From Clostridiales bacterium (lineage in GTDB: Bacteria; Bacillota; Clostridia; Christensenellales; CAG-917): a DNA stretch of 64,000 nt. The position numbers were made by a program, and so were the translations under genes. Below, in pieces: positions 1 through 64,000 of this stretch. Each line of letters opens with the position of its first letter. Position 1 is the first letter of the stretch. The DNA lies in the NCBI GenBank assembly GCA_022009995.1, contig CP091734.1, positions 1,089,200 through 1,153,199 of the forward strand, given 5' to 3'. The notes under the pieces are model-generated. The model saw nothing but the letters and a program-made list of their open reading frames with translations. It searched no databases and was not told the origin of the DNA.

Positions 1-1
1 A

Positions 2-157
2 ATCGTGGCAACGGGCAGCATCGTTACGAAAGACGTGGACGATTACGTTCTTGTCAGCGGAATTCCCGCAAGGCCGATGAGAAGACGCGCCCTTGAAAGC
101 ACGAATCCCGACGACTACAACCAATATATGATGAAAAACAAACTTTTCCAAAAGTAA
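2..157 (+). CDS. Hexapeptide-repeat (LbH) O-acetyltransferase, C-terminal fragment; the gene starts left of the window
   Basis: Open frame from position 2 to TAA 155-157 reads IVATGSIVTKDVDDYVLVSGIPARPMRRR... This is the typical C-terminal end of maltose/galactoside-type LbH acetyltransferases. A terminator follows. Confidence 0.5.
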   Translation: MVATGSIVTKDVDDYVLVSGIPARPMRRRALESTNPDDYNQYMMKNKLFQK

Positions 158-163
158 CGAAAA

Positions 164-187
164 GCGCAGAGAAGTCTGCGTTTTTTA
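164..187 (+). terminator. Rho-independent terminator
   Basis: Stem GCGCAGA / TCTGCG(T) with loop GAAG, followed by TTTTTT. Confidence 0.7.
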
Positions 188-284
188 TTGAAAACTTTTC
201 AAAAAAACAAATGTTTTCCCGTCAATTTTTTGCAATAATCGCTAATATATAGTATAATATTGTAAATTTACAGGAGATACGAGT

Positions 285-823
285 ATGAATATCTGGCACG
301 ATATCAACGAATCGCGAATCAAAAAAGACGATTTTATCGCTTGCATCGAAATTCCGAAGGGCAGCAAGAACAAGTACGAACTCGACAAGGAAACGGGGCT
401 GCTGATTCTTGACCGCACGCTTTACACCTCGACGCACTATCCCGCAAACTACGGATTTATTCCGCGCACTTTAAGCGACGATAACGATCCGTTGGACGTC
501 CTTGTGATTTGCAGCGAGGTTATTTCGCCGCTCACTCTTGTCAGGTGCTACCCGATCGGCGTAATATCGATGATCGACGACGGCATGGTCGACCATAAGG
601 TGATTGCAATTCCGTTCAAAGATCCGATGTGGAACACTTACGACCATATCGGCGAGTTGCCGCCCCATATTATGGACGAAATGACGCATTTCTGAACGTT
701 TACAAACAGCTTGAATACAAAACGACAACCGTTCTTGAAGTAAAAGAAAGGGATTTCGCCGAAATTGTTATCGAGCAGAATATCAAACAATACCACGAAA
801 AATTTGACAAAAAGGATAAATAA
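285..823 (+). CDS. ppa: Inorganic pyrophosphatase (family I); one apparent frameshift near 692
   Basis: MNIWHDI...IEIPKGSKNKYELDKETG...DPLDVLV is the family I PPase pattern. The last ~43 aa (LNVYKQLEYK...QYHEKF) continue in the frame of ORF 629-823, giving a normal ~179 aa total. Confidence 0.9.
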
Positions 824-826
824 ATT

Positions 827-2213
827 ATGTATGATTGCATAGTTATCGGCGGTGGCGTCGTAGGCACCGCAGTTCTCGACGCGCTTTCGGCAAGGGGCTA
901 CAAAACGCTGCTTATCGAAAAAGAAGACGACGTGGCGTCGGGGGCAAGCCGCGCAAACAGCGGCATAGCGCATGCCGGATACGATTGCGTCCCCGGAACG
1001 CTGAAAGCAAAATTCAACGTCGAAGGCAACAAAATGATGCCGTCGCTCACACGTGACCTTGACGTCCCGTTCAGAAACCGGAAGCCTTGTGCTTGCAGGT
1101 CGCGGTGGCGAAAAAGGTCTTTTGGAACTTTTGGAACGCGCGAAAGCGAACGGCGTCGACGCGCGAATCATCGACCGCGAAGAAATCGACAAAATTCAGG
1201 ACGGAGTAAATCCCGAAATCGTCAGCGCGCTTTACGCAAAGGACGCGGGCATCGTTTCGCCGTATAAGCTCACGATCGCGCTTTGCGACAGGGCAATTCT
1301 GAACGGCGCGGAAGTCCGCCTTGAAGAAATATCGAAAGCATACGCTTTGACAAAAAGTTTATCGTAAAAACCCAAAGCGGCGAATACGAATCGAAATATC
1401 TTGTCAACAGCGCGGGCGGCGGCGCGTCCGATATCAACGCGCTTCTGTCCGACGAAACGTACGAAACCGCTTTCAGAAAAGGTGAATACTTCGTGCTTGA
1501 CAAGACCGAAGGTGCGCGCGTCAAAACCGTACTTTTCCCGCTTCCCGACGAAAACGGCAAAGGTATTCTCGTTGCGCCCACGGCGGACGGCAACGTGATT
1601 TACGGTCCTACGTCCGAAGCGTGCGAAGAAGACGACACGTCGTGCACGGCGAAAGGACTCGATCTTGTGCGACAGGGCGTATCAAAAGTTTTTGCAAACC
1701 CGAATTATCGCGCGGTTATCCGCGAGTATGCGGGCGTTCGCGCGGTGGTCGGCGAAGACTTCATCGTGAAACGCTCCGAAATATCACGACTTCTTTATCC
1801 TTGCGGGAATCTGTTCGCCGGGGCTTACGTCCGCGCCTTCCATCGGCAAATATATTGCGGACGAAATCGAAAAAGAGTATAAGGTCGAAAAACCCGAAAA
1901 CCCCGTGAAAGTCTTGCACCACGACAGGCTTAAAAATCTCACGGCGGAAGAACTTAACGAAAAGGTCAAAAATAATCCGAAATGGGGCAGAATTATCTGC
2001 CGTTGCGAAACCGTGACGGAAGCCGAAATCGTAAACGCGATTCATTCCCCGTTGCCGGCAACAACCGTCGACGCCGTAAAACGTCGCGTGCGCGCGGGTA
2101 TGGGCAGATGTCAGGGCGGATTTTGCGCGCCCCGCGTCATAGATATCCTTTCAAGGGAACTCGGTATCCCCGTAACCAAGGTCAAAAAGGCGGCAAGGGA
2201 TCGGAACTTGTAA
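827..2213 (+). CDS. FAD-dependent glycerol-3-phosphate dehydrogenase-like oxidoreductase with C-terminal BFD-like [2Fe-2S] domain; three apparent frameshifts (~1072, ~1340, ~1783)
   Basis: N-terminal FAD fold [14 protein letters not shown]...[13 protein letters not shown]-terminal motif [11 protein letters not shown]...[10 protein letters not shown]. Four ORF fragments (827, 1053, 1493, 1905) in frames 2/0/2/0 read as one continuous homolog. Confidence 0.8.
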
Positions 2214-2238
2214 AATGCCGTATCAAGGAGGACAACTG

Positions 2239-3472
2239 ATGAAAAATTACGACGTGGTGATTATCGGCGGCGGTCCTGCCGGAATGGCGGCGGCGGTCGA
2301 GGCGAAAAAGAACGGCGCGGAAGTACTGATACTTGAACGCGACAATCGCCTGGGCGGCATACTCAATCAATGCATCCACAACGGCTTCGGTCTTCATTAT
2401 TTCAAGGAAGAACTGACGGGGCCGGAATATGCGGCACGCTTCAAGAAAATGGTGGAAGAATGCGGCGCGGACGTCGTGCTCGAAGCCATGGTGCTGGAAA
2501 TTTCAAAGGATAAATCGGTCACGTTTAAGTCCGAAAACAGGGCTTGAAACGGTGCAGGCGAAAGCAATCGTCCTTGCGATGGGTTGCAGGGAAAGGACTG
2601 CCGGCGCAATCCAGCTGACAGGCACTCGTCCCGCGGGCGTTTATACCGCCGGTATGGCGCAAAGACTTTCCAACGTCGAAGGCTATCTCGTCGGCAAAAA
2701 AGTCGTGATTCTGGGCAGCGGCGACATCGGGCTTATTATGGCGCGCCGTATGACTTTCGAGGGCGCAAAGGTTCTGAAAGTTCTGGAAGTCATGCCGTTC
2801 AGCAGCGGACTTAAACGAAACATCGTGCAGTGCCTGAACGACTACGACATTCCGCTTTTGTTCAATCATACGGTAACTCGCCTTGTCGGCAAGAACAGAC
2901 TGGAAGGCTTGTATTATGCCGAGGTCGACGAAAACCGCCGCGTGAAACCCGAGACCGAACAGTTTATCGAGTGCGACACGCTTTTACTCTCCGTAGGGCT
3001 TATCCCCGAAAACGACCTTGTGAAAGAACTGCCCATCGAGATGAGCACGGTAACGTCGGGCGCGGTCGTCGACGAATATCGCCAGACGACGCTTTCGGGC
3101 GTATTCAGCGCGGGTAACGTTCTGCACGTGCACGACCTTGTCGACAACGTTTCGGCGGAAGGCATTATTGCCGGCAGAAGTGCGGCTTTATATGCACAAA
3201 ACAAGCTTGTAAACGGCGAAAGCGTGCAGGTTAAAGCAATCGACGGCGTGAGATACGTACTTCCGTCAAGGGTGTATAAGGGCGATGGTTTCGTCACGAT
3301 TTACTTCCGCGTCGGCGCAGAATACAGAAACGTCTTCCTTGAAGTTTTAAGCGGCGATACCGTCGTCGTGTCCAAAAAATGCCAGATTCTCGCACCCGGC
3401 GAAATGGGTACGGTTATGGTCGATAAATCCAAAATTTGCGGCGATATTACCGTAAGAGTGAGGCGCGTATGA
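2239..3472 (+). CDS. NAD(P)/FAD-dependent pyridine nucleotide-disulfide oxidoreductase, second subunit of the G3P dehydrogenase-like cluster; frameshift ~2540
   Basis: RBS AAGGAGG at 2225-2231. Motifs [16 protein letters not shown] plus a second Rossmann motif [16 protein letters not shown]. ORFs 2215-2547 and 2429-3472 join. Confidence 0.8.
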
Positions 3473-3810
3473 AAACAATTTGCATAATGTGTCCGATGGG
3501 CTGCCCGTTGGATATCAATAAGGTCGGCGACAAAATCGTCGTTACGGGAAACACCTGCAAACGCGGCGAAATCTATGGCACGCAGGAATTCACCGCGCCG
3601 AAACGCGTCGTTACAAGCCTTGTCAGGCTGACTTCGGGCGGCGTTGTTTCCGTCAAAACCGACGGGCTTGTGCTGAAAACGCTTATCCCCGAAGTGCTTT
3701 CGGAAATCGGAAAGCTCAGGTTGTCCGCACCGCTGAAAATCGGCGACGTCGCAAAAGAAAACGTCGCGGGCAGCGGCGTGAACCTTGTCGTTACCGAAGA
3801 TATTAAATAA
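3469..3810 (+). CDS. DUF1667-type small Cys-rich protein, third gene of the cluster
   Basis: [14 protein letters not shown]...VTGNTCKRGEIYG. ATGA start/stop overlap with the upstream gene. This conserved trio is known from Thermotoga and Clostridia G3P dehydrogenase-like loci. Confidence 0.7.
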   Translation: MKTICIMCPMGCPLDINKVGDKIVVTGNTCKRGEIYGTQEFTAPKRVVTSLVRLTSGGVVSVKTDGLVLKTLIPEVLSEIGKLRLSAPLKIGDVAKENVAGSGVNLVVTEDIK

Positions 3811-3816
3811 AAGAAA

Positions 3817-5310
3817 ATGAAACGTCTTGTCAACAAAAGACCGATATGTTTTGCCGCGCTTTTTATGGGAATCGGGATTTTTTTGACGGGAATGTATGAA
3901 GACGCCGTGTGGGCAAGGGTTTTATTCCTTGCGGCGGCGTTGATTTTTGCGGGCTTCGTCTTGATTTTCAAAAAGGCGAGGCTTTTGTATATCCCGATAT
4001 TTTTCGTGCTGGGCGTATTACTGCTTTCGGGCGTCATCGACGTTTATAAAAGCACGGCGGTAACTTCCGAAAAGGCGGAAATCACGGGGACGATATCGAC
4101 GGAGATTGCGTCCAAAAACGAGCATTCGTATTATTTCAAAATCGACAACGTAACGATCGACGGGGAAGAAACGGGAAAACAGGCGTTTGTCGTTTCTGGC
4201 TTTTTGCCAAACGCGCGTGCGGGCGATAAGGTAAAAATCGTCGGCGACGTCAGCACTTATGATATGGGTTTCCGCGATTTTACGAGTTACGGCGCGCGAG
4301 GCACGAAATTTTACGTTAAGTCAATGAAAATCGAAAACGTCGGGCAGGGCGTTTTGTCATTCGACAAGCGCGTGCTGATAAAATACAAGCGACTTTTGTA
4401 CGACAACTGCGACGATATGACGTCGGACACCGCGCTTGCGCTTTTGTTCGGCGACAGGTTTGCGATTGACAGTCAGTATTCGCACAACGTCAAAGACGCC
4501 GGCATTTACATATTTTCGCCGTGTCCGGTCTGCACGTCGGTATGCTTGCCGCGGTGACGGCGTTCCTTGCGCGAAAGTTAAAAAAGAAAAAGGCGTTGTA
4601 CATCCTTATCGTGGAAATACCGCTCATCCTATACGGGTGGATTTGCGGGTTCGGCGCAAGCGTTTTGCGCGCAATCGTAATGTCGACGGTATTCATCGTG
4701 TCGGGGCTTACGGGGCGTCAGCGCGACAGCCTGAACTCGTTGTCGCTTGCCGCAATTATTGTCCTTATACTGAACCCGACCGATATGTTCACAAAAGGTT
4801 TCCATTTAAGTTTTGCCGCGCTTTTGGGGCTTATCGTCATTGTGCCGCGGCTCACGCGAAAGGAACTTTCCGGCGCAAAGAAGAAGGTCAGGGATATATG
4901 CGCGACAAGCGTCGGCGTAAACGTTATGCTGTTGCCGTTTATGGTCGGATTTTTCGGCGAGGTGCAAACGCTGTTTGTTATTTCCAACCTTATCATATTG
5001 CCGATTCTGCCGTTTATCTATACAATTTCGCTGGTAATAAGCCTGTTTGTGATGATATTGCCGTCGTGCGCCGTGATTCTCAACGCGCTTTCGGTGGTGC
5101 TGTTCCCGATAAGATTCGTGGCGCAGGCAATCGGTTCGCTTCCGATATCGAGCTTCCCCGTTCAGGCAGTCGATATGTTCGGTCTTGCATATCTTCTGAC
5201 GATATTCATTATGTCCCGATACGTGTTTGCCGCGCATAAAAAAGATGGCGTTGTCGCTTGTCGTATGCGCCGTGTGCGTTGCGATGATACCCGTAATCCC
5301 TTTACTTTGA
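3817..5310 (+). CDS. comEC: ComEC/Rec2-family DNA internalisation channel, no beta-lactamase domain; frameshift ~4507, C-terminus uncertain
   Basis: N-terminal TM segments, then GDKVKIVG, an OB-like part. The HIFAVSGLHVGML motif is split between ORFs 3817-4557 and 4521-5339. A possible second shift at the A-run ~5238 would give a hydrophobic tail ending TGA 5308-5310; as sequenced the frame ends at 5339. Confidence 0.75.
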
Positions 5311-5335
5311 TTAAAAATAATGGTATATTGAATTT

Positions 5336-6331
5336 ATGATTAACGTTTCGGATCTTAAAAAAAGATTGTCCGTCGAGATTTTGCCCGTGTACTTTCTGAA
5401 AGGGCAGGACGCTTACGTCAAAGAACTTGCGATCGGTGTTTTGAAAGGGCTTCTCGACAAGGATTTTTCGGATATGAACCTCACCGTCTTTGAGGATTCG
5501 TCGGATATGGAGGCAGTCGTGCAAACGCTCAATACCGTGCCCGTTTTCGACGAAAGACGGCTTGTCGTCGTGAAGTCGTCGGAAGGGCTTGACGACGCAG
5601 GACGTGCCAAACTTGAAGCGTATCTCAACAATCCGTCGGGGTTTTCCGTGCTTGCGTTTTCGGACGACGCGATCGCGCGCGACGATTTTTCCAAGAAAGC
5701 GAGCCCCGTTTTTAAGTTGTACGGAAAAGGCGAGGTCGTCGACGTCAGCGGCGCGGACGAAATGCAATATCCCCGCATTGTCGAAAACGAAGTCGGCAAA
5801 AGAAACTGCACGATCGAAAACGCGGCGATAAGCCTGCTTTCGACGTACACCGCCCGCGATATGACAAGAACGATGAACGAAGTCAATAAACTTTGCGCCT
5901 TTAAAGACGGCGGAAAAATCACGAAAGACGATGTGGAAAACCTTGTCGCTGCCGATACCGAATACAAGACGTACACGCTTGCCGACGCATTGTCGCGCGG
6001 CGATAACGACAGGGCTTTGGACGTTCTGAAAACGCTTTTGTCCGACGGCGAAAGCCCGTCGTCGATACTTGCGTCGATGACGGCGCAGTACAGGAGAATG
6101 TTTGAGGCAAGAATAAGCAGTCTTTCGCAGGACGACCTTGCAAAGGCTCTTTCGGTGCGCCCCGGCGCGATAAGCATCGCAAAAAACGTCGCCGCAAGGT
6201 ACACGCCGATGGAACTTAAAAAGTACGTCGATACCTTGCACAACCTTGAATACGCCTTTAAGTCGGGCGAAAAGGAAGAAGCGCAGGTGTTGTACGAGGC
6301 ATTTGCCGTTCTTCTCAAAAAGCGCACTTAA
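5336..6331 (+). CDS. holA: DNA polymerase III delta subunit
   Basis: 331 aa intact ORF directly downstream of comEC, the conserved Bacillota comEC-holA order. Size and helical C-terminal half fit HolA. Motif-level evidence only. Confidence 0.7.
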   Translation: MINVSDLKKRLSVEILPVYFLKGQDAYVKELAIGVLKGLLDKDFSDMNLTVFEDSSDMEAVVQTLNTVPVFDERRLVVVKSSEGLDDAGRAKLEAYLNNPSGFSVLAFSDDAIARDDFSKKASPVFKLYGKGEVVDVSGADEMQYPRIVENEVGKRNCTIENAAISLLSTYTARDMTRTMNEVNKLCAFKDGGKITKDDVENLVAADTEYKTYTLADALSRGDNDRALDVLKTLLSDGESPSSILASMTAQYRRMFEARISSLSQDDLAKALSVRPGAISIAKNVAARYTPMELKKYVDTLHNLEYAFKSGEKEEAQVLYEAFAVLLKKRT

Positions 6332-6370
6332 CGCACAAGATTTCAATGCTTAAACAACTGTATTTGTCAG

Positions 6371-6398
6371 GATACCGCCAAATCGGCGGTATTTTTTT
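6371..6398 (+). terminator. Rho-independent terminator after holA
   Basis: ATACCGCC / GGCGGTAT stem followed by TTTTTTT. Confidence 0.75.
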
Positions 6399-6530
6399 GC
6401 AGTGAAACACTGCGCCTGAGTTATAAATTTTGCAAAACAAAATATAGACAATTTGTTGTATATTTATAAATTATATGATATACTATCCTATATTTATTGA
6501 AATCGAATACATTTTCATAGAGGGAATCTC

Positions 6531-7397
6531 ATGGATAAGATTTACGCTTATTTCAAAAACATAAGTTTACTTGCAATCGTTGACATCGCGACGTGCCTCT
6601 TTTTGCTGGTGCTTGCGTTTATGTTCTTTTACCATAAGCGCAGTTTACGCGTGTTTTTGACGCTCATAGGCGCGATTGTTGCAAAAGTAATCATCGACGC
6701 GCTGGGCGTATTCCTCGGTAACAACGCGTTTGCGCTTTGCAGCGAAGTGCTCAGGTATTTCTTATTGTTCCTGCTTGTTGCGGTTGTCGTCGTGTACCAG
6801 TCGGATCTCAGAAGTATTTTCCAGCGCATCGCAACGCCGCACGGCATCGACTTGTTCCAGGAAGGTTTCGGCTCCGACGACGATCTGCACGCCGCCACGG
6901 ACGAACTTTTGTCGGCACTTCAAACGATGGCGAAACAAAACACGGGCGCAATCATTATCATCACCCCGACCACTATGGACAGCAATATTCTGGAAACGGG
7001 TACGGAACTTAACGCTAAAATTTCCGCGCCCCTTCTCGTCAGCATATTCAACACGAAAGCGCCCTTGCACGACGGCGCGGTTATCGTGAAAGGTAACAAG
7101 ATTCTGTCGGCGGGTTGTTTCCTGCCTCTTACGCAGGAAGCGGGTGTCGCAAAAGAACTCGGCACGCGTCATCGTGCCGCGCTCGGCATCACGGAAGAAA
7201 GTAACGTTATGGCAATCGTCGTGTCGGAAGAAACGGGTATCATTTCCGTTGCGAAGGGCGGACAGCTGCAACGTTACATGACCATCGACAAACTGAAAGA
7301 AAAGATCGAGACGATTTACGCAATATCTCCGCTTGCAATCGAGGCCAAAGCCGACGTTGCGGATAAAAAGAAAAGGAAAAGGTTTTTTAACAAGTGA
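6531..7397 (+). CDS. cdaA: Diadenylate cyclase CdaA (membrane-anchored DAC domain)
   Basis: Three N-terminal TM helices, then DAC motifs PLHDGAVIV and GTRHRAALGITEESN. Confidence 0.9.
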   Translation: MDKIYAYFKNISLLAIVDIATCLFLLVLAFMFFYHKRSLRVFLTLIGAIVAKVIIDALGVFLGNNAFALCSEVLRYFLLFLLVAVVVVYQSDLRSIFQRIATPHGIDLFQEGFGSDDDLHAATDELLSALQTMAKQNTGAIIIITPTTMDSNILETGTELNAKISAPLLVSIFNTKAPLHDGAVIVKGNKILSAGCFLPLTQEAGVAKELGTRHRAALGITEESNVMAIVVSEETGIISVAKGGQLQRYMTIDKLKEKIETIYAISPLAIEAKADVADKKKRKRFFNK

Positions 7398-8620
7398 AAA
7401 CGGTAAAAGTCGAAAATATATTGTTGCCGAAAGACGGCGTCGATTTTGAAAAATGGGCGGTCGTCGCCTGCGATCAATTCACGTCGCAGCCCGAATACTG
7501 GGAGAAACTCGCCGCATACGTCGGGGCGGCTCCCAGCACGCTCAATTTGATTTTCCCCGAAGTTTATCTTTCGGACAACCGCGAAAACCGCATTAAGAAA
7601 ATAAACGAAAATATGTATAAGTACCTGGACGAAAACGTCTTTAAGGAAATCAAAGACAGTTTCGTGCTGGTGGAAAGGGATACTCCGTACGAAAAGGGCA
7701 GGCTCGGTCTTATGATGGCGGTCGACCTTGAAGAATACGACTACACCCCGTTTGCGCCCGTGGCAATCCGCGCGACGGAAGGCACCGTTCTGGAACGTAT
7801 TCCGCCCCGCGTCGAGATTCGTCGGCACGCCCCGCTGGAACTCCCGCATATTATGTTATTGATCGACGACAGGGAACACACGGTGATCGAGCCGCTTTAC
7901 GAAAACCGTGAAAAGCTGGAACTTTTGTACGACACAAACCTTAATATGAACGGCGGACACGTCAGGGGTTGGCGCGTTCCCGATACCGCCGCCGTGCTTG
8001 AAACTTTACGCGCTCACGTCGGACGAAGTACAAATCAAAAACTACGGCAAGGTTACCAACTTCCTGTTTGCCGTCGGTGACGGAAACCACTCGCTCGCAA
8101 CCGCCAAAGCGCACTGGAATGAGGTGAAAGTCGGGCTTTCGGACAAGGACAAAGAAACGCACCCCGCGCGTTACGCGCTTGTCGAGGTTGAAAACCTTAT
8201 GAGCCCCGCGCTCAAATTCGAGCCTATTCACCGCGTTGTGTTCGGCGCGGACGAAAGTTTTGTGAAAGAACTGTCGGCAAAGACCGCGGGCGGACGTAAA
8301 ATCAAGGCGTTCACGAAAGACAAATCGTTCACGCTTTCCGCACCCGACGACAGTATCGACGCAATCAAGGAAATTCAGGACTTCATCGACGAATACGTGA
8401 AATCGCACGAGGGCGTCGAAGTCGACTACATACACGGCGAAAACTATCTCGAAGACGTCGTGAAAGAACGCGGCGGCGTCGGCATAATCATGCCCGCCCC
8501 CGAAAAACAAATCTCTTCGACTTCATCATAAGACGCGGCATTATGCCAAGGAAGTCTTTCTCGATGGGCGAGGCGGAAGAAAAACGGTATTATTTCGAGG
8601 CAAAGAAAATCAAAAGGTAG
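7394..8620 (+). CDS. DUF1015 family protein; two apparent frameshifts (~7998, ~8505 in an A-run)
   Basis: ORFs 7394-8080 and 7998-8531 read continuously (..GDGNHSLATAKAHW..). The C-terminal tail ..NLFDFIIRRGIMPRKSFSMGEAEEKRYYFEAKKIKR lies in a third frame and ends TAG 8618-8620. Confidence 0.7.
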
Positions 8621-8626
8621 GTATTT

Positions 8627-9949
8627 ATGAAGGATATAAAAGTTTGCAAGTTCGGGGGAACGTCAATGGCAACGAGGGAAAGCATAAACCGCGTCATCGA
8701 CATAGTTTCCGCCGATGACAGACGCAAATTTGTCATTGTATCCGCGCCCGGCAAAAGGAATAAAAGCGATATAAAGGTCACCGACCAGCTTTATAGAATC
8801 GTCGAAGAACAAAAAACTACCGGCAATTTCAAAGAATCTTTCGACGCGCTCAAAGAGCGTTTCGTGTCCCTTACCAAGGAACTCGGCGTCGATTTTGACA
8901 TTATTTCGGAACTTGACAATCTGGAAAAGGCAATCGCAAACGGCGCGACGGCAAGTTACGCTGCCTCCCGCGGAGAGTACCTTTCGGCAAAACTTCTTTC
9001 GGCAAAAACGGGATGGACGTTTATCGACGCAAAAGATATCGTGCGCTTCAACGACTGCGGAGTGTTCGATCCCGAATACACCAACGACACGGCGAAAGCG
9101 CTTTTGCAGAACGTCAAAGGCAGGGTGGTTATCCCCGGATTCTACGGCGCAAGCGACGGCGGCGATATTTTCACGTTTTCAAGGGGCGGCTCGGACATCA
9201 CGGGCGCAATCGTCGCGCGCGCGACCGACGCAATCGTATACGAAAACTGGACGGACGTCGACGGCTTTCTCACCGCCGATCCGAACATTGTCGAAAATCC
9301 CAAACAAATCAACGTGCTTACGTATGCAGAACTGCGCGAACTTTCCTATATGGGCGCGAACGTTTTGCATCCGGAATCGACTTTCCCGCTTCGTTTTACG
9401 AAAGCGCCGATTAACATTCGCAATACTTTCCACCCCGACCACGACGGCACGATGATCGTGTCGGCATACGACTCTACGCATGAAAGGCGCATCGTTACGG
9501 GCATTGCCGGACACAAAGGCTTCACGTCGATCAACATCACAAAGTCGATGATGAACAGCGAACTGGGTTTTGGCAGGCGCGTATTGTCGGTGCTCGAATA
9601 CGCGGGCGTTCGTTTTGAACATATCCCGTCGGGAATCGACACGCTGTCCGTATTCGTTGCGGACAATGAGATTGTCGGAAAAATGGAAAAAATTATTTCA
9701 AGAATCCGCGAGGCTGTTAACCCCGATACGATTGAAATCCACAGCGGAATGTCGCTGATTGCAACCGTCGGTCAGGGAATGAGCGACCGCACCGGTACCG
9801 CCGCAAGGCTGTTCACCGCGCTTGCAAAGTCGGGCGTGAATATCCGTATGATCGATCAGGGCAGCAGCGAAATCAACATAATCGTCGGTGTGGAGTCGTC
9901 GGACTACGAAAGGGCGATTAACGCGATTTACGAGGAGTTTTTTAACTGA
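8627..9949 (+). CDS. lysC: Aspartate kinase
   Basis: VCKFGGTSMA...VIVSAPG kinase N-terminus, with ACT-like C-terminal region. 440 aa intact ORF. Confidence 0.9.
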   Translation: MKDIKVCKFGGTSMATRESINRVIDIVSADDRRKFVIVSAPGKRNKSDIKVTDQLYRIVEEQKTTGNFKESFDALKERFVSLTKELGVDFDIISELDNLEKAIANGATASYAASRGEYLSAKLLSAKTGWTFIDAKDIVRFNDCGVFDPEYTNDTAKALLQNVKGRVVIPGFYGASDGGDIFTFSRGGSDITGAIVARATDAIVYENWTDVDGFLTADPNIVENPKQINVLTYAELRELSYMGANVLHPESTFPLRFTKAPINIRNTFHPDHDGTMIVSAYDSTHERRIVTGIAGHKGFTSINITKSMMNSELGFGRRVLSVLEYAGVRFEHIPSGIDTLSVFVADNEIVGKMEKIISRIREAVNPDTIEIHSGMSLIATVGQGMSDRTGTAARLFTALAKSGVNIRMIDQGSSEINIIVGVESSDYERAINAIYEEFFN

Positions 9950-9951
9950 AA

Positions 9952-10905
9952 TTACAAAATAAGATTTATCGAATTCGGCGTGATTTTCGCGTCGAATTTT
10001 TTATTATCGAAAAGTTCCCCGTCAATGTCGATAAGGGGTTGATTCGTTTCGATAACGACGTGTTTTCCCGAAAAATGTTTTACGATTTTTCCGTCGATGA
10101 AGCCTTTCCCCGACGGCAGTTTTGAAAGTGCGATAAGGGTTGAAACGGGGTTGCGTTTTTCAACGACGATGACGTCCAAAAGTCCGTCGTCGATTTTTGC
10201 GGGGGAGCAAAAATGCATGCCGCCGGCAAGCACCGCGCCGTTCAGAACGGCGGCGACAATGCCCGTCGTTTTAATTTCATTCCCGTCGATATTTATGCAA
10301 AAATCATACTTTATACCCTTAAAAATGCACAATAAAATCTTTTTAAGGTAACTTGACGAAGTTTTCTTTTTTGACGCGTTGACCATGTTCACAACGTCCA
10401 CGTCGATGCCGCGACATGCAAAACAAATCTCGTAAGTGTCGTCGATTTCGATGGCGTCGACGGGTTTTACAGAGCCCGACAAAATTCGGTTTGTCGCCTC
10501 TTCCAAAGACAGCGGAAGGTTTGCCGAGCGCATAAAATCGTTGCCCGTTCCGGCAGGAATGAGAGCAAGGCGGGTAACGAACGGTTTGCCTTGTTTTTCA
10601 AGCTCGCGTCTTGCAAGGATAATGCCGTTTACAATCTCGTGTATGGTGCCGTCGCCGCCGACGGACACTATTGTTTCCGCACCCGACAAAGTAAGATTAT
10701 ACGCAATCTCGGTCGCGTGTTTTTTGCGCGCGGTATAATGCGGCGCAAACTTTACGTTGTTTGCGTCAAGGGTTTCAAATACTTTTTTCGCGTCGGTTTT
10801 TGCGCGGCCGCGCCCCGCATACGGATTTACGATAAGGTCAAGCATTTTAAGTTCCGTAAAATATAATGATTTAAGTATATCATTGTCCAAAATATTTTGC
10901 AACAT
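9952..10905 (-). CDS. Diacylglycerol/lipid kinase family protein (YegS/DagK-like)
   Basis: LIVNPYAGRGRA and VSVGGDGTIHEIVNG motifs. An alternative start at 10845 (MLDLIVNPYAG) is possible. Confidence 0.85.
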   Translation of the reverse strand: MLQNILDNDILKSLYFTELKMLDLIVNPYAGRGRAKTDAKKVFETLDANNVKFAPHYTARKKHATEIAYNLTLSGAETIVSVGGDGTIHEIVNGIILARRELEKQGKPFVTRLALIPAGTGNDFMRSANLPLSLEEATNRILSGSVKPVDAIEIDDTYEICFACRGIDVDVVNMVNASKKKTSSSYLKKILLCIFKGIKYDFCINIDGNEIKTTGIVAAVLNGAVLAGGMHFCSPAKIDDGLLDVIVVEKRNPVSTLIALSKLPSGKGFIDGKIVKHFSGKHVVIETNQPLIDIDGELFDNKKFDAKITPNSINLIL

Positions 10906-10976
10906 TAAAAAACCTTGAAATTTCGGGGCGGCTGTGTTATACTGTTTACATAATAGGAAATTATCGGGTTTAGGAT

Positions 10977-11499
10977 ATGGATAATCTTGACAGCACCGTC
11001 AATAAATTAATTATCTTGTACATTTTCGACGCGATCGAAATGCCTCTTGCCGAGGACAGCATCGTCGATATCTGTTACTATGACCTGAAATGTATGCAGT
11101 ATATCGACTGCAAGGAAGCAATCGCAAATCTTCTGGACGCCGGGCTTATCGTCGACGCGGACGGCGCGGGCAAGGCAACTTACAACATTACCCGCGACGG
11201 ATACGAGTGTCTGAAACATTTACACGCGCATTCCGTCCCACTACCGCGACCAGATTATGACCTATTGCAAGGAAAACCGCTTGAACCTTCGCAAAAAACA
11301 GGAATATTTCAGCGATTACTTCAAAAACGACGACGGCAGCTACACCGTGCTCCTGCGTATCCTGGACAAGAACCTTGTTATTATGGAATTGAAATTCATC
11401 GTCGCAAGCCGTAATAACGCAAAATGGATTGTCAAAAACTGGGGCGACAAAGCGGCGCAGATCTACGGAGTCCTGTACGAATCACTTATGGAAAACTAG
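10977..11499 (+). CDS. DUF4364-like protein; frameshift ~11222
   Basis: ORFs 10977-11414 and 11257-11499 join as ..ECLKH/YTRIPSHYRDQIMTYCKENRL... The family call is from recollection of DUF4364 sequences. Confidence 0.5.
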
Positions 11500-11509
11500 G
11501 AGGACATAT

Positions 11510-11752
11510 ATGCCAATTTACAGAACAAAAGGAACTTGCTCACGAGAAATAATTTTTACGGTCGACAACAACATTCTGACAGACTTGAAATTCATCGGCG
11601 GCTGCTCGGGCAATTTGCAGGGCATCCAAAGACTTTGCATCGGTAAACCCATCGACGAAATAATCGCTACGCTTTCCGGCATCAAGTGCCGCAACGATAC
11701 GTCGTGCCCGGATCAGTTGGCGAAGGCTCTTAGCGAATACAAAACCAAGTAA
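11510..11752 (+). CDS. Small TSCPD-domain protein (TIGR03905-like)
   Basis: RBS AGGAGG at 11498-11503. MPIYRTKGTCSREIIF...GGCSGNLQG...CRNDTSCPDQLA. Confidence 0.6.
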   Translation: MPIYRTKGTCSREIIFTVDNNILTDLKFIGGCSGNLQGIQRLCIGKPIDEIIATLSGIKCRNDTSCPDQLAKALSEYKTK

Positions 11753-11797
11753 AGTAAAACGGCGATAATTCGCGCCTTTTTGAGTTTTTCCGAGAAC

Positions 11798-11889
11798 CTG
11801 AAAATCCGTGTACGCATTAGTACACTAGGATTTTCAGAACCCCGAAAGAAACGTCAAAAATCCATCAAATTCTCGCCGTTTTAAGAGAA
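11798..11889 (+). repeat. REP/MITE-like structured repeat, copy 1 (short form)
   Basis: Hairpin CTGAAAATCC-GTGTAC-GCATTA-GTACAC-TA-GGATTTTCAG at 11798-11837. The blocks GTACACTAGGATTTTCAGAACCC and CAAATTCTCGCCGTTTTAAGAGAA recur at 15523-15545 and 15603-15626. Confidence 0.75.
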
Positions 11890-11906
11890 GTTTTTAGATA
11901 ACAAAT

Positions 11907-11938
11907 AAAATCCCGCTTTTCGTAAGCGGGATTTTTTT
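11907..11938. terminator. Bidirectional terminator between convergent genes
   Basis: AAAATCCCGCTT / AAGCGGGATTTTTTT. Confidence 0.8.
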
Positions 11939-11992
11939 AAGACAAATGGAAAACGCCGCGGTTGCGGCGTTTTGTCGTTTTAATAAATTTTG

Positions 11993-13401
11993 TTATTTGT
12001 TCATTATTTCCAGGCATTGCGCGAAGAACTGCGTTGCCTTTTCCATTGCGTCGATGCTGACGCGTTCGTTGATGGCGTGGATACGTTTCTGGTCGTCCAG
12101 CGTCATCAAAAACGGGGTGAAACGATAAATATTGTCGCACACGTCGCCGTAATAGCGGCTGTCGCTGTTTGCGATGAACATATAAGGCGCGGTGACCATT
12201 GTCGGGAAAATCTGTTTGATTGCGACGTTCAGGTCGTGCCACGGTTTGACGTCGATGGGTGAAACCGCCGTTGCTTCCGTACCTTTGCCGTGTCTTTCGA
12301 CCTTGACGTCTTTGCCCAGAAGTTTTTGGGTATAGGCGATGACTTCGTCGCTTGAAACGCCGGTGATGATACGGGTATTGATATTCGCCGTGACCTTGGG
12401 CGGAATGACGTTTTCGGCGTCGCTGCCGTGGAGCATCGTCTGCGCGAAGGTCGTGGAGATGAGTGAATTCGTCAAAGGAATCTTCTTGAAAACGAATTTA
12501 AGAAGCGGGCTTAAAATATCGCGGTTTACAAGGACCATTCTGATGGGAAACTTCATATGCGGCGCAAGCAACTTAAAAGTTTGTTTGGTTGCGGGCGTCC
12601 ATTTGCTGGGCATGGGGTGTTTGTCGAGTTTAATCAACGCTTTGCCAAGGAGTGCCGCCGCGGAAGGTTTTGACGGATTTGACGCGTGTCCGCCCGACTT
12701 TCGACGGTGAGCGTCATATTAAGGTTGCCTTTTTCGCACGTTGCGATAAGACCGAAGAGTTTATCGACGCCGATCATATTGCCGTCGATAATGGTGCCGC
12801 CTTCGTCGATAATGTATTCAAACTTAATGTTTTGTTGTTTGAACCACGCGCAGATATGCGCAGCGCCTTCTTCCGTCCAGGCTTCTTCGTCGTGACCGAA
12901 GCAAAAATAAACGTCGCGTTCGGGCTGCCAACCTTCGGACAAAAGTTTTTCGGTGGCTTCAAGGATTGAAATCATCGTGCCTTTCATATCCTGCGTGCCG
13001 CGTCCCCAGATGAAACCGCCGTCGATAGTGCCGCCGAACGGCTCGTAATCCCAGCCTTCTTTCGGAGCGGGGACGACGTCCTGATGTGCAAGGAATGCGC
13101 CGGGGGCAAGCGTCGGATTTTTACCTTTGAAGCGATAAACCAGACTGTAATTGTTGATGACGGTTTTTTCCGCCGTTTTATGGATCAGAGGATAGGTCTT
13201 TTCAAGCCAGGCGTGATAGTCGTGGAAAGGTTTGTCCTGACCTTCAAACTCGCCGACCATCGAAACCGTGGGGATTTGCACCGCCTCGGACAAGTGTTTT
13301 GCGATAAGGTCTTTGTCGAAATCTCTTGCTTTGAACTCGCCCGCGTCGATTTCTTGCGGTTTGCACAGCAAAGTGCGGATAATCATCGTGGTTAATAACA
13401 T
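11993..13401 (-). CDS. M20-family metallopeptidase (carboxypeptidase/dipeptidase-like); frameshift ~12694 in a G/C run
   Basis: AHQDVVP, GRGTQDMKG and GHDEE motifs. RBS AAGGAG precedes ATG 13401. ORFs 12634-13443 and 11993-12637 join as ..LTVESRGGHASNPSKPSAAALLGKALIKLDKH.. if one G is added. Confidence 0.85.
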
Positions 13402-13582
13402 AACGTAACTCCTTCGATTATTGTTATAAACATTGTAATACATAGTGTATGAATTTGCAACTTTTGTAAAAATAAATATTGCGAAACGCGCGGATTTAGT
13501 GTATCATATAATTATAGAATAAAATGGGGTAGAATGGTTTTTGCCGCATTGAAAACAAGAATTTATTATGGAGGCATATACA

Positions 13583-15358
13583 ATGACGACCAATAAAAAA
13601 GTTTTACAGTTTGTCGACGAAGCAGTGGCTCTTGCCAAACCCGATAAAGTGGTTTGGATTGACGGCAGCGAAGCTCAACTCGAAGCGTTGAGAAAAGAAG
13701 CGATCGCGTCGGGTGAAATGATTAAACTCAACGACGAAAAATTGCCGGGTTGCTTATATCACCGTACGAAACCCAACGACGTCGCTCGCGTCGAGGGCAG
13801 GACTTTCATTTGCAGCAGAAGAAAAGAAGACGCAGGTCCCACCAACAACTGGATGGATCCCGAAGAAATGTACAAAAAACTCAAAGCCATCGCGAAAGAC
13901 AGTATGATCGGTCGCACGATGTACGTTATCCCGTTCTCGATGGGCGCGGTAAACAGCCCGTTTGCAAAAATCGGTATCGAAACCACCGACAGCATTTACG
14001 TTGTCCTGAACATGGCGATTATGACCAGAATCGGTCAGAAAGTCCTTGACAGACTCGGCGACAGCGAAGACGTTGTGCGCGGATTCCACGCAAAATGCAA
14101 CGTCGACGAAAACGAAAGATACATCGTTCAGTTCCCCGAAGACAATGCAATCTGGTCGGTCAACAGCGCATACGGCGGAAACGTCCTTCTGGGCAAGAAA
14201 TGCTTTGCGCTTCGTATCGCGTCGTATCAGGGCAAAAACGAAGGCTGGATGGCTGAACATATGCTCATTCTCGGCGTCGAAAAACCCAACGGCGAGACGA
14301 AATACGTCACGGCGGCGTTCCCGTCGGCTTGCGGCAAGACCAACCTTGCAATGCTTATTCCGCCCGAGGTTTATACCAAAAAAGGCTATCGCGTTTATAC
14401 GGTCGGCGACGACATCGCGTGGCTTCGCGTAGGCGCGGACGGCAGACTTTACGCAATCAACCCCGAGGCGGGCTTCTTCGGCGTCGCTCCCGGTACGAAC
14501 GAAAAATCGAACCCCAACGCTCTTGCTTCCACAAGAAAGAATACCATTTTCACGAACGTTGCAATCAATCCCGAAGATAATACCGTGTGGTGGGAAGGTC
14601 TTACCAAAACACCGCCCGCACGCCTTATCGACTGGAAGGGCAATCCCTGGACGCCCGATATGAAAGACGCCGACGGCAAACCCGTCAAAGCGGCGCACCC
14701 CAACAGCCGTTTCACCGCACCCGCAATCAACTGCCCGTGCATCAGCAGTGAATTCGAGGCTCCCAACGGCGTGCCCATCAGCGCAATCATTTTCGGCGGA
14801 CGTCGCGCGGCAACCACTCCTCTTGTATATCAGTCCAGAAGTTGGGACAACGGCGTTTTCGTCGGCAGCATTATGGCTTCCGAAACGACCGCTGCGGCGG
14901 CAGGCGCGGTAGGCGTCGTACGTCGCGACCCGATGGCAATGCTGCCTTTCTGCGGATATCATATGGGCGACTACTTCCAGCACTGGATCGATATGGGCAA
15001 AAAGATTAAGGTTCAACCCAAAATCTTCAACGTCAACTGGTTCAGGACGGACAGCGAAGGTCACTTCATCTGGCCGGGATTCGGCGACAATATGCGCGTG
15101 CTTGACTGGATTTTGAAACGTTGCGAAGAAACCGTCGACGCGGACGAAACCGCAATCGGATATGTTCCGAAACCCGAAGATATCAACCTTGAAGGTTGCA
15201 GCGTGGACGAAGAAACCCTGAAAGGTCTTCTTAACGTCGATACCGAAACCTGGAAGAAAGAAGCCGAAGGCATTAAGGAATTCTATAAGAAGTTCGGCGA
15301 CAAGCTCCCGAAGGAGTTGAACGAAGAGCTCAGCGCTCTTGAATCCCGCCTTAATTAA
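13583..15358 (+). CDS. pckG: Phosphoenolpyruvate carboxykinase (GTP)
   Basis: Intact ORF with kinase motif FPSACGKTNLAML and GTP-PEPCK-wide similarity. GGAGG sits 9 nt before ATG 13583; the ORF track starts at 13568. Confidence 0.9.
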   Translation: MTTNKKVLQFVDEAVALAKPDKVVWIDGSEAQLEALRKEAIASGEMIKLNDEKLPGCLYHRTKPNDVARVEGRTFICSRRKEDAGPTNNWMDPEEMYKKLKAIAKDSMIGRTMYVIPFSMGAVNSPFAKIGIETTDSIYVVLNMAIMTRIGQKVLDRLGDSEDVVRGFHAKCNVDENERYIVQFPEDNAIWSVNSAYGGNVLLGKKCFALRIASYQGKNEGWMAEHMLILGVEKPNGETKYVTAAFPSACGKTNLAMLIPPEVYTKKGYRVYTVGDDIAWLRVGADGRLYAINPEAGFFGVAPGTNEKSNPNALASTRKNTIFTNVAINPEDNTVWWEGLTKTPPARLIDWKGNPWTPDMKDADGKPVKAAHPNSRFTAPAINCPCISSEFEAPNGVPISAIIFGGRRAATTPLVYQSRSWDNGVFVGSIMASETTAAAAGAVGVVRRDPMAMLPFCGYHMGDYFQHWIDMGKKIKVQPKIFNVNWFRTDSEGHFIWPGFGDNMRVLDWILKRCEETVDADETAIGYVPKPEDINLEGCSVDEETLKGLLNVDTETWKKEAEGIKEFYKKFGDKLPKELNEELSALESRLN

Positions 15359-15397
15359 AAAGTCATAATTTTGCGACCTTTTGCTTTTTCGGCGGAA

Positions 15398-15626
15398 CTT
15401 GAAAATTCGTTAAAGGGGACCCCGCGGGATACTGTGTACTCGCGGGGAAAAGGCGCACACAAGCAAAAGAGTGAGCGTTATCGCTTGCGATAACGTGATT
15501 TCAAAAACGAAGTGTGCGACGCGTACACTAGGATTTTCAGAACCCGCCGAGAAAACCACAATCTCATCAAAATTCTGACTTTTTAGAGAATTATTATATT
15601 TACAAATTCTCGCCGTTTTAAGAGAA
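15398..15626 (+). repeat. REP/MITE-like structured repeat, copy 2 (long form with ~115-nt structured insertion and duplicated tail)
   Basis: Left arm CTTGAAAATTCGT and right arm GTACACTAGGATTTTCAGAACCC match copy 1. Internal hairpins CCCCGCG/CGCGGGG and CGTTATCGC/GCGATAACG. The tail motif is duplicated at 15565-15590 and 15603-15626. Confidence 0.7.
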
Positions 15627-15641
15627 TATAGGTAAACTATT

Positions 15642-15667
15642 AAATCCCGCCTTTTTTGGCGGGATTT
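15642..15667 (+). terminator. Rho-independent terminator
   Basis: AAATCCCGCC / GGCGGGATTT with a T-rich tail. Confidence 0.7.
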
Positions 15668-15728
15668 ATTTATGCGTTTTATGGCAGGTGGCATATGAAA
15701 AATGCATAATATTTTCAATTTTTTTTGC

Positions 15729-15756
15729 TTGACAATCAAAAAGTATCGTGTATAAT
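15729..15756 (+). promoter_or_regulatory. Sigma-A-type promoter of the T-box leader
   Basis: TTGACA (15729-15734), 16 nt spacer, TATAAT (15751-15756). Confidence 0.7.
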
Positions 15757-15769
15757 TATTTTCAACAAC

Positions 15770-16015
15770 ATATAAAGGCGTTTATGAGGACGTGACAAAG
15801 TTTTGGCAGCACAGAGAGCCGTCGGTCGGTGTAAGACGGTATGCGGATTTTGTCTTATCACCTTCCAGTCGCCCGACAGAACGGAAACTATTAAGTCGGG
15901 ACGGGCGCTCCCGTTACAGAGCAACGCATTGATTGATGCGTAAGTGGCTGTTAAAGCAATTTGAGTGGTACCGCGGATTAATTCTCCGTCTCAAAACGAG
16001 ACGGGGATTTATTTT
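15770..16015 (+). promoter_or_regulatory. T-box riboswitch leader, probable Ile (AUC) specifier
   Basis: AGAGAG bulge at 15813-15818. Distal loop GGUCGGUGUAA. T-box motif AATTTGAGTGGTACCGCGG at 15958-15976. Terminator CTCCGTCTC/GAGACGGGG plus T-run at 15984-16015. Specifier loop 3' side UUAUCA puts AUC (15857-15859) before the conserved A. Confidence 0.8.
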
Positions 16016-16029
16016 ATAAGGATAAAGAT

Positions 16030-17685
16030 ATGCAACTTTACGAAAAATACGTTACCGAAACCGTTGACGAAAAAACGGGCAGACTGACAAAAATCGATTT
16101 TCATATTCCCGACGACTTCAATTTCGGGTTTGACGTGGTGGATTTCTGGGGCAAAAACACCCCCGATAAAACCGCGCTTTTGTGGGTTGGCGAACATCAC
16201 GAAGAAAAAACGTTCACTTTTTCGGATATGATGCGTCTTACAAACAAAACGGCAAATTATTTCAGGTCGCTGGGCATTAAAAAAGGCGACAGGGTAATGC
16301 TTATTCTGCGCCGTCATTATCAATTCTGGTTTTCAATCGTTGCGCTGCACAAAATCGGCGCGATCGTCATTCCCGCAACGGATCAACTTATGAAAAAGGA
16401 CCTTGTATACAGGTTCAATCTTGCGGGCGTGAGCGCGGTTGTCATCAGTTCCACAGGGAGTATCGTCGACGAGGCGGAAAAAGCCTTTGAACAATGCGAC
16501 GTCAAAACGAAAATACTTGTCGGGGCAAGCCGTGACGGCTGGCACGATTTCGACACGGAATTTCAGGCGTTTTCGGACGAGTTCAAGCGTGGCGAAGGCG
16601 TTGACGCAACTTATAAAAACGACGCCGCTCTTATGTTCTTTACGTCGGGCACGTCGGGTTATCCGAAACTTGTCATGCACGACCACGCATACGCAATCGG
16701 ACACTTTATCACTGCCAAATGGTGGCATAATATCGACGGAAACGGCGTTCACCTGACGATTGCGGACACCGGCTGGGGCAAAGCGGTCTGGGGCAAACTG
16801 TATGGACAATGGCTGATGGGCAACTGTGTTTTCGTTTACGATTTCACCCGTTTCAATGCCGACGATATGCTGTCCGTCATCGAAAAGCACAAAATCACGA
16901 CGTTTTGCGCGCCGCCCACGATTTTCAGGTTCCTTATCAAAGAAGACTTGTCAAAGTACGACATTTCCAGCATAAAATACGCGACGATCGCCGGCGAAGC
17001 GCTGAATCCCGAGGTATATAAACAATTTTTGAGCCTTACGGGCATCAAACTTATGGAAGGCTTCGGACAGACCGAAACGACGCTGACGCTTGCAAACCTT
17101 CTTCATATGAACCCGAAACCCGGCAGCATGGGCATGCCGAGCCCTCAGTATAAAATCAAACTGATTACCGCCGACGGCAGACTTGCCGCAAACGGCGAAG
17201 AAGGCGAAATCTGCGTCGATATTTCGGAAGGCGCGCCCGTCGGACTTTTCCGCGGATATTACAACAACGAAGAAGCGACAAAAGCGGTAATGCACGATGG
17301 ACTTTATCACACGGGTGACACGGCGTGGCGCGACGAAGACGGCTATTATTGGTTTGTCGGGCGCACCGACGACATCATCAAATCGTCGGGCTATCGCATC
17401 GGACCGTTTGAAATCGAAAGCGTGCTTATGGAACACCCTGCCGTTCTGGAATGCGCGATAACGGGCGCACCCGATCCCGTGCGCGGACAAGTTGTCAAGG
17501 CAACGATTGTCCTTGCGAAAGGTTATACCCCGTCGGAAGAACTGAAAAAGGACATCCAGCAATACGTGAAAAGACTTACCGCACCGTACAAATACCCGCG
17601 CATCGTGGAATTCGTGACGGAACTTCCAAAGACGATTTCCGGCAAAATCAGGCACGCCGAAATAAGGAAACAGGATAATCAATAA
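16030..17685 (+). CDS. AMP-forming acyl-CoA synthetase (medium/short-chain, ACSM/AcsA-like)
   Basis: 551 aa intact ORF. Adenylate-forming motifs FFTSGTSGYPK, YHTGD, GRTDDIIKSSGYRIG and PKTISGKIRH. Confidence 0.9.
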   Translation: MQLYEKYVTETVDEKTGRLTKIDFHIPDDFNFGFDVVDFWGKNTPDKTALLWVGEHHEEKTFTFSDMMRLTNKTANYFRSLGIKKGDRVMLILRRHYQFWFSIVALHKIGAIVIPATDQLMKKDLVYRFNLAGVSAVVISSTGSIVDEAEKAFEQCDVKTKILVGASRDGWHDFDTEFQAFSDEFKRGEGVDATYKNDAALMFFTSGTSGYPKLVMHDHAYAIGHFITAKWWHNIDGNGVHLTIADTGWGKAVWGKLYGQWLMGNCVFVYDFTRFNADDMLSVIEKHKITTFCAPPTIFRFLIKEDLSKYDISSIKYATIAGEALNPEVYKQFLSLTGIKLMEGFGQTETTLTLANLLHMNPKPGSMGMPSPQYKIKLITADGRLAANGEEGEICVDISEGAPVGLFRGYYNNEEATKAVMHDGLYHTGDTAWRDEDGYYWFVGRTDDIIKSSGYRIGPFEIESVLMEHPAVLECAITGAPDPVRGQVVKATIVLAKGYTPSEELKKDIQQYVKRLTAPYKYPRIVEFVTELPKTISGKIRHAEIRKQDNQ

Positions 17686-17700
17686 AAGAAAAAATATGAC

Positions 17701-17727
17701 AAAATCCACGGTTTAACCGTGGATTTT
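17701..17727. terminator. Bidirectional terminator between convergent genes
   Basis: AAAATCCACGG / CCGTGGATTTT. Confidence 0.8.
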
Positions 17728-17749
17728 TGCTTATAAAAACATTGTTTTG

Positions 17750-18364
17750 TTACTTTGATTTAATTATTCTTACGATTTGTTCAATGTAAAGTGTCTTGAA
17801 TTCCTGGTCGTTAAGGTTGAAAATTTGTCCGAAGTGATTGCCGTTTAAGATATTGAACGTGCTGAAAAACGGAGTCAGGAAAGTTGACAGAAGGACGAGG
17901 TATCTTGCCTTCAATTCGTTGTCGCTTGCCGCGCTTGTCGCGCGCATATACGAAATTACCTTAAAGCACAAATCGGAATCCGTTGAAAACATCTGGCTTA
18001 CCGTTTTGTTGAAATAATTGTTGTATTCCACGTTTTCGGGGGCGAGCATAAAATTTATGACGTTGATGTTTTCGGCACAGTATTCGTGGCAGGCGTTGAA
18101 AAATGCGGAAATGGTTTCCTCGGGATGAGTGTTCAGTTCCACCAAACTTGCGACAAGGTTGTCGGCAATTTTTTTGAAGTCGGAAATCGTGCGTCTGATG
18201 ACGACGGAAATCAGCGATTTTTTGTCGGTGAAATGATAATTTATCGCAGCAATATTCACGCCGGCGTCGTCGGAGATTTCCTTAATGGTAACTTTCCCGT
18301 TGGCTTTTAAGAGTTTAACGGTGCTGTTGATTATTGCGGTTTTGGTAAATTCGGTCTTTTTCAT
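17750..18364 (-). CDS. TetR/AcrR-family transcriptional regulator
   Basis: N-terminal HTH: VTIKEISDDAGVNIAAINYHFTDKKSL. Confidence 0.85.
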   Translation of the reverse strand: MKKTEFTKTAIINSTVKLLKANGKVTIKEISDDAGVNIAAINYHFTDKKSLISVVIRRTISDFKKIADNLVASLVELNTHPEETISAFFNACHEYCAENINVINFMLAPENVEYNNYFNKTVSQMFSTDSDLCFKVISYMRATSAASDNELKARYLVLLSTFLTPFFSTFNILNGNHFGQIFNLNDQEFKTLYIEQIVRIIKSK

Positions 18365-18569
18365 AATTCAAAAATATCGTGTGTTTTTTTCAAATATATA
18401 TTAATGATATTATGAAATCCGCGATTTGTAAAGAATTTTTTTGACAATTTAAAAAAAATGTCGGAAATTTTCCTTTGAAAAACGGCGATTTGTCTTTCGC
18501 AAAATTATTAAAAACACCCGTTTGTAAGTATTTTTTTGCATAAAAAAGGCGGGATATAATCCCGCAATC

Positions 18570-18644
18570 TGGCACCCCCTAGGAGAATCGAACTCCTGTT
18601 TCCGCCGTGAGAGGGCGGCGTCTTAACCGCTTGACCAAGGAGGC
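18570..18644 (-). tRNA. tRNA-Glu (anticodon CUC), CCA encoded
   Basis: Reverse complement GCCTCCTTGGTCAAGCGGTTAAGACGCCGCCCTCTCACGGCGGAAACAGGAGTTCGATTCTCCTAGGGGGTGCCA folds as a cloverleaf. Anticodon loop CTCTCAC. A terminator lies at 18543-18566. Confidence 0.9.
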
Positions 18645-18762
18645 ACAATATATTTAGCGTTTATAATCTATCATAATTTATCGCAGTTGACAAGCGTTTT
18701 TACGAATTTATCGGCAAAATATTTTCTTGACAACGCCGTCGCTTTGGCATATCCTTTTTATT

Positions 18763-19161
18763 ATGAAGTTTTTTAAGAAGAAAAAGAAACCCGTTTACGA
18801 TATGGCTGACCAATCGTTTGTCGCAAGCGTTCTGGACGCTTTGAATTTGTCGCACGGCGACGCCGTCCTTGAAATATCGAAAGACAGCGTGCTTTCTGAA
18901 AGTTATTTTGCAAACAGATACGGCGCATACGTAAAGCACCTGAAAACCGCAAGCGAATTTACGGGCGGATTTTTTGAACTATCGGTGATGATCGACGTGG
19001 TTTCCGACTTTGAAAACCTGTTTGAAATCGCAAGGGAAAATTCCGAACAGGTCGCCGTAATATATCTTAAAAAATGCGTTGAAAAATTGCCGCCTAAATT
19101 TTGCGGTGCGCCGTGCAAAACGAGCGTTTCAAGCGGGAATTATAAATTCTTTTTATTCTGA
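18763..19161 (+). CDS. Hypothetical protein (~132 aa)
   Basis: ORF with ATG 18763 (MKFFKKKKKPVYDM...) and terminator AAATCGCGCA/TGCGCGATTT at 19166-19191. No family recognised and no clear RBS. Confidence 0.4.
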   Translation: MKFFKKKKKPVYDMADQSFVASVLDALNLSHGDAVLEISKDSVLSESYFANRYGAYVKHLKTASEFTGGFFELSVMIDVVSDFENLFEIARENSEQVAVIYLKKCVEKLPPKFCGAPCKTSVSSGNYKFFLF

Positions 19162-19245
19162 CGTAAAATCGCGCATTGTGCGCGATTTTTTAAATTAAAA
19201 AACAACAACGAAAAAGACCGGAACGCTTATCACGTTTCGGTCTTT

Positions 19246-19321
19246 TGGAGCTGGTGGGCGGATTCGAACCGCCGACCTGTTCATTACGAGTGAACCGCTC
19301 TACCTGCTGAGCCACACCAGC
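19246..19321 (-). tRNA. tRNA-Thr (anticodon CGU), CCA encoded
   Basis: Reverse complement GCTGGTGTGGCTCAGCAGGTAGAGCGGTTCACTCGTAATGAACAGGTCGGCGGTTCGAATCCGCCCACCAGCTCCA. Anticodon loop CTCGTAA. Confidence 0.9.
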
Positions 19322-19433
19322 AAAACATTTGTTATTATATCATAAATTATCAAATTATCAAGCAAATTTAAGCAGTATCGAAAAATTTTTCGGGAAAATG
19401 CGAAATATAAAAAACGTCGCGCGGGCAAAGCGC

Positions 19434-19647
19434 AAAAAAAAGACCGCCGCGACGAGCGACGGTTTTATCGCCAAGTTGCCGACTGTAACTTTTTGCGCAA
19501 CCTATGCGCATAGGTGGGCAAACTATCCGAAACCGCTGTTTTCCTTCATGGTCCGTGAGGACAAGGCGTAACATAAGAGACGGAAATCGTAATCCCTGAA
19601 AGTTGTGGTTGGAAAATAAGTTACATATCGTACAACCCAGGTACATC
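19434..19647 (-). ncRNA. Candidate structured sRNA with its own promoter and terminator, 6S-RNA-like architecture; identity unresolved
   Basis: Promoter at 19651-19678. By-eye long irregular hairpin: 5'/3' closing pairs CUGGGUUG/CAACUUGG, GUAACUU/AAGUUAC and CAACC/GGUUG, a large internal bubble, and apical stem CCUU-GUCC-UCAC-GGAC-AAGG. Terminator ACCGTCGC/GCGGCGGT plus T8 at 19434-19463. Confidence 0.4.
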
Positions 19648-19650
19648 TTA

Positions 19651-19678
19651 ATTATACCGCATTATGGCGTATTGTCAA
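19651..19678 (-). promoter_or_regulatory. Sigma-A-type promoter for the sRNA candidate
   Basis: Minus strand TTGACA (19678-19673), 16 nt spacer, TATAAT (19656-19651). Confidence 0.65.
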
Positions 19679-19799
19679 TACAATTTTATCATTTTGTCGA
19701 TAAATCGTGTCAAAGTGTTAGTTATTTTGACATAAAACGTTTGACAGTGTTTTTGATTATATGTATAATTAAAACATAATAAAATAATGAGGTTCGTTT

Positions 19800-20567
19800 A
19801 TGACAAGGGTTGCAAGGGGCAGCATTTTCAGCGGCGCAAAACATTTTCACGTTCTCACGGACGGTCTTCCCGGGCTTGACGTTTTCAGAGAGCCGAATAT
19901 GAAAAACTTTTATCTCATCACGGTTGAGGAAAAGGCAAAGGACACGGGTGTTTCCGTCCTTGCGTACTGCGTGATGCAAAATCACTCGCACCTTATCGTG
20001 ACTTCCGACGACGTCCAGAACATTTCGGAGTTTATGCGAAGGGTGAACACGACTTACGCCAAGTTTTTCAACCGCATAAACGGCAGGAGCGGATACGTCT
20101 TTAACGGAAGATACGAAAGCGACGCTCTTAAAACCCCCGATGAAATTCTTGCCGCGATATATTTCGTACACAACAATCCCGTGAAAGCGCGCGTCGCCGT
20201 CAACAGCGGGGAATATCTGTACAGCAGTGCGAAAGATTATCTCAATCAACTGAGTTTCATCGACTACAAGGAACTGAAAAGGCTTTTCAAAAAGGTGCCG
20301 GAACTTTCCTCGTACGGCGGCAGCACCGACGAATATAAATTCAAAGAGGCAAAACCTTACGAAAACTGCGACGACGTTCTGATGGACCTTATTCGTCGGT
20401 TCAACATCACCGACAAAGCCGCTCTTCAAGATCCCGAACTTCTGAAAACGATTATTTACGAATTGCAGACGAGAAGCGGCGTGTCCCTTCGCGACGTTGC
20501 GGTGCTTGTCGGGCTTGACCGCGAAAAGATCAGACGCACGGCAAAGAAAATAAATTACAACGTTTAA
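19800..20567 (+). CDS. IS200-like Y1 (HUH) transposase / REP-associated tyrosine transposase (RAYT)-like protein with C-terminal helix-turn-helix region
   Basis: HUH motif VMQNHSHLIV. Catalytic Tyr motif AAIYFVHNNPVKA. C-terminal ..SGVSLRDVAVLVGLDREKIRR resembles a DnaA-C-like HTH. No IS ends and no tnpB. Confidence 0.75.
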   Translation: MTRVARGSIFSGAKHFHVLTDGLPGLDVFREPNMKNFYLITVEEKAKDTGVSVLAYCVMQNHSHLIVTSDDVQNISEFMRRVNTTYAKFFNRINGRSGYVFNGRYESDALKTPDEILAAIYFVHNNPVKARVAVNSGEYLYSSAKDYLNQLSFIDYKELKRLFKKVPELSSYGGSTDEYKFKEAKPYENCDDVLMDLIRRFNITDKAALQDPELLKTIIYELQTRSGVSLRDVAVLVGLDREKIRRTAKKINYNV

Positions 20568-20606
20568 TAAAGTTATATAACCCCCCAAAAATTATATTGA
20601 AACAAG

Positions 20607-20654
20607 GCGGACGACGTATATTTCTCTCCTTTTATACGCCGTCCGCTTTGTTTT
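20607..20654 (+). terminator. Long hairpin/terminator downstream of the RAYT-like gene
   Basis: 14-bp stem GCGGACGACGTATA / TATACGCCGTCCGC (one mismatch) followed by TTTGTTTT. Confidence 0.6.
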
Positions 20655-20874
20655 ATCCCGCGTTTTTTTGACAAAAGTAAAAATTAAAAAATCGCAAGTC
20701 GTTTTTTTACAATTTGAAAAAATCCGCCGTGTAAAGCGCGATTTTCCTGCGATTTTGGACGCCTTAAAAACAAAACTTAGGATAAATATTGACTTTACTA
20801 TGTTTATATAATAAAATATATGCAAGAGATTTTTTCTCAAATAAAGTATTATCGGCAAAAAGAAGGAAAATTTT

Positions 20875-23800
20875 ATGAAAAAACTTTCGAGGTTGCTTTT
20901 AGTTTTGACGCTCGTACTGCTTATCGGATGCACGTCCGTGCTTCTCGTCGCGTGCGATGACGGTACCGATCAGGGTCCCGCCCCGACCACGCCGTCTTTC
21001 AGGGTGTCTTTCATGAAACTATCCCGAATCCGGCGAAGAAGACGTGGCTTTCACCAACGTCACGGTGCGACAGGGCAGAACGGTCAGCGCGTATGAAATT
21101 ACCGAAGACGACCGTCCCGCGGGATACGATTTCGTCGGTTGGTTTGTCGAAAAAGACGGTGACGAAAAATTCGATTTCGCAACGAAAATCACCCAAAACG
21201 TCAAAATTTACGCCCACTGGACGGAAAACGGAAAATCCACGGAAGCCGACCTTAAAGGCGGCGTTTTCACGCAGGAAAAAGTGAAAATCAAAACCAAAGA
21301 AGGCGAAAAGGAAGTCGATAACGGCGTTTGGAGATACGTCACGGGCGCAAATAACGAAATCGCGCACGAAGAGTCGCGTTTCGACTTCGATACCGATGTT
21401 TTAAGAAAGTTAAAAGCGGCAAGCCCGAAAACCACGTATTCGGTATGGAAGGACGAAGAATGTAGCCTGACCATAAATAACGACGCAACAAACCTTGTCG
21501 TAAACCTTAAAAACGGCGACAACGTTTACTATATCAAAGCGGTTGCGGAAGACAGCAAAGTCACCGCTGTTTACAAAATCAACGTATATCTTGAACCGAA
21601 ATACGACGTGAGCGTCATAAGGATTCAGGGTAATTACGAGTCCGCGATCCCGATTTACGACGTCGCAAAGGGACAAAGGGCCACCGAGCCGAGCATCGCC
21701 ACGTACGTCGGACACACCTTCGACGGCTGGTATTATTACTCGGAAGAAAAAAGAAACGATAAAGGACAAATTGTCGACGCGGACGAAGACAGCGGCAATA
21801 TCCTTGTGAAAGTCGGCGATAAGTACTACCTTGCGGACGAAAACGGCAACAGAAGGTTCGCATACGAAGACGCAAACGGCAGAAAAGTCGTATTGTATAA
21901 GGAAAATATTATCTGACCGATAAATCGGGCGCGCGCCTTGCTGACGAAGCGACCGAAATCTACAACCGCCTTGACGAAAACGGATTGCCCGTTTATGACG
22001 AAGGCAAACCAATCAAAGTAGGCTCGAAAACCGAATATAAATGGGACTTCAACGTAAACGTCATTGACCGCGAAGACATCACCGTGTTCGGTAAATGGAC
22101 AACCAATACATACTCGATCACGCTCAAAATCTCGGAAGCGGATAAGGCAAATGGCGCAAAATTCGCAAAAACCAACGAAACCGAACTCTTTATCGGCGGC
22201 GTAAACTTCGGCGCGACCGATAAAGCGATTGCACAGCTTATAAGCAACAAAATCGGCGAAACGACCGACAGCAGTCGCCCGGTTGAAAAACCTTTTGCGA
22301 CGTTCGCAGGCTGGTATTATACCGATGACCTGGGCAACGAAATCAAAGTCGTTGACGAAAACGGCAACGGCGTCCATGCGTTCGACTTTGCAAAAGATAT
22401 CGATCTTGTCGCAAAATTCAACGCAGTCACTTACAAACTCGTCGTGAACGCAAACGACGACTCAATGATGCAGGAAGTTACGGGCAGCAACGACGCGTGG
22501 CCTTACGACCAGAAAGCGACGTTCACCGCAAACCCGAAAGACGGCTATACGCTTGTCCGCTGGCTTTTGAACGACGAAGAATACGCCCCGTTCGGCGCGA
22601 ACAAGAGCGTTGAATACAATATCGACGAAAAGCACGTCATCAATAAGACGATTACCTTCACGGCAGTATTTGCCCCGAAAGACATCAACGTAACCCTCGT
22701 GGACACCGTTGACAACTACGGCAAGACGTTCGTCGTGAAATACAATTCCGACGTCGTTTTGGGACAAGACGCGATCCCCGACGTTCCGAAACTGTCAAAC
22801 GACGGGACGAAACGCTTCATCGGCTGGTATTATCTTGACTCGGAAGGTACAAAAACCTACGTCGTGAAATACAACGTCAACAAAAACGAAATTCTTGTCG
22901 GCAAATGGGCGTTCACGGAAGACGTAACTCTCACCGCAGAATGGCAGCCGTACGAGTTCCATATCGCGATTTACAAGGCAAAATCAAAGATCGCAATGCC
23001 CGACGCGGATATGGGCGCAGTCAATATCGACACGGGTTGGGACGCTTGGACGAAACTTACCGGGAGCGCCAAACTTGAACTTGATGGAAGCACCGAAGAA
23101 TACGACCTTGAAGGCTATACGAAGCCGTTTGACAACAACGCCGAATTCAGAGTTACGGCAAGCGTTTCGGACAACAATTATTACGTCTTCAAATGCTGGA
23201 AACGCCTGACTGCGGACGGACAACTCGTGGACGTTGCGGAAGGCGAAGTTGAGAATAATCAACTTAAAGTAAAAGTGCAGGAACAAGACGTCGCGTACGT
23301 TGCGATTCTGGACTATAAACCCGTAACCGTTACGTTCGACCGCGGCGACGCACCCGAACGGTTGTCGTTCCCGAAAACGTGAACGTTGACTTCAACAAAC
23401 CGCTGGCACTCAAAGTGCCCGAAGGCGCGCCCACCGAAAAAACCTTTGCGGGTTGGTGGTACGGCGAAGTTCAGTACACCGGCGCGGACGGCACAAGCGT
23501 CGATTACAAAACGATTACCGATCCCGAATTCATTAAAAACGGTATCAAACTTACCGCAAAATGGGTTCCCATCGAATACTTCGTCATCGAAAACGGCGTT
23601 ATCGTCGGCATCGATGAAAACAAGGCGAAGAAGGGCGATTCCTATAAAACCGAATTCACGATAAACTTCGACGACGCAGTCCACGCAATAAAAGACGGCG
23701 CGTTCAAAAACAATAAGTTTATCAGAAAGATTACGATAAAAGGCAACATTCAGACCATCGGCGAAGAAGCATTTGCAAACAGCAATATCGAAGTAGTCGT

Positions 23801-26198
23801 GTTCGAAGGCAACTTCAAAGGGCTTGCCATCGGCGCGGGCGCGTTCCGTAATTGCGTAAGGATCACGGCGATCGCGCTTCCCGACAACGTGGAACAAATC
23901 GGCGATAACGTGTTTGAAGGCTGCTATAACCTTACAACTCTTGCGTACTCCGCAGAAATCCCGCTCGGCAGACTGTTCACGACCGTAAACCCGCAAAACG
24001 ACAACTGGTATCCGAAGGCGGTACAGGGCGGCGTTACCTATTATCTGCCCAAGAAACTGAAAGAAATCGTCGTTACCAACACCGCTACGGCGATTGCGGA
24101 TTACGCATTCCAGAACGCATCGCAACTCACGAAAGTCACGCTTGCAACCGCAAAGACGATAAACCTTACACGACGAAATCGGCAACTATGCTTTTGCAAA
24201 CACCGGCAGCATCGAAGTAAATCTCGGCAGCGTCGAAATTATCGGCAACTCCGCATTCAGAAACAGCGGCATCGCGACGGTTGAGTTCATCGCGCTCAAA
24301 AAACTTGGCGTAGACGCATTCAACGGTACGACAAACGTTACGGTCGTAGATTTCAGCAAGGCACCCATCGACAACGTTTCGGCAAGAGCGTTTGCGAACT
24401 CGTCGATTGCAAGAGTCAACTTTGGCGGTATTAAGACAATTTCGATGAGCGCGTTTGCGGACAGCCAACTTTCGATTGTTTCTGACGGCGATAGCGTCGA
24501 AACGATTAAGAAGATGGCGTTCTATAAGACCAAAATCAACTCGGTTGGTATTTTCCAGAACGTCGTCGATATCGAAGAAAAAGCGTTCCACGAAACGGAC
24601 TTCTTCAACACCGCAAGCGGACTTGTCATCATCGGTAAAGTTTTGTATTACGACAAGAGCGAAGGCGGCAGCTACTCGGTCGATACGCGCGTCGTTTCGA
24701 TTGCTCCGTATGCGTTTGAAAGCACGCAATACGCAACGCTCGACCTTGGGGGCTTCTCCGAACCTTAAATATGTCGGAAGTTTCGCCTTTGCAAACAATG
24801 CGAACATTGTGGAAGTAAAGCTTCCCGCGTCGCTTTCCGACATCAAGGACAGCGCGTTCAAAGGTTCGTCAATCAAGAAATCAACCTGTCGGAATGCAGC
24901 AATATTTCAAGAATCTGGCAATATGCGTTTGCGGACTGCAAAAACCTTGACACAATTACGTTTGCAACCTTTACGTCAACCGACGATATGGCTGTGAAAC
25001 TTGCGATAAACGACTACGCATTTATGGGCTGCACGGCGCTTGTAACGCTCAATCTGCCCGAAAACCTCGGCACGCTCGACTCGTACGCGTTCAAGGGCTG
25101 CACGGCTCTTAAAACCGTAAACTTCGTCGCAAATGCGAAATTCATTACGCCCGAAACGACGGAAGGCGGCACCGATCCTGCGCCCGCGGCATACGACCCG
25201 GCAGGTCTTGTTACGACAATCGGCGACGGCGCATTTATGGATTGCACGTCCTTGACGACGATAACTCTGCCGTACTTCATCGCACGTATCGGCAACTCCG
25301 CATTTGAAAACTGCACGGTGCTTGCTACTTTCACGACGATGGACGGCGCAGACAAAAAGACCGCCGCGCTTCGTACAATCGGCGACAGAGCGTTCTTGGC
25401 AACACAAGCCTTAATAACGTTGACGTGAACACCACTAAGGGCGTCAACACCATCGGCGTATCGGCTTTTGAAAACTGCGGACAACTTGCAACGATTAACC
25501 TTAGCGGCGTGACCAGGTTTGTAGAAGGCGTGTTCAGAAACGCAAAAGCGTTGAAGAGCGTCACTATGAGCGCAAACGCAAGCATTTACGTCGGACAAGA
25601 AGCGTTCAGAAACTGCGTAACCTTGACGAATATCACCGCAAGAATCGCGGCGGTTGACGACGGCGCGTTCAGAAACTGCATAAGTTTAAGGGCGATTACG
25701 TTTGCGTCAAGCGGCATCGAATACATCGGCAGCAACGCGTTCAACGGTTGCGTGCTTATCCAGAAAGTTTCGATCCCGTCATCGGTCGTCGCAATCGGCG
25801 ATTCGGCATTCGACGGCTGCCGCGGCATTACGTCGCTCACATTTGAATCCGACGAAACGCTGCACACGATCGGCTACTCGGCATTCGGCGGCTGCTCGCT
25901 TCTGACAAGGGTTATTCTTCCTTCGTCGCTTGTCGAACTTAACGCGTCGGCATTCTATGGCTGCTCGGATCTTAAATACGTCGAATTCGGCGAAAATATC
26001 CAGACTGTCGGCGAGGACGCTTTCGCTCTTTGCGCGACCGGTCTCGAAGTAAGATTTACCGGCAAGACCGTTCCCGTCTTCACGGGCGACATCTTCACCG
26101 CAACCGAAGGAGCGAAGATCAGCGTAAGACAGGGCTACAAAGCCACTTTCGAGGCGGTACTCGGCACCAAGTACACGATCGTCGAATACACCGCTTAA
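20875..26198 (+). CDS. Giant (~1770 aa) surface lipoprotein: lipobox signal, multiple InlB B-repeat (Listeria-Bacteroides repeat) modules, C-terminal BspA-type leucine-rich repeats; seven apparent frameshifts (~21012, ~21910, ~23355, ~24165, ~24750, ~24878, ~25399)
   Basis: Signal MKKLSRLLLVLTLVLLIGCTSVLLVAC. Repeats of the G(Y/H)xFxGW(Y/F) type (GYDFVGWF, GHTFDGWYY, ATFAGWYY, KRFIGWYY, KTFAGWWY). More than 15 LRR_5-like units (IGxxAFxxCxxLxxVxLP). All eight ORF fragments read continuously when the frames are joined. Confidence 0.8.
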
Positions 26199-26216
26199 TC
26201 GAAATTAAGCATACTT

Positions 26217-26249
26217 CCTCACGGCGAAAGCCGTGGGGAATTTTTTTTT
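26217..26249 (+). terminator. Rho-independent terminator
   Basis: CCTCACGGC-GAAA-GCCGTGGGG followed by T9. Confidence 0.8.
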
Positions 26250-26254
26250 GAATT

Positions 26255-27433
26255 ATGAAAATTTACGACCTTATTATCGTTGGCGGCGGTATCGGCGGAA
26301 TGACCGCTGCCGCCCGCGTTAAAAACAAAAGCGTTCTGATCCTGGACGCAAACGACAGAATCGGCAAAAAACTGCTGTCGACGGGCGCGGGGAAGTGCAA
26401 TTTCCTGAACGAAAACTTCGACGTCGGGAAATATAACGACGGGAGTTTCGTTTCGGCAACGTTTGAAAAGTACGGTTTTTTTGAAATCAAAAAGTTTTTT
26501 GAAAGTCTGGGACTGCTTATGCGGTTTGACGAAGAAGGCAGGGGTTATCCGCTGTCGGAGTCGGCAAACACCGTGCTTGACGCATATCGCCGCGCGCTTC
26601 AAAAAAACGGGGTGGAAGTCAGAACGTCTGCACTCGTCACGAAAATATCGAAACAAAACGACTGTCAAGGTTTCTTGCGACGTTGATTATTACGGAAAGA
26701 ACGTGTTTTTCGCGACGGGCAGCAATGCGGGATTCGGATACGATTCCACGGGCGTTCTTTCGGACTTTGCAAACGTCAGAAAGTTCACGCCGTCGCTTGC
26801 GCCGCTTTCAACCGACACGACGTACATCAAAGGGCTGAACGGCGTCAGGGTAAAGGCAAAGGTCGGCTTAATAGTTAATAGCAAGGTCGTGCACGAAGAA
26901 TACGGCGAGGTGCTGTTCAAGTCGTTCGGACTGTCAGGCATTGCGACGTTCAATAATTCGGCGTACTATGCGCGTCTCGGCGCGCCGAAAAACGCATATC
27001 TTTCGTTAAACTTTCTGAATGAAAGCAAAAACGAAACTTTTTTGATACTGAAAGGCTGAAAGAATTTTCAAATGACGTCGGGGAACTGCTTTCGGGCGCG
27101 TTCCATAAGATGATCGCGCAACAGATTCTGAATATGGCGGGCATACAGGGAAGTGCGGAAGCGACCGACGAAAATCTGCAAAAACTTGCCGACGTCGTTT
27201 CCGATTTCAGAATCAAAATCACGGGCGTTTCCGATAAGTCGCTTGCACAGGTTATGAGCGGCGGTATCGACGCGTCGTGCGTAAATAAAAACACCCTTGA
27301 AATCAAGGGCGTTAATAATCTTTTTGTCGGCGGAGAGATTCTTAATATCGACGGGCTTTCGGGCGGCTACAACATAATGTGGGCGGTTGCGTCCGCAATT
27401 AAAGTTTCCGACGAAATATCAGAAAAGCCTTAA
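26255..27433 (+). CDS. HI0933/BaiN-family NAD(P)/FAD-dependent oxidoreductase; two apparent frameshifts (~26660, ~27055)
   Basis: YDLIIVGGGIGGMTAAA...GKKLLSTGAGKCN at the N-terminus and ..LAQVMSGGIDASCVN..GGEILNIDGLSGGYN at the C-terminus. Three ORF fragments join. Confidence 0.8.
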
Positions 27434-28361
27434 ATCGTTGCCGTCAATGTTGGAAATAATCGTTTTGTTCACGTTGAAAAGTCGTGAGAAAACGCGCTCG
27501 TTATAGGAGTTTTTGAGTTGTTCTTCGTTGAGGTTTGTTGTCACAAACACGGGTTTATCGGCTTTTTCGCGCTCGTCAAGTATCTTTAAGAGATATTCGT
27601 CGGTAACGTTTTTGATTTTTTGCTCGCTTCCCAAATCGTCTATGATAAGCAGATCGCAGTCGATGACGTCGGCAAGGTATACGTCGCGCTCCGACACGAA
27701 CGACGTGTGGTACGACAGCATAAGGGAATTCAGTTTGATTGCCGAAACGTACAAAACGCTGAATCCGTTTTTCATAAACTCGTTTGCGACGGCGTACATA
27801 AGATAACTTTTGCCGACGCCCGTGCCGCCCATTATGAGGGCGTTTTTATATTTCACGGAAGGATATTTGTCGCAATATTTTTTGAAAAGTTTATAGTTGG
27901 ACTCCAACTTTTTTCTTTGTTTCGCGTCCTTGATTTTTGAAAAATCGACGTCGGAAAACGTGACGTTTCGGATTTGCCCGATGCCGAGAAAATCGCATAA
28001 AGTTTCGTAATAACGCTTTTTGAAACAATCGCAGAATTTGCCCGAAAGCACGCCCGTGTCGTTGCACGTTTCGCAGTCGAATTTCGGCAAAAAGTCGCTT
28101 TCGCGCATGCCCATACGTTTAAGGGTTGCGGCGCGCTCCTTTTCAAGAAGTTTATTTTTTGAAGTTCGTCCGACGCGTCCTGTTTTCTCGCCTGTTTTAA
28201 TACGACGTCGAAGTTCAAGGAAGAAAGCTCCTTTGTTATGCGTCTGAAATCGTCGTTTCCATTGCGCGGGCAAGGTTATTGTCGGCGACTTCGACCGCGC
28301 GGTCATGTTTCAATTTGTATTCGTCCTTAACGGCAAGGACGATTTTTCCGCTTTTCATCAT
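27419..28361 (-). CDS. DnaC/DnaI-like helicase loader ATPase; two apparent frameshifts (~28157 in a T6 run, ~28255)
   Basis: Walker A IMGGTGVGKSY, Walker B DLLIIDDLG, zinc-ribbon-like CETCNDTG..CDC. ATGATGA overlap with the upstream dnaD-like gene. Confidence 0.8.
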
Positions 28362-29805
28362 ATATCGTATTCCTCGATGTCGGGAACGTTTTTGAAGATG
28401 CTGTCAAGTTGTTCCTTGGTGTATTCGCGTTCCGTGAAGTTTTTCGCCGACGACTTCGGATTTTCGACGGCGATTGCCGATTTTTTGGCTTGTTCCAGCG
28501 TGGTTATGTGCGCGTCGTGCCACTTTGCAAGTTGCTTATTGATAAATTGCAGTGGGAAGCGGCTGTTTGAGGAAAGTTCCGCGGCGTACAGAATAAGGTC
28601 GTCGGGCATGCCCCATTCGGTGCACCAGACGCGGTAATATTCGCGGTCGTTTTGCGAAACGAACCTGTTTGTCCCGGCAAGCGACAGAACTTTTTTGATG
28701 AACTCGTCGTTCTGGATTTGTCTGTCGATGTAATCGCGTATGGATTCGGACGTGATGCAGCCTTCCTTATAAAAGTGCATTACGGTCAGGTTCATACCCT
28801 GCAAGGTTTTGACGTTTGAAGTGAAGCAATATTTCGCGATGTCGAGCAGGGCGTCGTCGTCGAAGCCTTTTGAAAGCCACGGGCTGACGTATGTTTCGAT
28901 AATATAATCCAGGCTGTCGTAAAACACGCCGATCGTGCGGTTGATTTTTACGGCAAGGTCGTGGTAATGTTCGCGCTCCTTGACGTACTCGCTCATTTCG
29001 GACTCGGTAAACTTATTCAGACGGTAATATTCGTCAAGGACGGCGTCAAGTTTTTTGAAACCGCCTTTGTTTTTGCATTGTTTTGCCGCAAAAAGTATCG
29101 CGGGCATATCGAAGCCCCAGTTTTTCGTCCATTTGACAAGCATTTGTTTTTCTTCGATATCGGTTGAACCGCGGCGACCGAGAGCGCGCATAAGAGAGCG
29201 CATATCTTCGTCAAGAGAGTTGAACTCGTTGAGTTTGCCTCCACGTCCTCGACAGTCCTTACGCCTTCGCGCGCCCAGTTTCTTGCAACGGCGTTGATGT
29301 AAGGATAGCGCACGGTCGTGCCCTTATAGTTGATGCAATACTGGATAATCATAAGCATTGCGTCGGGCTGAATTTTCGTGCTGTCCATCACGTCGTAGTA
29401 CTGCAAATACTCGTTGGGCATAATCTGACGGGTGTTGAAAAGTCGTTGCGCCTCCACGTTGAAGTCGGAGAATTTCCCCGAAGCGTACTTTTTCGGGGGC
29501 TGTTTTGCGCCTTTTATCGACAAATATCTGACTTCCAGCGGGTTCACGGAAATGATTTCCAAAAGCCCCTGATTCTGCCAATACTTGAAAATTTCAAGGA
29601 TTTTATCTTCGTCCATATCAAGGACTTTCGCGAAACTTTCAACCGAGTTGTCGCGTCCCGATGGATTTGTGCAAAGATATAACCCATAAAGGTATACCTT
29701 TATGTACCCTTCTTCGGCATAGGGCAGATATTCATTCATAAAAAGATTATCGACGAGCGTGAACGACTCCATCAGATAATCGCTTGAAAACTTGCAAAAC
29801 GACAT
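28358..29805 (-). CDS. DnaD-domain replication initiation/membrane attachment protein (B. subtilis DnaB-like); frameshift ~29235
   Basis: Starts MSFCKFSSDYL (ATG 29805). DnaD-like repeats (..YINAVARNWAREGVRTVEDVEA.. and ..FINKQLAKWHDAHITTLEQAKK..). Paired with the loader gene as in dnaB-dnaI operons. Confidence 0.7.
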
Positions 29806-29974
29806 TTTTATAACCCTTTCAAAAAAAATCGACCTTGTAATTTTCGTTACAAAGGCGTATAATAAACGGTAAGTGAAAGTATAGCACGAATCGCGCGTGA
29901 ACGGTAAGCAAAAATACGCGCTTTTTGAAAATTTACAATATATTGTGATAACAAAAAAAACCGACACAAATGTG

Positions 29975-30496
29975 TCAGTTCTCTTTCGTTTCGTCGGCGG
30001 GGGTTTCGTCAAGAAAAGCCTTCCTCGTCACAAGCGACGGCACTTTCTTTTTGATAAGCAAAACAAGCGGCACGCCGATGAAGAATATCACGACTGCTTC
30101 GGACAGAGTAATCGAAATAAGATTTACCCAGTACGCCGCGTCCGTGCCCAGAAGATACCACATCAGCGGCAGCACAAGAGCATTGAGAAGTACCGGCGGC
30201 AACCCGGCAAGCCAGGCGTTTTTAATCTTTGACGTCAGTATGCCGGCAATAAGCGTCGCAAGCGAGCCGAAAATCACGTCGTACACGGGGAAGGTCGAAA
30301 ACGCGTTCGCGGCGGCGCAACCTATCGTTATCCCCAGAATGCTTTCGGGCATAATATAAGGAAGCATGACAAGCGCTTCGCTCAGCCTGAACTGAACGGG
30401 ACCGAACGATATGGGTTGCAGTAATAAGGTCAGCGCGAAATACATTGCCGCGACCACGGCGGAATAAGCGATTTTTTTAACGGGAATCCTTTTCAC
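29975..30496 (-). CDS. queT: QueT queuosine-precursor transporter (ECF S-component-like)
   Basis: GTG start at 30496. Polytopic membrane protein ..FGPVQFRLSEAL..GCAAANAF..DVIFGSLATLIAG.. preceded by a preQ1 riboswitch. Confidence 0.75.
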   Translation of the reverse strand: MKRIPVKKIAYSAVVAAMYFALTLLLQPISFGPVQFRLSEALVMLPYIMPESILGITIGCAAANAFSTFPVYDVIFGSLATLIAGILTSKIKNAWLAGLPPVLLNALVLPLMWYLLGTDAAYWVNLISITLSEAVVIFFIGVPLVLLIKKKVPSLVTRKAFLDETPADETKEN

Positions 30497-30502
30497 AAAG
30501 CA

Positions 30503-30540
30503 CCTCGGTTTTTTTATTGATGTGTTTTCCGAAAACCATC
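30503..30540 (-). promoter_or_regulatory. preQ1-I riboswitch (translational, sequesters the SD)
   Basis: Minus strand GAUGGUUUUCGGAAAACACAUCAAUAAAAAAACCGAGG. P1 is GAUG/CAUC, followed by an A-rich tail. Pseudoknot P2 pairs UCGG with CCGA and overlaps the SD GAGG, 6 nt before the GTG. The layout mirrors B. subtilis queC AGAGGUUCUAGCUACACCCUCUAUAAAAAACUAAGG. Confidence 0.6.
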
Positions 30541-30594
30541 AAGCGCACTATAACACAAAAAACTTAATTTGACAACACTTTTAAGGAGATATTT

Positions 30595-31076
30595 ATGGCA
30601 GAATTCAAAAATGCGGAAGAAATGCTGAAAAACTATACCACGCACGGCTGTTTCGTCGTCGCGGGCGAAAGACCGAACGTTATGACCGCAAGCTGGGGCT
30701 TCTTCGGAGAAATGTGGGGCAAAAAAGTTGCGGTCGTCCCCGTGCGCGACAGCAGATTCACAAAAGGTATTATCGATGAAAAACGGGAATTCACGCTATG
30801 CGTGCCTTTTGGCGATAAGTACAAAAAAGAACTTTTGTATTGCGGCACGAAGTCGGGACGGGATTGCGATAAGGTGAAAGATCTTTGTCTTAAATCACGC
30901 CCGCAAAAAAAGTGAACACCTACGTTATCGACGGGTGCGGGGCGTATTACGAATGCAAGGTTTTGCATGTCATGGATTTTTCGGGACAGGAGCTTTCGCC
31001 TTTCGTGAAAAAAGCATACGGCGAAAAGCCCGATTACCACAATTTTTACTTTGCGGAAATCGTCGAAGAATATTAA
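30595..31076 (+). CDS. Flavin reductase-like / FMN-binding split-barrel protein; frameshift in the A-run ~30908
   Basis: ..GERPNVMTASWGFFGEMWGKKVAVVPVRDSRFT.. The C-terminal part ..VNTYVIDGCGAYYECKVLHVMDF..FYFAEIVEEY lies in a shifted frame and ends TAA 31074-31076. Confidence 0.6.
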
Positions 31077-31080
31077 GCGT

Positions 31081-31116
31081 AAAAAAAGGGGACTGCGAAC
31101 AGTCCCTTTCGTTTTT
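31081..31116. terminator. Bidirectional terminator
   Basis: A7-GGGACTG-CGAA-CAGTCCC-TTTCGTTTTT. Confidence 0.8.
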
Positions 31117-31122
31117 AAGTAA

Positions 31123-31379
31123 TCAGTCTTCTTTCACGTTCTCCACGACGAGCTTGTCGAAATCGACGGGCTCAACAAAGTCGCGGGGCAGAAATTTCAC
31201 GCTGTTGTAATTTGCGAAATGGTGAAAGTGTTGCGACAATACGACGGGCGTCGAAAGGTCGAAAGCGTCAACCGCTTCTTTCAGCATTTCATCGAAAACG
31301 TCGCGCGAAACGCCTTTTTCGACAAAACTATCGAGTTTGTGATTTTGTCGCCGACGTAAGTTTTTATCCAGAGTTTCAT
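31123..31379 (-). CDS. Small hypothetical protein (~86 aa) downstream of galT; frameshift ~31335
   Basis: MKLWIKTYVGDKIT.. then ..FVEKGVSRDVFDEMLKEAVDAFDLSTPVVLSQHFHHFANYNSVKFLPRDFVEPVDFDKLVVENVKED. Starts 2 nt after the galT stop. Confidence 0.4.
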
Positions 31380-31380
31380 A

Positions 31381-32905
31381 TTAAAATCCGCAGTAGGTCA
31401 TAAAGCGGTCGAACGCCTGTTCGCCTTTTTCGTCGTGCTTGAACACCGCCGTGCAATCGAGAATACGGACGCAGGCGTCGTTGATGTAATCGGTGACGCG
31501 GGTTGCCGCTTCTTCTTCTGTAAGACTTGTGCCGAAGTCGTTTGCAAGCTGCGCGATCATGCCGATATGCTTGCTCAAAGGATTGCTTTCATCTGACAAT
31601 GCCTTGAAGTCAAGCGGGGTTTTGCCGGTTAATATATCGCGGATACCGTGCGCTTCGGACGCAAGGCGGCCGGGAAGAATGAAAAGTCCCAACGCCTCGA
31701 TAATTCCGATGCCTTCTTTTTTGATGTTGTGCAGGTCTTCCGTGGGATGGAAAATACCGAACGGGTGAGCCTTGTCTGTGCGGTTATTTCGCAAAATCAT
31801 ATCGATTACGTAATGATTTTCGTCGTTAAACCTTGCAATCGGCGTAACGGTGTTGTGCGGCTCGTTTCTTGTCTTTGCGGAAATATCGACGTTTTTGTCG
31901 CTGTATTCGCGCCAGCATTTGAGGATATGCGCGGCAAGTTCTTTCACTTCTTTCCTGTCTTTTCCTTCAAGGCGGATCACGCTGTTGTACCAGTCGACAA
32001 TCGACACTTTGACGTTTTCAAAGGAACTGTGAGTGAAAAACTTTTTGGACGGCGCGCTCATTTCGGGCAATACCTTACTGCCGCCCTGATAATGGTCGTG
32101 CGACAAAATGCTGCCGCCGACGATGGGCAAATCCGCGTTGCTGCCGATGAAGTAATCGGGGAAGAGTTCCACAAAGTCGAACATTCTTTCAAAGGTATCG
32201 GCGTCGATGTGCATCGGGCGATGCTCGTCCGAAAGCGCGATGCAGTGGTTTTCAAAATATACGTAGGGCGAAAACTGGAAATGCCATACCTCGTTGTTGA
32301 GGATAATCGGAATCGTACGAAGAGTCTGACGGGCAGGGCGTGCGGCGTTTCCCGAAAACCCGACGCATTCCTTGCAGAGCATACATTTGGGGTATGCGGT
32401 CTGCGGCGCGTTTCGCGGCGAGAATGGCTTTCGGGTCTTTTTCCGGCTTGCTGAGATTTATGGTAATCATAATATCGCCGCGCGGATTTGCGACTTTCCA
32501 GCCGATGTTTTTGTCGATGTCGACTTTCCTTATATAATTGCTGTTGACGGACAGGTTGTAAAGGTATTTCGTCGCGAGAGCGGGATCGCTTGCGGCAAGT
32601 TGTTCAAACGTGGTGATAACCTGAAACGGCATCGGCATAAGAAGCCCCATGACGCGGGTTTCAAAGTTGATTTTTTCCCATTCTTCGGCAAGGTGGTTTT
32701 CCGCGGCGTATTCGTTGACGTCGTCCAGAATTTCCTGCAAAGGACGGCAGTTATCGACGGGCGCGTCCGCGGGTGCGTCCACTTTCAGAAGGTCCAGAAG
32801 GTTATTCCGTCTCAGAATATAATCTTCCTCGTACATATCGAGGTTTTTGCCTGCGTAAAAAAGCAACTCTTCAATAACAACTTTAATATCGTTTGTCATC
32901 GTCAA
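31381..32905 (-). CDS. galT: Galactose-1-phosphate uridylyltransferase (type 2, ~507 aa); frameshift ~32403
   Basis: ..[42 protein letters not shown].. ORFs 32252-32905 and 31381-32382 join. Confidence 0.85.
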
Positions 32906-33026
32906 AACTCCTTATAATAATTGCAATTATTATACGATTGTGTTATAATCGCCTTATCGTTATTCCCGATAAAGCAAATTTATTTTAATGTAATTCGGGG
33001 AAATATGCAACGGATTTACGGGTAAT

Positions 33027-34286
33027 ATGCAAAAAATCACGTCAATCGACGAAATTACTTGTTCGTCGGAGTTTGAAAAAACGGTAACCCATCTTTACGG
33101 CTCGGCGGAAGGTCAGACCGAAAGATACAAAAATCTTTACCTTGCCCACATTGAAAATTTCAACCTTGCGGAAGGGGAATTCTTTTCAAGCCCCGGCAGG
33201 ATCGAAGTTATCGGCAACCACACCGATCATAACCACGGAAAAGTGCTTACGGCGGCAATCTCCGTCGACACGCTTGCGTTCGTGACGAAAACCGACGACA
33301 ATATCGTCAGAATCAATTCCGAAGGATACGCCCCGTTTGAACAAACCTTGACGACCTTTCTTTCGTCGAAAGCGAGGCGGGCGACAGCAAAGCCCTTGTA
33401 AAAGGCATTGCGAAATACTTTGTCGATAACGGCTTTAGCGTCGGCGGATTCACGGCAAGCGTTACTTCGTGCGTTCCTGCGGCGGCGGGCGTTTCTTCGT
33501 CTGCCTCGTTTGAACTGTTGATTGCCGAAATCTTCAACGTGCTTTACAACGACGGCGCGGTGTCGAAAATGAAAAAGGCTCAGGCGTCGCAATATGCGGA
33601 AAACGTTTATTTCTTAAAGCCGTGCGGACTTATGGACCAGTCGGCGATATCTTTGGGCGGCGTTTCGATGATCGATTTCGAAAACGTTGAAAATCCCTTT
33701 GTGCTCGGCGTGCAGTATCCGTTCACCGACACCGACATCGTCATCACGAATACGGGCGGCAATCACGCCGACCTTACTTCCGACTACGCCGCAATCCGCG
33801 CGGAAATGGAAGAAGTTTCCGAAAAGTTTTCGGAAAAGTATTTAAGGCTTGTCGATTATCAGAAGTTTCTGGACGCAATCCCCGCGTTGCAAAACGAAGT
33901 TTCGGGCAGGGCAATTATGCGCGCGATACACTTCTTTGACGAAAATCTGCGCGTCGATAAGGCGGTTTCCGCAATCAATATGAAACGCCGACGCTTTTTA
34001 CAAAATCGTGGGCGAAAGCGGCGACAGCAGTTTCAAACTTCTGCAAAACTGCTACGTTCCTGCGGATACGGTTCAGCGCATACCTTTGGGTATCGTACTT
34101 TCGCAACACGTCACGGGCGTGAAAGCGGTGCGCGTGCACGGCGGCGGCTTTGCCGGGACGATTATCGCATTTGTCGAAAAGGCGGAAACGCACGAATACG
34201 TCGAGCATATGAGCGAAGTTTTCGGCGCGGAGCACGTTTATAAGCTTTCAATAAGACAGGAGGGCGCTTGTCGCGTCGAATTCTGA
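33027..34286 (+). CDS. galK: Galactokinase; two apparent frameshifts (~33340, ~33975)
   Basis: Galactokinase signature GRIEVIGNHTDHNHG, GHMP motif PAAAGVSSSAS, C-terminal RVHGGGFAGTIIAFV. Divergent from galT. Confidence 0.85.
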
Positions 34287-34303
34287 TGTTATACGACGTT
34301 CTT

Positions 34304-35146
34304 ATGAATATAAATCCCGTGGCGTTCCGCATCGGGAATCTTGAAGTAAGGTGGTATGGGCTTATCATCACGTGCGCGATGGTGCTGGGGCTTATCATTC
34401 TTATTTTCATGGCAAAAAAGAAAGGCATTTCTTCCGACGACACGCTGGAACTTTTCCTGTGGGTAATTCCGCTGGGCATAGTTTTCGCGCGTGTGATTTA
34501 CGTTTTTGCAAACAATAAGGAATACGGATATTTCCCCATCGAGTCGTGGGACGACTTCGTAAACTGCATCGCGATCTGGGACGGCGGTATCACCATTTAC
34601 GGCGGTATGGTCGGCGGCGTTTTGGGCGCGCTTATCTTCTGCAAAAGGAAAAAAATCAAACTCGGCACGATACTCGATATGCTTGTGCCGATAGTGCTGT
34701 TGTGTCAGGCAATCGGAAGATGGGGCAATTTCTGCAATCAGGAAGCCTACGGACAACTTGTCACCAACGAGAAACTTTTCGGGCTGCCGTTTTCGGTTTA
34801 TATCGACGCGGCGCACGCCGTGAACGGGGCGGCGGGTTGGTATCAGGCGACTTTTTTTTACGAATCGGTCTATAATTTCATCGGCGCGATTTTGACGTAT
34901 TGTCTGTGGCGCAAAAACAAAGTGAACGGCGCGCTCGTTTTCTTTTACGGCGTATGGTACTGCGTGATTCGTCTTATCCTTGACTTTTTGCGCGTGGACG
35001 GACTTTTGTCGACGAAAATCGCCTGCGTCATAGTTATACCCACGTTCACCGCTTTGGGTATTTGGTATTATTTACACGGACTTAAAAAACTCGACCACGA
35101 TAAGGCCGCGCTGGAAGTCGAGGAAATGCTCGCTTCCGACGATTAA
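34304..35146 (+). CDS. lgt: Prolipoprotein diacylglyceryl transferase
   Basis: MNINPVAFRIG..VRWYGLII..GRWGNFCNQEAYG. The start is chosen at 34304; the ORF track starts at 34268. Confidence 0.9.
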   Translation: MNINPVAFRIGNLEVRWYGLIITCAMVLGLIILIFMAKKKGISSDDTLELFLWVIPLGIVFARVIYVFANNKEYGYFPIESWDDFVNCIAIWDGGITIYGGMVGGVLGALIFCKRKKIKLGTILDMLVPIVLLCQAIGRWGNFCNQEAYGQLVTNEKLFGLPFSVYIDAAHAVNGAAGWYQATFFYESVYNFIGAILTYCLWRKNKVNGALVFFYGVWYCVIRLILDFLRVDGLLSTKIACVIVIPTFTALGIWYYLHGLKKLDHDKAALEVEEMLASDD

Positions 35147-35155
35147 AGGAGAAAT

Positions 35156-36582
35156 ATGAGAAACTTAACCTTGCTTACCGACTTTTACGAACTCACGATG
35201 ATGAACGGATATCTGAAAGAGGGCATCGCCGACAACGAGGCGTGCTTCGACGTTTTTTATCGTGGCGGAAACAAGCTCGAATACGCAATGTGCGCGGGGC
35301 TGGAACAAGTCGTGGACTACGTCAACAATCTGCACTTCGACAAGGAAGATTTGGATTACCTCGACGGGCTGAACGTTTCGGAAAAGAATTTATCGAAAGG
35401 CTGAAAAACTTCAAATTCACGGGCGATATTTACGCCGTGCCCGAAGGTACGATTATTTTCCCGTATGAGCCCATTCTGACAATCAAAGCGCCCCTTTTCG
35501 AGGCGCAACTTCTGGAAACCGCGATACTTTGCGTGCTTAATCATCAGACGCTCATCGCGACGAAAGCGGCAAGGCTTTGCCAGAATACCGACGCGAAAAT
35601 TATGGAGTTCGGTTTAAGGCGCGCGCAAGGTCCCGACGCAGGCATTTACGGCGCAAGGGCAGCGTATATCGGCGGTTGCAGAAGCACCTCGAACGTGCTT
35701 GCCGGACAAATGTTCGGTATCCCCGTGAAAGGCACGCACGCCCACAGCTGGGTTATGTCTTTCCCCGACGAACTGACGGCGTTTCGCGCGTATGCGGAAC
35801 TTTATCCCGAAGGGTGCATGCTGCTTGTCGACACTTACGACACCTTAAAAAGCGGCGTACCCAACGCAATCAAAGTCTTTGACGAACTCAAACAAAAAGG
35901 ATATAAACCTCTCGGGATCAGGCTTGACAGCGGCGACCTTGCGTATCTTTCCAAAGAAGCACGCAAAATGCTGGACGACGCGGGACATTCCGACTGCATC
36001 ATCTGCGTTTCAAACGACATCGACGAGCAGGTTTTGCTGAGTCTGAAAGCGCAGGACGCGAAAATCGACCTTTTCGGCATAGGCACCCGCCTTATCACAA
36101 GTTACGACGCGCCTTCGCTCGGCGGCGTTTACAAACTTTGTGCAATCGAAGAAAACGGAAAACTCGTGCCGAAAATCAAACTGTCCGACACCCAGGCGAA
36201 AATCACCAACCCGGGGCTTAAAAAGATTTTCAGGATTTACGACGAAAACGGCTTTGCAAAAGCCGACCTTATCGCGCTCAAAAAGGACAAAATCGACACG
36301 GATAAACCTTTGACGATTTTCCACCCGCAATACCCGTGGAAGAAAACCACGTTTGAAAAATACAGCGTGAGAGAACTGATGGTTACGGTGTTCAAGGGCG
36401 GAAAACAAGTGTATAAACTGCCGTCGCTTGAAGAAATCGCAAAATATGCCGACAACGAAATCGCGCATTTTTACCCCGAGTATTTAAGGACGGTGAACAC
36501 GCAGGAATACAAGGTTGACCTTTCCGACAACCTTTACAATCTCAAAATCAAAATGCTCACGAAAAACAGCAAAAAAAGATAA
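35156..36582 (+). CDS. pncB: Nicotinate phosphoribosyltransferase; frameshift ~35377 in a T-run
   Basis: LLTDFYELTMMNGY..EFGLRRAQGPDAG..GTHAHSWVMSF. Confidence 0.9.
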
Positions 36583-36660
36583 TTATCGTCGTTTTTCGAC
36601 AAAAAATTCAAAACTTCAAAAGACCTTCGTCGGTTACAATATAGCCACGGAGGTTTTTTT

Positions 36661-37215
36661 GTGGGTAAAAAAAATTTAACGTTCAAAACGGAACTTAACG
36701 GTTACAAAAAATGCGAGGTCGACGAAAGACTTCAAAAAGACGCAAGGCGCATCGAGGTGCTGGAAGCGCAGGTCGCGCTCGTCGACGGGTTGAAAGATGA
36801 AAATCAAAGACTTGCGTCGGAAGTCGAAAAGTACAAAAAATGCGAGGACGAGGTCAAGAACGTGCTTGCCGTCGCGACAAAAAAAGCGTTTGACATCAAA
36901 ACGGATATGAAACTTCAATACGCGCTGGAAACCGAAAGGCTGAAAATTTTCAAGGCGAAATGGACAAGCGCGTACGACGAATTGAAAAGGAAATACGGAT
37001 TCGATACCGACGCCGCAATCGTCGAAAGCACGGTTACCGACGTGTCCTTGAAAATCGAGGCTATTCTCAACAAAGATTTCGGGATACGACTGACCGACGA
37101 CGCCACCGACGCCGAAAAACAACTTATGGAAGAAGCGGACAGACTTTCAATCAGTCAGGACGAAATAAATAAACTTGTCGAAAAATTGAAAGGAGAGCTT
37201 AAAAACGTGTCGTAG
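36661..37215 (+). CDS. DivIVA-domain protein (GTG start)
   Basis: N-terminal FKTELNGYKKCEVDERL (F-x5-GY-x3-EVD pattern) followed by coiled-coil sequence. Confidence 0.6.
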   Translation: MGKKNLTFKTELNGYKKCEVDERLQKDARRIEVLEAQVALVDGLKDENQRLASEVEKYKKCEDEVKNVLAVATKKAFDIKTDMKLQYALETERLKIFKAKWTSAYDELKRKYGFDTDAAIVESTVTDVSLKIEAILNKDFGIRLTDDATDAEKQLMEEADRLSISQDEINKLVEKLKGELKNVS

Positions 37216-37239
37216 CCGCTTGAAAACGCGCACTTATTA

Positions 37240-37974
37240 TTGTATAATATAAGTATGGAAGACTTATATTTATATACTACAATTGCAATTATCCCCCTTG
37301 TCGTGCTGACGCTGATCGCAGGATTCGTCGTTCAGTTCAGGTTTGCGAAGTATTCAAAAGAAAGCAATTTATCGGGGCTTACGGGCGCGCAGGCTGCGCG
37401 AAAAATTCTGGACGAACACGGGCTTTTCGACGTCGCAATCGTGAAAATCGAAGGGAATCTCACCGACAACTTCAACCCGAAAACCAACGTCGTTTCGTTG
37501 TCGCCGAAAGTGCACGACGGCAATACTATCGCCGCGGTTGCGGTTGCCGCGCACGAGGTCGGACACGCGATACAGCACGCGGAAGGCTATGCGCCGATGA
37601 AACTTCGCGGCGCGCTTGTTCCCGCTTGCGTCGTTACATCGAAAGCGGCTGTGCCTCTTCTTCTCATCGGCATACTGCTGGAAATCTTTCTGAGTCAGAA
37701 TCCCGCGTCGAGCATACTGTTTTTCCTGGGAATCGCGTGCTACGCATTGTACGCGCTGTTCACGCTTATCACCCTTCCCGTTGAGTTTAACGCGTCGAGA
37801 AGGGCGGGCGAAAACCTTGTCGATTACGGCGTTATCAACGTCCGCGACGAAAAGAAGGTCAACGCAATGCTTCGCGCGGCGGGCATGACTTACGTCATGA
37901 GTTTTGCGATGGCACTTTTGCAAATGCTCAGGATTATCGCGATTTTCGGCGGATCGAGAAGCAAGAAAAAGTAA
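37240..37974 (+). CDS. Zinc metallopeptidase (Zn_peptidase_2 / YpfJ-like membrane protein)
   Basis: HEVGHAIQH motif with flanking TM segments. The start may be 37255. Confidence 0.8.
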   Translation: MYNISMEDLYLYTTIAIIPLVVLTLIAGFVVQFRFAKYSKESNLSGLTGAQAARKILDEHGLFDVAIVKIEGNLTDNFNPKTNVVSLSPKVHDGNTIAAVAVAAHEVGHAIQHAEGYAPMKLRGALVPACVVTSKAAVPLLLIGILLEIFLSQNPASSILFFLGIACYALYALFTLITLPVEFNASRRAGENLVDYGVINVRDEKKVNAMLRAAGMTYVMSFAMALLQMLRIIAIFGGSRSKKK

Positions 37975-38931
37975 TCAGTTTATATCGGTTATAAATCCGT
38001 CTTTTACCGTGAAATCGAACACGCGGGGCGTGATAATCGGCTCGGCTGAATAAGAAATCAAAGCGACTTTTTTAAGGTCGCTTATTTTTTGCGCGTTTTG
38101 GTGTTTTATCGGCGAAATTTCGTCAAAAGGCTTGAAATAATCCAAAAAAACTTCGGGGCTTTCCCTGATATCCGGCGCAAGACACGCCGTCGCTCTTTCA
38201 AAGTCTTTCGCGGCAAGCGATTCCAAAAATAAATAAGGGATAAGTTCGTCGGGATAAACGCGGTCTTGAAGATACGAAAACTCGGTTTTGCTTTTTACCG
38301 TCGCGCCCGAAAACGAATACGTCGTGGTTTTCACGCGGGAGAGCATGTCTTTCAGATATTCGGTTGCAATTACGCCCGCGTACGAAAACGACACGTCGTC
38401 CGCTTCGACCGACAACAGTTCTCGGAAGCCGCCGTCAAAAAGCATGACGAGGACGTATTGTATTTTAGCGGTTCCCGAAATCACTAAGAGCAGTCCTTCC
38501 TTTGTTTCGGAAAAGGAAATTTTCGGGGAAGAAAGCGGCGGGATTTCCACCGTCTTTACGCCGCCCGAACACTCGAAAATAGCACGGGTTTTCGTGTCCT
38601 TATATATCGTTACAATTACTTCGTCGCCGTTATAAGTCGTCGAGTTTTGCGCGATAGGGACGGGCGGGGCGTATTCAAAGTACTTTTGCGGCTCGATAAT
38701 CACGTCGTACACGCCGTTTTGCCAGTCGATAAGTTGCGCCGAGCCGTAAACCCGCACGGTGTTTTTCACGTCGATGACGGCATAGGACGGCACGTATATT
38801 TCGTTTTCGCAATTTTCCTTTGCGGCAAAAAGCATAATCGCGCCGTCGTTTTGTTCAATCGAGAAAGGCGCGTCGTGCGACGCATTGTTTGCAACGATAA
38901 GCCCGTTCGGGGCAAAATAAAACCTCGCCAT
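37975..38931 (-). CDS. Hypothetical protein (318 aa), no family recognised
   Basis: Intact ORF with coding-like composition. It overlaps the upstream lipoprotein gene's transcription unit. Confidence 0.5.
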   Translation of the reverse strand: MARFYFAPNGLIVANNASHDAPFSIEQNDGAIMLFAAKENCENEIYVPSYAVIDVKNTVRVYGSAQLIDWQNGVYDVIIEPQKYFEYAPPVPIAQNSTTYNGDEVIVTIYKDTKTRAIFECSGGVKTVEIPPLSSPKISFSETKEGLLLVISGTAKIQYVLVMLFDGGFRELLSVEADDVSFSYAGVIATEYLKDMLSRVKTTTYSFSGATVKSKTEFSYLQDRVYPDELIPYLFLESLAAKDFERATACLAPDIRESPEVFLDYFKPFDEISPIKHQNAQKISDLKKVALISYSAEPIITPRVFDFTVKDGFITDIN

Positions 38932-38971
38932 ACAATAAATATACGGCGAGGCGTTTCGTTTTATGAAATTA

Positions 38972-39786
38972 TTATGCCTTGGTTGCGGACGCGTCTTTTA
39001 AGGTATAGGTGAAATTGCCTTCCACGAACTCCACAAGCGTTTGTTTGAGTTTATAGTGGTTTGAAAGCGCAATTTCCGACTTTGCGTAGTACGCGCGGAA
39101 CGCCTGATTTGTCGAAACGGGGGCGGAAGTAAGGGCGATATATACGACCTGACAATCCGTTGAGTTTGCCTCGCCGCCGATCGTGTATCCCTTGTTTTCG
39201 GTTGCGCCCAGGGAGCATTGAAGTTTCACGACGTTGTTTTCACCCGGGGCGAAAGTGTTGAACGCAAGGTTGAACTTTTTGTCGAAACTCGCGCCGCGGA
39301 TAATCGTATAAAACTGCATATTGTCGTAGTAGGGCGAAGAAATATCGTGTTCGGATGCCGCCGTTCCTTCGGGAATCGTGTCGCCGTCCGCCTGATAAAA
39401 CCTGACTTTTTGCCGTCGTAGACGACTTTTTGCGTTGTCTTGACGCCGCCTTTTTCGGTGGTCAGCACGCTTTCGGACGGCAGGAAACTGCCCGATTTCG
39501 AAAAGCTGACGCTGCCGTTAATTGTGGTACCGTCGTCCATCGTTTGTTGTCTTTCGATGACGTAGCCGCTTCCGGCGGGTTTAATGGTGAGAGTAAGCGT
39601 GCCCGTAACGAGCGTTTCGCCGACTTTCCCGGATACCGAATAAGTAAACGTTTCCGTAAAGCCGCCGTCGCACCAGTTAAGGCGCAAAAGTTTGTCCGTC
39701 GCGACGTTGCTGTTGCACGCGGTAAGCGAAAACGCAAGAACCGACGCAATAATTACCGTTAAAATAACAAGAATAACCTTTTTCAT
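38972..39786 (-). CDS. Hypothetical lipoprotein; frameshift ~39409 in an A5 run
   Basis: Signal MKKVILVILTVIIASVLAFSLTAC (lipobox). ORFs 39226-39786 and 38972-39319 join as ..VVYDGKKVRFYQADGDTIPEG.. Confidence 0.6.
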
Positions 39787-39915
39787 ATCGGATAGTATAG
39801 CATACTTCCGAAAAAAAGCAAAGCATATATAAAGTATTTTGTGCGCGCGCGTTGCTTTAACAATAAAAGTAATGTATAATTATTATATATTTATACCTTA
39901 TTTTATTTATTGATT

Positions 39916-42900
39916 ATGAGCGTTAAATTCATTCTTTCAAACACGTTCGGTTTTTCCGCCGACAATATGTATCGGCTTATCGCAAAAAACGTCGGAAACG
40001 GCAGGCAAATCGTCATCGTACCCGACAAGTTTTCTCTTGCTTTTGAAAGGAATATATTAAAAAAACTCGGGCTGACATCGACGTTCGACGTGGACGTTAC
40101 GTCGTTTATGCGACTTGCCGTGAAAGCAATGCGCGGGAAAAACAGGAAGTGTCTGACGCCCGAAGGCTCGGTCATGCTGCTGAAAAGGGCAATCGACGAG
40201 GTGAAAAACGACCTTACCGTTTATAAGGACGTCGACGACGTGACTTTTCCCAGGGAGATGTACGCCGTCATCACCGCTCTTCGAAACAGCGGCGTCAATG
40301 CCGAAAACACGTTGGCGGTCGACGACGAAAAACTGAAAGACGTCGGTATTATTTACGAAAAATATCTTGAAATATTGCACAAATCGTTTATTGATTCGAC
40401 CTCGCGGCTCGAAGCGTTTTCTGCGGGTATCGGCGACGAATTTTCGGACGCCGACGTTTATATTTTCGGATTTCCCGATTTCACCGCAACCCAGTATGAG
40501 ATAATTTTCCGTCTTTTCATCCACGCAAGGAACGTGACCGTCGGACTTATCGCGCCCGATGACGACGCGAAAAACAAAAGATTGTACCCGAGCCGCGCTT
40601 TCAAAAAACTCACAAGCGGGCTTTCGGACGCGAATATCGCATACGACGTAACGTACGCTTTCGTCGGGCTCGATAACGTCAAAAAACAACTTTCAAACCT
40701 GTTTTCTTATGCCAAACTTCCTTCCGTCGAAACCGACGGGAAAGTTGAGATTATCGAGGCGAAAAACATCATGGACGAGATGGAATACGTTGCGAAAAAT
40801 ATTCGCCGTGCGGTAATCGAACAAAAACTGAGATACAAGGACTTCGCCGTCGTCGTGCCGTCGTCGGACGATTACGAAAACGACGTCAGAAACGTATTTA
40901 CGCGATACGACGTGCCTTATTTTCTGGACAAAAAAATACCTTTTTCGTCCGCGCCGCAGGCAAGATATATTTTGTCGGCGATAAGGTGCGCGTCCGACGG
41001 CTTCGATTTTTCGGACGTCAACGCGCTTATCAAAAATCCGCTGTTTTACAAAACCCCGGAAGGGTACGAAAGCGTGCAACTTTTTGAAAATTACGTGCTG
41101 AAAAACGCGCTTTCAAACAAACTTTGCAAAAAATTCAAAAACGAAGCGGCGGAAAGCGTCAGAAAACGCATATTCGACGTAACCGCGCCTTTTTCGGGAC
41201 TTGACGGAAAGGACGTCAAGGAATACGTCGCCGCGCTTAACGCTTTTTTGGAAAACGAAAAAATCAAGGAATATTCGGAAACCGTCTCGGACGAAATCAA
41301 AACCGTCGAAAGCAAGGCTGCCGAACAGTTTTACGATAAGTTCGTCGATATCGTCGACGAAATGCAGGTTGTGCTGAAAAATACGACTTTCTCGCTTTAT
41401 GAGTTTTCGGAAACCTTGAAAGGCGTGTTTGAAAACGTCAAAGTCGCGCTTGTGCCGATGTATCTCGACAGCGTTTACGTCGGACAAAGCAACGAAAGTT
41501 TCTTTGACGGAATAAAAATAATGTACGTGTGCGGGGCGGTCGAAGGACTTGTGCCGCGCTCTGTCGCAAATACCGCCGTGCTTGGCGTAAAGGAAGAAGA
41601 AAGCCTTTTGAAAAACGGGCTCGATTTATACCCGTCGAAGAAGGAGAGCGTGAAAAACAACGCGTTTGAACTCATATCCCTTCTGACAAAGCCCGAAAAA
41701 GTCGTCGTGTCGTATCCCGTGAATTACAAGGGAACGGAAGGGCGCGCGGCGGCGTTTGTCGCGTCGATGACGGATTACTTTACCGTCGGCGGCAGTCCGC
41801 TTTCGCCCGTTCGCACCGACAAAAAACGCGCGTTGACCAAGGATGAGGAGTTGAAAGAGTACGCCTTTGACACGGCAACTTACGAAAACGGCAAATACAA
41901 ACTTCTGCTTGCAAAATCCGCAAAATCGAAAGTCGACGCCGGCAGTTTCTTTTCGCTGTTGCCAGACGAAGAAAAATCTTACGTCGAAAAACTTATTGAA
42001 ACGTCCGACTCGCAAGAAAGCGTGAAAATCAACACGTCGCTAGATCGGGGCGTATTTTCGGCAAGCCAGCTGGAAACGTATTTCGCCTGTCCGTACAAAC
42101 AGTTTTTGCGCTACGGCATAAGGCTGAAACCGCGCGAAGAAGGTGTGCTTCGTACCCTTGAAACGGGCACGCTCATGCACGCTATTATGGAAAAGTTCGT
42201 GAAAGAAAAGGCTTACGAAAACCCGACGGACGAGATTATCGCAAGCGTTTGCGACCGCGCCGTGAAAGAACAGCTCGAATCCCCCGATTTTATGCAGTTC
42301 GACGCCGCGAAAAACAAGCTTTCTTTCGACCGCGTGAAAAAGGAAGGCGCGAAAATCTGCAAGGAAATCGCCGCGCAGTTCCAAAAATCCGACTTCAAGC
42401 CGTACCTTGCGGAAGCGAAAATCGGAAAGAAGGGCGAGGCGAATTTCGAAGGGCTTAAAATCAAAAAGGACGGGAAAGAGTACGTCCTTGTCGGAAGTAT
42501 CGACCGCATCGACGAAAAAGACGGGTATTTCGCGATAATCGACTACAAAAGTTACTCAAAAAATCTTTCGCTGAAAGACATTTACAGTGGTGAAAAAATC
42601 CAGCCCGTTTTATATATGGACGCCGCGAAAAATAAGGATCTGAAATATCCCGTCGGCATGCTTTATCAACCCGTTTCGGTGGGATATAAAACAAAAGGCA
42701 AAAACCGCTTCAAAATGAGCGGATTCATAATAAATAATCCCGATATTATTTCGATGATGGACAACACGCTGACTGCGGGGAAAAGCAGCGACTTTCTTCC
42801 CGTTTCGCTGAAAAACGACGGCACCGCGGGCAGTCGGAAAAACGTCGTGGCGGATACGGCGTTCCTTGCGTTTGAAAAGTACGCCGAAAAACTGTCCGAA

Positions 42901-43119
42901 AAGGCGATCGGAGAAATTTTGGACGGCAACGTCGCGCCGTCTCCGCTCAAAGAGGCGTGCGGCTACTGCGACTATAAGGATATGTGTCCGTACGAGGGCG
43001 ACGAACGGTTTGTCCGCGACGGCTTCCCGAACATATCTTCGCCCGATGACCTTATGACGCTTGCAAACGGCGGCAAAGTCGAAAGCCGCATCGAGAAGGA
43101 GACGAACGAAGATGACTAA
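39916..43119 (+). CDS. addB: Helicase-nuclease AddAB, subunit B (RexB-like, Fe-S nuclease domain)
   Basis: 1067 aa intact ORF. C-terminal PD-(D/E)XK plus cysteine cluster (..CPYKQF.. and ..EACGYCDYKDMCPY). 8-nt overlap with addA. Confidence 0.85.
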   Translation: MSVKFILSNTFGFSADNMYRLIAKNVGNGRQIVIVPDKFSLAFERNILKKLGLTSTFDVDVTSFMRLAVKAMRGKNRKCLTPEGSVMLLKRAIDEVKNDLTVYKDVDDVTFPREMYAVITALRNSGVNAENTLAVDDEKLKDVGIIYEKYLEILHKSFIDSTSRLEAFSAGIGDEFSDADVYIFGFPDFTATQYEIIFRLFIHARNVTVGLIAPDDDAKNKRLYPSRAFKKLTSGLSDANIAYDVTYAFVGLDNVKKQLSNLFSYAKLPSVETDGKVEIIEAKNIMDEMEYVAKNIRRAVIEQKLRYKDFAVVVPSSDDYENDVRNVFTRYDVPYFLDKKIPFSSAPQARYILSAIRCASDGFDFSDVNALIKNPLFYKTPEGYESVQLFENYVLKNALSNKLCKKFKNEAAESVRKRIFDVTAPFSGLDGKDVKEYVAALNAFLENEKIKEYSETVSDEIKTVESKAAEQFYDKFVDIVDEMQVVLKNTTFSLYEFSETLKGVFENVKVALVPMYLDSVYVGQSNESFFDGIKIMYVCGAVEGLVPRSVANTAVLGVKEEESLLKNGLDLYPSKKESVKNNAFELISLLTKPEKVVVSYPVNYKGTEGRAAAFVASMTDYFTVGGSPLSPVRTDKKRALTKDEELKEYAFDTATYENGKYKLLLAKSAKSKVDAGSFFSLLPDEEKSYVEKLIETSDSQESVKINTSLDRGVFSASQLETYFACPYKQFLRYGIRLKPREEGVLRTLETGTLMHAIMEKFVKEKAYENPTDEIIASVCDRAVKEQLESPDFMQFDAAKNKLSFDRVKKEGAKICKEIAAQFQKSDFKPYLAEAKIGKKGEANFEGLKIKKDGKEYVLVGSIDRIDEKDGYFAIIDYKSYSKNLSLKDIYSGEKIQPVLYMDAAKNKDLKYPVGMLYQPVSVGYKTKGKNRFKMSGFIINNPDIISMMDNTLTAGKSSDFLPVSLKNDGTAGSRKNVVADTAFLAFEKYAEKLSEKAIGEILDGNVAPSPLKEACGYCDYKDMCPYEGDERFVRDGFPNISSPDDLMTLANGGKVESRIEKETNEDD

Positions 43120-46100
43120 GTGGACGAACGAACAAATTAACGTCTTTGACGCAAGCGGCAACGTTCTCGTATACGCCTCGGCAGGCAGCGGGAAAACGTC
43201 GGTAATGGTCAAAAAAATCGTCGACGACGTCGTAAAAGGAGTGCCTGTCAAGGATATTCTCGTCGTGTCGTACACGAAAGCGTCGGCAACGGATATGCGA
43301 CTGAAAATCATCAACGCGCTGTTCGACGTCGCAAAGGACGAAAACGTCAAAAACGTCGACAAAATCCGCGAAGAAATCGACAACCTTCCGTTTGCCGAAA
43401 TCGGCACGATGGACTCATTTTTAAGCAGGCTTATCAAGGAAAATTTCGAATACCTTAAAATCTCGCCGAAAGCGCAGCAAATGGACGAGACTGAGTCCAA
43501 GGATATGAAACGCCGCGCCCTGAAAAAGGTGATGAACGACGAATACGAAAAGCAGGCGGAAGATTTTATCCGCGTTGCGTCGCGCGCATCGGGCATCGTC
43601 GACGACACCCCGCTTTCGGAAATAGTGTTGAGAATTTACGACGCAATTTCCATAAATCCGCGTCCCGACGAGTTCAAGGCGATGCTGCTTTCAAGCGTCA
43701 CCGACAACCCCGACAGCGTTTACGGGAAAGTCATACTTGATTTTTACCGCGACCTTGCGGCGGAAACTTTGCCGTTTGCAAGAAGAGCGATTGACGTGAC
43801 CTCGCTCGAAGGCGCGCCTGTTTACGCCGCCGCACTCGGACATTCTGTGGAAACTTTGGAAGAACTTTCGGATATGTGCACGGCAAACGACGCGAAGAAA
43901 ATAATCGAAAGATACGTAAAGCCGAATTTCAGGGGAGGAAAACCCAAAATTTCCGACGAAGATAAGGCGCTTGTCGCGACGGCTCGCGACAAAACCGCCG
44001 AAATAATCGAGAATCTTTCCGAAAAACTTTTCGTCGATTACACAAACTATAACGTGAACGACGCAAAAGAATTTATGCGCGTCGTTATGCGCGTCGTCGA
44101 AGAATTCGACCGCGAGTACGAAAGACTTAAAAAACGCGAAAACAAAATCGACTTCGCCGATTTGTCGAAATACGCCGTGAAACTTCTGAAAGACGAGTCC
44201 CGCAGGGAAGAAATAAGACAAAAATTCTCGCTCGTGTTCGTGGACGAATATCAGGACATCAACCCGTTGCAGGAAGAAATTCTTCTGAAAATTACAGACG
44301 GCAATCTGTTTATGGTCGGCGACGTCAAACAAAGCATTTACGCCTTCCGAAACGCCGACTCCAAAATCTTCACCGACAAAAAGAAGTCGTTTGAAACGGG
44401 AAAAGCACAGGGAAGTGCGCTGCCGATGACCGCGAACTTCCGAAGTGAAAATGGCGTTCTGGAATTTGTCGACCGCGTATTTTCGGGGATAATGACGCTC
44501 ACTCACGGCGGGTGCGATTATAAAAACGAAAGCCTTTTCATAAAAGACGGATTCACGGGCGAAATGTCGAAAAACGCGCGCATTATGCTTGTGAAAAACG
44601 ATCCTTCGCGCGAAGAAACCGAAATTTCCGGCGTTTACAGCGTAATGTCGCACGAAAGAAACTCGTCGTTGGACGAAATAAGCGGTTATACGGAAGGCAG
44701 CGCGGTTGCCGAAGAAATCAGGAAAATAATCGGCTCAAAATATGTCAAAAGCGACAACTCACCACTCGAATACAAAGATATCGCGGTGCTTTTCAGGAAA
44801 AGGGGAAGCGGCTCGGACGGATTTTTGCGCGCGCTGACCGACAACGGTATTCCTTACGCCAGCGACGGCTTTATCGAAGGCGCGGGCAAACGATATATAA
44901 AAGAACTTTCCTGCTTTATAAAAGCGGTCGATAACTCGCTGGACGATATCGCGTTCGTCGGATTTTTAAGGTCGCACTTCGGAAAATTTTCGGATGAGGA
45001 CGTCGCGAAAGTCGTGAAGTATTATAAAAGCGATTTCGTTTACGACGCCGTGAAAAAATGCGCGGAAAAGCCTGACGAACTTTCGGAAAAATGCAGAAAC
45101 GCTCTGGCATTTTTGTGGGACGAAAGAAAAAGAGCGGCGTTTTGCGGCGTGAAAGATTTCTTGTACGAAGTGGTCGGAACGACCGCGTTCGACGCATACG
45201 TCCTTGCCGGCGAAAACGGAAAAGACGATATGACGGCGGTCAGAAAATTTATTTCGGACGGCGCGGCGTATTCCGATTTGCAATCATTTGCGGCGGCGAT
45301 ACGAAACGGCGACGACGACGATTGCACGAACCCCGACGACGAAGCGGACGCGATAAAAATCCTTACCGTCCACGCAAGCAAAGGGCTTGAATTCCCCGTC
45401 GTATTCCTTGCAAGGTGTGACGCAGGCTGGGGCGGCGAAGTGAGAAAAAGCGACATAGTTTTTGACAGGACGCTCGGCGCGGGCATAAAACTTTTTGACG
45501 AAGAAACAAGGTTAAAGGCAGATTCGCTTGCCTATACCGCAATAAAGCTGGAAGCGAAACGCAGGGAAGCGGACGAAAACATAAGACTTTTGTACGTTGC
45601 GCTGACGCGCGCGAAAAACCGCATTTACGTCACGGGAATGACAAATAAAGCGCTTGAAAAGAAGTTCGATTTCCCGACGCCGGTCATCTCGTCAATGAGA
45701 TTTTCCGACCTGATTACGTACGCCGCGGCAATCGATTACGGCTTATACGGGCTTATCGACTTCGTGGAGCCGACCGTTGAAAACCCGAATGACGTCGCAA
45801 AAAACGGACTTTATCTGTCAAAAGGCGACGATAAAACACGAAATGCGTTGAAAAATGTGCTTGATTTCGTTTATCCGTTTGAAAAATCGAGCCGTATAAG
45901 CCCGAAATATACCGTAACGGAGATAAACAGGCTTGTCCGCGACGAAGAAAACGAAGGATTCACGCCGAGTATGATAAATCCGTCGTCGGACAACCGCCGC
46001 ACGGGTATCGCGTACCACGCCGTCATGGAAAACATCGACTTCTCGACAAGCACCGTGAGCGAGATAAACTATCTTTTGAAAAACCTTGTCGAAAACGGCG

Positions 46101-46477
46101 TCCTTCAAGACGGCGACGAAGAACTTGTCGACGCAAACGATATTTTAAGGTGTATTCAAAGCCCCGTCATTCAGGAAGGGATAAAGGGCAGATATATCCG
46201 CGAAAAATCGTTCATGCTTTCGTTGCAGGCGGGGGAAGTCGGCGGCGACTCGTCCGACGATATTCTGGTGCAGGGCACGATCGACCTTGCGTTTTTTGGC
46301 GAAGAAAACGTCATAGTCGACTTCAAATATTCGGGACTTTCCGACGAAAAACTTGCAGAAAAGTACGCGCGACAGCTCAAAACGTATAAAATCGCCGTCA
46401 TGAAAGCCTACGACGTCAAAGTTGATAAAATCCTGTTATATTCTTTCAAAACCGGGCATTTTATAGATATAAAGTAA
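43112..46477 (+). CDS. addA: Helicase-nuclease AddAB, subunit A (UvrD-like helicase plus C-terminal nuclease)
   Basis: Walker A ASAGSGKTSVM, then ..FVDEYQDINPLQ.., ..LTVHASKGLEFPVVFL.. and C-terminal ..GTIDLAF...DFKY nuclease motif. Confidence 0.9.
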   Translation: MTKWTNEQINVFDASGNVLVYASAGSGKTSVMVKKIVDDVVKGVPVKDILVVSYTKASATDMRLKIINALFDVAKDENVKNVDKIREEIDNLPFAEIGTMDSFLSRLIKENFEYLKISPKAQQMDETESKDMKRRALKKVMNDEYEKQAEDFIRVASRASGIVDDTPLSEIVLRIYDAISINPRPDEFKAMLLSSVTDNPDSVYGKVILDFYRDLAAETLPFARRAIDVTSLEGAPVYAAALGHSVETLEELSDMCTANDAKKIIERYVKPNFRGGKPKISDEDKALVATARDKTAEIIENLSEKLFVDYTNYNVNDAKEFMRVVMRVVEEFDREYERLKKRENKIDFADLSKYAVKLLKDESRREEIRQKFSLVFVDEYQDINPLQEEILLKITDGNLFMVGDVKQSIYAFRNADSKIFTDKKKSFETGKAQGSALPMTANFRSENGVLEFVDRVFSGIMTLTHGGCDYKNESLFIKDGFTGEMSKNARIMLVKNDPSREETEISGVYSVMSHERNSSLDEISGYTEGSAVAEEIRKIIGSKYVKSDNSPLEYKDIAVLFRKRGSGSDGFLRALTDNGIPYASDGFIEGAGKRYIKELSCFIKAVDNSLDDIAFVGFLRSHFGKFSDEDVAKVVKYYKSDFVYDAVKKCAEKPDELSEKCRNALAFLWDERKRAAFCGVKDFLYEVVGTTAFDAYVLAGENGKDDMTAVRKFISDGAAYSDLQSFAAAIRNGDDDDCTNPDDEADAIKILTVHASKGLEFPVVFLARCDAGWGGEVRKSDIVFDRTLGAGIKLFDEETRLKADSLAYTAIKLEAKRREADENIRLLYVALTRAKNRIYVTGMTNKALEKKFDFPTPVISSMRFSDLITYAAAIDYGLYGLIDFVEPTVENPNDVAKNGLYLSKGDDKTRNALKNVLDFVYPFEKSSRISPKYTVTEINRLVRDEENEGFTPSMINPSSDNRRTGIAYHAVMENIDFSTSTVSEINYLLKNLVENGVLQDGDEELVDANDILRCIQSPVIQEGIKGRYIREKSFMLSLQAGEVGGDSSDDILVQGTIDLAFFGEENVIVDFKYSGLSDEKLAEKYARQLKTYKIAVMKAYDVKVDKILLYSFKTGHFIDIK

Positions 46478-46588
46478 TTTTTTTGCTGAAAAGTGCGCGT
46501 AATTATTTGCAAATAACTAATTTTATGTTATAATAGCATAGATTTGTAACAAGCATTGTTTTACTACGCGAAATAAAGGATGTGTTTT

Positions 46589-47763
46589 ATGGTTGCTCAA
46601 TTGTTGTCAACAGTGGAATTTTGGCAGGCTTTCAGCGTTCCCGAAAGGGCACTTTTCTGCGGTTTGGTTACCGTGCTCGGGCTGACGCTTATCGCATTCG
46701 TCGTATTCGGCGGCATTCTCGGAAAATTGTCGGGACGCAGGTTCATTAAATCCTGCAAAACAATCGGCAATTTCGCAAACGAATCCGGCGTTATCGACGA
46801 CGGTAATCTGGAACAGTTCGAGGCAACTTGCTTCAACGAGAAAACCGACAAAACTTTTATGGAAGGTTGGGAGGCGTTCAAAGGCGCACGTTTCGATTAT
46901 CCCAGCAAATACGTCGATTCCGACAAGATAAAGGCGAAATATTCCGGCAAAAAGTTTAAGGTCGGGCTTATTTCGACCGCAATCGCATTGTTTGTTTTCG
47001 CACTTGTTTTCGTGGTTTACGGGCTTGTTCAGGTCAAGAGCGCCGAAGGCGTCGATATCGCGGTTTACTGCGTGGTGCTTGCGCTCCCGATTATTCTTAT
47101 GTTGTCATACGCTTTCGTAAAGCCCGAGAAGAAGACCGGCGCCGCATTAGACCAGATGCTGGAAGACCTCGACACCGCGGTGAAACTCCAACGCCACGTT
47201 GAACGTAAGGTTGACAACAGCCGCCTGTACGAAATCGAAATCGCATCCGCGACGTCATCATTCACGAACAGTCCAAACCTATTCCTTCAAAGAAGGATCA
47301 ACTTGAAAAACAAAAAGCGCAGGAACTTGAAATGGCGGACGAAGACCTTGACGATATCCGCGACGAAATTTTCGCCGACGACAACGTTGAAGAGCCTGTT
47401 GCGGAAGAACCCGTTGCGGAAGAACCCGCGGCGGAAGAACCCGCGGCGGAAGTCGAAGCACCTGTCGAAAAACCCAAAAAGGTTATCCCGTTCGAGCCGT
47501 TCGTAAAAGTCCTTGACGAAGCCATTGAAAAAGGTTATTCCAAAGCGACGATGCGTAAAATGGCAAACATTCTCGTGCTTGCTTTCGGAAAATTCCAGGA
47601 GCCCGCTCAACGCGAAACCCTTAAAAACTCCATCAGAAAATTCATCGTCCATTACAAAGCGGCGGTTGAAAGAGAAAGGACGGCGGAAGCGGAATATGTC
47701 GCGGCAGACGCGGCGACTCAGCAGGAAGCCTACGGCGAATGGCAAAACCCCGACGCAGAATAA
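46589..47763 (+). CDS. Hypothetical membrane protein with acidic EEP(V/A)A repeat region; frameshift ~47238
   Basis: Three predicted TM helices, then a charged cytoplasmic tail. ORFs 46580-47506 and 47332-47763 join as ..LYEIE/NRIRDVIIHEQSKP.. Confidence 0.5.
47389..47452 (+). repeat. 15-bp coding tandem repeat x4 (GAAGA(G/A)CC(T/C)G(T/C)(T/G)GCG)
   Basis: Units at 47389, 47404, 47419 and 47434, encoding EEPVA-EEPVA-EEPAA-EEPAA. Confidence 0.9.
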
Positions 47764-47775
47764 TATAAACGCAAT

Positions 47776-47804
47776 ATCCCCGACAAATCGTCGGGGATTT
47801 TTTA
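47776..47804 (+). terminator. Rho-independent terminator
   Basis: ATCCCCGA / TCGGGGAT followed by T7. Confidence 0.8.
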
Positions 47805-48081
47805 TGCGATTAAAACGGAAAACGTCGCAAAATACGGCGGTTTTCTTTGAAAAAAACTCTTTTTTTCCGTAAACGCGGTTTTTTTCTTGCCAAAAAATTT
47901 TTGAAGTGTTATTATTTCATTATCTTTTTGAACACGAGGTGTTAATAATTTACTATGGACGACCCTTTAAGTAAAAAGCAAATCAATATTGTTGACACCG
48001 CTCTTTTTGCGTAAGTAATTCTTTCCTTGTACGATGAGCGCGGTGTCCCCGTGCTTTTATTTTGTATTGGAGGAAGGAGAA

Positions 48082-49050
48082 ATGCTTCAAATTTACTATA
48101 CCGACGAAAATAATCAGCTTTTGTCGCTTGACGTCGAAAACGGCGTCGAAAACGTCGATCTCACCGGAAAATGGATTAACCTTTCAAACCCCACGGACAA
48201 AGAAATCGAACTCGTGAGCCGCGTTACCGCGCTTCCCGAGGACTATATCAAAGCCGCGTTGGACGAGGAAGAGCGCGCCCGTATCGAAGTCGAAGACGGG
48301 AATCTGCTGACGCTTTTCGATATCCCGGTTATGGAAGACGACGAGGGCAGCGACTACTATACTTATTCGACCTTGCCGTTTGCTTTCATTTCAAACCAGA
48401 AAACCGTCGTTACCGTTTGTCTGAAAGAAAATATCATCACGCAAAACTTCATTATGAACCGCGTGAAAAGTTTCGCGACGTATAAGCGCACAAGGTTTTT
48501 GTTGCAACTTATGTACGTTTCAAGTACGAAGTTTTTGCAATATCTGCGCCAGATCGACAAAACCAGCACCCGTATTCAGGCGGAGCTGAACAAAAGCATG
48601 AAAAACAAGGAACTTATCCAACTTCTGGATATCGAGAAATCGCTTGTTTACTTTTCGACGTCCCTTCGCGGAAACAGTTTCGTCATCGACAAGATTCAGC
48701 GCACCGAAGGCGTGAAATTTTATGAGGAAGACCAGGACCTTTGGGAAGACGTTGGCATCGAAAACCGTCAGGCAATCGAAATGTGTAATATTTATCGGGA
48801 CATTCTGACGGGCACGATGGACGCGTTTGCGTCGGTCATCAGCAACAACCTGAACATCGTCATGCGTACGCTTACCATTCTGACGCTGCTTGTTGCGATA
48901 CCTTCCATGATTGCGGCGTTCTGGGGAATGAATACCGGCGTGCCGTGGGAAGGGAAACTGTACGGCTTCTGGATTGTCGTGGGGATTTCGATTGCGATTT
49001 GTCTGGTTTTGGGCTTATTTATGTTCAAGAATCGCGGCAGGAAGAGATAA
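48082..49050 (+). CDS. corA: CorA-family magnesium/cobalt transporter
   Basis: GMN motif in AAFWGMNTGVPW and two C-terminal TM helices. RBS GGAGGAAGGAG precedes ATG 48082. Confidence 0.9.
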   Translation: MLQIYYTDENNQLLSLDVENGVENVDLTGKWINLSNPTDKEIELVSRVTALPEDYIKAALDEEERARIEVEDGNLLTLFDIPVMEDDEGSDYYTYSTLPFAFISNQKTVVTVCLKENIITQNFIMNRVKSFATYKRTRFLLQLMYVSSTKFLQYLRQIDKTSTRIQAELNKSMKNKELIQLLDIEKSLVYFSTSLRGNSFVIDKIQRTEGVKFYEEDQDLWEDVGIENRQAIEMCNIYRDILTGTMDAFASVISNNLNIVMRTLTILTLLVAIPSMIAAFWGMNTGVPWEGKLYGFWIVVGISIAICLVLGLFMFKNRGRKR

Positions 49051-49064
49051 CACGGCGGTTAAAA

Positions 49065-49093
49065 TTGACATAAAAGCATTTCTTTGGTATAAT
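49065..49093 (+). promoter_or_regulatory. Near-consensus sigma-A promoter (extended -10)
   Basis: TTGACA (49065-49070), 17 nt spacer, TGG-TATAAT (49085-49093). Confidence 0.75.
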
Positions 49094-49095
49094 TT

Positions 49096-49126
49096 ACCCT
49101 GAACTTTTGTTCAGGGTGATTTTTTT
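49096..49126 (+). terminator. Hairpin plus U-tract between the promoter and the lipoprotein start codon; probable corA terminator
   Basis: ACCCTGAA / TTCAGGGT with loop CTTTTG, then GATTTTTTT immediately before ATG 49127. Confidence 0.6.
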
Positions 49127-50955
49127 ATGCGCAAAAAAGTTTTATTAAGTTTACTGATTTTAATAATTGTGGCGTCGGTGCTTACGGCGTGCAATAAGGG
49201 TAAGGACAAAAACCCCGCCGTAACTTACGGCGATATTTACGTGCAGCACGGCGGCATTGTGAGAAAAACCGATTACGACCACGATCGTTCGTTTGTCTTG
49301 CCCGAAGGGCTTATGCCGTATTACGAGGAAAAAGGCACGGTCAATACGTACAAAGAGTACGTCAACGCCTACGACAAGGAAAACGGCGTGTTGAAGGTCA
49401 GGAAAGACATCCTTGGCGAGAACGGCAAGGTCGCTTCGTCCAGGTACGGTTTCGTCAGCCTTAAAACGAAAAACCTTATCGGAAGCGGCGCGGTGTATTC
49501 TGCGGACTTTTTTGTCGAAAACGGATTTATCGGCGCGTACAATGCCGACACGAATAAATATGAACTTTTCAGAAACGACGGCACGCGGCTGAACGTTCCG
49601 GTGAGTGCCGATTCCAAAAAAACGTCCGAAATGTTTATGACGTTGTCGGAGGACTATTACGCACTTTCGGACGGCAATAACTCCTGGCAGATTTACGCCG
49701 CAAACAATTCCGTGTCGCCCGTTGCAGGCGGCAAAAAGTTTTCAACCTATTATTTCGACGAGCAGGCGCAAAAGGCTTATGACGTGTCGTATATCGTTGC
49801 CGACAATTACATTATCGCAACCCGTATGATAAAAGCGACGTCGGTGTTTTCAAAGGACGCTGTCGTCGACGTTGTCGCATACGACCTTGCAAGCGGCAAC
49901 GAAATCACAAGTATGTTCAATGGCGTCGGCGCATATTCGTCGGGCGCAATCCGCGCGGCGTATTACCTCGGAGGCGACAAATTTTATTGCTATGAACAAA
50001 CGTCCAGCACCAAAGACGACGGATATCAGTACAAGGTGCTGACCAAGCCCGAAGAGGAAGAAATCGACAAGCGATACACTTATTACAAAATTTCGGTGTG
50101 GACGTACGATATGAAATCGGGTGCGAAAACCCTTATCGTTCCCGACCGCATTTTCTCGACAATCGTCAATAAATATTACAAAAAGAGCGTTGGCCGCGAT
50201 TTGTCGGAATATATTAACAACGGATACAGTTGGGTGTCGGTCGCAATCACCAGAGACGCCGACCGCGTTGCGACGCAGGATCAGCAATACGTCATCGACA
50301 GCAATCTGAATATTTACGTTTCGCTGTCGGATAAGTCGGGCAGCGCGACTCGTTACGACGAAGGCTCCAACGATTATCGCTACGTCAAACTGACTTTTGT
50401 CGACGGCTACGGCTTTGACGAGGACTCCACTTCCGACCTTATTATCTATGACAAACAGGGCAACACCGTTTTAAGAAAAGAAGGCACTTACAGCAAGGTA
50501 TTTTACAACAACGGTATCGTTACCGCGGTCAAGGAAGTTGCGGACGGAAACAAGTACGTCGTCGCTTATAAACTTGACGGCACGGTCGTCTTTGACGAAA
50601 CGAGAAAATACTCCGACATCGTCGGAAGCACTTATAACAACGACCGTCTGGCTTTCGTCGGAAAGTACGCAATGGTCAAATAGGCACGACGTACCTTCTT
50701 GTCGACAACACGGGACGCGACATCGGAAATCCCACGGTCAGCGATATGTACACGACAAAAAGAGGCGCGTTCTTCTTCAACGGCGTGTACGTCACGCAGG
50801 ATAAAAAGACCTTGAAATTCGGGCTTAAAAACTACGACGGCGACGTTATTTTCGAAAATCGGTTCAAAGAAGTGATCATCGACGCGAAAAGGTTCGGCGA
50901 CGTGGCGTTTTACGCAAAGGACGAAAACGGAGTGTGGAACGTATACTTCGTATAA
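49127..50955 (+). CDS. Hypothetical lipoprotein (~608 aa, WG-repeat-like beta-rich protein); frameshift ~50685
   Basis: Signal MRKKVLLSLLILIIVASVLTAC. Recurrent ..YGFV../..NGF(I)GAY.. motifs. ORF 50746-50955 continues the reading frame (..GTTYLLVDNTGRDIG..). Confidence 0.6.
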
Positions 50956-51042
50956 TCAAGAAGGGCGCTTGACAAACGTTATCGTTTACGACGTTCCGGC
51001 AGATATTTTCGGAGCGGCGTTTATATTATTTATTCACGGATT

Positions 51043-52026
51043 ATGAAAACGCAGGTTATGGGAGCGGAAGGCATCGACCTTGCCGCAAAACTTATAAGAG
51101 AAGGAGAAGTCGTCGCATTCCCCACCGAAACGGTTTACGGGTTGGGGGGAGATTGCTTCAACGACGACGCCGTAAAAAAGATTTACGCGGCAAAAGGACG
51201 TCCGTCCGATAATCCGCTGATCGTACATATTTCGACGCTCTCGGACGTTTACAGGGTGGCGAAAGACGTGCCCGACGCGTACTTCCGCCTTGCCGAAAAA
51301 TTTTTGCCCGGCCCCCTTACGGTAATTCTTCCCAAAGCGGACGATCTGCCTTTGTCGTGTACGGGCGGGTTGGATACCGTCGCGGTGAGATACCCCGCGC
51401 ACAAGATGGCGCGCGACTTTATAAAAGCCACGGGAACGCTTATTGCCGCGCCTTCGGCAAACGTGTCGACGCACGTGTCGCCGACAACCGCAAAACACGT
51501 TTACGACGATTTGAACGGGCGTATTCCGCTTATCCTTGACGGCGGCGAATGCGAAGGGGGAATCGAAAGCACGATAATCACGTTGTGCCGCGAAATCCCC
51601 ACGATTTTGCGCCCCGGCATAATCACCGAGCGCGACCTTTCGGGTGTTCTAAGCGAAGTGGAATTGTTCAAGGGCAAGGTGGAAAAAGCCGAAGCCCCCG
51701 GTATGAAATACAAGCACTACGCACCACGATGCAGGGCGGTGCTCGCAAGTACTCCCGAAAAGGCGATTGAATTGTACGATAATGCAGTAAAAGACGGTTT
51801 ATCGCCTGAAATCCTTGCGTTAACCGAACATATTGCAATTTACGGCAACAGGAAACTTATTGATCTCGGCGGCGACGAATATGCCGTTGCGCGCCATATT
51901 TACAACGCTTTGCACGTTGCGGAAAACGACGCCGACTTCATCATCATCGACAACCTTACGGGCGGCGGCGTGTATGACTCCGTGATGAACCGAGTGATGA
52001 AAGCGGTTGCGGGAAAGGTGGAATGA
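51043..52026 (+). CDS. tsaC: L-threonylcarbamoyladenylate synthase (Sua5/YwlC type with Sua5 C-terminal domain)
   Basis: GEVVAFPTETVYGLGGD...KGRPSDNPLIVHI...SANVS. Confidence 0.9.
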   Translation: MKTQVMGAEGIDLAAKLIREGEVVAFPTETVYGLGGDCFNDDAVKKIYAAKGRPSDNPLIVHISTLSDVYRVAKDVPDAYFRLAEKFLPGPLTVILPKADDLPLSCTGGLDTVAVRYPAHKMARDFIKATGTLIAAPSANVSTHVSPTTAKHVYDDLNGRIPLILDGGECEGGIESTIITLCREIPTILRPGIITERDLSGVLSEVELFKGKVEKAEAPGMKYKHYAPRCRAVLASTPEKAIELYDNAVKDGLSPEILALTEHIAIYGNRKLIDLGGDEYAVARHIYNALHVAENDADFIIIDNLTGGGVYDSVMNRVMKAVAGKVE

Positions 52027-52457
52027 TGCGCGTGGTTTTCGTATGCACCGGGAATACTTGCAGAAGCCCTATGGCGGAAGCGATTTTCAGGTTTTACGCC
52101 AAAGAAAGCGGGGTGAAAGCCGACGTTTCGTCGTACGGACTTTTCATAAATCCCGACGAGTGCGAAACGCGCGGACAAGCATTGATTGCGGTCAGAAAAC
52201 TTAATATCCCGATCAGGAAGAAAAAGTCGAAAGTCATCACGGAAGACGTCGTGAAAAACGCCGACTACGTCGTTACGATGACCAAAAAACAAAAAAACGC
52301 ATTGCCGTACGACAACGTTTTTACTTTTTCGGAACTTGTGGGAGGCGGCGATATTCCCGATCCGTACGGACTTGACCAGAACGCATACGACGTGACTGCT
52401 TTCAGGCTGAAACTCGCGTCGCAGAATTTATTGAATATTATTTCGGAAAAAAGGTGA
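52023..52457 (+). CDS. Low-molecular-weight protein arginine/tyrosine phosphatase (YwlE-like)
   Basis: P-loop VVFVCTGNTCRSPMAE and DPYG motif. ywlC-ywlE order as in Bacillus. Confidence 0.85.
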   Translation: MMRVVFVCTGNTCRSPMAEAIFRFYAKESGVKADVSSYGLFINPDECETRGQALIAVRKLNIPIRKKKSKVITEDVVKNADYVVTMTKKQKNALPYDNVFTFSELVGGGDIPDPYGLDQNAYDVTAFRLKLASQNLLNIISEKR

Positions 52458-52461
52458 AAAA

Positions 52462-53387
52462 ATGAAGTTTGAACTGAAACTTTTGGACTGGTGGTGGAAC
52501 AAACAAGTCTTAAAAAGCGACCAAAAACGCGCGGCAAAACTCACGAAAACCACGGGCGTGTCCGCGATAAAAGACCTTGATTATTTCGGCGACGGCAGCA
52601 AATGGCACCTTATGGACGTGTATCGTCCAAATGGCACGGAAAACGAAAAACTGCCCGTAATAATCGATATTCACGGCGGTGGCTGGATGTACGGCGACAA
52701 GGATCTGAACGCGCCGTATTGCGAAGCGCTTGCAAAACGCGGTTTCGTAGTCGTGAGTTTTTCGTACAGTCTGTTTCCGAGCGTGACTTTGCCCGTCCCC
52801 GTGCAGGAGATTTTCAGGGCGATAAACTTCGTTTACGACAACGCCGAAAGGTTTAATATCGACCTTAACAACGCCTTTATCACGGGCGACAGCGCAGGCG
52901 GGCATTACGCAGGACTTGTACTTTCGATTATCGCGGACGAAGAACTTGAAAAACTTTACGAGGTCGAAAAATGTCGTATGACTTTCAAGGGGGTTGCGTT
53001 TACCTGCGCCGCGTTTTATCCGAACTCGATTGCGAATTTCCCTGTGCACCTTGCAAAGACGTACGTCGGGCTGTTTTACGGCGGGGCGAAGAAATATGAA
53101 AAGCACAAGTTTTATAAAAGCGTCGATATAATCAACAATAAGGTGGAAAAGTTCCCGCCGATGTTCATCAACAGTTGCTTCAACGATATGTTGAAGGGCG
53201 ATACGAACAGGTTTATCGAATGTTTGGACAGAAAGAAAATCCCGTATACCCTCGATTTCCCGACGTCGGACGAGTGCGAAACAAAATGGGACACGTTTAC
53301 GCCGTTTTGTATCCCGAAGATTGGGACGAAAGCAAAAAAACAATCGACAAAACGTGCGAGTTTTTCAAAGAGCAGATGAACAAATAA
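52462..53387 (+). CDS. Alpha/beta hydrolase (esterase/lipase, Abhydrolase_3-like); frameshift ~53282
   Basis: HGGGW oxyanion motif and nucleophile elbow GDSAGG. The C-terminal ..NKMGHVYAVLYPEDWDESKK..EQMNK is in the frame of ORF 53175-53387. Confidence 0.8.
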
Positions 53388-53407
53388 AATCAAACGGAAT
53401 AATTGAC

Positions 53408-53721
53408 AAAAAAACGGCGACGAGCGAAAGCCCGTCGCTTTGTTTTCAAAAAACTGCGCAACCGTAACCTGACAATTTGCACCGAAGTGATACAAAAACA
53501 GGTAACTCCTTCAAGGTAACCTCGTGGCACACGCCGTTAACCGCTTAATGCTGCTGCGGTCAAGCTCTGACATGGTTCACGGGACGACATTGCACAAGAC
53601 CTTGATATCAACGTCCCTTATTTTTGCCGACCAACCATACAAAAGGCCGCATACGGCATTCAGCCCCGCATATAGAGGGTTTCGGATTACAGGGTACCCC
53701 TAGTCCCCCGCCTAGCGCAGT
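53408..53721 (-). ncRNA. ffs: Signal recognition particle RNA, large (Bacillus-type, with Alu domain), including its terminator
   Basis: On the minus strand, the Alu-domain motif CCUGUAAUCC follows the hairpin CUAG-GCGGGGGA-CUAG. Domain IV-like GUCAGAGC..CCGCAGCAGCAUUAAGCGG..GGCGUGUGCC compares with E. coli GUCAGGUCCGGAAGGAAGCAGCCAAGG..GCGUGUGCC. The 5' CUGCGC pairs with the 3' GCGCAG. Terminator GCGACG/CGTCGC plus T7. Confidence 0.72.
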
Positions 53722-53727
53722 AAGCGT

Positions 53728-53756
53728 ATTGTACCACCAACGCGCGACAAAGTCAA
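53728..53756 (-). promoter_or_regulatory. Sigma-A-type promoter of the SRP RNA gene
   Basis: Minus strand TTGACT (53756-53751), 17 nt spacer, TACAAT (53733-53728). Confidence 0.7.
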
Positions 53757-53774
53757 GAAAAAGTTAATTGTTGT

Positions 53775-54056
53775 ATGCCAACAGATAATAATACGAACTT
53801 AGGTTTTACGCCGTGTTTTTGATTAATACTGCGTTACGCTCACGGCTTATACGGTAAAGTATTAAGCCGCTCGCGTGCCTTGTCTTATCCTAAAAACACG
53901 ACGGAAAACTTGTTCACAACCGAAAACGCCGAGATTTCAGATGATTTTTGGAAAAGGCAAACGCAGTTGTACTGTATGTACTACAAGCGCGCCTTTTTCA
54001 TAAAAGCGTTGAAATATCGGCGTTTTGGCAACGTTCGTATTATTATCTGTTGGCAT
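53775..54056. repeat. Perfect 24-bp inverted repeat pair flanking a 234-bp structured segment (candidate inverton or MITE)
   Basis: ATGCCAACAGATAATAATACGAAC at 53775-53798 is the exact reverse complement of 54033-54056. Nested imperfect inverted repeats at 53803-53820/53892-53909 and 53920-53932/54017-54028. Confidence 0.85.
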
Positions 54057-54059
54057 AGG

Positions 54060-54089
54060 TTGACTGAAAGACGAAAAATGTTGTATCAT
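54060..54089 (+). promoter_or_regulatory. Putative promoter abutting the right inverted repeat; predicted start site falls at the lipoprotein ATG
   Basis: TTGACT (54060-54065), 18 nt spacer, TATCAT (54084-54089). ATG at 54097 with no Shine-Dalgarno sequence upstream. Confidence 0.4.
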
Positions 54090-54096
54090 AAATAAT

Positions 54097-55751
54097 ATGA
54101 AAAATAAAAAGTTGATTTTAATTTTAATTGCGACGATTACGGTTATCGCGGCGGCAACCGTCCTTTCTGCGTGCGACAAAAATAAGGGCGAGTTCGTGGA
54201 CGTCGGTATCGAGTTGTATTCCGCAAAGCAATATTACGTCGAGGGCGAATCTTTCACGCCCGAAGGCGGCGTCCTTAAAGTTTACTCTTACAACGAAAAA
54301 ACGAAGGAAGAAAAATACCGCTTCGTCGATCTTACCGACAAGGACGTTACCCTTGAAAACACGACGGGAGCGCGCGTCGATACGTACACCGTTACCGCAA
54401 GATACAAAGGGCTTTCGACGCGATTCAAGTATATCGTGCAAAAAGAAGAAAACGCCGTTGCGAGTGTTGATTTTGTGCTGTCGGAAGACCACGGCGCGCC
54501 TGTGTATTCGGTGTCGGATATTCGCAGTGAAATCGATTTCGGACTTTATCGGTATGAAATTTGTGATAAAGTACCGTAATACGGAAAAACAAGACGAAGA
54601 AGTTCCGCTTTGGGACGAGAACAGTTATAGATTTTACGACCTTTCTTACAGCGGTTTCGACGTCAAAACGGCAGGGGAAAAAAACATTACTTTCACCTGC
54701 ATCGCGACCGACGTCGTGCTGCCGTATAAGGTGACCGAAGACGACTTCGTTTACGACTTCGAATTCGTGAAATACGATAAAGAAAAAAAGGAATACGTTT
54801 CCGTCAAAAAAGAAGACAGCGTGAGAAGAAATTACCTTGTCGGCGAAAAGTTTGACGCGCAGAATACGAAAATCAGATATATTTACAAATCGCTGAAAAA
54901 AGCGGAGCCCGTCGATATTTCCGAAAGTCAAATTTCAGGTTTTGATACGACGACGGCTTCCGACAAAAAAATGTTTATTCTTTCGTTGCTCACGGGGGTT
55001 GAAACGTTTAATTATTCGGTATTCGAAGAAACCGCCGTCAAAGGCGTTACGCTGAACAACAAAGATTTCGCAGCCCACGCCCGGATTCAACGACGTATGG
55101 ACGGAAAAAACGAAAGGCGAATGGAAGTCGTACGAAGAGTATATCGCCGCCATAAAACTGTGCCTCGTTCTGGACGAAGACAGCAAGCAATACGTACCCG
55201 TGACGGGCGCGGACGAAGATATTATTTTGTATTACGTCACCCCCGACGAACAAGACCTGAGCCTCAAAAAGGAATTCACGAAAGAAGTTTTTGACAAACT
55301 CAAAAAGACGGAGTGCGAATACGAAATAATTGCGGTTTATCGGAAAAATCCCGAAGTGTACGCAAGGAGAATCTTCTTTACCGTGAAAAACTTTATCACG
55401 GGCATAGATTTTGTAAATCTGAACGTTGAAAATCTCACGTTCACGGAAGGCGACGCGTTCAGCTTCGGCGAAGCAACCGCAACAGTGCATTACGCCGACG
55501 GAAAGACCAAAACCGTAAGGTTGCAGGACGAATACGAAAAATCCGACGAAAACGAAAGGCTGATACGAATGAAAAACCTGAAAGCGGTCGAGGCGAAAAC
55601 GTTCGATATGAGCGCAGGCGAGCATAAAAACCAATATTATATCACTGCAAATATCGACGTTTCAGATTACGACGTTACCGTGAACGGCGAAAAATTTGTC
55701 GAAGACAACGGATTCAGGATTTATATAAGTTACGTCGTGCAAAAAGCGTAA
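54097..55751 (+). CDS. Surface lipoprotein (~551 aa) with bacterial Ig-like repeat character; two apparent frameshifts (~54543, ~55075)
   Basis: Signal MKNKKLILILIATITVIAAATVLSAC. Repeated ..Y(Y/L)VGE(S/K)F(T/D)..G..(L/I)(K/R)V.Y.. modules. Three ORF fragments (54097, 54128-frame, 55200) join continuously. Confidence 0.6.
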
Positions 55752-55771
55752 ATCAAAAAAAATTTTTCAGG

Positions 55772-55798
55772 GGCGAAGGCAAAGGCTTTCGCCTTTTT
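55772..55798 (+). terminator. Rho-independent terminator
   Basis: GGCGAA...TTCGCC stem followed by TTTTT. Confidence 0.65.
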
Positions 55799-55810
55799 CG
55801 CGCGCTTTTC

Positions 55811-55839
55811 TTGACAATTCATAATATATTTTCTATAAT
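55811..55839 (+). promoter_or_regulatory. Consensus sigma-A promoter of ileS (short leader, no T-box)
   Basis: TTGACA (55811-55816), 17 nt spacer, TATAAT (55834-55839). Only ~27 nt of leader before ATG 55873. Confidence 0.75.
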
Positions 55840-55872
55840 GTCTTGAAATATATAAATTATTGAGGTTTTTCA

Positions 55873-58800
55873 ATGTACAAAAAAGTTGACAACGGTCTTG
55901 ATTTTGTGGCGCGCGAAAAGGAAGTTCTGGACTTCTGGAAGGAAAACCACATCTTTGAAAAAAGCGTCGAAAAAAACGTCGGCAATCCCGAGTTTTCGTT
56001 TTTCGACGGTCCGCCTACGGCAAACGGACGTCCCCACATCGGGCATATTCTCACCCGCGTTATGAAGGATATTATTCCCCGCTATAAGACGATGAAAGGT
56101 TATCACGTTTAAGGAAAGCGGGCTGGGATACTCACGGTCTTCCCGTCGAACTCGAAGTGGAAAAACAACTGCACATCGACGGCAAACAGGAAATCGAAAA
56201 GTACGGTATCGAGCCGTTCATCAAGCAGTGCAAAGAAAGCGTATGGAAATATAAACACGAATGGGAAGTCATGTCCGACCGCGTCGGTTACTGGGCGGAT
56301 ATGGAAAACCCCTACGTCACCTACGACGACAATTATATCGAGTCGGTGTGGTGGAGCCTGAAAGAAATCGACAAAAAAGGACTTTTATACAAAGGCTATA
56401 AAATCGTTCCTTACTGCCCGCGTTGCGGCACGGCTTTGTCAAGCCACGAGGTCGCGCAGGGATACAAGGACGTCAAAGAACGTTCTGTTTTCGTAAGGTT
56501 CAGGCTCGTTGACGAAGAAAACACGAGTTTCCTTGCCTGGACGACCACCCCGTGGACGCTCCCCAGCAACGTCGCGCTTTGTATGAACGCGAAAGAAGAC
56601 TACGCCAAATCAAGGTCGGCGACGAATACTTCATTATGGCAAAGGCTCTTATCCCGTCCCTTTTCAAGGAGGACGAATACGAACTTGTCAGCGTGAAAAA
56701 GGGCAAGGATTACGAATATACGAAATATAAACCCCTTTTCGATTACGTCAAAGACACGTCGAAGGGCTGGTTTGTTACGAACGCCGATTACGTCACTCTT
56801 ACCGACGGTACCGGCGTCGTACACATCGCGCCCGCATTCGGCGAAGACGACGCGCAGGTCGGCAGACGTTACGACTTGCCTTTTGTGAAATTCGTGGACG
56901 ACCGCGGCAGACTCACCGACGACGTTTACGACTTCAAAGGTCTTTTCGTGAAAGACGCCGATCGTCCCATTATCATGAAACTGAACGAAACGGGATTGCT
57001 GTTCAAGGATATGCTTTACGAACACAGTTACCCGTTCTGCTGGCGTTGCGACACCCCGCTTATTTATTACGCACGCGAAAGCTGGTTCATTAAGATGACG
57101 GCAGTTCGCGACGAACTTATGAAACGCAATCTGTCGGTCAACTGGATGCCGCCGACAATCGCGACGGGACGTATGGGCAACTTCATCGAAAACGTCATCG
57201 ACTGGGGCATCAGCCGCGAACGTTACTGGGGCACGCCGCTTCCCATCTGGATTTGCGACAAGTGCGGACATAAACACGTCGTCGGCAGCCGCGAAGAACT
57301 TTGCAAACTCGGCGGGCTTGAAAAAGCACCCGAACTTCATAAACCTTATATCGACGAGGTCACGTTCACGTGTCCCGAATGCGGCGGCGTAATGCACCGC
57401 GTTCCCGAAGTGCTGGATTGCTGGTACGACAGCGGCAGCATGCCTTTCGCGCAGTGGCACTATCCGTTTGAAAACAAGGAAATTTTCGACGAAGTGTACC
57501 CCGCCGACTTTATTTCGGAAGCAATCGACCAGACTCGCGGTTGGTTCTATACATTGCTTGCGATTTCGACGCTTCTGTTCGACAAGGCAAGTTTCAAAAA
57601 CTGCATAGTTTTAGGACACGTCAACGACAAAGACGGCATCAAAATGAGCAAGCATAAGGGCAACGTCGTCGATCCGTTCAGTGTGCTCGACAAGCAAGGT
57701 GCGGACGCCGTGAGATGGCATTTCTATACGTCAAGCGCACCCTGGCTTCCTTCGAGGTTCTATCCCGAAGCCGTCAGTGAGTCGCAGCGTAAATTCATGG
57801 GCACGCTCTGGAACACCTATGCGTTCTTTGTACTTTACGCCGATATCGACAAGTTCGATCCGACGAAATACAACCTTAAAGATTGCAAACTGTCGGTCAT
57901 GGACAGATGGGTGCTTTCGGGGCTCAACAGCCTTATCAAATATGTGGACGACTGTCTGAACGAATATAAGATTTTTGAAAGCGCAAGGAAGATTCAGGAC
58001 TTCGTGGACGAACTTTCCAACTGGTACGTCCGTCGCGGTCGAGAAAGATACTGGGGAAGCGAAATGTCCGACGACAAAATCGCCGCGTATATGACGCTTT
58101 ACACCGTCCTTACCGAACTGTCGAAACTCATCGCGCCGTACACCCCGTTTATGGCGGAAAGCATTTATCAGAACCTTGTCAGGTCGTTTGACAAAAACGC
58201 GCCCGAAAGCGTGCATCTGACCTCGTTCCCCGTGGCGGACGAAAGTTTCATCGACACCGCGCTCGAAGACGGCATGGAAGAAGTTATCCGCGTTGTCGTT
58301 TTGGGACGCGCCGCAAGAAATCAGGCGAACATCAAAAACCGCCAGCCCTTGCAGAAACTGTATGTGACCGGCGTTGAATTCGACGACGAACTGAAAGCCC
58401 TCGTTTCAGACGAAATTAACGTGAAAGAAGTGCTTAACGCGTCGGGCGAACAGGACTTCGTAACGTACGAAATCAAGCCGCAACTCAAAACGATCGGTCC
58501 GAAATACGGAAAACTTTTGGGCAAAATCAAGGAGCATCTTGCGAATGCCGACGGAAAAGCAATCGTGAACGCAGTCGCAACCGGCACGTATAAGGTCGAT
58601 ATCGACGGCACGGAAGTCGAGTTCTCAAAGGACGATATTCTCGTGTCCGTGAAAAACAAGGAAGGTTTCAGCAGCGAAGTCGACGGCGATATTTCGGTAA
58701 TCCTCGACACCGCGCTCACCGCCGAACTTATCGAAGAAGGCGCAATGCGTGAAATCGTCTCCAAAATCCAGACGATGAGAAAGGAAGCGGGCTTTGAAGT

Positions 58801-58981
58801 TACCGACCATATCACGCTCGGGTTCAAAACGGATTCCGCGCTCCTTAAAAAGATTATGAACGACAACACGACGGTCAGAAACGCCGTCCTTGCCGACGAA
58901 GTCAGAAACGATATCGACGGCTACACGAAAGAATGGGACATCGGCGACGATAAAATCACGCTGTCCGTCAAAAAGAAATAA
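55873..58981 (+). CDS. ileS: Isoleucine--tRNA ligase (~1036 aa, probably type 2); two apparent frameshifts (~56105 T-run, ~56608 A-run)
   Basis: HIGH motif [17 protein letters not shown] motif [12 protein letters not shown], editing and anticodon-binding regions. Three ORF fragments join when one base is added to each run. Confidence 0.95.
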
Positions 58982-59844
58982 TGCAAGTCAATTCCGAGTG
59001 GAAAGATTACGAGGTCATCGCAACCGGCGACGGCAATAAGCTGGAAAGGTGGGGCAAATACGTTTTGCTTCGTCCCGATCCGCAGGTCATCTGGCCCGAA
59101 TCTTTCCCCCTTGAAAACTACAAAGGTCTGACGGCAAAGTACGTGAGAAGCGCGACGGGCGGCGGCCATTGGGAATACCTGGAACCCATGCCCGAAAACT
59201 TCACCGTGAGTTGGCGCAATCTTACGTTCAAATTGAAACTTATGGGTTTCAAACATACGGGGCTTTTCCCGGAGCAGGCGGTAAACTGGGCGAAAATGAT
59301 CGACCTTATCAAAAACGCCGGAAGACCCGTTAAAGTTCTGAACCTGTTTGCCTATACCGGCGGCGCGACGGTTGCGTGTGCGTCGGCGGGCGCGGAAGTT
59401 ACCCACGTCGACAGCGCGAAAGCGATGGTCGAAAGGGCGGGCGAAAACGTACGCTTGTCGGGACTTACCGACGCAAAAGTCAGATATATCATCGACGATT
59501 GCTTAAAATTCGTCCGTCGCGAAATAAAGCGTGGCAGGAAGTACGACGCAATCATCATGGACCCGCCGAGTTTCGGCAGAGGTCCTGGCGGCGAAATGTG
59601 GAAAATCGAGGACAATCTGTTTTCGCTCATCAGGGAAACGAAAGAAGTTTTGTCGGACAATCCGCTTTTTTATCTTCTCAACAGTTACACGACGGGGCTT
59701 CAACCCACCGTTATGGCAAATATGCTGAAACTCGGGCTGAATACGTCGAAAAACGCAGTAATTACCGCCGACGAAATCGGTCTGAATACCAGGGAGGAGG
59801 GTATCGTCTTGCCAGCAGGCGCAAGCGCCCTTGCGATATTTTAA
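58981..59844 (+). CDS. Class I SAM-dependent methyltransferase (RlmI/RlmK-like Methyltrans_SAM family)
   Basis: ..VLNLFAYTGGATVA..(SAM motif I), ..DAIIMDPPSFGRG.. (motif IV DPP). Confidence 0.75.
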   Translation: MQVNSEWKDYEVIATGDGNKLERWGKYVLLRPDPQVIWPESFPLENYKGLTAKYVRSATGGGHWEYLEPMPENFTVSWRNLTFKLKLMGFKHTGLFPEQAVNWAKMIDLIKNAGRPVKVLNLFAYTGGATVACASAGAEVTHVDSAKAMVERAGENVRLSGLTDAKVRYIIDDCLKFVRREIKRGRKYDAIIMDPPSFGRGPGGEMWKIEDNLFSLIRETKEVLSDNPLFYLLNSYTTGLQPTVMANMLKLGLNTSKNAVITADEIGLNTREEGIVLPAGASALAIF

Positions 59845-60596
59845 TGGAAAACAATGCAATCAAAGAATATCAAGGCGTAAAAATTATTTACGAAGACAAC
59901 CATATTCTCGTTGCGGTGAAGCCGCAAAATATGCCGTCGCAGGAAGACGAGTCGAAAGATCCCGATATTCTTTCGATTCTGAAAAATTATCTGAAAGAAA
60001 CTTACGATAAGCCCGGCGACGCGTATCTCGGGCTTGTGCACAGACTCGACAGAGTTACGGGCGGCGTTATGGTTTTCGCAAAAACGTCAAAGGCGGCGGC
60101 AAGACTGTCGGAGGCAATCCGCGAAGGCGAGTTTGAAAAAACTTATCTTGCGGTCGTTTACGATACGCCCAAAGAAAAACAGGCGGTGCTTGTAAATCAC
60201 CTGAAAAAGGATCCGAAAAGCAATACCGTCCGCGTCGTCCCGGAAGTCACCGAAGGCGCAAAATATGCGGAACTTACTTATAAAGTGTTCGAGTCCATCG
60301 GGAAACTTTCGCTTGTCGGCGTGAAACTTGCAACCGGCAGAAGTCATCAGATCCGCGTGCAGATGGCGCATATCGGAAACCCCATCGTCGGCGATATGCG
60401 ATACAGCGGAAATCGTCCGAAAGCGCAATGCAATCTCGCGCTATGGGCGGCGGAACTTCGTTTTAAGCACCCCACGCTCGACCAGACGATGGTATTCAAG
60501 GTTTCCCCGCCGGAAGACGAAAAACCCTGGAATTATTTTAATCTCGAACCTTTTTTCCGCGTCAGTGTGAAAGACGCTATGGCGGAAACGTTATAA
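59844..60596 (+). CDS. RluA-family pseudouridine synthase
   Basis: Catalytic motif LVHRLDRVTGGVMVFAK, then ..GRSHQIRVQMAHIGNPIVGD.. TAATG overlap with the upstream stop. Confidence 0.85.
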   Translation: MENNAIKEYQGVKIIYEDNHILVAVKPQNMPSQEDESKDPDILSILKNYLKETYDKPGDAYLGLVHRLDRVTGGVMVFAKTSKAAARLSEAIREGEFEKTYLAVVYDTPKEKQAVLVNHLKKDPKSNTVRVVPEVTEGAKYAELTYKVFESIGKLSLVGVKLATGRSHQIRVQMAHIGNPIVGDMRYSGNRPKAQCNLALWAAELRFKHPTLDQTMVFKVSPPEDEKPWNYFNLEPFFRVSVKDAMAETL

Positions 60597-60600
60597 ACCT

Positions 60601-62258
60601 ATGGAATTTATCGAAAACACTTTGGGCGGCGTCCTGGACGACCTCTCAAAACACAATCCGAACGGCTGGGCGGTAAGATATACCGACAGAAATTACTTCC
60701 GCACCTGGAAAGAACTTAACGACGAGGCGGATCTCATCGCGCGCGGCATGATGTCTTTGGGCGTCAAAAAGGGCGATCACGTCGCAATCTGGGCAACCAA
60801 CACTCCCGAATGGATTCTGACGTTGTTCGCGGCGGCGAAAATCGGTGCGGTGCTTGTAACCGTCAATACCAATTTCAAAATTTTTGAGTTGGAATACCTT
60901 TTGAGGCAGTCGGACACGAAACTTCTCGTGATGATCGGCGGATTCAAAAACAACGACTACGTCGCAACCGTGAACGAGCTTCTGCCCGAACTGAAAACGA
61001 CGTCCGGCGAAATCGAGTCGGAGCATCTGCCGTTTTTGAAACGCGTCGTTTTTGCAGGGAAAGAAACGCCCGAAGGTATGCTCAATTTTGAGGATTTGAA
61101 AATTCTTGGCGGCGATTTCCCCGTCGAAATTTACGAGGAAAACAAAAAAACTCTGAACACACACGACGTCGTGAATATGCAATATACCTCGGGCACGACA
61201 GGCTTTCCGAAGGGCGTAATGCTCACGCACTACAATATCCTGAACAACGGCAAAACCATCGGCGACGGTATGAAATTTACAAAAAACGACAAACTTTGCA
61301 TCACCGTTCCGTTTTTCCACTGCTTCGGACTTGTGCTTGCGATGATGGCGTGCATTACTCACGGCACGACGATGGTGCCCGTCGAAAGATACAGCCCCGT
61401 CCCCGTTATGAACGCAATCAGCGTCGAAAAATGCACGGCGGTGCACGGCGTACCCACGATGTTCATCGCAATGCTGGAACACGCGCAGTTCAATAACTTT
61501 GATTTTTCAAGCCTCAGAACGGGCATTATGGCAGGCTCGCCTTGTCCCATCGAAGTGATGAAAAAAGTCATCGACAAAATGAATATGCGCGAAATCGTCA
61601 TTGTTTTCGGACAGACCGAAGCGTCGCCCGGCTGCACGATGACGACGACTTCCGACAGCATCGACAAACGAGTAAACACGGTAGGGCGTGCGTTCCCGGG
61701 CGTCGAGTGCAAAATCATCGATCCGGAAAGTGGCGAAGAACTTCCGATAAACACCCCCGGCGAATTTTGTGCAAGGGGATACAATATAATGAAAGGGTAT
61801 TACAAAATGCCCGAAGCGACCGCGCAAGCCATCGACAAGGACGGCTGGTTGCATACCGGCGATTTGTGCACCGTGGACGAAGACGGATATTATAAGGTCG
61901 TCGGACGTATCAAAGATATGATTATCCGCGGCGGTGAAAATATTTATCCGAAAGAAATCGAGGAGTGCTTGTATACGTGTGACAAGGTTTCCGACGTGCA
62001 GGTCATCGGCGTGCCTTCCGAGGCGTACGGCGAAGAAGTCATGGCGTGCGTCATTCTGAAAGAGGGCGAAGAAATGACCGAAGAAGAAGTCAGGAATTCG
62101 TCGGCGCAAGAATGGCAAAACACAAGGTGCCGAGATACGTCAGGTTCGTGGACTCGTTCCCGACGAACGCGGCAGGCAAAATACAAAAATTCAAGATGCG
62201 TGAAGAAGCGATCGAGATTCTGAAACTGCAAACCGCCGCTTCAATCGAAACCGCATAA
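60601..62258 (+). CDS. AMP-dependent long/medium-chain fatty acid--CoA ligase (FadD-like); frameshift ~62098 in a T-run
   Basis: YTSGTTGFPKGVMLTH, ..GQTEASP.., ..LHTGD.., ..GRIKDMIIRGGENIYP.. The C-terminal ..KVPRYVRFVDSFPTNAAGKIQKF is in the frame of ORF 62046-62258. Confidence 0.85.
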
Positions 62259-62285
62259 CAAGGACTTTAAGGAGGAATTTCAGAG

Positions 62286-63086
62286 ATGAAACTTGCTTTT
62301 TCGACAATCGGTTGCCCGAACTGGTCTTATGACGAAGTGGTATCCACTGCGTCCGATCTTGGCTACGACGGCTTTGAAGTGCGTGGTATCGGCGGCGAAA
62401 TCTATGCGCCCGACGTCAAACAGTTCAAACCCGAAAACATTGAAAAAACCAAAGAAAAATTGAAAAGCCTCGGGCTTGGCATCACCATGCTTACGTCGGG
62501 TGCGTCGCTTGCGGTGTATTCCGAAAAGGAAAAAGCGGTTGCGGAAGCCAAGGCTTATATCGACCTTGCGGAGTCGCTCGGCGTGCCGTACATCAGGGTA
62601 ATGTGCACCAACAGACCTATGCCCGACGGCGGCGATATCCAACTTTGCAAACGACTTTACAAGGAAATTTTAAGTTACGCAAGCGGGAAAAACGTCCTGC
62701 CTCTTATCGAAACGAACGGCATCTTTTGCGACACGAAACTGTTGCGCGATTTTGTCGAAGAGTGCGACGGCGGCGTGCTGTGGGACATAAATCACCCGTA
62801 CCGTTTCAACGGCGAAAGTATCGAAACAACGCTCAAAAACCTTGGCGGCAGAATTTGTTACGTCCATATCAAGGACAGCGTCGTCCAGAACGGCGTCACG
62901 AAATATAAAATGCTGGGTTACGGCGATATTCCCGTCAAAGACGCTTTGCGCGGATTGAAGAAAGCCGGATACGACGGCACCGTTTCGCTGGAATGGGTGA
63001 AACGCTGGGAGCCCGACCTCGAAGAGCCCGGCATCGTGTTTTCGCAGTTCATAAGCACGATAAAAAGATATCTGAAACAATTATAA
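62286..63086 (+). CDS. Sugar phosphate isomerase/epimerase (xylose isomerase-like TIM barrel)
   Basis: MKLAFSTIGCPNWS...GYDGFEVR...YVHIKD...VSLEW pattern typical of the AP_endonuc_2 family. Confidence 0.75.
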   Translation: MKLAFSTIGCPNWSYDEVVSTASDLGYDGFEVRGIGGEIYAPDVKQFKPENIEKTKEKLKSLGLGITMLTSGASLAVYSEKEKAVAEAKAYIDLAESLGVPYIRVMCTNRPMPDGGDIQLCKRLYKEILSYASGKNVLPLIETNGIFCDTKLLRDFVEECDGGVLWDINHPYRFNGESIETTLKNLGGRICYVHIKDSVVQNGVTKYKMLGYGDIPVKDALRGLKKAGYDGTVSLEWVKRWEPDLEEPGIVFSQFISTIKRYLKQL

Positions 63087-63101
63087 ATCCGAAAATAAAA
63101 G

Positions 63102-63126
63102 TCGCGCCGATCGGTGCGATTTTTTT
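63102..63126 (+). terminator. Rho-independent terminator
   Basis: TCGCGC / GTGCGA stem followed by T7. Confidence 0.6.
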
Positions 63127-63176
63127 GTGTAACGCAACCCGCCTTCCGCATATAATGATAAAAACGCGGAGGGCTT

Positions 63177-64000
63177 ATGAATAACGATAAACGACTGGAA
63201 ATAATTTTCAACCATATTAAAAACGGGGTGGAATTTATATCGACGGATAACGTCTTTATCGACGAAACCGTGCGTATCGGCAAACACACGATAGTTTTTC
63301 CCGACCAGTACATAAGGGGGAATACCGTGATCGGCAACAGTTGCGTCCTGGACACGGGAAACGTCATTGAAGACAGCATAGTCGGAAACGGCGTAACAAT
63401 CATAAAAAGCGTGTTAAGGAATGCAAAAATAGGCGATAAAACCACTGTCGGGCCGTTTGCCAACGTTCATACCAACGCCGACGTCGGGAAAGAATGCAGG
63501 GTAGGAAACTTTGTGGAAATCAAAAACGCGACCGTCGGACAGCGCGTCAAGGCGGCGCATCTCGCGTACGTCGGCGACGTCGATATCGGCGATTTGTGCA
63601 ACGTCGGGTGTGGCAGTATCTTTGTGAACTACGACGGCAAAAACAAGCACAGAAGCACCGTCGGTGAAAGCGTTTTTATCGGCAGTAACAGCAACGTCAT
63701 CGCGCCTGTAAATATTGAAAACAACGCCTATATCGCGGCGGGCACGACCGTCACCGTCGACCTTCCGAAAAACTGTATGTGCATCGGTCGAAGCCGCGAA
63801 ACCGTCAAGGAAAACCGCACGAAGTACGTCAAAAACCAGTTTGATATGAAATACTTCGGCACGGACGGCATACGCGGGATTTACGGCGAAACGCTTTGTG
63901 ACGACCTTGCGTACCTTGTCGGAAACTTTTTGGGTTATTCCGCGGACGGCGGCAAAGTCGTGCTCGGCAGGGATACGAGGATAAGCGGCGAAAAACTATC
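63177..64000 (+). CDS. GlmU C-terminal (LbH) GlcN-1-P N-acetyltransferase domain, as sequenced fused in frame to the N-terminus of phosphoglucosamine mutase GlmM; runs off the right edge
   Basis: RBS GGAGGG. Residues 1-223 match the GlmU acetyltransferase half (..VGNFVEIKNATVG..AHLAYVGD..GCGSIFVNYDGKNKH..IGRSRETVKE..). From ATG 63846 it reads MKYFGTDGIRG, the GlmM/phosphohexomutase N-terminus. No nucleotidyltransferase domain is present. Confidence 0.75.
   Translation, partial: MNNDKRLEIIFNHIKNGVEFISTDNVFIDETVRIGKHTIVFPDQYIRGNTVIGNSCVLDTGNVIEDSIVGNGVTIIKSVLRNAKIGDKTTVGPFANVHTNADVGKECRVGNFVEIKNATVGQRVKAAHLAYVGDVDIGDLCNVGCGSIFVNYDGKNKHRSTVGESVFIGSNSNVIAPVNIENNAYIAAGTTVTVDLPKNCMCIGRSRETVKENRTKYVKNQFDMKYFGTDGIRGIYGETLCDDLAYLVGNFLGYSADGGKVVLGRDTRISGEKL

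Follow-up and report, generated by a model that had tools for sequence, protein, structure and literature searches.

At the locus described here, which lies within a 64-kb stretch of DNA from a Clostridiales bacterium (hereafter the window), a single transcription unit runs in the order promoter, leader RNA, 551-aa gene and terminator (Table 1). The promoter matches the consensus at 12 of 12 positions and is the top-scoring site in the scanned region, and the leader closes with an intrinsic terminator that ends about 14 nt upstream of the ATG at 16030, a gap too short for a second promoter. The open reading frame is intact, as the first-pass annotation had claimed for an AMP-forming acyl-CoA synthetase (ACS), and its product carries, over its full length, an AMP-binding domain (PF00501, 219.8 bits) and an AMP-binding_C domain (PF13193, 83.2 bits). 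The hairpin beyond the gene is a probable bidirectional terminator, on the strength of which we regard the ACS unit as monocistronic.

Table 1 Features of the T-box-controlled ACS locus, in window coordinates
Feature	Coordinates	Strand	Details or basis
Sigma-70-type promoter	15729..15756	+	TTGACA 15729-15734, 16-nt spacer, TATAAT 15751-15756
T-box leader RNA (Stem I, Stem II, IIA/B, Stem III, antiterminator)	15772..15996	+	Rfam RF00230
Stem I	15786..15864	+	Constrained fold and pairing across 52 leaders
Specifier codon AUC (isoleucine), then A15860	15857..15859	+	Bases just before the purine preceding the basal helix
Antiterminator	15962..15993	+	Rfam alignment and fold
Intrinsic terminator: 10-bp stem 15983-16007, then UUUAUUUUAU (U tract)	15983..16017	+	Terminator scan and fold
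Ribosome-binding site AAGGA, 7 nt 5' of the ATG	16018..16022	+	Sequence reading
551-aa MacsMa/MbcS-type short branched-chain acyl-CoA synthetase (ANL superfamily)	16030..17685	+	Pfam, PDB 3ETC, NCBIfam
Palindromic hairpin in the gap separating the convergent ACS and TetR genes, bordered by A and T runs	17701..17727	.	Terminator scan, ORF map

Structurally, the leader is a T-box RNA. The first-pass annotation had claimed a full T-box architecture and staked it on covariance-model scoring, and all of the elements hold up, positions included: the leader matches RF00230 over the full model (1-219 of 219) with 99.4 bits, just 6 bits over the gathering score of 93, at E = 1.1e-20, and is the sole T-box that Rfam finds in the window at E <= 0.05. 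Its hand fold of Stem I was likewise confirmed, with a basal helix pairing GAGG (15786-15789) with CCUU (15861-15864) and a middle helix pairing GACAAAGU (15794-15801) with AUUUUGUC (15847-15854), which leave between them a specifier loop whose 5' side reads ACGU and whose 3' side reads UUAUCA (15855-15860). Above these lie the AG bulge AGAGAG (15813-15818) and a distal hairpin loop (15824-15834) that contains GGUGUAA, with GGUG at 15828-15831. Across 52 related leaders, the basal and distal helices, which were scored explicitly, are 98.6% paired, with changes on both sides at 11 of 12 pairs and covariation at all six distal-stem pairs; the middle helix was followed through per-sequence constrained folds, in which the 3' side of the loop measures 4-7 nt in 44 of the 52. 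RNAalifold, run on a MAFFT alignment of Stem I, recovered the distal hairpin alone, the variable middle helix being misaligned. Energetically, the canonical Stem I of the window folds at −19.2 kcal/mol under constraint versus −23.6 kcal/mol for an alternative MFE structure, so that the competing fold is more stable by 4.4 kcal/mol when the window's Stem I is taken in isolation, whereas in the close relatives L081, L084, L087 and L089 the canonical fold is itself the unconstrained MFE.

Further downstream, the T-box sequence AAUUUGAGUGGUACCGCGG (15958-15976) holds UGGU at 15966-15969, and the antiterminator is formed by the helices UGAG/CUCA and GCGGA/UCCGU around the T-box bulge UGGUACC. Antiterminator and terminator share 15984-15993, where the 3' strand of the former coincides with the 5' arm of the latter, and the terminator is the more stable structure at −19.7 kcal/mol versus −8.5 kcal/mol for the antiterminator folded alone. 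UGGU predicts A73, the usual discriminator in bacterial tRNA-Ile and tRNA-Val; a search of the window and of 37 loci for tRNA-Ile or tRNA-Val genes with which to match it returned none. An AGUA/GAA S-turn is absent from the specifier loop, which reads ACGU / UUAUCA in the window and AC / CAUCA in many relatives. The S-turn is common among T-boxes, yet is no criterion of the RF00230 family, and we found it in the Leu T-boxes of L023 and L041.

Because the Stem I helices leave UUAUCA unpaired on the 3' side of the loop, the specifier is AUC (isoleucine), followed by the conserved A, as the first-pass annotation had read it. The basal helix next to the specifier is 100% paired in the 52 related leaders, with double-sided changes at 4 of 4 pairs, and slid helix registers pair at just 28-54%. 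Specifiers were called from alignment columns and Rfam alignments; a regex caller was dropped, as it chose later GUAG contexts and mis-called about one third of the leaders. In the aligned block of specifier columns, 30 leaders have AUC and 23 have GUA, and the Rfam model places the AUC or GUA of relatives into its consensus specifier columns, with the window sequence gapped at the first codon column. Within the clade of the window gene AUC is invariant in 31 leaders, while the NAU frame varies (UAU, AAU, CAU); in the paralogue clade the specifier columns hold GUA, and the other frames of these leaders give the stop codons UAG or UAA.

From a regulatory perspective, the window leader shares with classical transcriptional T-boxes of Firmicutes (RF00230; ileS, ilv/leu operons) its architecture, the UGGN bulge, the competition between antiterminator and terminator, and an amino-acid-specific logic of induction, but it differs in having a small specifier loop (4 x 6 nt) without an S-turn. 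Classical T-boxes also occur on ileS, whereas the ileS of this window has none, as had been noted from the start: the intergenic region upstream of it (55752-55872) contains an upstream terminator, TTGACA-17-TATAAT and a leader of about 27 nt, with nothing more and with no Rfam match. This ileS is, as a separate observation, broken by two frameshifts in the assembly. The described classes of T-box target are aminoacyl-tRNA synthetases (aaRS), biosynthesis and transport (PMC3766115), and an acyl-CoA synthetase lies outside them. The first-pass annotation knew of no such target in described T-box regulons, and we found none in the portions available to us of the T-box surveys (Wels 2008, RegPrecise, the TBDB paper and a 2020 review) or through full-text literature searches.

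Evolutionarily, orthologues keep the leader, a point on which the original reading could have failed. It is present in 5 of 5 syntenic relatives with readable upstream sequence (67-88% protein identity), in two Christensenellaceae MAGs, at about 30 Oscillospirales loci, in L001-L003, and in the cultured Neobittarella massiliensis. Altogether a T-box stands upstream of 54 homologous ACS genes (that of the window and 53 others) from Christensenellaceae-like and Oscillospirales genomes, with AUC in 31 leaders and GUA (valine) in 23. The GUA-leader genes form a single paralogue clade nested within the AUC-leader clade in our tree, such that the specifier co-varies with the enzyme paralogue across all 54 genes, and at four of the five clearest discriminating positions the residue of the window enzyme is of the Ile type. 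Gene conversion between tandem leaders was considered and found weakly supported, with 3'-part identity of 0.75 within a locus versus 0.70-0.76 between loci. At homologues in Bacteroidota, archaea and other Clostridia no T-box was found, and a looser motif gave nothing credible; homologues outside the T-box clades have an HTH-cupin regulator upstream or fused. Within the window's clade, the ACS gene is monocistronic and adjoins a TetR-MMPL pair.

Functionally, the closest solved relative of the enzyme is MacsMa from Methanosarcina acetivorans (PDB 3ETC; 709 bits over residues 23-550), with which it shares the hallmarks of the acyl pocket: G346 (in GFGQTET) replaces the Trp of Acs, and W232 (in AKWWHN) corresponds to MacsMa Trp259, a residue of the pocket described in PMC10455477. 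Both W232 and G346 are invariant across 106 homologues. MacsMa prefers 2-methylbutyrate and adenylates C3-C8 acids including propionate, and its release of an acyl-CoA was seen with 2-methylbutyrate only (PMC10455477). The top NCBIfam match is MbcS (NF047394), at 480.9 bits; it misses the equivalog cut-off of 850, for which reason we do not regard the window gene as an MbcS orthologue. The MbcS of S. aureus has a Km of 5-10 uM for 2-methylbutyrate and for isobutyrate (PMC13584741). Second among the NCBIfam matches, with 385 bits, comes acetate-CoA ligase PRK04319. These nearest characterised relatives, MacsMa and MbcS, lend support to the first-pass guess of a 2-methylbutyrate CoA ligase, and given the homology to 3ETC together with the Ile specifier we infer a preference for 2-methylbutyrate, which the enzyme most likely activates to 2-methylbutyryl-CoA. 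MacsMa is archaeal and without a T-box.

Classical labelling work on rumen bacteria and methanogens showed that VOR-type 2-oxoacid:ferredoxin oxidoreductases serve a route in which branched short-chain acids are reductively carboxylated to give branched-chain amino acids (BCAA). PMC7356843 gives this route no more than a mention. The suggestion that the window gene serves such a salvage route to isoleucine fared differently in the relatives and in the window itself. In Oscillospirales, a recurrent gene string reads T-box(Ile)-ACS, T-box(Val)-ACS, IlvE, a ParA-like gene, VOR delta/alpha/beta/gamma and IlvE, where IlvE is sometimes present at either of its two places. In 19 T-box loci VOR, the 2-oxoacid:ferredoxin oxidoreductase, follows downstream in the same orientation, and in 8 the string includes IlvE; VOR alpha clears the VorB cut-off (528 > 399 bits), and IlvE clears two equivalog cut-offs. 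The homologues whose context is informative are 55-64% identical to the window protein, and ACS+VOR clusters occur also in Methanolobus, where VOR genes follow the MacsMa homologues. This context lends the salvage suggestion strong support: the CoA ligase, as AUC- and GUA-leader paralogues, the VorB-type oxidoreductase and the IlvE of branched-acid salvage stand in one string in the relatives, but the window shows the first enzyme only: VOR, its delta subunit and IlvE gave no tblastn match in the 64 kb, and no other BCAA genes were found there.

We consider it probable, with appreciable room for doubt, that the leader is a functional isoleucine T-box switch on a 2-methylbutyrate CoA ligase that forms the entry step of anaerobic isoleucine salvage. 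In this scheme, the AUC specifier would pair with the anticodon of tRNA-Ile(GAU). With charged tRNA-Ile the terminator would form and the transcript would stop about 14 nt before the gene; under isoleucine starvation in vivo, the free 3' end of uncharged tRNA-Ile would pair with the UGGU bulge and stabilise the weaker antiterminator, and RNA polymerase would continue into the single gene. The ACS would then convert exogenous 2-methylbutyrate to 2-methylbutyryl-CoA, which the 2-oxoacid:ferredoxin oxidoreductase, if it runs in the carboxylating direction and if the route operates in the window's organism, would turn into 2-oxo-3-methylvalerate, and IlvE would transaminate this to isoleucine.

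The same switch and chemistry could lead elsewhere, with 2-methylbutyryl-CoA priming anteiso branched-chain fatty acids, the role of MbcS in S. aureus, and with induction because isoleucine, the usual primer source, is scarce. This would fit MbcS as the top NCBIfam match, a window devoid of VOR and IlvE, and the TetR regulator and MMPL transporter as the conserved neighbours, yet the score falls short of the MbcS equivalog cut-off, and known T-box regulons restore charged tRNA (PMC3766115). The S. aureus mbcS promoter is up 2-fold when CodY is inactive and BCAA are perceived as low (PMC13584741), a link between expression and low BCAA like that of the proposed window switch; MbcS, however, is controlled by an indirect effect of CodY with no riboswitch, and its product feeds fatty-acid synthesis. 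What chiefly makes this alternative possible but rather unlikely in our view is that the Oscillospirales T-box ACS genes lead directly into IlvE and VOR, whose co-induction at amino-acid starvation is sensible only in the amino-acid-forming direction.

A second alternative keeps isoleucine as the end product and changes the acid: propionate would be activated, and propionyl-CoA reductively carboxylated to 2-oxobutyrate, which IlvBCDE would carry to isoleucine. Anaerobes are known to form 2-oxobutyrate from propionate, and this counts for the reading. We nevertheless judge it distinctly improbable, as the Val-specifier paralogue argues for one acid per amino acid, the Gly-for-Trp pocket is typical of medium- or branched-chain enzymes, and MacsMa, for all that it adenylates propionate, was seen to release an acyl-CoA with 2-methylbutyrate only (PMC10455477). 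Very improbable is a general short-chain (e.g. acetate) acyl-CoA synthetase for carbon assimilation, on which the Ile T-box would be without pathway meaning: the match to PRK04319 speaks for it, but the Trp that defines Acs is Gly in 106 of 106 members, specifier and paralogue change together in the 54 genes, and VOR and IlvE are neighbours in relatives. Finally, that the leader is decayed, or that its codon lies in a different frame (UCA for Ser or UAU for Tyr, for example), is barely credible despite the non-canonical MFE of the window's Stem I, the missing S-turn and the Rfam gap at the first codon column, given an AUC that is invariant where NAU varies, a +1 frame that is a stop codon in the homologous GUA leaders, an intact terminator and antiterminator, and canonical folds in close relatives.

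For many fibre-degrading anaerobes of the rumen and gut, branched-chain volatile fatty acids act as growth factors. The literature that we searched yielded no description of the enzymes that activate these acids or of their regulation, nor any of T-box control over branched-acid salvage genes. Extending isoleucine salvage at this locus to its relatives, we regard it as an even chance that Clostridia of the gut and rumen (Christensenellaceae-like and Oscillospirales) share a conserved and hitherto unrecognised regulon, in which an AUC-leader ligase for 2-methylbutyrate and a GUA-leader ligase for isobutyrate would supply VOR and IlvE for the synthesis of isoleucine and valine out of fermentation acids, with the specifiers as built-in labels and, in some genomes, a third and unrelated ligase under a CUC (Leu) leader. 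Such a regulon would account, in genes and in regulation, for the long-recognised need of ruminal Ruminococcus-type bacteria for branched-chain volatile fatty acids, and would place an old rumen and gut salvage route to isoleucine and valine under tRNA control. The riboswitch codon would then serve as an independent molecular readout that ties an enzyme family to branched-acid physiology, making paralogue specificity (Ile/2-methylbutyrate versus Val/isobutyrate) predictable from sequence and improving the annotation of thousands of database proteins called just "AMP-binding protein". It would also add the activation of a salvage substrate to the T-box regulon, next to aaRS, de novo biosynthesis and transport, and Neobittarella massiliensis, as a cultured carrier of the leader, makes the proposal directly testable.

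Functionally, the acyl-CoA synthetase (ACS) gene of the window is secured as the target of a T-box leader, as the first-pass annotation had proposed: the leader scores above the Rfam gathering threshold on the full model, and promoter, leader, terminator and start codon are all in place. No second T-box was returned from all 64 kb by a permissive Rfam pass (E <= 0.05). The antiterminator is weaker than the overlapping terminator (−8.5 versus −19.7 kcal/mol), which is the usual default-off arrangement. Since a palindromic hairpin parts the ACS gene from a convergent TetR gene, the unit is monocistronic, and every ACS transcript therefore has to traverse the leader.

Features of the T-box-controlled transcription unit (window coordinates)
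Feature	Position	Strand	Detail
Promoter	15729-15756	+	TTGACA-16-TATAAT, perfect consensus; upstream of leader
T-box leader	15772-15996	+	Rfam RF00230, full model, 99.4 bits (gathering score 93), E = 1.1e-20
Antiterminator	15962-15993	+	UGGU (15966-15969) in bulge; Rfam match and fold
Terminator hairpin	15983-16007	+	10-bp stem and U tract; end of leader
Ribosome-binding site and start codon	ATG at 16030, ~14 nt past leader terminator	+	AAGGA, then ATG; from sequence
ACS ORF	starts 16030	+	intact, 551 aa
Palindromic hairpin	17701-17727		between ACS ORF and convergent TetR gene

The specifier had been read as a probable isoleucine codon, AUC, from a hand fold of Stem I that proved correct: with GAGG (15786-15789) paired to CCUU (15861-15864) in the basal helix and GACAAAGU (15794-15801) to AUUUUGUC (15847-15854) in the middle helix, constrained pairing leaves ACGU opposite UUAUCA as the two sides of the specifier loop. 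An alignment was made of 53 homologous leaders and of their Stem I segments. Immediately 3' of the codon, the basal helix pairs in 100% of cells and has two-sided changes at 4/4 pairs; once the distal hairpin is added, pairing stands at 98.6% of cells, with double changes at 11 of the 12 pairs, a level reached by 0/500 shuffled controls, while slid registers give only 28–54% pairing. This pairing and covariation fix the frame, with AUC at 15857-15859 as the three bases before the purine preceding the helix. The −1 frame is without conservation, since aligned leaders have U, A or C immediately ahead of AUC, and paralogous leaders carry GUA followed by G or A in the specifier columns, where the +1 frame would read the stop codons UAG or UAA. 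Independently, the Rfam model puts AUC and GUA in the consensus specifier columns of two relatives, L010 and L091; the window sequence has a gap at the first codon column of that alignment because the 3' side of its loop is only 6 nt long. The S-turn motif is absent from the specifier loop. Folded in isolation, the window's Stem I can also form a rival structure whose stability exceeds that of the canonical fold by 4.4 kcal/mol; its four closest relatives adopt the canonical fold without constraints, and the median penalty for that fold over 52 leaders is zero. The RNA, its isoleucine specifier and the regulatory logic are secure.

Scanning one genome per species recovered 80 loci at 55–64% identity from Clostridia, Bacteroidota, Methanolobus and others, and exact-protein look-ups added closer relatives at 66–88% identity as well as the cultured Neobittarella massiliensis. 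Within the window clade, which shares the order M20 peptidase and/or PEPCK, then ACS, TetR and MMPL, the leader lies directly before the gene in 5/5 syntenic relatives whose upstream region can be read (L081, L084, L087, L088 and L089; a further locus, L090, is masked by Ns). All five read AUC-A and show compensatory changes in the middle Stem I helix; public annotation calls the proteins of this clade just "AMP-binding protein", from Christensenellaceae/Eubacteriales MAGs. In Oscillospirales, represented by MAGs bearing the labels Ruminococcus, Acutalibacteraceae and Oscillospiraceae, an HTH-cupin domain is joined to the N-terminus of the ACS, which is mostly a tandem duplicate, each copy with its own T-box. 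The specifier is AUC in 31/54 leaders and GUA (valine) in 23/54. In the tree, all GUA genes group as one clade inside the AUC-leader fused clade, and the uniformly AUC window clade is sister to this fused AUC/GUA group. The clearest residue differences between AUC-type and GUA-type enzymes fall at positions 107, 250, 253, 352 and 355, of which 250/253 and 352/355 adjoin the GWGK and QTET motifs; at four of the five, the residue in the window enzyme is of the AUC type. Across the tandem leaders of 16 loci, Stem I groups by specifier type (identity 0.65–0.68 between loci versus 0.56 within a locus); over the stretch running from Stem II to the T-box, an Ile leader matches the Val leader of its own locus (0.75 identity) as closely as same-type leaders match between loci (0.70–0.76). 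To judge from these identities, the pattern fits duplication of leader and gene together, with Stem I then specialised; the case for gene conversion between tandem leaders is weak.

Among the scanned loci, no T-box accompanied the ACS gene in Bacteroidota, archaea or other Clostridia, where what precedes it is an HTH-cupin gene or domain. Within the T-box clade itself, a Ruminococcus MAG (L031, 3704-8217) carries both HTH-cupin::ACS paralogues back to back with a 21-nt gap and a T-box before neither, an apparent secondary loss of both leaders. The XRE-type HTH plus cupin recurs across phyla (L003-L080; e.g., L010 5302-5976, L091 9399-9998) as a separate gene before the ACS or as the N-terminal fusion, in Bacteroidota, Methanolobus, other Clostridia and Neobittarella, and has been lost from the window clade, L001 and L002; the fusion places a transcription-factor-like domain on an enzyme that is also riboswitch-controlled. 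In N. massiliensis (L091, 9069-11677, GCA_014269355.1), an AUC T-box (87.4 bits) is followed by the HTH-cupin gene and then the ACS, with no VOR (2-oxoacid:ferredoxin oxidoreductase) gene called within 10 kb either side of the locus, and this species offers a tractable organism for testing the model.

Biochemically, the window protein carries AMP-binding and AMP-binding_C domains, and its closest solved relative is MacsMa of Methanosarcina acetivorans (PDB 3ETC; 709 bits, runner-up 378), which prefers 2-methylbutyrate and carries it through to the acyl-CoA (PMC10455477). The pocket hallmarks of MacsMa, a Gly in place of the Acs Trp and an alternative Trp (PMC10455477), correspond to G346 and W232, invariant in 106 homologues. 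The best NCBIfam model is Staphylococcus aureus methylbutyryl-CoA synthetase, MbcS, at 481 bits against an 850-bit equivalog cut-off, so the enzyme is a relative rather than an orthologue of MbcS, whose Km is 5–10 µM for 2-methylbutyrate and isobutyrate and whose promoter rises ~2-fold in a codY mutant (PMC13584741). Homology thus leaves the enzyme class well supported. The window holds a second AMP-binding/ANL enzyme (60601-62223, +; 540 aa), ~25% identical to the T-box-controlled one, downstream of ileS and without a T-box.

Pathway context comes from relatives. At L010, the second ACS is followed, at gaps of a few bases, by a ParA/CbiA-like P-loop protein, a 79-aa 2x[4Fe-4S] delta subunit, and then the alpha, beta and gamma subunits of a VOR, with alpha above the VorB subfamily cut-off (528 versus 399 bits). 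In 19 T-box loci, VOR genes follow downstream in the same orientation, and eight loci have a class IV aminotransferase inserted in the string, that of L021 exceeding two IlvE (branched-chain aminotransferase) equivalog cut-offs (483 > 307 and 398 > 250 bits). The three enzymes required to turn a branched acid into its amino acid are thus encoded together behind Ile- and Val-specific T-boxes. Uncharged tRNA would co-induce CoA ligase, VOR and IlvE, which is sensible only if VOR carboxylates, and we infer that direction in the T-box loci. ACS-VOR clusters without a T-box, in Methanolobus and a deltaproteobacterial MAG, show that the enzyme pairing predates riboswitch control.

Several neighbours of these operons deserve mention. 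The P-loop NTPase (L010 10324-10986, with equivalents in 19 loci) keeps a conserved position after the ACS genes and before the VOR delta subunit; it has no NCBIfam match and may act in Fe-S or cofactor maturation. A third T-box, with a CUC (Leu) specifier, canonical S-turn and 107–126 Rfam bits, lies upstream of the Ile/Val tandem (L041 822-4993; also L023 and L004, ~780-1140). At L041 it controls two genes: a divergent LeuA-like gene, which falls short of every 2-isopropylmalate synthase cut-off, and a gene for an 834-aa protein in which a xylose-isomerase-like TIM barrel is fused to an acyl-CoA ligase from another ANL subfamily. This unit may represent an isovalerate/Leu branch of the same system. 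L021 carries another T-box (12436-12734, +; 101 bits) immediately downstream of IlvE and VOR; it was read by hand as CUC (Leu), and its target gene extends beyond the locus end.

For the window organism, the proposed 2-methylbutyrate ligase in isoleucine salvage is favoured by homology to MacsMa and by the VOR/IlvE operons of relatives, but the 64-kb window itself contains no VOR, IlvE or other branched-chain amino acid genes. The main rival is that, as for MbcS, the acyl-CoA would serve as a primer in making anteiso fatty acids. Co-variation of paralogue and specifier, together with the operons of relatives, supports a probable assignment of the window enzyme to 2-methylbutyrate and Ile salvage. 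Propionate as a substrate feeding 2-oxobutyrate synthesis is a minor rival.

T-boxes and this enzyme family are both known, and their coupling appears new, a functionally informative twist. Full-text searches combining T-box with acyl-CoA synthetase, ferredoxin oxidoreductase or acyl-CoA found no relevant paper; an acyl-CoA synthetase goes unmentioned as a T-box target in Wels 2008, the RegPrecise survey and the TBDB paper, the supplementary tables examined from the first two list none, and a 2020 T-box review leaves acyl-CoA unmentioned. T-box databases probably already contain individual instances that have drawn no comment.

The absence of a T-box from ileS, also noted at first pass, holds: its 120-nt intergenic region has room only for an upstream terminator, a TTGACA-17-TATAAT promoter and a ~27-nt leader, and gave no Rfam match. 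The ileS frame (55873-58981, +) is interrupted after 79 codons; reading resumes in a second frame near 56110 and in a third from ~56550, two frameshifts that reflect either assembly indel errors or a pseudogene. The M20 peptidase (11993-13443, −), split into 214-aa and 269-aa ORFs where syntenic relatives have a single 465–481-aa protein, is further evidence that the assembly probably carries indel errors. Elsewhere in the window, adjoining tRNA-Thr(CGU), there is a full-length, sub-threshold match to 6S RNA (RF00013; 19464-19646, −; 40.2 bits versus gathering 46.4, E = 1.1e-4).

Follow-up and report, generated by a model that had tools for sequence, protein, structure and literature searches.

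A dispersed palindromic repeat, very probably a non-autonomous mobile element, between the SRP RNA and lipoprotein promoters of a human-gut Clostridiales bacterium

The window, i.e. the whole stretch of 64,000 nucleotides that was analysed, contains a pair of divergent transcription units separated by a conspicuous palindromic segment. On the minus strand, positions 53454-53720 match the large SRP RNA (RF01854, 151 bits). On the plus strand lies a gene whose product has a lipoprotein-type signal peptide with an LSAC lipobox, and its intact orthologue matches Big_3. The initial annotation had placed the segment between the SRP RNA promoter and a surface-lipoprotein promoter (TTGACT-18-TATCAT, 3 nt beyond the right repeat), and the RF01854 match, the promoter-like sites and the lipobox all agree with that description. 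No Shine-Dalgarno sequence precedes the lipoprotein gene (window 54084-54099), and its ATG lies 7 nt downstream of the TATCAT hexamer. Both features are shared by all orthologues; this suggests that the lipoprotein mRNA may be leaderless. The features of the locus, together with one further site in the window that is discussed below, are as follows.

53756 to 53728, minus strand: promoter-like site of the SRP RNA, TTGACT-17-TACAAT with TG ahead of the second hexamer; intact, 17 nt off the element's left end
53774 to 54057, no strand: whole element, 284 bp including the flanking T and A, 282 bp as ATGCC...GGCAT; subfamily A
53774 to 53798, plus strand: left terminal inverted repeat, TATGCCAACAGATAATAATACGAAC
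53802 to 53910, no strand: internal hairpin 1 (helices 2-4), one arm of the Y; basal stem GTTTTACGCCGTGTTTTT / AAAAACACGACGGAAAAC with two more helices above, compensatory changes in helices 2 and 3
53920 to 54028, no strand: internal hairpin 2 (helices 5-7), the other arm of the Y; carries the family's most conserved core, GATGATTTTTGGNAAANNNGAACGCNGNNGTACT
54033 to 54057, minus strand: right terminal inverted repeat, exact reverse complement of the left repeat
54060 to 54089, plus strand: promoter-like site of the Big_3 lipoprotein gene, TTGACT-18-TATCAT; intact, 3 nt past the element's right end, ATG at 54097
15685 to 15698, no strand: unoccupied site, ...GCAGGTGG / CATATG..., filled in L028 between 15691 and 15692

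The segment is bounded by terminal repeats that had been described as a perfect 24-mer pair. Indeed, ATGCCAACAGATAATAATACGAAC (53775-53798) is the exact reverse complement of 54033-54056, its only 2 matches in the 64-kb window are the two repeat arms, and no match was found in any of 100 dinucleotide shuffles; the true length of the perfect inverted repeat is, however, 25 bp (53774-53798 and 54033-54057), with an imperfect extension to 40 bp. Two inner inverted repeats (53803-53820 / 53892-53909 and 53923-53958 / 53991-54026) turn the segment into a nested palindrome. As RNA, it is predicted to fold into a three-way junction on either strand, at -121.9 kcal/mol (z = -11.1) on the plus and -123.9 kcal/mol (z = -12.1) on the minus strand, and the fold predicted for the segment as DNA reaches -76.1 kcal/mol (z = -10.6). 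Both the inner repeat pairs and the junction-like fold reported initially could thus be located. We found no promoter-like (sigma-70-like) or terminator-like site wholly inside the segment. The right terminal repeat holds TTGGCA (54050-54055), an outward-facing -35-like hexamer, and the sole weak promoter-like match, at 54050-54079, starts in this repeat and reads outward, so that the earlier statement that the segment has no strong internal promoter stands.

The same unit recurs at many other places. BLASTN against GenBank phage records returned it at 76-96% identity in 8 human-faecal contigs, with the similarity confined between the terminal repeats and the flanks unrelated. The alignment of these copies revealed an invariant core in the right half, and a 27-base core pattern derived from it, when scanned over human-gut metagenome contigs, gave at least 120 matching stretches. 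Several matches may lie on one contig: there are 3 on OCHN01000002.1, 3 in 157 kb of OPBD01000010.1 and 4 on two ERZ857840 contigs. Altogether 72 full-length copies of 279-284 bp were extracted, with 39 distinct flank pairs. Subfamily A, which is about 95% identical to the window copy, measures 282-284 bp, and the other main subfamily, B, about 78% identical, measures 279-281 bp; rarer types occur too. In L077 and L119 copies of A and B lie 2 kb apart, i.e. both subfamilies reside in one genome. The ends of the family are sharp, reading ATGCC...GGCAT mostly with a flanking T and A, and those of the window copy were set both by the points at which homology to copies elsewhere starts and stops and by orthologous loci without the element. 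Within the terminal repeats, ATGCCA on the outside and ACGAAC on the inside do not vary between subfamilies; the stretch between these blocks does, with both arms co-varying.

Most copies are intergenic (34 of the 39 sites), where they are found among all arrangements of neighbour genes and in either orientation with respect to them. Decay products often accompany the full-length copies. L009 has been reduced to 51 nt by an internal deletion, L087 is a short form of 163 nt, and there are also right halves and terminal repeats standing alone. Only one ATG-led frame, of about 20 codons, is conserved, and in the alignment, which was read by eye, the differences between subfamilies track hairpin complementarity and not codon structure; we see no plausible conserved coding capacity in the family.

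Judging by the names borne by cluster members of the flanking proteins, the hosts of the family are uncultured human-gut Christensenellales/Clostridiales bacteria. A 20-mer from the terminal repeat gave a single chance match among GTDB species genomes (a Ferruginibacter MAG), the conserved core had no matches in IMG/VR, and neither the whole element nor its left 50 nt matched PLSDB plasmids significantly. The GenBank records L002-L009 (MT835484, MT835490, MT835522, MT835528, MT835718, MT835788, MT836361 and MT839150) were deposited as 'UNVERIFIED: Bacteriophage sp.' from Mexican fecal samples. At least MT835490 is collinear with a 644-kb bacterial contig, and the L009 locus is found on a 644-kb bacterial contig. 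As the latter locus is on bacterial DNA and the core is absent from IMG/VR, these records are probably bacterial DNA from virus-like-particle preparations. In three short contigs (L017, L073 and L109), the left flank of one locus is joined to the right flank of another, which reflects either recombination or chimeric assembly across the repeat. Copy borders seem to be hot spots for small rearrangements.

The state of the window locus in other strains was assessed in 20 orthologous SRP-RNA/lipoprotein loci, gathered from public assemblies via two flanking window proteins. Seventeen of them lack the element, and the closest sequence reads ...GTTAATTGTT-ATTGTTCGGTACG-GGTTGACT..., as compared to ...GTTAATTGTT-G[TATGCC...GGCATA]-GGTTGACT... 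in the window. Three others (L144, which is GCA_021635675.1, L145 and L148) keep a 79-nt right-end remnant, both junctions of which are identical to those of the window. Since independent assemblies carry this remnant with the same junctions, the insertion is confirmed as real. It is strain-specific and represents the derived state, which is eroding by deletion.

These remnants also bear on the idea that the segment is an assembly artefact, i.e. a spurious palindrome or a chimeric insertion from error-prone long reads. It is true that the window has homopolymer deletions typical of uncorrected long reads: each of its indels relative to the orthologous short-read contig L130 removes one or two bases from a run of A or T (53278, 54539, 55065, 55753, 56107 and 56606; also 50682). 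Three genes are broken into several ORFs in this way, namely ileS, which encodes isoleucyl-tRNA synthetase, and those of the esterase and of the Big_3 lipoprotein (orthologues have 551-554 aa). Because all of these indels fall in such homopolymer runs, the apparent frameshifts in the three genes are most likely long-read errors rather than marks of pseudogenes. However, L144, L145 and L148 carry their remnant independently, and more than 100 copies of the unit are present in other assemblies, which leaves the artefact with practically no probability.

The window copy sits in the 33-bp spacer between the divergent -35 boxes, where about 13 bp have been replaced. It moved the two promoters about 270 bp apart and destroyed neither of them. 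Its effect at this locus is most likely neutral, or that of a mild modifier of both promoters, and not that of a regulator. Among strains, this short spacer is unusually variable; in L132, L135, L136 and L138 (orthologues of window positions ~53760-54075) a 37-bp tandem duplication of the inter-promoter spacer has doubled the TTGACT -35 box.

Two further pairs of filled and empty alleles were found. The site at 15691/15692 holds a full copy in L028, a 97.5%-identical strain, and is empty in the window and in L060; another site is filled in L047 and empty in L095. In each of the three pairs the filled allele lacks some bases of the empty one, 4, 8 or 13 in number, the window site being the one with 13. 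It is from this presence/absence polymorphism between strains that we infer the mobility of the family.

Other features near 15691/15692 may be mentioned here. A second, unrelated dispersed intergenic repeat (GGGGACCCCGCGGGATACTGTGTACTCGCGGGG...GAGCGTTATCGCTTGCGATAACG...) occupies 15415-15522; a second part follows at 15523-15600, and 11820-11906 holds a partial copy that is weaker. The main unit measures about 110 nt, and this repeat is present in at least 23 fetched loci, often in tandem or inverted and sometimes near the palindromic element (L094). At 15772-15996 there is a T-box leader (RF00230, 99 bits), and the gene directly downstream of it is an AMP-binding gene of the acyl/aryl-CoA-ligase type (16030-17685), which is neither an aminoacyl-tRNA synthetase nor an amino-acid biosynthesis gene.

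Of the three readings put forward initially, the favoured one was an inverton, i.e. a promoter or terminator switch in which a recombinase encoded elsewhere would flip the 234-bp interior between the 25-bp repeats and thus phase-vary the lipoprotein gene. On one hand, perfect 25-bp inverted repeats do adjoin a surface-lipoprotein promoter, and the known invertons (the polysaccharide promoters of Bacteroides fragilis; cwpV and flgB of C. difficile) likewise have 10-30 bp inverted repeats around some 200 bp upstream of a surface-protein gene. Occasional inversion has also been reported for Correia elements (PMC10969869), and at one other locus of the present family the interior lies in opposite orientations in different samples (L033 vs L115). 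On the other hand, unlike invertons, the segment has no promoter-like site wholly within it, and orientation relative to the flanks was constant at 13 loci, each represented by 2-12 independent assemblies (47 in total). The unit is dispersed over at least 39 distinct flanks and all gene contexts, it is absent from 17 of the 20 orthologous loci, the lipoprotein promoter being intact either way, and no recombinase gene was found in the window or beside copies. As to the exceptional locus, the L033 and L115 forms are cut at different ends, and simple inversion cannot interconvert them. We therefore rejected L033/L068/L071-type and L115/L117 as inversion alleles: each lacks a different end, the L033 form keeps scraps of a second, inverted copy, and the left junction also varies by a 10-nt deletion. 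A second insertion beside a resident copy, followed by deletion, is a better explanation. The inverton proposal thus did not hold up, and we consider it extremely unlikely.

How the element is inserted was assessed from its junctions. The lack of a flanking target-site duplication, reported before for the window copy, extends to all 39 sites, at which direct repeats at the borders are no commoner than in shuffled pairings. Of 85 distinct ends, 71% have a T immediately before ATGCC; T...A flanks 20 of the 39 sites, and at the other 19 one side deviates, never both. The repeat bases adjoining this T and A are about 99% conserved, the AT being invariant at both ends and the next base outward variable. 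With its immediate neighbours so well conserved, T...A is too variable for a strict TA duplication to be likely. A strict TA target duplicated on insertion, as in IS630/Tc1-mariner or Correia-like elements, was accordingly rejected, given the 19 imperfect sites and the filled/empty pairs, which do not reduce to a single TA. More generally, four junction models were considered, namely TA duplication, a conservative crossover at the shared AT, blunt insertion between T and A, and insertion of a unit of 280 nt at GTTGG^CATA; each of them needs additional changes to account for all three filled/empty pairs.

Some insertions are found at the ends of other copies. Abutted or nested element ends are present in L005 (GTTGGCATGCCAAC), L072/L082 (GGCATACCAAC), L114 (GTTGGTATGCC) and L110 (GGCAT-ACC-ATGCC), and 10 of the last 11 bases of the element are matched by the target in L028, CAGTTGGCATA. 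For the two remaining empty sites the likeness of the target to element ends is not significant (p = 0.56 and 0.98). Mimicry of element ends by the target is thus convincing only in L028 and where the insertion has hit a resident copy.

Such junctions might be produced by site-specific recombination of the serine, tyrosine or DEDD type instead of a DDE transposase. An abutted-end circular or tandem intermediate would then be formed, in which the palindrome made by GTTGGCAT and ATGCCAAC would be the recombination site. Recombination of abutted ends would account for both the missing duplication and the preference for targets resembling element ends, and it is in line with the invariant AT followed outward by a variable base, with the abutted-end junctions listed above and with the L028 target. 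However, a conservative AT crossover should leave GTTGG-C-AT-GCC as the left junction in L028 and L114, and both show T instead. Moreover, a conservative recombinase does not lose target bases, of which 13 are gone from the window site; end likeness was insignificant at two of the three empty sites, and no such enzyme was found. We consider this route possible, yet doubtful on balance.

Elements known to move in this manner offer a comparison. IS607-type serine transposases, IS110/IS1111 DEDD elements and Tn4451-type elements make no target duplication, have a short invariant junction sequence and abutted ends and, in some cases, use end-like targets. They generally lack long perfect terminal inverted repeats, and they encode their own recombinase. 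The present family resembles them in the absence of a duplication, in its invariant junction bases, in its abutted ends and in some end-like targets, but differs in having long perfect terminal repeats, no linked recombinase gene and junctions that do not suit a simple conservative crossover.

A mobilising enzyme was searched for at several levels. A Pfam scan of the 56 window ORFs found no recombinase, as had been stated in the initial annotation, and no transposase. The sole match to a Pfam family with a transposon-related name, IstB_IS21 (2e-13), falls in the region 27419-30012 on the minus strand, but the gene is not part of an IS21 element: it also matches the DnaA ATPase domain and adjoins two DnaB_2 genes, and its product is a helicase loader of the DnaC/DnaI type. 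Within 8 kb upstream of any right end, we found no matching left repeat at an IS-like distance, and lone terminal repeats, considered as possible ends of an autonomous partner, proved to be remnants. The ORFs that recur beside copies in different contexts encode acyltransferases and Flg_new repeat proteins, with no transposase or recombinase among them. About 1.1 Mb of sequence flanking the copies, the window and the PLSDB plasmids all failed to yield a transposase-bearing relative with the same terminal repeats, and the mobilising enzyme is therefore purely inferential.

The Y-shaped fold itself is a conserved property of the family. Of the alignment cells, 98.6% are paired; at 21 pairs both partners have changed in a compensatory way, and all three stems are maintained. 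The covariation score is 0.185, as compared to at most 0.038 in slid controls, and none of 500 shuffles reaches this value. The number of independent covariation events is small, though, because most of the compensatory changes go back to one and the same divergence, that of subfamily A from subfamily B. Conservation is higher in the interior than midway along the terminal repeats, and this, together with the compensatory changes, might reflect a function apart from mobility. The two strands do not differ in G-U pairs, which occur on both, or in folding energy, their mean MFE being -114.8 vs -116.7 kcal/mol. That both strands are predicted to fold equally well argues for a constraint acting at the DNA level, or at least in a strand-neutral manner, rather than on a specific RNA.

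It might still be supposed, in line with the long-stem RNA proposed initially as a further alternative, that the element is a structured-RNA gene or cis-element with a long-stem, Y-shaped transcript, its multiplication in genomes being secondary. The very stable predicted fold (z about -11), the stems kept by compensatory change and the well-conserved interior would all suit such an RNA. The equivalence of the two strands does not, and there is no conserved internal promoter or terminator; the window copy lies between promoters that fire away from it, and copies occur in both orientations relative to their neighbours. Besides, Rfam 15 covariance models gave no match to 53774-54057 at the gathering threshold, and nothing above chance level at E <= 10. 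We thus consider an RNA of this kind very unlikely.

Among the systems described so far, the Correia repeat-enclosed elements of Neisseria (CREE / NEMIS) come to mind first. These are gene-less units of 100-200 bp with terminal inverted repeats of about 26 bp and ends reading TA, present in tens to hundreds of copies, mainly intergenic and often by promoters; they form long hairpins, are polymorphic in insertion between strains and duplicate a TA target. We know of no transposase for them. The two families share their small size, the absence of genes, the terminal repeats, multiple copies, a mostly intergenic location, folding into hairpins and polymorphism among strains. On the other hand, they have no sequence similarity, the host of the present family is a Firmicute, and its copies are longer and have two conserved inner hairpins forming a Y, in contrast to the one stem of Correia elements. 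Moreover, Correia elements duplicate TA, whereas the family described here has T...A at 20 of 39 sites and no duplication in the filled/empty pairs. Even so, in anatomy and lifestyle the Correia element is the closest described analogue (PMC10969869).

Prokaryotic MITEs in general are shorter than 500 bp, have terminal inverted repeats of 4-30 bp, no coding capacity, a stable fold, an intergenic location, high copy number and subfamilies (PMC10969869). With the IS-derived ones (e.g. the IS630-type Nezha and MITEAba12), the window family has size, terminal repeats, non-coding nature, fold, intergenic bias, copy number and subfamilies in common. Unlike them, it has no direct repeats at its borders, not even where copies are young (94-98% identical); the sequence searched yielded no parent IS sharing its ends, and conservation in its interior exceeds that in the middle of its terminal repeats. 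The MITE reading, offered initially as an alternative to the inverton, is therefore upheld in part: the family is present in many copies (at least 120 metagenome matches and at least 39 sites), as a MITE would show, has terminal inverted repeats and no plausible coding capacity, is mostly intergenic and is polymorphic among strains, but the target-site duplications expected of a MITE, in the initial annotation too, are absent from the 39 sites.

Taken together, the segment is very probably one copy of a non-coding, non-autonomous mobile repeat of about 280 bp, which landed between two back-to-back promoters. Such a MITE-like element would be moved in trans by an enzyme encoded elsewhere. This enzyme would recognise two blocks of the terminal repeats, ATGCCA on the outside and ACGAAC on the inside, and it might also read the ACGCCG/CGGCGT-type motifs at the base of the two inner hairpins, of which there are four, one being degenerate (CGACGG). 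The folding of the nested palindrome may be required either for the transposition reaction or for the persistence of the element as DNA. Insertion would occur without target duplication and would tend towards sequences at, or similar to, the element's own ends. Since there is no target duplication and the insertions show a bias to end-like sequences, a recombinase-type or otherwise atypical mechanism would be a better fit than a classical DDE transposase making staggered cuts.

This reading can be narrowed further, at the cost of becoming rather improbable. In the narrower version, the conserved Y fold of the non-autonomous element, and not the terminal repeats alone, would be a substrate or cofactor of mobility, acting as a cruciform or hairpin DNA intermediate or as a guide-like RNA from abutted ends, and the element would home to terminus-like sequences via a non-DDE enzyme. 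If this were true, it would be a new kind of non-autonomous element without target duplication.

Returning to the MITE-like repeat as such, its description provides a name and an annotation model for a sequence found again and again in the small (~1.5 Mb) genomes of an uncultured but common human-gut lineage, in which it breaks assemblies and generates structural variation between strains, visible as chimeric flanks, nested copies and small border deletions. In this strain, the intergenic region between the SRP RNA and the lipoprotein gene should not be taken for a phase-variation switch. And if insertion without duplication, directed by the ends, holds, the family would offer a tractable MITE-like element with a non-classical mode of mobilisation.
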